From IMG/VR virus record IMGVR_UViG_3300025598_001701: a DNA stretch of 20,000 nucleotides, one strand, 5' to 3'. Position numbers and translations under genes: made by a program. Origin of the DNA: an uncultured virus (IMG/VR IMGVR_UViG_3300025598_001701). Lineage: Duplodnaviria > Heunggongvirae > Uroviricota > Caudoviricetes. Of this stretch, positions 1 through 20,000 are shown piece by piece (position 1 is the stretch's first letter; each line of letters starts with the position of its first letter). The notes below the pieces were generated by a model that was given only the letters and a program-made list of their open reading frames with translations, did not search any database and had not been told where the DNA came from.

Positions 1-417
1 GTCAGTACGATTACCAGTAGGGTCAATTACAGTCAAGTTAATTGTTTGTGCAGTTGTATCTTTAATCCAACTGATTGTACTTCCTTGAAAGTCCATTGAT
101 CCACTTGTAGAACCATCACTGAACATAGCGTTACTTAATTGAAGGCTGAGTTGTGCATAAATGCGTGACTCAAGGTTATTCATAAACTTTGATAAATTTG
201 TATTTTGTGCAGCAGCAGCCGCAGCATCGGCATCAGCCTTTTGCTGTGCAATTCGTGCTTGTTTACGAGTATATTCTTCGTTTTCGATGGTCAATGCATG
301 ACTACTATAACCATCGCCACTGAACTCAGGATTCTTAAACCCAAAGGTCATTTCACTAGCGCCTGCACTAGTGGCGATTGTCACGAAAAATACAAAAATT
401 GATACAAATTTCTTCAT
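1..417 (-). CDS. csgF: Curli assembly/transport component CsgF-like protein (3'-truncated by window edge)
   Basis: Not in ORF track. Hand translation from ATG at 417: MKKFVSIFVFFVTIATSAGA-SEMTFGFKNPEFSGDGYSSHALTIENEEY...LSKFMNNLESRIYAQLS...SGSMDFQGSTISW...INLTVIDPTGNRTD. Signal peptide followed by MTFxFxNPxFxG, the CsgF N-terminal CsgG-binding signature. Frame is open to base 1. Confidence 0.85.
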   Translation of the reverse strand, partial: MKKFVSIFVFFVTIATSAGASEMTFGFKNPEFSGDGYSSHALTIENEEYTRKQARIAQQKADADAAAAAAQNTNLSKFMNNLESRIYAQLSLQLSNAMFSDGSTSGSMDFQGSTISWIKDTTAQTINLTVIDPTGNRTD

Positions 418-469
418 AGAAATCCCCAAACTATTTAGTTTATGGGAATTTTATAATATATTAGTATAT

Positions 470-544
470 TGGCTGGGGAAGATGGATTCGAACCACCGTT
501 CGCGGAGTCAAAGTCCGATGTCCTACCAGTTAGACGATTCCCCA
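470..544 (-). tRNA. tRNA-Gln(UUG)
   Basis: TGGGGAA/TTCCCCA acceptor stem, G73, encoded CCA, anticodon loop CT-TTG-AC, T-loop TTCGAAT. Confidence 0.95.
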
Positions 545-554
545 ATGTCTAATT

Positions 555-620
555 AATTTATCATATTTTACAGATATGTCAATTAAAATTATTGACCCAA
601 CCAAATAAAACCTATATATT
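555..620. promoter_or_regulatory. Divergent sigma70-like promoters
   Basis: Minus: TTGACA(582-577)-N16-TAAATT toward tRNA-Gln. Plus: TTGACC(592-597)-N17-TATATT(615-620) toward the dehydratase, followed by GGAG RBS. Confidence 0.6.
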
Positions 621-641
621 ATTAAAATATACGGAGAAAAT

Positions 642-1676
642 ATGTCAAAGAATGTTCTTATTACTGGTGGTGCTGGCTTTATCGCACATCATGTTATCGA
701 CCATATCCTAAAAACTACAGATTGGAATATCATTAGTCTTGACCGCTTGGACTTTAGTGGAAACTTAAATAGATTACATGACATGATGCAAGATCATAGT
801 CCACAAACAAGAACACGTGTAAAGGTAATTTTCCATGACCTCAAAGCAGAAATTAACCCTCTTACAAAAACTCGCATTGGTCCTGTTGATATTATTCTTC
901 ACTTGGCCGCTGGCTCTCATGTTGATCGCAGCATTGATTATCCTATGGAGTTCGTATTGGATAATGTTGTGGGAACTTGTAATATACTTGAGTTTGCTCG
1001 CAAGTGCGATAATTTAGAACGTTTTGTTTATTTTTCCACAGATGAAGTATTTGGACCAGCACCGCATGGCGTAAATTATGGTGAATATGACCGTTATAAT
1101 AGCGGCAATCCATATAGTGCAACAAAGGCTGGTGGTGAAGAATTAGCAGTATGCTATGAAAATACTTATGGTCTACCAGTATATGTTACACACACCATGA
1201 ACGTATTTGGCGAACGTCAGCATCCAGAGAAATTCATTCCTATGTGTATCCGCAAGGCACGTGATGGTGAAGTGATTACAGTTCACAGTGATAAGACACG
1301 CACTATTCCTGGTTCACGTCACTACATCCACGCAAAGGATGTTGCAGAAGCCCTTATGTTTATTTTGGGACTAAAGGATTTCACAATGCCGCCAGAATTT
1401 GGTGGTGCAAAGTGTCCAAAGTTTAACATTGTAGGCAAACAGGAAATCAACAATCTTGAATTAGCACAGATTATTGCTGATAGTCAAGGCAAGCCGTTAA
1501 ATTATGAAATGGTAGATTTCCATAGTAGCCGTCCTGGTCACGACCTTCGTTATGCCTTAAGTGGTGAATTTATGAAGTCACTTGGTTGGGAACCAAAGAT
1601 TGAACTAACAGAACGCATTAAACAAGTTGTTGATTGGACACTCGCACGTCCAGATTGGTTGAATTTAGATGTCTAA
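642..1676 (+). CDS. rmlB: dTDP-glucose 4,6-dehydratase / NAD-dependent sugar epimerase-dehydratase
   Basis: TGGAGFIA Rossmann motif, HLAAxSHVDRSI, STDEVFG, YSATK catalytic YxxxK, QHPEKFIP, RPGHDLRYA. Confidence 0.9.
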   Translation: MSKNVLITGGAGFIAHHVIDHILKTTDWNIISLDRLDFSGNLNRLHDMMQDHSPQTRTRVKVIFHDLKAEINPLTKTRIGPVDIILHLAAGSHVDRSIDYPMEFVLDNVVGTCNILEFARKCDNLERFVYFSTDEVFGPAPHGVNYGEYDRYNSGNPYSATKAGGEELAVCYENTYGLPVYVTHTMNVFGERQHPEKFIPMCIRKARDGEVITVHSDKTRTIPGSRHYIHAKDVAEALMFILGLKDFTMPPEFGGAKCPKFNIVGKQEINNLELAQIIADSQGKPLNYEMVDFHSSRPGHDLRYALSGEFMKSLGWEPKIELTERIKQVVDWTLARPDWLNLDV

Positions 1677-2403
1677 GAAAAAAGAAAAAAAATACGGTGT
1701 TTTTATTACAAGTGCAATTAATGCAAAGTTCTCAATTTATAAACCAGAAGAAAGACTACAGCAAACACTAGAAACTATTGCTAGTGTTCGTAAGCGTATT
1801 CCAAACGCAGTAATTTGTTTAACAGATTGTGGTATACCTGGTTTGACTGATGAACAAGTTCAATTGCTAACAAAAGATGTAGACCATTTTATTGATTTTA
1901 GTTTAGATGACAATGTTAAATGGATACATGATAATATCCAGGTTCAAGACATTGTAAAGAACTTGACTGAAATGAGCGTTGTTCGCAGTTTTTTCCATTA
2001 TGCACTGGAAGAAAACTGGTTTGATGGTTGTGATCGTATCTTTAAGGTAAGTGGTCGCTATACATTAACAGATAAATTTAATACAAAAGATTATGAAAAT
2101 GATATTGTTGGCGACAAATATGTTGTTAGCAAACGTATGCTAAGCCAATTTGCACACGGCATCACTGGTGTTGACCAACAATATATGCTACGTGTTTATA
2201 GCTTTGGCGGCAATCGTATCCGAGAGTTTATTTTACTTCTTGAAGATATGATTGCACATATGCAAGATCGTGTAAACGCTGGTGGGTATATTGATATAGA
2301 ACATCTCTGGTACAAATTCTTGCCCAGAGATGCTATTGTTGAATTTGATAGAACTGGTGTTAAAGGTTTGGTTGCACCAAACGGAACCTTTATTGAAAAT
2401 TAA
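1669..2403 (+). CDS. Hypothetical protein, possibly glycosyltransferase-like
   Basis: 244 aa overlapping the rmlB stop. ERLQQTLETIASVRKRIP...FKVSGRY pattern resembles phage GT-like hypotheticals. Confidence 0.55.
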   Translation: MSKKKEKKYGVFITSAINAKFSIYKPEERLQQTLETIASVRKRIPNAVICLTDCGIPGLTDEQVQLLTKDVDHFIDFSLDDNVKWIHDNIQVQDIVKNLTEMSVVRSFFHYALEENWFDGCDRIFKVSGRYTLTDKFNTKDYENDIVGDKYVVSKRMLSQFAHGITGVDQQYMLRVYSFGGNRIREFILLLEDMIAHMQDRVNAGGYIDIEHLWYKFLPRDAIVEFDRTGVKGLVAPNGTFIEN

Positions 2404-2651
2404 ACAAAGGTTGATTTTGAATTAGCGGTCTTGATAACTTGACCAATATTCTCAAACACTTTTGGGTCAAGTGGTCTAGATGTGCCGCTATCATTATCAA
2501 CCATAACGATTGATACACCAACATCACTTTTAGCATCGGGCATCACTGTAATACCAATATTGTGATGTCCCATATTACGCAAGCTGCGCTTGGCAAAGTT
2601 AATACGCTGACGAATTGTAAATTCATCACGACAGTCAATAAGTTCAGCCAT
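2400..2651 (-). CDS. Hypothetical protein (MAELIDCRDE...)
   Basis: Start moved to ATG at 2651, giving a TAATG stop/start overlap with the upstream gene. Confidence 0.65.
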   Translation of the reverse strand: MAELIDCRDEFTIRQRINFAKRSLRNMGHHNIGITVMPDAKSDVGVSIVMVDNDSGTSRPLDPKVFENIGQVIKTANSKSTFV

Positions 2652-2995
2652 TATTCTACTCCAACGATATGTTTGCAACTACGACGAAATTGAAAACCAC
2701 TGCAAGTGCAAGACTTATACTTGCCGTTGATTGTAACAAGATATGTGCTGCCTTTACTACCACTAACTTTAATAGTGCGTTTAGCAACAGGTTCAGCAAC
2801 AAACTTTTGTTCTACGACATTATCATTGATCTTGATAATATCATTTTTGGCAATGATACGTATAGGAAATTGACGGTCGCCCGTTGACAGCGCAATAGCA
2901 GGATATTCTACCCATTTAGGAAGCGGCATTTCCTCGCCACTATAAACAGTTTGGATTTTACGACCATAAAGATTGTGTTGGACTGTGACGTTCAT
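2651..2995 (-). CDS. SWIM zinc-finger protein
   Basis: GSKGSTYLVT...CTCSGFQFRRSCKH matches CxCxnCxH. Start at 2995 follows GGAG. Confidence 0.8.
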   Translation of the reverse strand: MNVTVQHNLYGRKIQTVYSGEEMPLPKWVEYPAIALSTGDRQFPIRIIAKNDIIKINDNVVEQKFVAEPVAKRTIKVSGSKGSTYLVTINGKYKSCTCSGFQFRRSCKHIVGVE

Positions 2996-3020
2996 ACCCG
3001 TCTCCATTGCTTATATTCTG

Positions 3021-3048
3021 AATATAACACAGATTTAGGGATTGTCAA
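3021..3048 (-). promoter_or_regulatory. Sigma70-like promoter
   Basis: TTGACA-N16-TATATT with extended -10 TG. Confidence 0.65.
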
Positions 3049-3050
3049 GC

Positions 3051-3081
3051 AAAAAAAACACCGCAAAAAGCGGTGTTTTTT
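3051..3081. terminator. Intrinsic terminator, possibly bidirectional
   Basis: AAAAAACACCGC-AAAAA-GCGGTGTTTTTT perfect inverted repeat with A/T tracts, just after the stop of 3085..3504. Confidence 0.85.
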
Positions 3082-3084
3082 CAA

Positions 3085-3504
3085 TCACTTATCCTTTTTA
3101 GCCCTTGGCTTTTTAGGCTTTTCATCGGCTGTTTCTGCCTTTTTGGGCTTTGCAGCACGTGGTTTTTTTGCCTTTGGTTCGGCTTCAACAGATGCTTCCG
3201 CTGGCGATGCTGGCGTATCTGCTGTTACGACAACTGGCGCAACTTCAACACGATTTGGGTTCTTATCACTAATAGCCCATTCAGCTTCGCTCAATCTATG
3301 CAATCCAACACAATAACCTGTTGGGCTGCGTCCACAACCACACTTTGGTGGTTCTTTAGCTGCTTTTTCTGCTGCTGCGATTGCTTCTTTTGCTTCCTTT
3401 TCCATTACTTCCAATGGATCAGGGGTATTGTCTTTATGATTCATTAACTTATATACAAGTGCGATTGCTCCGCAAAGTACTACAAGTAAGAGAATAGTGC
3501 TCAT
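3085..3504 (-). CDS. Membrane-anchored protein with CDGSH-like Cys3His motif and Lys/Ala/Pro-rich tail
   Basis: N-terminal hydrophobic helix. CGCGRSPTGYCVGLH resembles CxCxxSxxxPxCDGSH. Basic KAKKPRAAKPKK tail. AGGAG RBS. Confidence 0.6.
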   Translation of the reverse strand: MSTILLLVVLCGAIALVYKLMNHKDNTPDPLEVMEKEAKEAIAAAEKAAKEPPKCGCGRSPTGYCVGLHRLSEAEWAISDKNPNRVEVAPVVVTADTPASPAEASVEAEPKAKKPRAAKPKKAETADEKPKKPRAKKDK

Positions 3505-3537
3505 TGATATCTCCTAATATACTACTATTTACATACC

Positions 3538-3566
3538 ATAATATGACATTAAAATTAAAATGTCAA
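3538..3566 (-). promoter_or_regulatory. Sigma70-like promoter overlapped by TGACATT-N8-AATGTCA palindrome
   Basis: TTGACA(3566-3561)-N17-TATTAT; dyad at 3544-3565. Confidence 0.5.
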
Positions 3567-3567
3567 A

Positions 3568-3879
3568 TTATTTTGTTGTAGGTGTATAGTATTTGAATGC
3601 TTCTTTCCAGAAAGTGCTGTAAATGTCATTGCTGACTTTTTCTTGCATATTCTTGAAATTTGCGCCACTATAAACTTCATCTACTGCTTTATTAACTTCT
3701 TTACTAATCACTGTAGCAAAGCTATTAGTTGCTTTTACTGCAACCTTTGTATAATCAGTTTGAGTATCAATATAATCATTCATTGCCTTTGCAACAGCTT
3801 CATGTGTTACAAAAGTCTTAACCCAATCTTTCTTTGCTTTTTGCACTGTATCAATAAAATCTTCTGCACTATTAAACAT
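3568..3879 (-). CDS. Phasin-like amphipathic helical protein
   Basis: 103 aa, apparently all-helical and amphipathic (FIDTVQKAKKDWVKTFV...AMNDYIDTQTDYTK). AAGGAG RBS. Context of a TGC-N3-GC operator and a DUF3563-like gene. Confidence 0.5.
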   Translation of the reverse strand: MFNSAEDFIDTVQKAKKDWVKTFVTHEAVAKAMNDYIDTQTDYTKVAVKATNSFATVISKEVNKAVDEVYSGANFKNMQEKVSNDIYSTFWKEAFKYYTPTTK

Positions 3880-3931
3880 TATTTTGCTCCTTTGCTTAAA
3901 AAATCTGCTTCTTCATCTGTATATGGCCACA

Positions 3932-4114
3932 TTAATAATATCTCCTACCGTTATTTTTTTCCCATTGACGTTCTAGATATTCAAGGTGAATACGGTCTGT
4001 GGCTTGGTTTAGGTATCGCACCATGTCACGACGATATTTTTCTTCTTCACTTTCAAATAAATCTTCAAAGAATGATCTTACGCCATTAATAAGATGGTTT
4101 ACTGCTTCAAACAT
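3932..4114 (-). CDS. DUF3563-like small protein
   Basis: 60 aa, RRDMVRYLNQATDRIHLEYLERQWE resembles the YLxxSxDxxDLExRxRxxE family motif. AAGGAG RBS. Confidence 0.65.
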   Translation of the reverse strand: MFEAVNHLINGVRSFFEDLFESEEEKYRRDMVRYLNQATDRIHLEYLERQWEKNNGRRYY

Positions 4115-4125
4115 TTGACTTCTCC

Positions 4126-4173
4126 TTGTTGCACTGCAATATTATTTATACCGCAGTGCAACAATTATGTCAA
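4126..4173 (-). promoter_or_regulatory. Promoter with 12-bp perfect inverted-repeat operator (PhaR-box-like)
   Basis: TTGACA(4173-4168)-N17-TATAAA(4150-4145). TTGTTGCACTGC(4126-4137) and GCAGTGCAACAA(4153-4164) flank the -10 box. Confidence 0.7.
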
Positions 4174-4177
4174 TATA

Positions 4178-5200
4178 TTATTTGATTTCCTCATACAACT
4201 TTTGGCTTGCAAGGTTCTTGGCTTTGCTTTCTACTTGAATATCAAAGTTATCCCAAAACTCTGCAACATACCTGTTAGCAGCACTATTCCACATGAAGTC
4301 ACTGTGGGCACGTAGTTTTGCTTTCTTGTGACCACTTTCTAGCAGCGTGGTCATGGCAGGAAGAATGCTATTGTCATGACCATCAAGAACGCACTCAGGG
4401 CTAACACTATAATGCAAAGTTGGGCGAACACCACGCCAACTGTCAATAACACGTTTGACCGTATCGCTGTCAGACTTGATATATTCTCCAGTTTTAATCC
4501 AATGATGGTGGACATCAAGAACAGTAGGACACAAATCGCTAAGAGACAAAGTGTCATCAATACCATAAACATGTTCCTCGTTTTCTATTGTGATAAGGTT
4601 TCTGGCTTCTGTGGAAAGGGAGTTCCAAACGGCTCTAATTCCTTCGGCTCCCTTACGTCCCGATATATGGACGTTAATTTTGAAACCATGATCATGAAAG
4701 CTATTGCCATAACCCATCCATCTAGCCAAATCAGTATGATACTCAAACTCACGGATTGAGTTCTCAACAACAGTCTCGTTATCACTAGCCAAAACGCAAA
4801 ACTGGCCAGGATGAAAACTGACCCGAACATCAAGGCTACGAGATGCCTCACCAATGGCGGCGCATCGCTTGGCAATGGCTTCTCGTACATCTGGCAAGTT
4901 ATAAAAATAACCATAAGTTGGCTCAGTATAGACAGGGAATACATCGCTAGATAGCCGAACCATGCGCTGTTCTGGTTCAAGTAATCCCACACGTTTGACC
5001 AAATTGAGAGTAGCATTTGTGTTGTGCTCCATAATATCCCATAGCCGCTGTTCAGCGACTTGGCGAGTTTGACGGTTTAACCACGCCACAGTTGTAGTGC
5101 GGTTATTATACTTTAGTGCATCATCTTTGGGCTTAAACCCGTCCATTTGACGTGGTTCGTCCAACCATTTGCAGCAGAAACCGATACGCTTTTGTGTCAT
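4178..5200 (-). CDS. uvsE: UV DNA damage endonuclease UvsE/UVDE
   Basis: RIGFCC, RLSSD, SFHPGQF, NVH, TIENEE, LDVHHHW, PTLHYS, RAHSDF, VESKAKNLA motifs. Start placed at ATG 5200. Confidence 0.92.
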   Translation of the reverse strand: MTQKRIGFCCKWLDEPRQMDGFKPKDDALKYNNRTTTVAWLNRQTRQVAEQRLWDIMEHNTNATLNLVKRVGLLEPEQRMVRLSSDVFPVYTEPTYGYFYNLPDVREAIAKRCAAIGEASRSLDVRVSFHPGQFCVLASDNETVVENSIREFEYHTDLARWMGYGNSFHDHGFKINVHISGRKGAEGIRAVWNSLSTEARNLITIENEEHVYGIDDTLSLSDLCPTVLDVHHHWIKTGEYIKSDSDTVKRVIDSWRGVRPTLHYSVSPECVLDGHDNSILPAMTTLLESGHKKAKLRAHSDFMWNSAANRYVAEFWDNFDIQVESKAKNLASQKLYEEIK

Positions 5201-5206
5201 ATTACC

Positions 5207-5234
5207 AATATAACACATAATTTGTATTTGTCAA
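5207..5234 (-). promoter_or_regulatory. Sigma70-like promoter giving a probably leaderless uvsE mRNA
   Basis: TTGACA-N16-TATATT, then 6 nt, then ATG; no Shine-Dalgarno sequence. Confidence 0.6.
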
Positions 5235-5824
5235 GCAAATATTTCAGCATAAATTAGTGAAATATGAAATTCTTGGTCGGTGGTAATATATGTTTTTATA
5301 TGTGGAATTATATTATTTGCCAAGATTTGATGTCCAGTTGGGCTAAAATGGTTCAATCTAGGGTCTTGAAAAGCGGTCCAATCTTCCCCATAAACTCTAT
5401 TGTAATCTGCTCTGCTGCAATTTACTAAACCGCCATCACATAAAAACCATATACCATACGTTTTATCTATAAATTCATGTTCAAAGCATGGGATGTGTAC
5501 TATTTTAATATTGCGCTTTTTGCATATTTCTTGCATATCTCGCAGTATAGAACTAAAAATATACTTGCCAAAATCTTCATCAGCAAGCAACCATTCTCTA
5601 CTGCCATCTTTATTATAAAATCTTGTATATTCTGTATGACAGCAAATAATAACATCTGGATTGTTTTTTACAATTTCTAAAAATTCAAGATATATTTTGT
5701 ATTGTGCTTGTCCACGAAATCCTACTTGGTGAATAACTTGCAATTCAAGTTCATTACAAACTTTTTCTATCCATGTATCTTTGTAACTGTGAGTAAAACT
5801 ATCACCGATAATTGCTACACGCAT
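5231..5824 (-). CDS. SGNH/GDSL hydrolase-like protein
   Basis: N-terminal IIGDSF; C-terminal DPRLNHFSPTGHQILA. Confidence 0.7.
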   Translation of the reverse strand: MRVAIIGDSFTHSYKDTWIEKVCNELELQVIHQVGFRGQAQYKIYLEFLEIVKNNPDVIICCHTEYTRFYNKDGSREWLLADEDFGKYIFSSILRDMQEICKKRNIKIVHIPCFEHEFIDKTYGIWFLCDGGLVNCSRADYNRVYGEDWTAFQDPRLNHFSPTGHQILANNIIPHIKTYITTDQEFHISLIYAEIFA

Positions 5825-7287
5825 TAGAAAACCAAAATATTATGTAGTTGACTAAATCGTTGTGCGTCTTCCCAAGTATTAACAAGAGGCTCACCCTTTA
5901 TGTTCAAACTTGTGTTTAGCAACATTGGGCAACGAGTCCGTAAATACCATGCTTCTAATATCTTGACAGTAATACTTGGCGAAGTTTGATCAATTGTTTG
6001 AACACGGCTAGTTTCATCAATGTGACATATTGCAGGAAATTCGTCAGGTCTAATACAAGTATCAGCATATTGCATATAATCTTGATTAGTTCTTATACTA
6101 CTATAAAAGTACATACTAAAAAAACTTTTTCGTATAATAGGAGCAAACGGACGAAATGGCTCGCGTTTTTTAATTGCATTTACGCGATCTTTTACATCAC
6201 CACCACGAGGGTCTGCAAGTAGCGAACGATTGCCCAAGGCTCGTGGACCAAACTCTGCACGACCATTTGCAATACCTACAACTTGACCTGCTTCTAATGC
6301 TTCAACTACTGCACGAATATCTACTTTGCGATCAATGTTATGCCCAAGAAACGCATGATCTAAATGGATTAATTGCTTATTATGGTAAGCAACTGCACCT
6401 AAACTTAAACCGCTATCACCAGGATTTGGTGGAACCCATATTTTTTTAACTTTTTTAGATATTTTAATATTACTATTTGCGACACAATTTAATGCACAGC
6501 CACCAGCAAGAACTATATTTTTACTACCTGTTATTTTAATTGCATAATCAACAATGTTAGACAGATATGATTCATAAATTGCTTGTGCACTTGCTGCAAG
6601 GTCTTCATCTAACCAACCTTCTTGCTGTGGACGCATATACCACTTCACACCACGATGCAAATTATGTAGAAATCCAATATCTGGTGATTTACAGCTATTA
6701 AAGAAATCCTGCCGTAGTGCATCAACATGTTTTGGCTGACCAAATGCTGCCATGCCCATGACAATATATTCTTCTTCATTTGATTTAAACCCAAGATAAT
6801 CAGTAATAGCACTATAAAATAGACCAATGCTCTCTGGATAGTAACTGCTCCAAACTTTGTCTATTTTGTTATTATGTCCTCGCCAAATTGAAGTGCATTC
6901 TAATTCTCCAATAGCATCAACGACGACGATAGCAGCATTACTAAAACCACTAGTATAATAGCCCATTGCAGCATGAGCGCCATGGTGTGGCGTAGTTTTG
7001 ACAGGTATATTATCTAAACCGTATTTTTTTAAATATTTTTTTATATTGTAATGCAGTGGTCGTTGACCACTTATAAGATTGCGAATGGTATGCTTCCATG
7101 GTTGTTCATACCATAAAATTTGGGTGGGTATACCATATTGAAGCGCATCATTGATCAATGCTTCGTTAAGATGTGAATCGTTTTTTACTCTGCTATACCG
7201 TTCAGCGTGACCAGCAAACAAAATGTCAGAGCCATCAACAAGAGCAATACTTGCATCATGATTGTTAGCATTTATACCTAGTAGCAT
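5824..7287 (-). CDS. O-carbamoyltransferase (NodU/CmcH family)
   Basis: HDASIAL, ERYSRVK, HHGAHAA, VDAIGE, SIGLFY, MGMA, AGGCALNC, GDSG, EFGPRALGNRSLLADP, KKREPFRPFAP, LNTSLN. Confidence 0.93.
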   Translation of the reverse strand: MLLGINANNHDASIALVDGSDILFAGHAERYSRVKNDSHLNEALINDALQYGIPTQILWYEQPWKHTIRNLISGQRPLHYNIKKYLKKYGLDNIPVKTTPHHGAHAAMGYYTSGFSNAAIVVVDAIGELECTSIWRGHNNKIDKVWSSYYPESIGLFYSAITDYLGFKSNEEEYIVMGMAAFGQPKHVDALRQDFFNSCKSPDIGFLHNLHRGVKWYMRPQQEGWLDEDLAASAQAIYESYLSNIVDYAIKITGSKNIVLAGGCALNCVANSNIKISKKVKKIWVPPNPGDSGLSLGAVAYHNKQLIHLDHAFLGHNIDRKVDIRAVVEALEAGQVVGIANGRAEFGPRALGNRSLLADPRGGDVKDRVNAIKKREPFRPFAPIIRKSFFSMYFYSSIRTNQDYMQYADTCIRPDEFPAICHIDETSRVQTIDQTSPSITVKILEAWYLRTRCPMLLNTSLNIKGEPLVNTWEDAQRFSQLHNILVF

Positions 7288-7293
7288 ATTTCC

Positions 7294-7401
7294 TCAATAT
7301 ATAAACGGATCACGCTTGCGCAATTCCTTGAGCAATTGGCGACGTTTATATTTGTATACTATATCATCAAAAAAATTGTGAATCCATTTAAAAATACGCA
7401 T
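7294..7401 (-). CDS. 35-aa small protein MRIFKWIHNFFDDIVYKYKRRQLLKELRKRDPFIY
   Basis: Below the ORF-track cutoff. TAATG-coupled to the upstream gene; its stop overlaps the GAGG RBS of the carbamoyltransferase. Confidence 0.75.
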   Translation of the reverse strand: MRIFKWIHNFFDDIVYKYKRRQLLKELRKRDPFIY

Positions 7402-8588
7402 TATAGAATTTTCCCCCAAGTAGTTTGACCAAGACACCTATATATAGCACTACTATCGCGCATTATTGCAATTTCACCTGGTTCACCTACTCGTTCTGGT
7501 ATACTATCTACAATACTAATTAATAATCCAGAAAATCTAATTTTACCGTTTAACTCAATTGAACCATCTAATTTTAATTCAATTTGATTTTGGTTATTAC
7601 TGCCTAGAGTAATATCATTTTGTCGTGTGCTACCAATAAACATATTTTTCTGTGCATATTTTAATACGCTTAGTTCACTATCTTGGTCCCAAATACTTAA
7701 AACACCAGCAGTTTCTTCTGTATTAATTCCCACATGACCTGCATTAACTACTAGAGTTTCGCCAATTAATGCTTGTCCACTAACGACTAATTCATTAAGG
7801 TTACCAACTTTTCGTAAATTACTATTAACAATACTTGGACCTAATGTATCATTACTTAAAATTACTTTGTCGCCATCAACTATATTACGATTATTAATAT
7901 CAATATTACTTGTATTATTAGACTTAATATTTTGCAAACTAATAGTATTTGCTAAATTAGTGATATAATTATTAAGTGCTTCACTTTCTTCAACTTTTCC
8001 ATTAATACTAAGTAAACCATCAATAGTAACATGATTTAAAAAACTATTATTTTCTATCAATAAGTTATCAGCAGAAATATTATTTGTTGTAATAATACCA
8101 TCATCTGTTATTTGAAGTTGTAGTTTGGATGCAGAATCGCTTATGCCAGTACTACAAAAATTATTATGGACACCATTATTAATCCATGCAGCATTAAAAT
8201 CATGTCCATCCATTTTAATGCTACTAAATGGAATACTGTTAGGTGGAAAGTTATAACTGCCAGCTACACGATGCACTTCATTTTGGACACTAGTAGTAAT
8301 AGTGCGATTCATTTCTGGTTCTTGTAGAAGTTCTGTTATTTTTTTGGTTCCTACATCAAGTAATTGGTCACGCAATATACCTTGTATTAATTGTGATACT
8401 TCGCTGCTTAAATCACGTTTACTAATTAAATCATTATAAACTTTGCCTGTTAAGTTTACAACAACATTATTAATTTGTTTTTGTAATGTATCAGCAATAA
8501 TTTGATTAAGATCGGCACTTTGCAGATAATTTTCTACTGCGCCACGCAAACTTGCGGCAATCGCATCTTCAATATTGATATCAACCAA
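7401..8588 (-). CDS. Hypothetical protein, possibly virion fibre-like
   Basis: 395 aa, TTG start after AAGGA. Helical N-terminus, Asn/Ile-rich beta-type C-terminus (SNLRKVGNLNELVVSG, GHVGINTE). Confidence 0.6.
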   Translation of the reverse strand: MVDINIEDAIAASLRGAVENYLQSADLNQIIADTLQKQINNVVVNLTGKVYNDLISKRDLSSEVSQLIQGILRDQLLDVGTKKITELLQEPEMNRTITTSVQNEVHRVAGSYNFPPNSIPFSSIKMDGHDFNAAWINNGVHNNFCSTGISDSASKLQLQITDDGIITTNNISADNLLIENNSFLNHVTIDGLLSINGKVEESEALNNYITNLANTISLQNIKSNNTSNIDINNRNIVDGDKVILSNDTLGPSIVNSNLRKVGNLNELVVSGQALIGETLVVNAGHVGINTEETAGVLSIWDQDSELSVLKYAQKNMFIGSTRQNDITLGSNNQNQIELKLDGSIELNGKIRFSGLLISIVDSIPERVGEPGEIAIMRDSSAIYRCLGQTTWGKIL

Positions 8589-8597
8589 GACTAATCC

Positions 8598-9308
8598 TTA
8601 AAATTGAACTGTTATAATATGTTCGTAATTCTTTTTGAAAAAACCACGATATAACAAGTTCTTTTGGATTATATAATTTGTTCCACCTAAATCAGCACTG
8701 TATTTTGCAAGCTGCTTGAAATACATAGTGCGTCTTTCAACTGGACCAACAACTGTTAAGTCACGGTTATTTTCTATAAAGTATATATGACTTTGCCAGT
8801 TCTGACGATTATTTTTATCAATTTGACTTTGTTCAACAATTACTGTTTCACCATATAAACCACTTTCAACATGGTTGCGTTTATGTGGTGCATTGTTTTT
8901 GTAATCTTGTAAACTTGTGATTAGATAACCACGTGTTACTGCTTTAATATTTGCTAATAAATTTCTTTGGTCATTTTCTGTAGGAGCGTAGGTAAAATAC
9001 TCATCAAACGCGATTGTTACATCAACAGTAGATTTTATCTGTCCAATACTATCGATAAAAGTGCTGCTGCTTTGATAAGCATATTTTACATCTTGTGCAC
9101 CAACTACAATACAATTATAATTTTTTTCTAAAAGTAAAACAATTGGATTAAAATGAGTAAAGAGAATGGTGCTTGGTTGTATTCTTAACCCTGAAAATAG
9201 TTTCTGAAGAATATCTACTTTGGCTTGTGCTTGTTCTAACCATCTTGCTACATCAGCAATAGGTTGCAATTTCAGCCAATAATCATCGGAAATCATTAAA
9301 AAACCCAC
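8598..9308 (-). CDS. Hypothetical protein, possibly degenerate methyltransferase fold
   Basis: 236 aa (start GTG 9308 or ATG 9296). VDVTIAFDEYFTY...RGYLITSLQDY resembles class I SAM-MTase strands but lacks GxG. Confidence 0.55.
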   Translation of the reverse strand: MGFLMISDDYWLKLQPIADVARWLEQAQAKVDILQKLFSGLRIQPSTILFTHFNPIVLLLEKNYNCIVVGAQDVKYAYQSSSTFIDSIGQIKSTVDVTIAFDEYFTYAPTENDQRNLLANIKAVTRGYLITSLQDYKNNAPHKRNHVESGLYGETVIVEQSQIDKNNRQNWQSHIYFIENNRDLTVVGPVERRTMYFKQLAKYSADLGGTNYIIQKNLLYRGFFKKNYEHIITVQF

Positions 9309-9348
9309 CTCTACCTAAAATATATTTAGGTAAAAGTGGGTATTTTTT
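9298..9348 (-). promoter_or_regulatory. Hairpin (terminator-like) containing TAAATA and masking the RBS
   Basis: ACCCAC-TTT-TACCTAAA-TATAT-TTTAGGTA-GAG-GTGGGT followed by a T tract. Confidence 0.6.
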
Positions 9349-9544
9349 ACTTGATAAGCAAACCAAGTTCTTTTAAATCTTCATATAACGTATGGTCATT
9401 AGGAATGGTTTCAGTTTTACCATCCTTGACATTTTTGACAAGTTTTTCAATATCTGGCGCAGCCATGTCTGTGCAACGCTTGATAGCGGCACGAACCTTA
9501 CTCCACTCAACAGTTCCACGATAACCCATGATCAACATTGTCAA
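9347..9544 (-). CDS. Small protein with weak resemblance to the ribosomal bL12 C-terminal domain
   Basis: 65 aa with its own promoter. KVRAAIKRCTDM..PDIEKLVKNVKDG...LYEDLKELG loosely follows the bL12 CTD pattern. Confidence 0.5.
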   Translation of the reverse strand: MTMLIMGYRGTVEWSKVRAAIKRCTDMAAPDIEKLVKNVKDGKTETIPNDHTLYEDLKELGLLIK

Positions 9545-9567
9545 ATACTCTCTCTGTTTATTTTCTT

Positions 9568-9596
9568 AATATACTATATAGTCTGCGTATTGTCAA
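9568..9596 (-). promoter_or_regulatory. Sigma70-like promoter
   Basis: TTGACA-N17-TATATT. Confidence 0.7.
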
Positions 9597-9601
9597 GTAA
9601 T

Positions 9602-9803
9602 TTTTTAACAGGTGGGTTGCTATCCCCACGATGGTTTTAGTTTGGCCTGTAATTTCCGGGTTTCAACTGCCTTACGCAATCACCATTACCTTCCACAGGT
9701 CTCTCACCTGTCCAGTCCCGTTGATTTCGGTATGCATCCCTCACAATCGGTTTTTAGTTATACTCGCTCCAACCTTTTAGCACAGCCGTGCCGCCGTTAA
9801 AAA
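9602..9803 (-). ncRNA. Candidate structured non-coding RNA of unknown family (~200 nt)
   Basis: GC-richer gap with no convincing ORF. Ends pair (TTTTTAACGG / CTGTTAAAAA). Internal hairpins at 9779-9792, 9695-9711 and 9612-9629; helix 9682-9686/9631-9635. TAAATA 12 nt upstream. Confidence 0.65.
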
Positions 9804-9845
9804 TCTAATATAAGATATTTAAGATTGCGTGTCGTGCGGTTGATT

Positions 9846-10025
9846 TCATTTGGCATTTAATAATTTTTGGATTTGTTCTGTTAAATTTTTTCCAAGATTA
9901 ATAGTAGCTTCTTCTTCGGTCATAGCATTTTCTTTCGCCAATTCCATAGTAAGATAACCTTCAAATGCAATAACTGGTTGAAATATTTCTGGATTAACTT
10001 TAACTTCTGCTTTAGTAATTTTCAT
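9846..10025 (-). CDS. Hypothetical protein (MKITKAEVKVNPE..., 59 aa)
   Basis: True start likely ATG 10025 after AAGGA; the track's longer version runs into the tRNA. Confidence 0.65.
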   Translation of the reverse strand: MKITKAEVKVNPEIFQPVIAFEGYLTMELAKENAMTEEEATINLGKNLTEQIQKLLNAK

Positions 10026-10047
10026 TTTCTTTTCCTTTTTAAATATT

Positions 10048-10124
10048 TGGTGCGTCCTATGGGATTTGAACCCACATTGTCGGTGTTTTAGAGACACCCG
10101 CTTTAACCGTTAAGCTAAGGTCGC
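10048..10124 (-). tRNA. Amber suppressor tRNA (anticodon CUA)
   Basis: GCGACCT TA GCTT AACGGTTA AAGC G GGTGT CT-CTA-AA ACACC GACAAT GTGGG TTCAAAT CCCAT AGGACGC A CCA. Perfect 5-bp anticodon stem fixes the register; A4:A69 mismatch in the acceptor stem. Confidence 0.88.
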
Positions 10125-10126
10125 AA

Positions 10127-10912
10127 TTATGTCCATAGTGCCTTGCGAACTTTAATGATGCGAATATACATTTCTGTATCTTCACGATCATAGTCTGCTT
10201 CAATTTTTCGAAGAAGTTTAAGTGCTTTATCGCCACGCTTGCGTTCTTCTGCGGTTTTTGGTTGTGAAAAAAATCCAACACCTTCGTCACGAAGTGCATC
10301 GCAGTGCGCACTCCAACCACTTATATCCATAGCATCTGGACGATTAGGACGAATATTCTTGCACCAATCATAGATTTGCGCTATTTCAATACTATCAATA
10401 GATTGTTGTGTAGGTTTGCCATAATATTTGTCACCTTCTGAACTGCCACTATTTTCATCATATTTCAATTCTTTTGCCCAACCAATATAACCCAAACCTG
10501 CTTCTGGACAACGACCGTTGACCCATTTCATTTCACGCTTCCAATCGTGCATGCCAGCAAGTTCAATCTCAACAAAGTCAATAATCAATTGACGAAGCGC
10601 ACCTTCTAAACGGCTATCACAATCCCACCATACACCCTTTTCAAGTCCAGTAGGCAACACATGCAACCTGTCAATAAAACGATTACGGATATAGCGTTTT
10701 GGTTTATTCCAAATTTCAGTTATGCTATAATGAACATCATCTAAAAAGTGTGGAACAGTTTCAGTTAAAAAATAAGCAAGTGGCTTTGATGCTTTCAATT
10801 CAGCATTCCACTTATCCCAACCACCCCATTCAAGCGCATATGGCTTTTCAATGCCAAACTTCTGGCGAAGATATCGGTTTAACTTACAATCCATAAAATA
10901 ATAATGTTTCAT
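10127..10912 (-). CDS. Hypothetical Trp-rich phage protein
   Basis: Long ORF. Start at ATG 10912 after GGAG, below a TTGACA-N17-TATATT promoter (10961-10933). Confidence 0.75.
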   Translation of the reverse strand: MKHYYFMDCKLNRYLRQKFGIEKPYALEWGGWDKWNAELKASKPLAYFLTETVPHFLDDVHYSITEIWNKPKRYIRNRFIDRLHVLPTGLEKGVWWDCDSRLEGALRQLIIDFVEIELAGMHDWKREMKWVNGRCPEAGLGYIGWAKELKYDENSGSSEGDKYYGKPTQQSIDSIEIAQIYDWCKNIRPNRPDAMDISGWSAHCDALRDEGVGFFSQPKTAEERKRGDKALKLLRKIEADYDREDTEMYIRIIKVRKALWT

Positions 10913-10972
10913 TAAAATCTCCAACAATGATTAATATATATTAATCTAAAACCTTTGTCAAGTAAATAATGC

Positions 10973-12058
10973 ATGGTTACATTTATAGGTAGAACTTTTG
11001 CCGACACTTGGGGTAATAGTAATGAATTGGGCAATTTAGAAAAAATAATTATCAATAATCTTTTACACCAAATTGAACAAAAATTTCCAAATGATAATAA
11101 TTTATTCATCAATACAACATGGTTTTTTATAAATCATTCTAATGACCAAGAAAATCAAAATTGGTATGCAGCAAAAAATTATGCTGAATTAAATAAAACT
11201 GGTAATCTCTTTTTGTTTTCTGGTGCTGATCCAGCGCCTTTTGTAGATGTTTTAGATCAAATATATAGGGTGTTTGCAAATTATAAAATTTATAAAATTG
11301 GCAATTTTGAAAGTGAATTTAATTGGCATTTAATATCTGTTTTAATTGGTGATAGATTTAAAAAATATACTGATGACGAAGTTATATTAAAAAACTTACA
11401 ATATAATTTTTTATCATACAATAGAAAACCTCATTATCATAGAATTGAACTATTTAAAAAAATGCAAAATAATAATTTACTAGAAACAGGATTAGCAACA
11501 TTAGGTAAAAATCCAATGCCTCACCATTCCATGAATGAAGAAGATGCAAACTTAAAATTATTATTGAATGAAAACGTTAAAGACTATGTTGAGCATGGTC
11601 ATTGGTATAATGATGATCCAAAAGAAGATTATGGTGTTCCACATGACCTTTTTAGTTTAGGTAAAATAGATATTTGGCAAAGTCATTTTTTAAATATAGT
11701 TAATGAAACTTGTAAAAATGATTCAACACAAGAATTTTTAGTAACCGAAAAAACACTTAAACCTATTATTGGTTTGCGACCTTTTTTAATAAATGGCGAC
11801 TTGAGATGTTATGAATGGTTACGACAACGTGGATTTAAAACATTTACACACATATTTCCAATTAATAATATTGAGAATCCCGATGTCCACGATAAAATTA
11901 TAGAAGTATTAATATGGTTAAAAAACCAATCAAAAGAAACAATAGTGCAAATGTATAACGATATGTTGCCTGATTTAATTTATAATAAAAATAGATTTTT
12001 TGAATTTGCACAAGAAGAAAAATTAAGAATAAACAATATTTTTAATGGTGCTGGGTGA
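10973..12058 (+). CDS. Hypothetical protein, glycosyltransferase-like
   Basis: FLSYNRKPHYHR...FLNIVNET...VTEKTLKPIIGLRPF resembles the GT10-like TEK motif. Very AT-rich and inverted relative to its neighbours. Confidence 0.6.
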   Translation: MVTFIGRTFADTWGNSNELGNLEKIIINNLLHQIEQKFPNDNNLFINTTWFFINHSNDQENQNWYAAKNYAELNKTGNLFLFSGADPAPFVDVLDQIYRVFANYKIYKIGNFESEFNWHLISVLIGDRFKKYTDDEVILKNLQYNFLSYNRKPHYHRIELFKKMQNNNLLETGLATLGKNPMPHHSMNEEDANLKLLLNENVKDYVEHGHWYNDDPKEDYGVPHDLFSLGKIDIWQSHFLNIVNETCKNDSTQEFLVTEKTLKPIIGLRPFLINGDLRCYEWLRQRGFKTFTHIFPINNIENPDVHDKIIEVLIWLKNQSKETIVQMYNDMLPDLIYNKNRFFEFAQEEKLRINNIFNGAG

Positions 12059-12127
12059 GGGACTCGAACCCCCGTTGTGGTATTCCGCCTTACAAAAGCG
12101 GTGCAGTCGCCGCTGTGCCAACCCAGC
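12046..12127 (-). tRNA. tRNA-Thr(UGU) with 11-nt variable region
   Basis: GCTGGGT/ACCCAGC acceptor stem, A73, CCA. Anticodon arm CCGCT TT-TGT-AA GGCGG. Variable region AATACCACAAC. T-arm GGGGG TTCGAGT CCCTC. Confidence 0.85.
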
Positions 12128-12132
12128 TTAAA

Positions 12133-12489
12133 TTATTCTTTTGGAATAGTATGTTTTATACCATCCCAACTTCTATTTACTTTAGCAGATTCTTTGCAGA
12201 AGTCAAGAACTAAATTATAAAATTCGTCCAATTCTCCATTAAAATGACCAACTAATCCATTTGCGAGTTCTATTGCACGGTCCCAATTGCTACTTTTGTA
12301 TGCTGCCACCATATCTTGGTGCATTTCACGGAAAAAATTGATAGTTGGTATATCATTTAAACCAATTTCTACCAAAGCGTGTAATGTTAACGGCTTTGGT
12401 AGTTGTGGTTGCATAACCGTATCAAGTTCTAAAATAACATATTTGTCACGCAATTCATCTGCAAGCTGTTCATTAAAAATAATATTCAT
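12133..12489 (-). CDS. Protein resembling the C-terminal part of class III adenylate cyclases
   Basis: Start MNIIFNE at 12489. ILELDTV..KPLTLH...YKSSNWDRAIEL..L.GHF.GELDEFY...WDG pattern; no catalytic core. Confidence 0.55.
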   Translation of the reverse strand: MNIIFNEQLADELRDKYVILELDTVMQPQLPKPLTLHALVEIGLNDIPTINFFREMHQDMVAAYKSSNWDRAIELANGLVGHFNGELDEFYNLVLDFCKESAKVNRSWDGIKHTIPKE

Positions 12490-12529
12490 AACACAATTAT
12501 ATATAATTATTATTGGAAAGCAATAAAAA

Positions 12530-13306
12530 ATGCACTTTGATCTTATATCGGATTTGCACGAAAATTTTTGGCCACCAGAAGAAAATCTCAAATGGGAAGG
12601 TCTAGGCACAAGTTTAGTGGCAATTGTAGCTGGCGATATCAGTAATGATTGGGATTACAGCTACAGGAAGTTAGTTGAAATAAGCAAACATTATCGTCAT
12701 GTTATATTTGTAGATGGTAATCATGAACACGGTTACCAACCATATTTGCATAAACATTGTGCAGAATTTCAAGAAAAAATAAATCAACATCATAATATTA
12801 CATTTTTATACAAGAATGTTATTATTTTAGATGACACTGCTTTTGTAGGCTGTAATGGTTGGTGGACATATGATTTTGGTATGCCAGAAACATCAGTTGT
12901 TGACTGTTGGGATTTTCTAGTAGCAAATGGTTATGATGAAGAAAAAATGGCAGAAATAATGGCTGTTGCTAAAATAGAAGCAAGAAATTTATATAGCCAA
13001 GTAGAAACATTTAATGATGATCCACGTATTAATGACATTGTAGTTGTAACTCACACAGCACCATTGAGAAGATTTCGTTATGTCCCAGATGACATGGATA
13101 AAAGACACTTGGGACGCAGTGGCAATAGTTTGATGCAAACTGTGTTATTAGCAAACACCAACCAAAAAATTAAGGCTTGGTGTTTTGGTCATGAACACAC
13201 AGAGATAGATGAAACTGTGGATGGTATCAGATATATCTGCCACCCACGTGGTCGTCCAGAAGAAGGTATTGGAAAAGTATATTTTCCAAAACTAATCAAA
13301 GTTTAA
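12530..13306 (+). CDS. Calcineurin-like metallophosphoesterase
   Basis: SDLH, AGD, GNHE, VTHTAP and FGHEH motifs. Confidence 0.9.
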   Translation: MHFDLISDLHENFWPPEENLKWEGLGTSLVAIVAGDISNDWDYSYRKLVEISKHYRHVIFVDGNHEHGYQPYLHKHCAEFQEKINQHHNITFLYKNVIILDDTAFVGCNGWWTYDFGMPETSVVDCWDFLVANGYDEEKMAEIMAVAKIEARNLYSQVETFNDDPRINDIVVVTHTAPLRRFRYVPDDMDKRHLGRSGNSLMQTVLLANTNQKIKAWCFGHEHTEIDETVDGIRYICHPRGRPEEGIGKVYFPKLIKV

Positions 13307-13629
13307 GATTCTGGTTCAATTTTTACGTTTAGAGGAAAACTATTAGTGCGAGCAAGTAATGTAGTTTCTACTGCTTTACTTTCTGCAATTTCAAATGGTA
13401 AAACTGCAACGCTTGCACTGCCCTCATTATGAATTTTTTGAGTTAATTCATAAGCAGTGTCAAAGCTATGTTCAAAAATTTCTTGTAACACTGCGATTAC
13501 AAAGTCAACAGATGTTACATTGTCATTCATAAAAATGACTTTATACTTTGGCGGTGGAGTTAAATCATTGCGTGGTGCAATTTTAACTTTAGAACGTGTT
13601 TCTACTTCTGTGCTCATTTTTGCCATCAT
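13303..13629 (-). CDS. clpS: ATP-dependent Clp protease adaptor ClpS
   Basis: PPKYKVIFMNDNVTSVDFVIAVLQEIF...IHNEG...EIAESK...FPL. Confidence 0.92.
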   Translation of the reverse strand: MMAKMSTEVETRSKVKIAPRNDLTPPPKYKVIFMNDNVTSVDFVIAVLQEIFEHSFDTAYELTQKIHNEGSASVAVLPFEIAESKAVETTLLARTNSFPLNVKIEPES

Positions 13630-13638
13630 TTATATTTA

Positions 13639-13665
13639 ACACAGTGGGCGGGATACCCACTGTGT
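13639..13665. terminator. Stem-loop between hsp20 and clpS
   Basis: ACACAGTGGG-N7-CCCACTGTGT 10-bp inverted repeat, followed on the minus strand by TAAATA. Confidence 0.55.
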
Positions 13666-13682
13666 ATATAGTATCATAGTTT

Positions 13683-14123
13683 TTAGGATTTTGCAATAGC
13701 AATTTTCTTTGGCTTTTGTTCCTCTGGAATATGGAATTCCAAATCAACAACAAGCAAGCCGTTTTGCATCTTTGCAGTCTTAACTTCCATATTGTCAGCA
13801 AGTGAGAATGTACGGATGAACTTGCGACTTGCAATACCACGGAATACAAATTCCTTGGTATCTTCGCTCTTAATTTCACCTGTAATTACAAGTTGGTTAT
13901 CCTTAAGCGTGATGTCAATATCATCATCGCTAAATCCACTTACAGCAATTTCAATTTGGTAATTGGTTTCACTATTGCGGATAATGTTGTATGGTGGATA
14001 ACTTTGCTGAACATTGATACTATTCACACGAAGCATATCATCAAAAATACGCTCAAATCCAATAGATGTACGGTGAAGGTTATCAAAAAGTTTTTGGTCG
14101 AAGACCTGTAATAGGTTACTCAT
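13683..14123 (-). CDS. hsp20: Small heat-shock protein Hsp20 (IbpA-like)
   Basis: IGFERIFD, YPPYNI, IEIAVSGF, RGIASRKFIRTFSL, NGLL, PEEQKPKKIAI. Confidence 0.95.
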   Translation of the reverse strand: MSNLLQVFDQKLFDNLHRTSIGFERIFDDMLRVNSINVQQSYPPYNIIRNSETNYQIEIAVSGFSDDDIDITLKDNQLVITGEIKSEDTKEFVFRGIASRKFIRTFSLADNMEVKTAKMQNGLLVVDLEFHIPEEQKPKKIAIAKS

Positions 14124-14182
14124 GCTTGTTTCTCCTTTATTAAGCGAGTATACTGTAGACGACCCATCATTGGCATCGTCTA
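14124..14182 (-). promoter_or_regulatory. ROSE-like RNA thermometer in the hsp20 5' UTR
   Basis: 5' hairpin TAGACGA...TCGTCTA, then CTC-G-CTT pairing with AAGGAG with a bulged G (U(U/C)GCU motif). Promoter TTGACA-N17-TAAATA at 14215-14187. Confidence 0.7.
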
Positions 14183-14221
14183 ATATTATTTAGTTATTCA
14201 CATACCATTTGTCAAGGGTTT

Positions 14222-15016
14222 TTATTCAATTATTTCAAATAAATCTGGATTTAATTCTATTTTTTCAATTCTTTTTTTAGACAAATCTGTCATTACTTGC
14301 TTCCAATTAGGTCCATATTTTTTTTCAAGTCCTTTTATTGTTGCATTTCTAACTTTTTCACGCCATTCGGGATTATTTGCTTTTTCTTGGCTTGTTTTTT
14401 TAATTTTTAATTTTGCTTCTTCTGTATGAGTTCTATTTCTATGAAATTCAGACATTTTAGCACGAGTTTCTATTGACCAATTTTTCTTTTTGCCTTTTTG
14501 TGAAGCACTCATTTTGGCAATAGATTCTTGTGTATGTTCTTTTCCTTTATTGTGTGCTGGTCTGCCTTTGTTTGCGGCAGACAATTTAGCACGAATTTCT
14601 TCGGTAAATGCAATTGGTCTGTTTTTTTTTGTAGCAGACAATTTAGCACGAGTTTTTGCTGTTACTATTCTACCTTTATTTGCGTTACTTATTTTTTTCT
14701 TATGATTTTCTGACATAACGATACCAGAGGTTCCCTCACCACCTAAAGTTTTATTATATAATACACCATTTTCTTCAATTCCCTTGCGACCATACCATTT
14801 AATAATTCGTCTTTCAATAGCAAACGCTCCTATTTCAGTCAGATTTGCTTCTAAAATTATTATTTTAGTTTGATCTTTCGGTGTTCTAGTATTATAATGT
14901 TTAGTCCATGCCCGATTTTTTCTACCTTTACCAATATAGTAAGGTATTCCGTTTAATTTTCTAATATATGCATAAACATAAAAACCTCTCGGATTATTTG
15001 TAGAAGAATAGGTCAT
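14222..15016 (-). CDS. Free-standing homing endonuclease (GIY-YIG-like with NUMOD3 repeats)
   Basis: FYVYAY...PYYIGKG..R...E...N..GGEG, followed by repeated ETRAKMS/HKKKIS..NKG units. Confidence 0.8.
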   Translation of the reverse strand: MTYSSTNNPRGFYVYAYIRKLNGIPYYIGKGRKNRAWTKHYNTRTPKDQTKIIILEANLTEIGAFAIERRIIKWYGRKGIEENGVLYNKTLGGEGTSGIVMSENHKKKISNANKGRIVTAKTRAKLSATKKNRPIAFTEEIRAKLSAANKGRPAHNKGKEHTQESIAKMSASQKGKKKNWSIETRAKMSEFHRNRTHTEEAKLKIKKTSQEKANNPEWREKVRNATIKGLEKKYGPNWKQVMTDLSKKRIEKIELNPDLFEIIE

Positions 15017-15019
15017 ATA

Positions 15020-15634
15020 TTAATGAGTCTCAATAATTTTTTTACAATTATTAAAGTGCCATCTTTTCATTGCTCCTAAAAATCCTTCTTTGAGACAGTG
15101 TGGACATTTTACATTTATGTTCATGTGCGTCGTGGATGATGAAACAAATTTTCCCTTGTTCCATGCAGTTCTTCCTTTGCAAGATTCAGATATTTTATCA
15201 GACCAAGTAATATTTCTACCTGTTAATTGTTCAGATATCTTTGCACGAACATCTTCTCTTTTAGATGGATTGTCATCACCTTTCATCACGATAGGTTTTT
15301 GTTCATAACCAAAACGAGAACCGTGTGATTTACGCATTTTTGCAACTTCCGAACCACCTTGCCCGTCTTCGGGAACAAGATTTGCAAACTCTTTATTTTC
15401 TGTAACATTCCATTTGAGACTATATTCCATACCTATGATTCTTGCTTCATCGTAAGTATTGCATTTTGCCAATATTTCAGTTGTAATATCATTACCATGC
15501 ATTTTTAGATGCCTTTTCCAATATGTTCCACTGCCCATATAAGAGTAACAAGTTTTTTCATATTTCGTAACATGGCGACAAAGATATTTTTTACCAGTAA
15601 TATTATGTGTTTTTAATAAAATATAAATTGCCAT
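15020..15634 (-). CDS. Seg-like GIY-YIG-type homing endonuclease with C-terminal CPHC finger
   Basis: IY..KTHNITGKKYLCRH...YMGSG...N; NPSK, AWNKG, CPHC..G....MKRWHFNNCK. Confidence 0.75.
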   Translation of the reverse strand: MAIYILLKTHNITGKKYLCRHVTKYEKTCYSYMGSGTYWKRHLKMHGNDITTEILAKCNTYDEARIIGMEYSLKWNVTENKEFANLVPEDGQGGSEVAKMRKSHGSRFGYEQKPIVMKGDDNPSKREDVRAKISEQLTGRNITWSDKISESCKGRTAWNKGKFVSSSTTHMNINVKCPHCLKEGFLGAMKRWHFNNCKKIIETH

Positions 15635-15635
15635 T

Positions 15636-15673
15636 AGTATACCTCTTTAATATATTTATCAAGGAGGTATACT
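15636..15673 (-). promoter_or_regulatory. RBS-sequestering hairpin with TAAATA late-promoter-like motif in the loop
   Basis: AGTATACCTC-CTTGATAAATATATTAAA-GAGGTATACT-A-ATG, 10-bp perfect stem. Confidence 0.75.
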
Positions 15674-15683
15674 TGCTGGGCAT

Positions 15684-16787
15684 TTATTTTTCATATATTT
15701 TGTTGTGTGTAGAATTACATCTTATAAATGTAGTTCGTTTGGAAAGTTCTTTTAGTGACTTACTGCCAGTATAAGTTAGGGTGCTTCTAATACCTCCAAG
15801 TATATCTTGAACTACTGACTCTACATCACCTTTATATGGAATCCAAACTTCTTTTCCTTCGGCTGCTCTATATGACTTTAATCCACCGCTATGTTTTTCG
15901 TTAGCAGATTTTGAACTCATACCATAAAACTTTACAAATTGTTCGGTGATAAAAGTATCTTCTATTTCTCCGTCATCGTTCATCCAAACACGATTACTGC
16001 GAGTCATTTGTGATATGACATCACCGCCGCCTTGATCAGTTCCTGCTAACATAGAACCAAGCATTACGAAGTCTGCGCCAGCCCCAAAAGCCTTAGACAC
16101 ATCGCCAGGACAAGTGCAACCACCATCACTAATGATATGTCCACCAAGCCCATGAGCAGCATCAGCGCACTCAATAATAGCACTAAGCTGTGGATAACCA
16201 ACACCCGTTTTGAGACGAGTAGTGCAGACACTGCCAGGACCAATACCAACTTTAATAATATCTGCTCCTGCAAGAAGCAACTCCTCTGTCATTTCACCAG
16301 TTACCACATTGCCTGCGATAATAACAAGCATTGGATTTTCAGCACGGAATCGTTTTACAAAATCAACAAATCGTTCTGTATAACCATTAGCCACATCAAT
16401 ACAAACAAATTTAATATTGTTGGGCGGTAACTTACTTACCACTAGTTTGAACTTTTCGTATTCTTCTTCTTTAATACCAAGACCATATGCCCAATATTCT
16501 TGAATATTATAACCCGTGCGACCAATCCATAAGATAAGTTCTTCGGGCGTATAATTCTTGCGTAAGCATGTGAACATTTTGTAAGTAGCAAGTTTTTCTG
16601 CCATTTCAAATGTAGCCACACCATCCATATTTGCCGCCATAATTGGAACGCCGCTCCAAAAATGCGGACTATTCCTAAAAGCAAATTCGCGTTCAAGCGA
16701 TACTTCTTCACGACTCGTAAGAGTAGAACGTTTAGGCAAGATTAGCACATCACTAAAATCAAGTTTAGTGTCATTGATAATACGCAT
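15684..16787 (-). CDS. guaC: GMP reductase
   Basis: [81 protein letters not shown]. Confidence 0.95.
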
Positions 16788-16797
16788 TATTCACCTA

Positions 16798-17046
16798 TTA
16801 GTTTGTAACGCCGAGAGAACGAAGTTCTTTCAACTTCTTTTGCCAACGTTTTGCAGCACGTGCTTTTGCTTTCTTGCGCTTCATACTTGGTTGTTCAAAG
16901 CGTTCACGTTCACGAAGTGTTTGGAAGATACCATCTTGCTGTAGCATCTTCTTCATCTTGCGAAGTGCCTTGTTGACATCATTATTATGGACTTCTACAA
17001 AGAATCCACGTTGTTTAACATTTTCAAGTTCTGGTCTATTAGCCAT
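16798..17046 (-). CDS. rpsU: Ribosomal protein bS21
   Basis: Start at ATG 17046 after GAGG. VEVHNNDVNKALRKMKK...GIFQTLRERERFEQPSMKRKKAKARAAKRW. Confidence 0.9.
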   Translation of the reverse strand: MANRPELENVKQRGFFVEVHNNDVNKALRKMKKMLQQDGIFQTLRERERFEQPSMKRKKAKARAAKRWQKKLKELRSLGVTN

Positions 17047-17428
17047 TATTTTCCTCTTTGATATAATTATTATGTTGTTGAATAAGCCAAGAATATATGT
17101 CAAGTGTTTGTCTGTGACAATATTCGGCAATCTTGTTGGACCCCAAAGACCAACAATTCTTTTGTGCAAGCAACCAGCCTTTAAGTAGTTCTTTGTTGCC
17201 GCTAAATCTGCTGTTAACAATAGTAGCATGTGAATGTTTATGTGCATTTATGCACCAAACATCATCTTCATCATTACTTCCGTATAAAAAAAGTGTAACA
17301 TCAATATCTAAATTGTTTATAGTTGTGCTTAAGCGTTCTATATCACTCCACTCAACATCAACGAGCAACACTTTAAATCTGCTATCTAAATCCATATCTG
17401 GTGCTGTAACAATACGACTTTCGTTCAT
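17039..17428 (-). CDS. Hypothetical protein
   Basis: 129 aa, overlapping both neighbouring genes. Confidence 0.7.
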   Translation of the reverse strand: MNESRIVTAPDMDLDSRFKVLLVDVEWSDIERLSTTINNLDIDVTLFLYGSNDEDDVWCINAHKHSHATIVNSRFSGNKELLKGWLLAQKNCWSLGSNKIAEYCHRQTLDIYSWLIQQHNNYIKEENNG

Positions 17429-18951
17429 TGTCCTAAACTATCAATAGCACTTTGTTCAGCGGGTGTCATATCTTCGTATTCAACTTCTTTACGTTGCATT
17501 CTACCTAACTGCCAATGCTTCCAATTTACATTATCAGTATAGCTTGTGTTTTGTTGTTTGTCAACAATAATCCACTCTGTACCATTCCATTTATATAAAT
17601 TATTTGGTTGTGATACCAGAATAAAAAGCTGTCCTGCGTATGGATTTTGTGGAAATTGTGGACCTGCAATATCGTTATCTACATCAAGCACATATGCTTT
17701 TGCGTCAATGCCTGACGCTTCTTCACGATACAATTCTCGTTCTGCTTTAAGTTGGTGTATTTCACGATTTTTATTATCTACTTCTTTTAACAATTGATCT
17801 AAAGCAACTGTTAAATCCATAAGTGTTTTATTATCAGTGTTATCTACAATCTTTTCAACTTCAACAATTTTTTCAATAGGAACTTCTACTATTTTTTCAA
17901 CTTCTACTATTTTTTCAACAGGAACTTCTACAATCTTTTCTACTTCTTTAATAACTTCCACATCACGATAAATTGGCACAGCTTGTGTTACAACTTGTTC
18001 AATAATCTGTGGTTCACGATTGCGTAATTCATCTACTTCTGCTTGAAGTTTTTCAGCACGTAGAACTGCATCATTATCATATACTGTAACTATTTTTTCA
18101 ACAGGTTTTTCTACAATAACTTCTTTTACAATTTCTTTTACGATTTGTTCAGTTTGCGTATCACGTTCTTTGCGGCGTGAGGAAATGCCCATAGTAGCAC
18201 CTAACACAAGTGATACTGCAAGTGGATCAAACACAGCAACAATAAAAATAATCACCCAACGCACCGCACGTTCAAGAAGTGACTTGTCAACATTATCTCC
18301 GTATATTAATTGTGCAATATACTTGATTGGACCTACTTCGGCTTCAACTTTTAATTGTGCTTGATTAAGTTTTAGCTTTTGTGCATTTAGTTCTTGTATG
18401 CGTTTATTAGTTTCATCAATAGTTTTATTAGCTGCTTCACGATCTTTCTTTTGGCTATCACGCAGCTTGGTAGCTTGTGTAGCTAATGTAGATGTGCGAT
18501 TGTTATCTTTAGTTGCATTACTTGCACTACCGCTTAACAGACTATTGACAGCATCATCCATTTGTTTTATAACTGCTTGGTTATCCTTAATGCGTGTTTG
18601 TTCAACTGCAAGGTTCTGATCTATTTGTTCAATTAATAATGTATTATCGCCAACACTGCTTGTAGTCTCAATGTGCGCACGTGATAGGAATCCAAAGATA
18701 CCCATACTTGTAACAAACATCAATATGACTACTGCAAGTGACAAATACCATTTTACAAAACCATTTACACGGTTCCAATTTTGGTGTAACCATACTGTTG
18801 TAATGATTTTACCAAATTCTAGCACACCACCCATGATAATAATAGGAATAACTGCACCACTAAAAATGGCGGTCAATCCAGCAATACTATAATATGCTGC
18901 CACACCGCTTATGCTTATGGCACTCAATAGTGCTAAAATGTTTAAGAACAT
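17425..18951 (-). CDS. Multi-TM coiled-coil membrane protein with VEKIVEV repeats
   Basis: Start MFLNIL at 18951 (TAATG overlap). Three TM helices, coiled coil, fourth TM (FDPLA), repeat region, PxNPxxGQLF..LYKWNGxxW motif. Confidence 0.75.
   Translation of the reverse strand: MFLNILALLSAISISGVAAYYSIAGLTAIFSGAVIPIIIMGGVLEFGKIITTVWLHQNWNRVNGFVKWYLSLAVVILMFVTSMGIFGFLSRAHIETTSSVGDNTLLIEQIDQNLAVEQTRIKDNQAVIKQMDDAVNSLLSGSASNATKDNNRTSTLATQATKLRDSQKKDREAANKTIDETNKRIQELNAQKLKLNQAQLKVEAEVGPIKYIAQLIYGDNVDKSLLERAVRWVIIFIVAVFDPLAVSLVLGATMGISSRRKERDTQTEQIVKEIVKEVIVEKPVEKIVTVYDNDAVLRAEKLQAEVDELRNREPQIIEQVVTQAVPIYRDVEVIKEVEKIVEVPVEKIVEVEKIVEVPIEKIVEVEKIVDNTDNKTLMDLTVALDQLLKEVDNKNREIHQLKAERELYREEASGIDAKAYVLDVDNDIAGPQFPQNPYAGQLFILVSQPNNLYKWNGTEWIIVDKQQNTSYTDNVNWKHWQLGRMQRKEVEYEDMTPAEQSAIDSLGQ
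17845..17958 (-). repeat. In-frame degenerate 18/24-bp tandem repeats encoding (P)VEKIVEV
   Basis: Recurring TTTTCAACTTCTAC/AAC units encoding EVEKIVEVPVEKIVEVEKIVEVPIEKIVEVEKIVD. Confidence 0.8.
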
Positions 18952-19313
18952 TACGTATTTACCCTGTTTTCTACCACGTACCAACCAATAGTTTTTAAAT
19001 CTTCACGCACTTCTTCATCAATCGTGCCTTCGGAAATATAAACTGCGTCATCGCTTAAACTTGCTGTATAATAGCGCATATAATCGCCATTAAAACTGCC
19101 TTCATACAAATCAGCAGCAATTCCACCAGCATGACGCCAACTGCAACTCCAGTGCCACGCTGCTAATATTGATAGCACTTCTGCCTTTATGAACTCATTA
19201 TTGCATAGTGTTGCATACAAATGTTGACAATATACATCATTACCATGTGCTTTATTGCGGATATATTCGCTAGCATACAAATCTTTTTCTAAATCTGGTT
19301 TAGGTTGATCCAT
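18951..19313 (-). CDS. Hypothetical phage protein
   Basis: LYATLCNNEF...SCSWRHAGGIAADL...DY..Y...EG.I..EVREDL..IGW; GGAG RBS. Confidence 0.75.
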   Translation of the reverse strand: MDQPKPDLEKDLYASEYIRNKAHGNDVYCQHLYATLCNNEFIKAEVLSILAAWHWSCSWRHAGGIAADLYEGSFNGDYMRYYTASLSDDAVYISEGTIDEEVREDLKTIGWYVVENRVNT

Positions 19314-19318
19314 AAAAA

Positions 19319-19362
19319 GGCTCCGTGATATTTAATTTACCACGGAGCCACTATATTGTCAA
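19319..19362 (-). promoter_or_regulatory. Hairpin/terminator with TAAATA in the loop, overlapped by a sigma70-like promoter
   Basis: GGCTCCGTG-GTAAATTAAATAT-CACGGAGCC-TTTTT-ATG; TTGACA(19362-19357)-N17-TAAATT. Confidence 0.65.
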
Positions 19363-19370
19363 TACTAAAA

Positions 19371-20000
19371 TTAGAAGTCGTAAGTTAAACCAACCATAAT
19401 TGTAGCATTATCATAGTGATTGCCTTTATCATAACCAGCAGTTAGTGTCAAGTTTGTATTTTTTGCAATTTGTTTCTTTGCAATAACTTTAACAGTTTCT
19501 ACTGCGCCATAAACAGGACTATCACTTACCTTTGCTTGAACTACAATGCCGCTATCAATTTCTTTTTGAATACCAACATAAGGCATAGCAGTTGTTGAGT
19601 TGCCAGTTTTTGGATTTTGTGCAAGAATAGCACTACCGTTGCTGCCGCCATCGCTTACACTACTGTTGTTAACAACAACGCCAACAAATGGTGTCCAACC
19701 TAACAAGTCTTTTGGACTATAAACAGCAAAGTCACCATACACATTAGTTTGTTTTACTTTTTGGCTATTCATTAAACTAAATGATGGAATACTTACGCTA
19801 TTGGTAAGTTCACTGTAAGCAACGCCGCCAGCAACTTTAATTGTAGCCCAAGGTTGCTTACTTAACACATAAGCAGTTGCGCTGCCGTTTGTGCCAGTTA
19901 AACTGCTGTTGTTATACCCACTTGTAGATATTTGACCATAGTAACCAGCAATACCAACTGTGTTATTATCAATAGTTTTTTGATAACCAAAAGCAATACC
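19371..20000 (-). CDS. Outer-membrane beta-barrel / autotransporter-like domain (5'-truncated)
   Basis: Frame open to 20000 (GIAFGYQKTIDNNTVGIAGYYG...). Alternating amphipathic strands, WTPFVG, C-terminal VGLTYDF beta-signal. Confidence 0.75.
   Translation of the reverse strand, partial: GIAFGYQKTIDNNTVGIAGYYGQISTSGYNNSSLTGTNGSATAYVLSKQPWATIKVAGGVAYSELTNSVSIPSFSLMNSQKVKQTNVYGDFAVYSPKDLLGWTPFVGVVVNNSSVSDGGSNGSAILAQNPKTGNSTTAMPYVGIQKEIDSGIVVQAKVSDSPVYGAVETVKVIAKKQIAKNTNLTLTAGYDKGNHYDNATIMVGLTYDF

Follow-up and report, generated by a model that had tools for sequence, protein, structure and literature searches.

The tRNA region of bacteriophage T4 holds rnaC (RNAC, species 1, 139 nt), which has a canonical T arm, CCGGGUUCGAAUCCCGG, with the loop GGGUUCGAAUCCC, and rnaD (RNAD, species 2, 119 nt). 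As far as PMC3014915 and PMC9697503 deal with RNAC and RNAD, their biological roles are not known, and the second of these sources, where it treats the T4 RNAs, classes them as late. Orphan, intricately folded RNAs are also encoded by other phages and prophages, with GOLLD (RF02032) and ROOL (RF03087) as examples. These two RNAs are 500-800 nt long and often adjoin tRNA genes. The formation of RNA-only assemblies by GOLLD and ROOL is reported in a preprint (10.1101/2024.12.08.627333). Furthermore, Fremin et al. 2023 (PMC10690425) have catalogued viral RNA candidates from IMG/VR that are supported by covariation, 8,495 of them from DNA viruses, and which the article presents as mostly lacking an assigned function.

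The locus considered here lies in a stretch of 20,000 nt of DNA from an uncultured virus, hereafter the window. Positions 9804..9601 of its minus strand are, on comparative sequence evidence, a real gene for a folded, pseudoknotted RNA. This RNA resembles GOLLD and ROOL in being an orphan RNA of phages with an intricate fold, but it is shorter than both, at about 200 nt, and has no Rfam match. Like RNAC and RNAD, it is a small ncRNA that a T4-type phage encodes in its tRNA region, on the same strand as the tRNAs. In contrast to them, it is longer, pseudoknotted and devoid of a T arm. No homology is detectable: when the 8-kb T4 region was searched with the covariance model R1 and its filters switched off, the best match reached 8 bits over 28 nt. 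Moreover, whereas the T4 RNAs are described as late in the part of PMC9697503 that concerns them, the promoter-like sites ahead of the RNA described here are of the early sigma-70 type. With the entries of the Fremin et al. catalogue (PMC10690425), as described there, it shares both the source, IMG/VR, and the kind of object. No description of this RNA was found in the literature searched, and six contig numbers of its carriers were not found in the supplement tables of Fremin et al. 2023.

The RNA gene and its family

A preliminary description, made from the window alone, had proposed an unclassified structured phage RNA of about 200 nt at this place, on the minus strand and richer in GC than its flanks. 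All of this has been borne out, since homologues exist and covary, Rfam offers no match and no conserved ORF was found. The GC content is 0.475 at 9600-9799 against 0.30-0.39 around it. The minus strand is established as the RNA strand by G-U pairs, which are seen on that strand only. The gene scores 240.2 bits with model R1 and 233.6 bits with model R2, and its 5' end is a sharp conservation edge, upstream of which the flanks are unrelated among the relatives; judging by the spacing to the -10 box, the RNA itself may begin a few nucleotides into the U run. Positions in the RNA are numbered here such that position p corresponds to window position 9805 - p (Table 1).

The homologues that the preliminary description had named as a check amount to 25 distinct variants of 172-224 nt, located on 25 IMG/VR contigs and on JGI metagenome contigs, with model R2 matching in 30 of 30 sources. 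The sequence collections were searched via exact patterns and one neighbouring protein. The RNA is present in one copy in each of the four records searched. One complete carrier genome, of 338,435 bp with terminal repeats, holds a single copy together with a T4-type Gp23 capsid gene (328 bits), and the carriers of the family form a clade of T4-type jumbo phages, uncultured and from freshwater, whose genomes measure about 340 kb. The stretch was found in 24 sequencing runs, every one of which is recorded as DNA and as freshwater. A blastn search of the RNA against the INPHARED phages gave no match, and the 6 kb around it matched there only at tRNA-Thr, in two records. Several loci picked up by patterns were set aside as chance: all 55 loci with TGAGAGA-N{8,16}-AAGGTAATGG, none of which is matched by the covariance model (the gap within the family being 7), 8 of 49 early loci, L107, 9 of 29 metagenome loci and three of three loci in prokaryote genomes, a first pattern scan of prokaryotes having returned no locus.

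The preliminary description had not recognised the element as tmRNA, RNase P, SRP, 6S or a self-cleaving ribozyme, and none of these Rfam models matches. With Rfam 15, the only matches in the window at the gathering score are three tRNAs; between 9450 and 9950, at E <= 10, there is only a chance match to CRISPR-DR41, outside the RNA. Across the loci of seven relatives at E <= 5, the one match that overlaps the RNA is a weak one of DUF805b to the P6 hairpin of L137 (17.3 bits, E 0.84, the gathering score being 35.6).

The statement that the interval lacks a convincing ORF held in one part only. The plus strand of the window does contain an open frame of 62-63 codons, so that the absence of a frame cannot be upheld; its lack of conservation can, as in relatives this frame is broken or shifted by indels of 1-2 nt and the peptide is not conserved. 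Among the relatives compared, no conserved ORF was found on either strand, short sense ORFs included. The length differences between the RNAs are not multiples of three, which together with the absence of a conserved peptide argues that the element is not coding. That the element is no RNA but a site acting as DNA, or a short antisense gene for a protein at plus strand 9612..9800, is exceedingly improbable. Besides the frame in the window, antisense frames of 72 codons in L129 and L195 would speak for such a gene, but the frames differ among the relatives and their peptides are without similarity. Furthermore, few stop codons are to be expected on the antisense strand, which is rich in T and C, and the compensatory changes, as well as the strand-specific G-U pairs, indicate RNA.

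Table 1. Coordinates of the RNA gene, its structural elements and neighbouring features in the window
Feature	Window positions	Strand	RNA positions	Remarks
tRNA	10048..10124	-		Anticodon CUA (amber suppressor type); 243 nt upstream of RNA
Promoter-like site of RNA	9807..9835	-		ACGACA-17-TATATT; sigma-70-type, 9/12 consensus matches
RNA gene	9601..9804	-		About 204 nt; sharp 5' conservation edge, covariance model matches
P1, 5' strand	9794..9803	-	2-11	Pairs with 9602-9611
P2 hairpin	9779..9792	-	13-26	GCAC/GUGC stem, GGCU loop
P3, 5' strand	9769..9775	-	30-36	AGGUUGG; long-range, with 9639-9645
J3/4	9751..9768	-	37-54	Unpaired conserved stretch, AGCGAG..AACU..A-rich
P4 arm	9718..9750	-	55-61 with 82-87	Carries P5 hairpin (65-76), UGCA apex
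P6a and P6	9688..9716	-	P6a 89-91 with 115-117; P6 94-110	Loop UGAGAGA near-invariant
P7, 5' strand	9682..9686	-	119-123	AUGGU; pseudoknot strand within P3 domain
P8 variable hairpin	9666..9680	-	125-139	4/5 pairs changed on both sides
P3, 3' strand	9639..9645	-	160-166	CCAAACU; covariation
P7, 3' strand	9631..9635	-	170-174	ACCAU; outside P3, 3 nt past P3 3' strand
P9 hairpin	9612..9629	-	176-193	5-bp stem, 8-nt loop GAUAGCAA; abuts P1
P1, 3' strand	9602..9611	-	194-203	A run abuts -35 box of next gene
Promoter-like site of downstream gene	9568..9596	-		TTGACA-17-TATATT; 11/12 consensus matches
65-aa gene, conserved	9347..9544	-		Downstream of RNA; TTG-start ORF 57 nt after RNA in window

Covarying helices and a pseudoknot

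Covariation supports nine helices. Changes on both sides were seen in 27 of the 52 modelled pairs, against 7.6 +/- 1.7 after shuffling (none of 500 shuffles reached 27), and paired cells make up 93.1% of 1270, against 31.9-46.0% with the partners slid; as the alignment was fitted to the model, these statistics overstate independence, and three divergent lineages, namely L129/L137, L195 and L159/L167, supply most of the compensatory changes. The folding energy of the single sequence is unremarkable (z = -1.33, with 17 of 200 shuffles folding as well or better), and the evidence for structure is thus comparative rather than thermodynamic. An all-against-all scan of columns for pairs was too noisy, most columns being invariant.

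In the resulting layout, the closing stem P1 encloses the P2 hairpin, the long-range helix P3, three inner arms and the P9 hairpin. Several of these elements had been proposed in the preliminary description and reappear in the comparative model. The pairing of the two ends, UUUUUAACGG/CUGUUAAAAA, is P1, in which four of the ten pairs changed on both sides, all through L137 (UUUGACGGG/CCCGUCAA), and 96.8% of the cells are paired. The hairpin GGCAC-GGCU-GUGCU corresponds to P2, with three of five pairs changed on both sides and GUGU/ACAC in L195, and ACAGG-UGAGAGA-CCUGU to P6, which is paired in 100% of cells and has U-A in place of C-G in three variants. Likewise, GUGGG-GAUAGCAA-CCCAC is P9, where two of five pairs changed on both sides and 97.6% of the cells are paired; its loop varies as AGUAGCGU, AGUGGCGA and AGUAACGC. 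The helix AUGGU/ACCAU is recovered as P7, with 121 of 125 cells paired, compensatory types at four of the five positions, and the variants AGUGU/ACACU (L129, L137) and GCGGG/CCCGC (L195).

P3 is paired in 156 of 175 cells, with compensatory types at six of the seven positions as read from the sequences, and five of its seven pairs changed on both sides in the covariation model. Its variants include ACAUUGG/CCAAUGU in L129, AUCGG/CCGAU in L137, CAC(G)UGAG/CUCAGUG in L195 and GGGGUGG/CCAACCC in L167 and L134. From the strand order, 30-36 before 119-123 before 160-166 before 170-174, it follows that P7 crosses P3, which in the aligned variants is a pseudoknot. Within the P3 domain, all six pairs of P4 changed on both sides, and the pair closing the UGCA apex of P5 is A-U in 14, C-G in eight and G-C in one of the 25 variants, L129 and L137 having different hairpins at this place. 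P6a is paired in 74 of 74 cells, with A-U, G-U and G-C types. P8 is dispensable, being deleted in L159, a type of 172 nt, and in L167 and L134. Every one of the 25 variants has AGYGAG and AACU in J3/4, apart from the change to AUCGAG in L001. The highly conserved unpaired nucleotides, which lie in J3/4, the P6 loop, J6/7 and the A-rich segment connecting the P3 and P7 3' strands, probably form a tertiary core or a binding surface.

Other pairings did not survive the comparison. The pseudoknot that had been suggested between CGGG and CCCG (9720-9717 with 9660-9657) conflicts with the covarying P4, the real one being P3 x P7. Its CGG forms the 3' side of P4, covarying with positions 55-57 (CCG/CGG, CCA/UGG, CUA/UAG, ACG/CGU); L159 lacks the CCCG segment, and in L129, L137 and L195 nothing complements it. 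The motif AACUAAAA(A)CC is indeed present twice in the window, at 9759-9749 and 9642-9633, as had been noted; it is not conserved as a repeat, since the two copies differ from each other in L129, L137 and L195, and the second copy is made up of the 3' strands of P3 and P7. A local hairpin GGUUG/UAACU in J3/4, given by RNAalifold, is broken in L129, L137 and L195 and has been superseded by P3. A pairing of GGU (115-117) with ACU (47-49) was likewise dropped, as L159 and L195 covary with positions 89-91 instead. The evidence is mixed for a candidate tertiary pairing of J3/4 positions 43-45 with positions 182-184 of the P9 loop, for which two to three of three pairs per variant were counted by eye.

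Transcription signals and neighbouring genes

The promoter-like site of the RNA has a -10 box that ends 3 nt ahead of the conserved block, and better sites, TTGACA-17-TACAAT or TATATT, are found at the same place in L004-type relatives, L134, L137 and L195. The own promoter that the preliminary description had assigned to the downstream gene is a strong site and is conserved in all aligned relatives. An intrinsic terminator directly after the RNA is found in L195 only, that is in one of 25 variants. Both promoter and terminator calls are consensus matches, and the two promoter-like sites in this region of the window compare with 2.7 +/- 1.7 by chance. Taken together, the promoter-like sites ahead of the RNA, the terminator of L195 and the separate downstream promoter make a free-standing RNA, rather than a riboswitch, the best reading, as had been proposed from the window. 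In relatives of the L001, L020, L023, L025, L033, L034, L127 and L129 types, the RNA begins 3-8 nt past the stop of an upstream ORF with no obvious promoter, and it could there belong to the 3' end of an mRNA. The upstream gene varies among the relatives, in which four contexts were seen.

The RNA is linked to the tRNA region: of the 15 relatives' loci scanned, 13 have a tRNA (Thr-UGU and/or CUA) upstream of it and on its strand. Downstream, the conserved gene for a 65-aa protein follows at about 55 nt in the relatives and at 81 nt in L195, and the RNA lies upstream of this gene in 18 of 19 loci found via the protein, as well as in L195. This strict synteny would fit a cis or partner relation just as well. 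The protein family is as narrow as that of the RNA, with 15 clusters, and the protein is predicted to adopt a fold like that of ClpS or the L12 CTD (pLDDT 93; PDB matches are weak, the best with E 6.6e-3 and TM 0.64). The 65-aa protein was considered and discarded as a partner of the RNA, as a ClpS/L7-L12-CTD-like fold is no known RNA-binding fold and the PDB matches are weak. The identities of RNA and gene do not track each other, being 94.6% and 74.7%, respectively, in L138 and 63.9% and 84.5% in L129, which suggests that the RNA is an independent module. The other neighbours in L004 and in the window have no Pfam or PHROG family.

What the RNA may do

The arrangement just described bears on the possibility that the RNA is a cis element of a flanking mRNA, be it a riboswitch-like or protein-binding leader of the 65-aa gene on read-through transcripts or the 3' end of the upstream mRNA. 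We consider this quite unlikely. Strict synteny with the 65-aa gene and the start of the RNA shortly after an upstream stop codon in many relatives would both fit it, and in L195 the P1 3' strand, CCCGU, complements the terminator 3' half, ACGGG, and might be read as an expression platform. Nevertheless, the strong promoter that splits the RNA from the gene is conserved in all relatives, the L195 terminator comes ahead of that promoter, and a terminator or an RBS-sequestering platform is absent in the other 24 variants; moreover, the divergence of RNA and gene is uncoupled and the upstream gene changes. The absence of an obvious promoter in some genomes would also require processing to release the RNA, as expected of a stable RNA cut from a tRNA precursor by tRNA-processing enzymes, an analogue or much-altered descendant of RNAC and RNAD. 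Such an origin is in our view very unlikely. It would account for the position and strand shared with the tRNAs in a T4-type phage, where T4 keeps rnaC and rnaD, as well as for the paired ends, the hairpin abutting the 3' strand of the closing stem and the short hairpin at the place of a D arm, and P1 and P9 may stack as a mimic of an acceptor and T arm. A T loop has 7 nt and the consensus UUCRANY. The P9 loop here, in contrast, has 8 nt and reads GAUAGCAA, against GGGUUCGAAUCCC in T4 rnaC; P1 has 10-11 bp and not 7, no CCA or discriminator is encoded, and beyond P1 lie an A run and the promoter of the next gene. Neither ARAGORN nor RF00005 matches at the RNA, and the T4 tRNA region gives only the short match to the covariance model mentioned above.

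Intrinsic activities of the fold have been weighed as well. Self-association through the UGCA apex of P5, kissing between copies in the style of the HIV-1 DIS to give a homodimer or a larger RNA-only assembly, appears fairly unlikely. The form N-UGCA-N' is present in 23 of 25 variants (AUGCAU in 14, CUGCAG in eight, GUGCAC in one), and in the predicted fold of the common form a G.A mismatch leaves an open 8-nt loop of the purine-palindrome-A kind. Notwithstanding, UGCA with any closing pair is automatically a 6-nt palindrome, so that stem covariation would equally explain the pattern. In L195 the prediction gives an uninterrupted 5-bp stem capped by a simple UGCA tetraloop, and L129 and L137 are without the element, their palindromes CUUCGAAG and UCUAGA not being clearly apical; a chance 6-mer palindrome within about 30 nt is estimated to be expected in roughly a third of cases. 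A ribozyme, self-cleaving or acting on other RNAs, for example as a minimal core on tRNA-region transcripts, seems highly improbable. The compact pseudoknotted core with its long invariant unpaired stretches would be in keeping with it, such a pattern being typical of catalytic RNAs and aptamers. RNase P RNA and group I introns likewise combine a closing stem with a long-range knot, P2 x P4 in the former and P3 x P7 in the latter, where the enclosing helix's 3' strand is followed after a few nucleotides by that of the inner helix. The P3 x P7 knot described here resembles these in strand order, that is in topology only, and differs from them in matching neither by sequence nor by model and in lacking exons and splice-site features: Rfam ribozyme, RNase P and group I models are without a match even at E <= 10, and on either side lie separate small ORFs, the upstream one ending in a stop codon and the downstream one preceded by a promoter. 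Bacterial RNase P RNAs are also larger than this RNA, in which the core motifs conserved in RNase P and in group I introns are not seen. A new RNA machine confined to T4-type jumbo phages, in the form of a catalytic core acting on tRNA-region or host RNAs or of a UGCA homodimer that disables a host factor of translation or tRNA surveillance early in infection, is distinctly unlikely.

The favoured reading is a scaffold or decoy that is made from the tRNA region and acts in trans, resembling RNAC and RNAD in position without being homologous to them, and we regard it as reasonably probable that the locus is a free-standing gene for an ncRNA of about 200 nt that acts in trans in T4-type jumbo phages. 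We infer that the RNA is transcribed, that it is independent as a transcript, and that it acts in trans on whatever partner it has. Host sigma-70 RNA polymerase would transcribe it from its own early-type promoter and, where the RNA directly follows an ORF, it would be read through from the tRNA-region operon. P1 would then close the ends and P3 enclose P4/P5, P6a/P6 and P8, while P7, a fifth-strand helix joining the interior of the P3 domain to the nucleotides that directly follow P3 on its 3' side, would lock the core as a pseudoknot. The RNA would work in trans as a scaffold or decoy for a protein or for the host translation or tRNA-processing machinery; we do not think that cis regulation of the neighbouring gene is its role. 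None of the results points to any partner or activity of the RNA.

The two RNAs of the T4 tRNA region have been without a known function for fifty years. Distant uncultured T4-type jumbo phages hold an unrelated and more elaborate RNA at the equivalent place, which suggests that a structured RNA beside the tRNAs answers a recurrent functional need and is not an oddity of T4. The small size of the RNA (172-224 nt), its defined pseudoknot fold and the natural forms devoid of P8 make it tractable for probing, for cryo-EM or crystallography and for pull-downs. Should it be catalytic, ligand-binding or self-assembling, a new class of RNA would be added to those known; as a decoy, it may reveal a host defence aimed at tRNA or translation.

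Distribution and limits of the RNA family

The RNA belongs to a family that is real, new, well supported and narrow in its distribution. The preliminary description had not recognised the element as tmRNA, RNase P, SRP, 6S or a self-cleaving ribozyme, in agreement with Rfam 15, which at its gathering thresholds reports only three tRNAs in the window and at E <= 10 gives no match on the element. At E <= 5, the element was also unmatched in seven relatives' loci, except for one sub-threshold chance match on a 26-nt hairpin, and blastn of the RNA against 50,697 phage records returned no match.

The search for relatives covered contigs from IMG/VR and JGI metagenomes; it used patterns from the element, both exact and degenerate, and, by a second route, the neighbouring 65-aa protein. 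Candidate loci were filtered by two covariance models built for the RNA (R1 and R2), upon which many pattern matches were discarded as chance loci. The element is carried by 25 IMG/VR contigs as well as metagenome contigs, and the final search matched 30 out of 30 sources, with 25 distinct sequences among them. For most variants, identity to the window is 85-95%, and the nearest record, the 14-kb fragment G001, has an identical copy. More distant variants measure 200 nt (L127, L166), 182 nt (L134, L167), 172 nt (L159), 212 nt (L137) and 224 nt (L129 and L195, the latter scoring only 40.7 bits against R1). The genomes of 185,579 prokaryote species were scanned twice by pattern, the first scan returning nothing and the second three matches due to chance, and the 24 runs containing the stretch carry the labels freshwater, lake water or simply 'metagenome'. 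Within these searches, the family is thus confined to a single clade of uncultured phages from fresh water. A complete carrier genome of 338,435 bp, with direct terminal repeats, encodes a T4-type major capsid protein (Gp23, 328 bits) and a single copy of the RNA, as does each of three further records searched for copy number; the CheckV completeness of the fragment carriers implies a similar genome size.

The window is AT-rich phage DNA (GC about 0.30-0.40), in which the flagged stretch, noted as richer in GC than its flanks, does form a local maximum (0.475). Its ORFs match phage families that include a nucleotide-sugar epimerase, a UvdE-type endonuclease, a carbamoyltransferase, an IMPDH-like dehydrogenase, Hsp20, ClpS, ribosomal protein S21, NUMOD3 homing-endonuclease-like proteins and a CsgF-like protein. 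The three tRNAs, all on the minus strand, are Gln, Thr and one with a CUA anticodon; none of the main ORFs becomes longer when TAG is read as Gln, so that TAG recoding is not evident in the window.

Features of the window around the RNA and in its wider gene setting
Feature	Position	Strand	Remark
RNA	9804..9601	-	about 204 nt
59-aa ORF	10025..9846	-	upstream flank of the RNA
65-aa ORF	9544..9347	-	downstream flank of the RNA
tRNA, anticodon CUA (amber-suppressor type)	10048-10124	-	'Pyl' in ARAGORN labelling
361-aa ORF	10973-12058	+	terminates within the minus-strand tRNA-Thr gene; overlap 13 nt
tRNA-Thr	12046-12127	-	82 nt by ARAGORN, longer than usual for Thr
ClpS	13303-13629	-	host-like auxiliary gene
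Hsp20	13683-14123	-	host-like auxiliary gene
NUMOD3-motif homing-endonuclease-like genes	14222-15016, 15020-15634	-	tandem pair adjoining the IMPDH-like gene
S21 domain in 149-aa ORF	16798-17247	-	host-like auxiliary gene
CsgF-like	1-429	-	host-like auxiliary gene

Conservation begins abruptly at AUUUUUAACGG (9804), upstream of which the flanks of the relatives are unrelated, and extends to an A run at 9601. It continues into the promoter-like site of the 65-aa gene, conserved as TTGACA-17-TATAGT/TATATT, in line with the earlier proposal that the downstream gene has a promoter of its own. G-U pairs in helices P1, P2, P3 and P6a are possible only with the minus strand as RNA. The stretch had been described as lacking a convincing ORF; a plus-strand frame of 62-63 codons is open in it but not conserved in relatives, being shifted by RNA lengths of 204, 203, 202, 200, 182 and 172 nt, and the longest open frame switches frame among relatives, with unrelated encoded peptides.

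A conserved pseudoknotted fold

The fold energy of the single sequence is unexceptional (z = -1.33), hence a comparative approach to the structure was taken. RNAalifold on 14 close variants gave P1, P2, P4, P6, P7, P8 and P9, together with a local hairpin at RNA positions 31-49 that is broken in distant members. Several single-sequence folds pair positions 30-36 with 160-166 (P3), a helix that is kept despite complete sequence change, with 156 of 175 cells paired. Its forms are AGGUUGG/CCAAACU in the window, AGGUUGG/CCAGCCU, GGGGUGG/CCAACCC, ACAUUGG/CCAAUGU, AUCGG/CCGAU and CAC(G)UGAG/CUCAGUG. P7 (119-123 with 170-174) occurs as AUGGU/ACCAU, AGUGU/ACACU and GCGGG/CCCGC (121/125 cells paired). 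Its 5' strand lies within P3 and its 3' strand 3 nt past that of P3, a crossing arrangement that makes P3 and P7 a pseudoknot.

In the model-fitted alignment of the variants (A5), 93.1% of cells are paired over the whole structure, with P7 as pseudoknot, compared to 31.9-46.0% with slid partners. Both-sided changes affect 27 of the 52 pairs, against 7.6 +/- 1.7 in shuffles, and none of five measures was reached by any of 500 shuffles; these covariation figures come from a structure-fitted alignment of related sequences, in which the double changes stem mostly from three divergent lineages. P4 covaries at six out of six pairs. No covariation is visible at P7, because the 3' strand of L129 and L137 is one column off and the 5' strand of L195 falls in insert columns, and owing to this misregister P7 pairing was counted directly from the sequences. 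P6a (89-91 with 115-117) is paired in all 74 cells, as A-U, G-U or G-C. The variable hairpin P8 is missing in L159, L167 and L134, and dispensing with it yields the smallest natural form of 172 nt. Conservation is highest in the unpaired joining stretches J3/4 (AGYGAG...AACU) and J6/7 (..RGGYA), in the P6 loop (UGAGAGA; in L129 and L137, UGUGAGA) and in the A-rich linker between the P3 and P7 3' strands.

Neighbouring genes and putative signals for expression of the RNA

The 65-aa gene lies downstream of the RNA in 18 of the 19 loci found through the protein, and in L195. Its protein family is as narrow as that of the RNA (15 clusters, at least 77% identity, none named). AlphaFold confidently predicts a beta-alpha-alpha-beta-alpha-beta protein (pLDDT 93.2) whose matches in the PDB are weak, the best being ClpS and the L7/L12 C-terminal domain (best E 6.6e-3, TM 0.64), and RNA binding is not suggested by this predicted fold. 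A separate ClpS gene is present in the window besides this ClpS/L12-CTD-like one. The RNA and the 65-aa gene are uncoupled in their identity to the window (94.6% and 74.7%, respectively, in L138; 63.9% and 84.5% in L129), which points to two separate modules that would recombine rather than co-evolve.

In the window, a promoter-like ACGACA-17-TATATT ends 3 nt ahead of the conserved block, and L004-type loci, L134, L137 and L195 have TTGACA-17-TACAAT or TATATT at the equivalent place. In L195, a textbook intrinsic terminator (AACCCCUACGGGGGUUUUUU) stands a few nt past P1 and precedes the next gene's promoter. This terminator (1122-1145, plus strand) is found solely in L195, the most divergent relative, and the ACGGG on the 3' side of the terminator stem complements the P1 3' strand (CCCGU), making alternative pairing conceivable. 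Of the 15 relatives' loci scanned, 13 have a tRNA-Thr(UGU) and/or a CUA tRNA upstream of the RNA and on its strand; the CUA tRNA is present in 6 of the 15, and in the window. The segment just upstream of the RNA (window 9805-10047; the equivalent place in L001, L004, L009, L126, L127) is a hot spot for changes in gene content. At least four contexts occur, the simplest being tRNA-Thr, 260-aa ORF and RNA in L127; others, as in L004 and the window, have the CUA tRNA and additional small ORFs inserted.

The main rival explanation, a cis element of a flanking mRNA, appears unlikely. In other relatives, a 260-269-aa ORF (C-terminal ...LWT), itself downstream of tRNA-Thr, has its stop codon 3-8 nt before the start of the RNA, so that co-transcription is required there and the RNA, if free, would need excision. 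Its release by tRNA-processing enzymes, a refinement compatible with a free RNA, is improbable; a tRNA-like frame of P1, P2 and P9 was rejected, with a 10-11-bp stem, no CCA, no T loop and no match to a tRNA model. Homodimerisation through the self-complementary apex of P5, likewise non-exclusive, is doubtful, if somewhat less so than the cis element. An N-UGCA-N' apex with complementary N and N' is present in 23 of the 25 variants (A..U in 14, C..G in 8, G..C in 1), and the common form, in which a G.A mismatch leads to an 8-nt loop, displays the hexamer between purines. The pattern is ambiguous, as a UGCA tetraloop is necessarily palindromic whichever pair closes it and L195 folds into an unbroken 5-bp stem capped by the UGCA tetraloop. 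The element is missing from L129 and L137. Catalysis by the RNA, a further non-exclusive refinement, is the least probable of these; the strand order of P3 and P7 resembles that of P2/P4 in RNase P and of P3/P7 in group I introns, but no model supports membership of the RNA in either group.

Place among phage RNAs

The RNA is probably a free-standing ncRNA with a compact, pseudoknotted fold that T4-type jumbo phages encode in their tRNA region, and it would work in trans, either as a scaffold or as a decoy. The nearest known RNAs are T4 RNAC and RNAD, which share its genomic niche and whose roles are still given as unknown in PMC3014915 and PMC9697503. Nonetheless, a covariance-model scan of the T4 region found nothing, and the canonical T arm of T4 rnaC is absent from the RNA, making it a positional analogue of RNAC and RNAD and not a family member. 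Fremin et al. 2023 (PMC10690425) described thousands of unnamed candidates from IMG/VR, and the family may already be one of these. The family is solid and merits experiment but, with orphan phage RNAs so numerous, is not astonishing.
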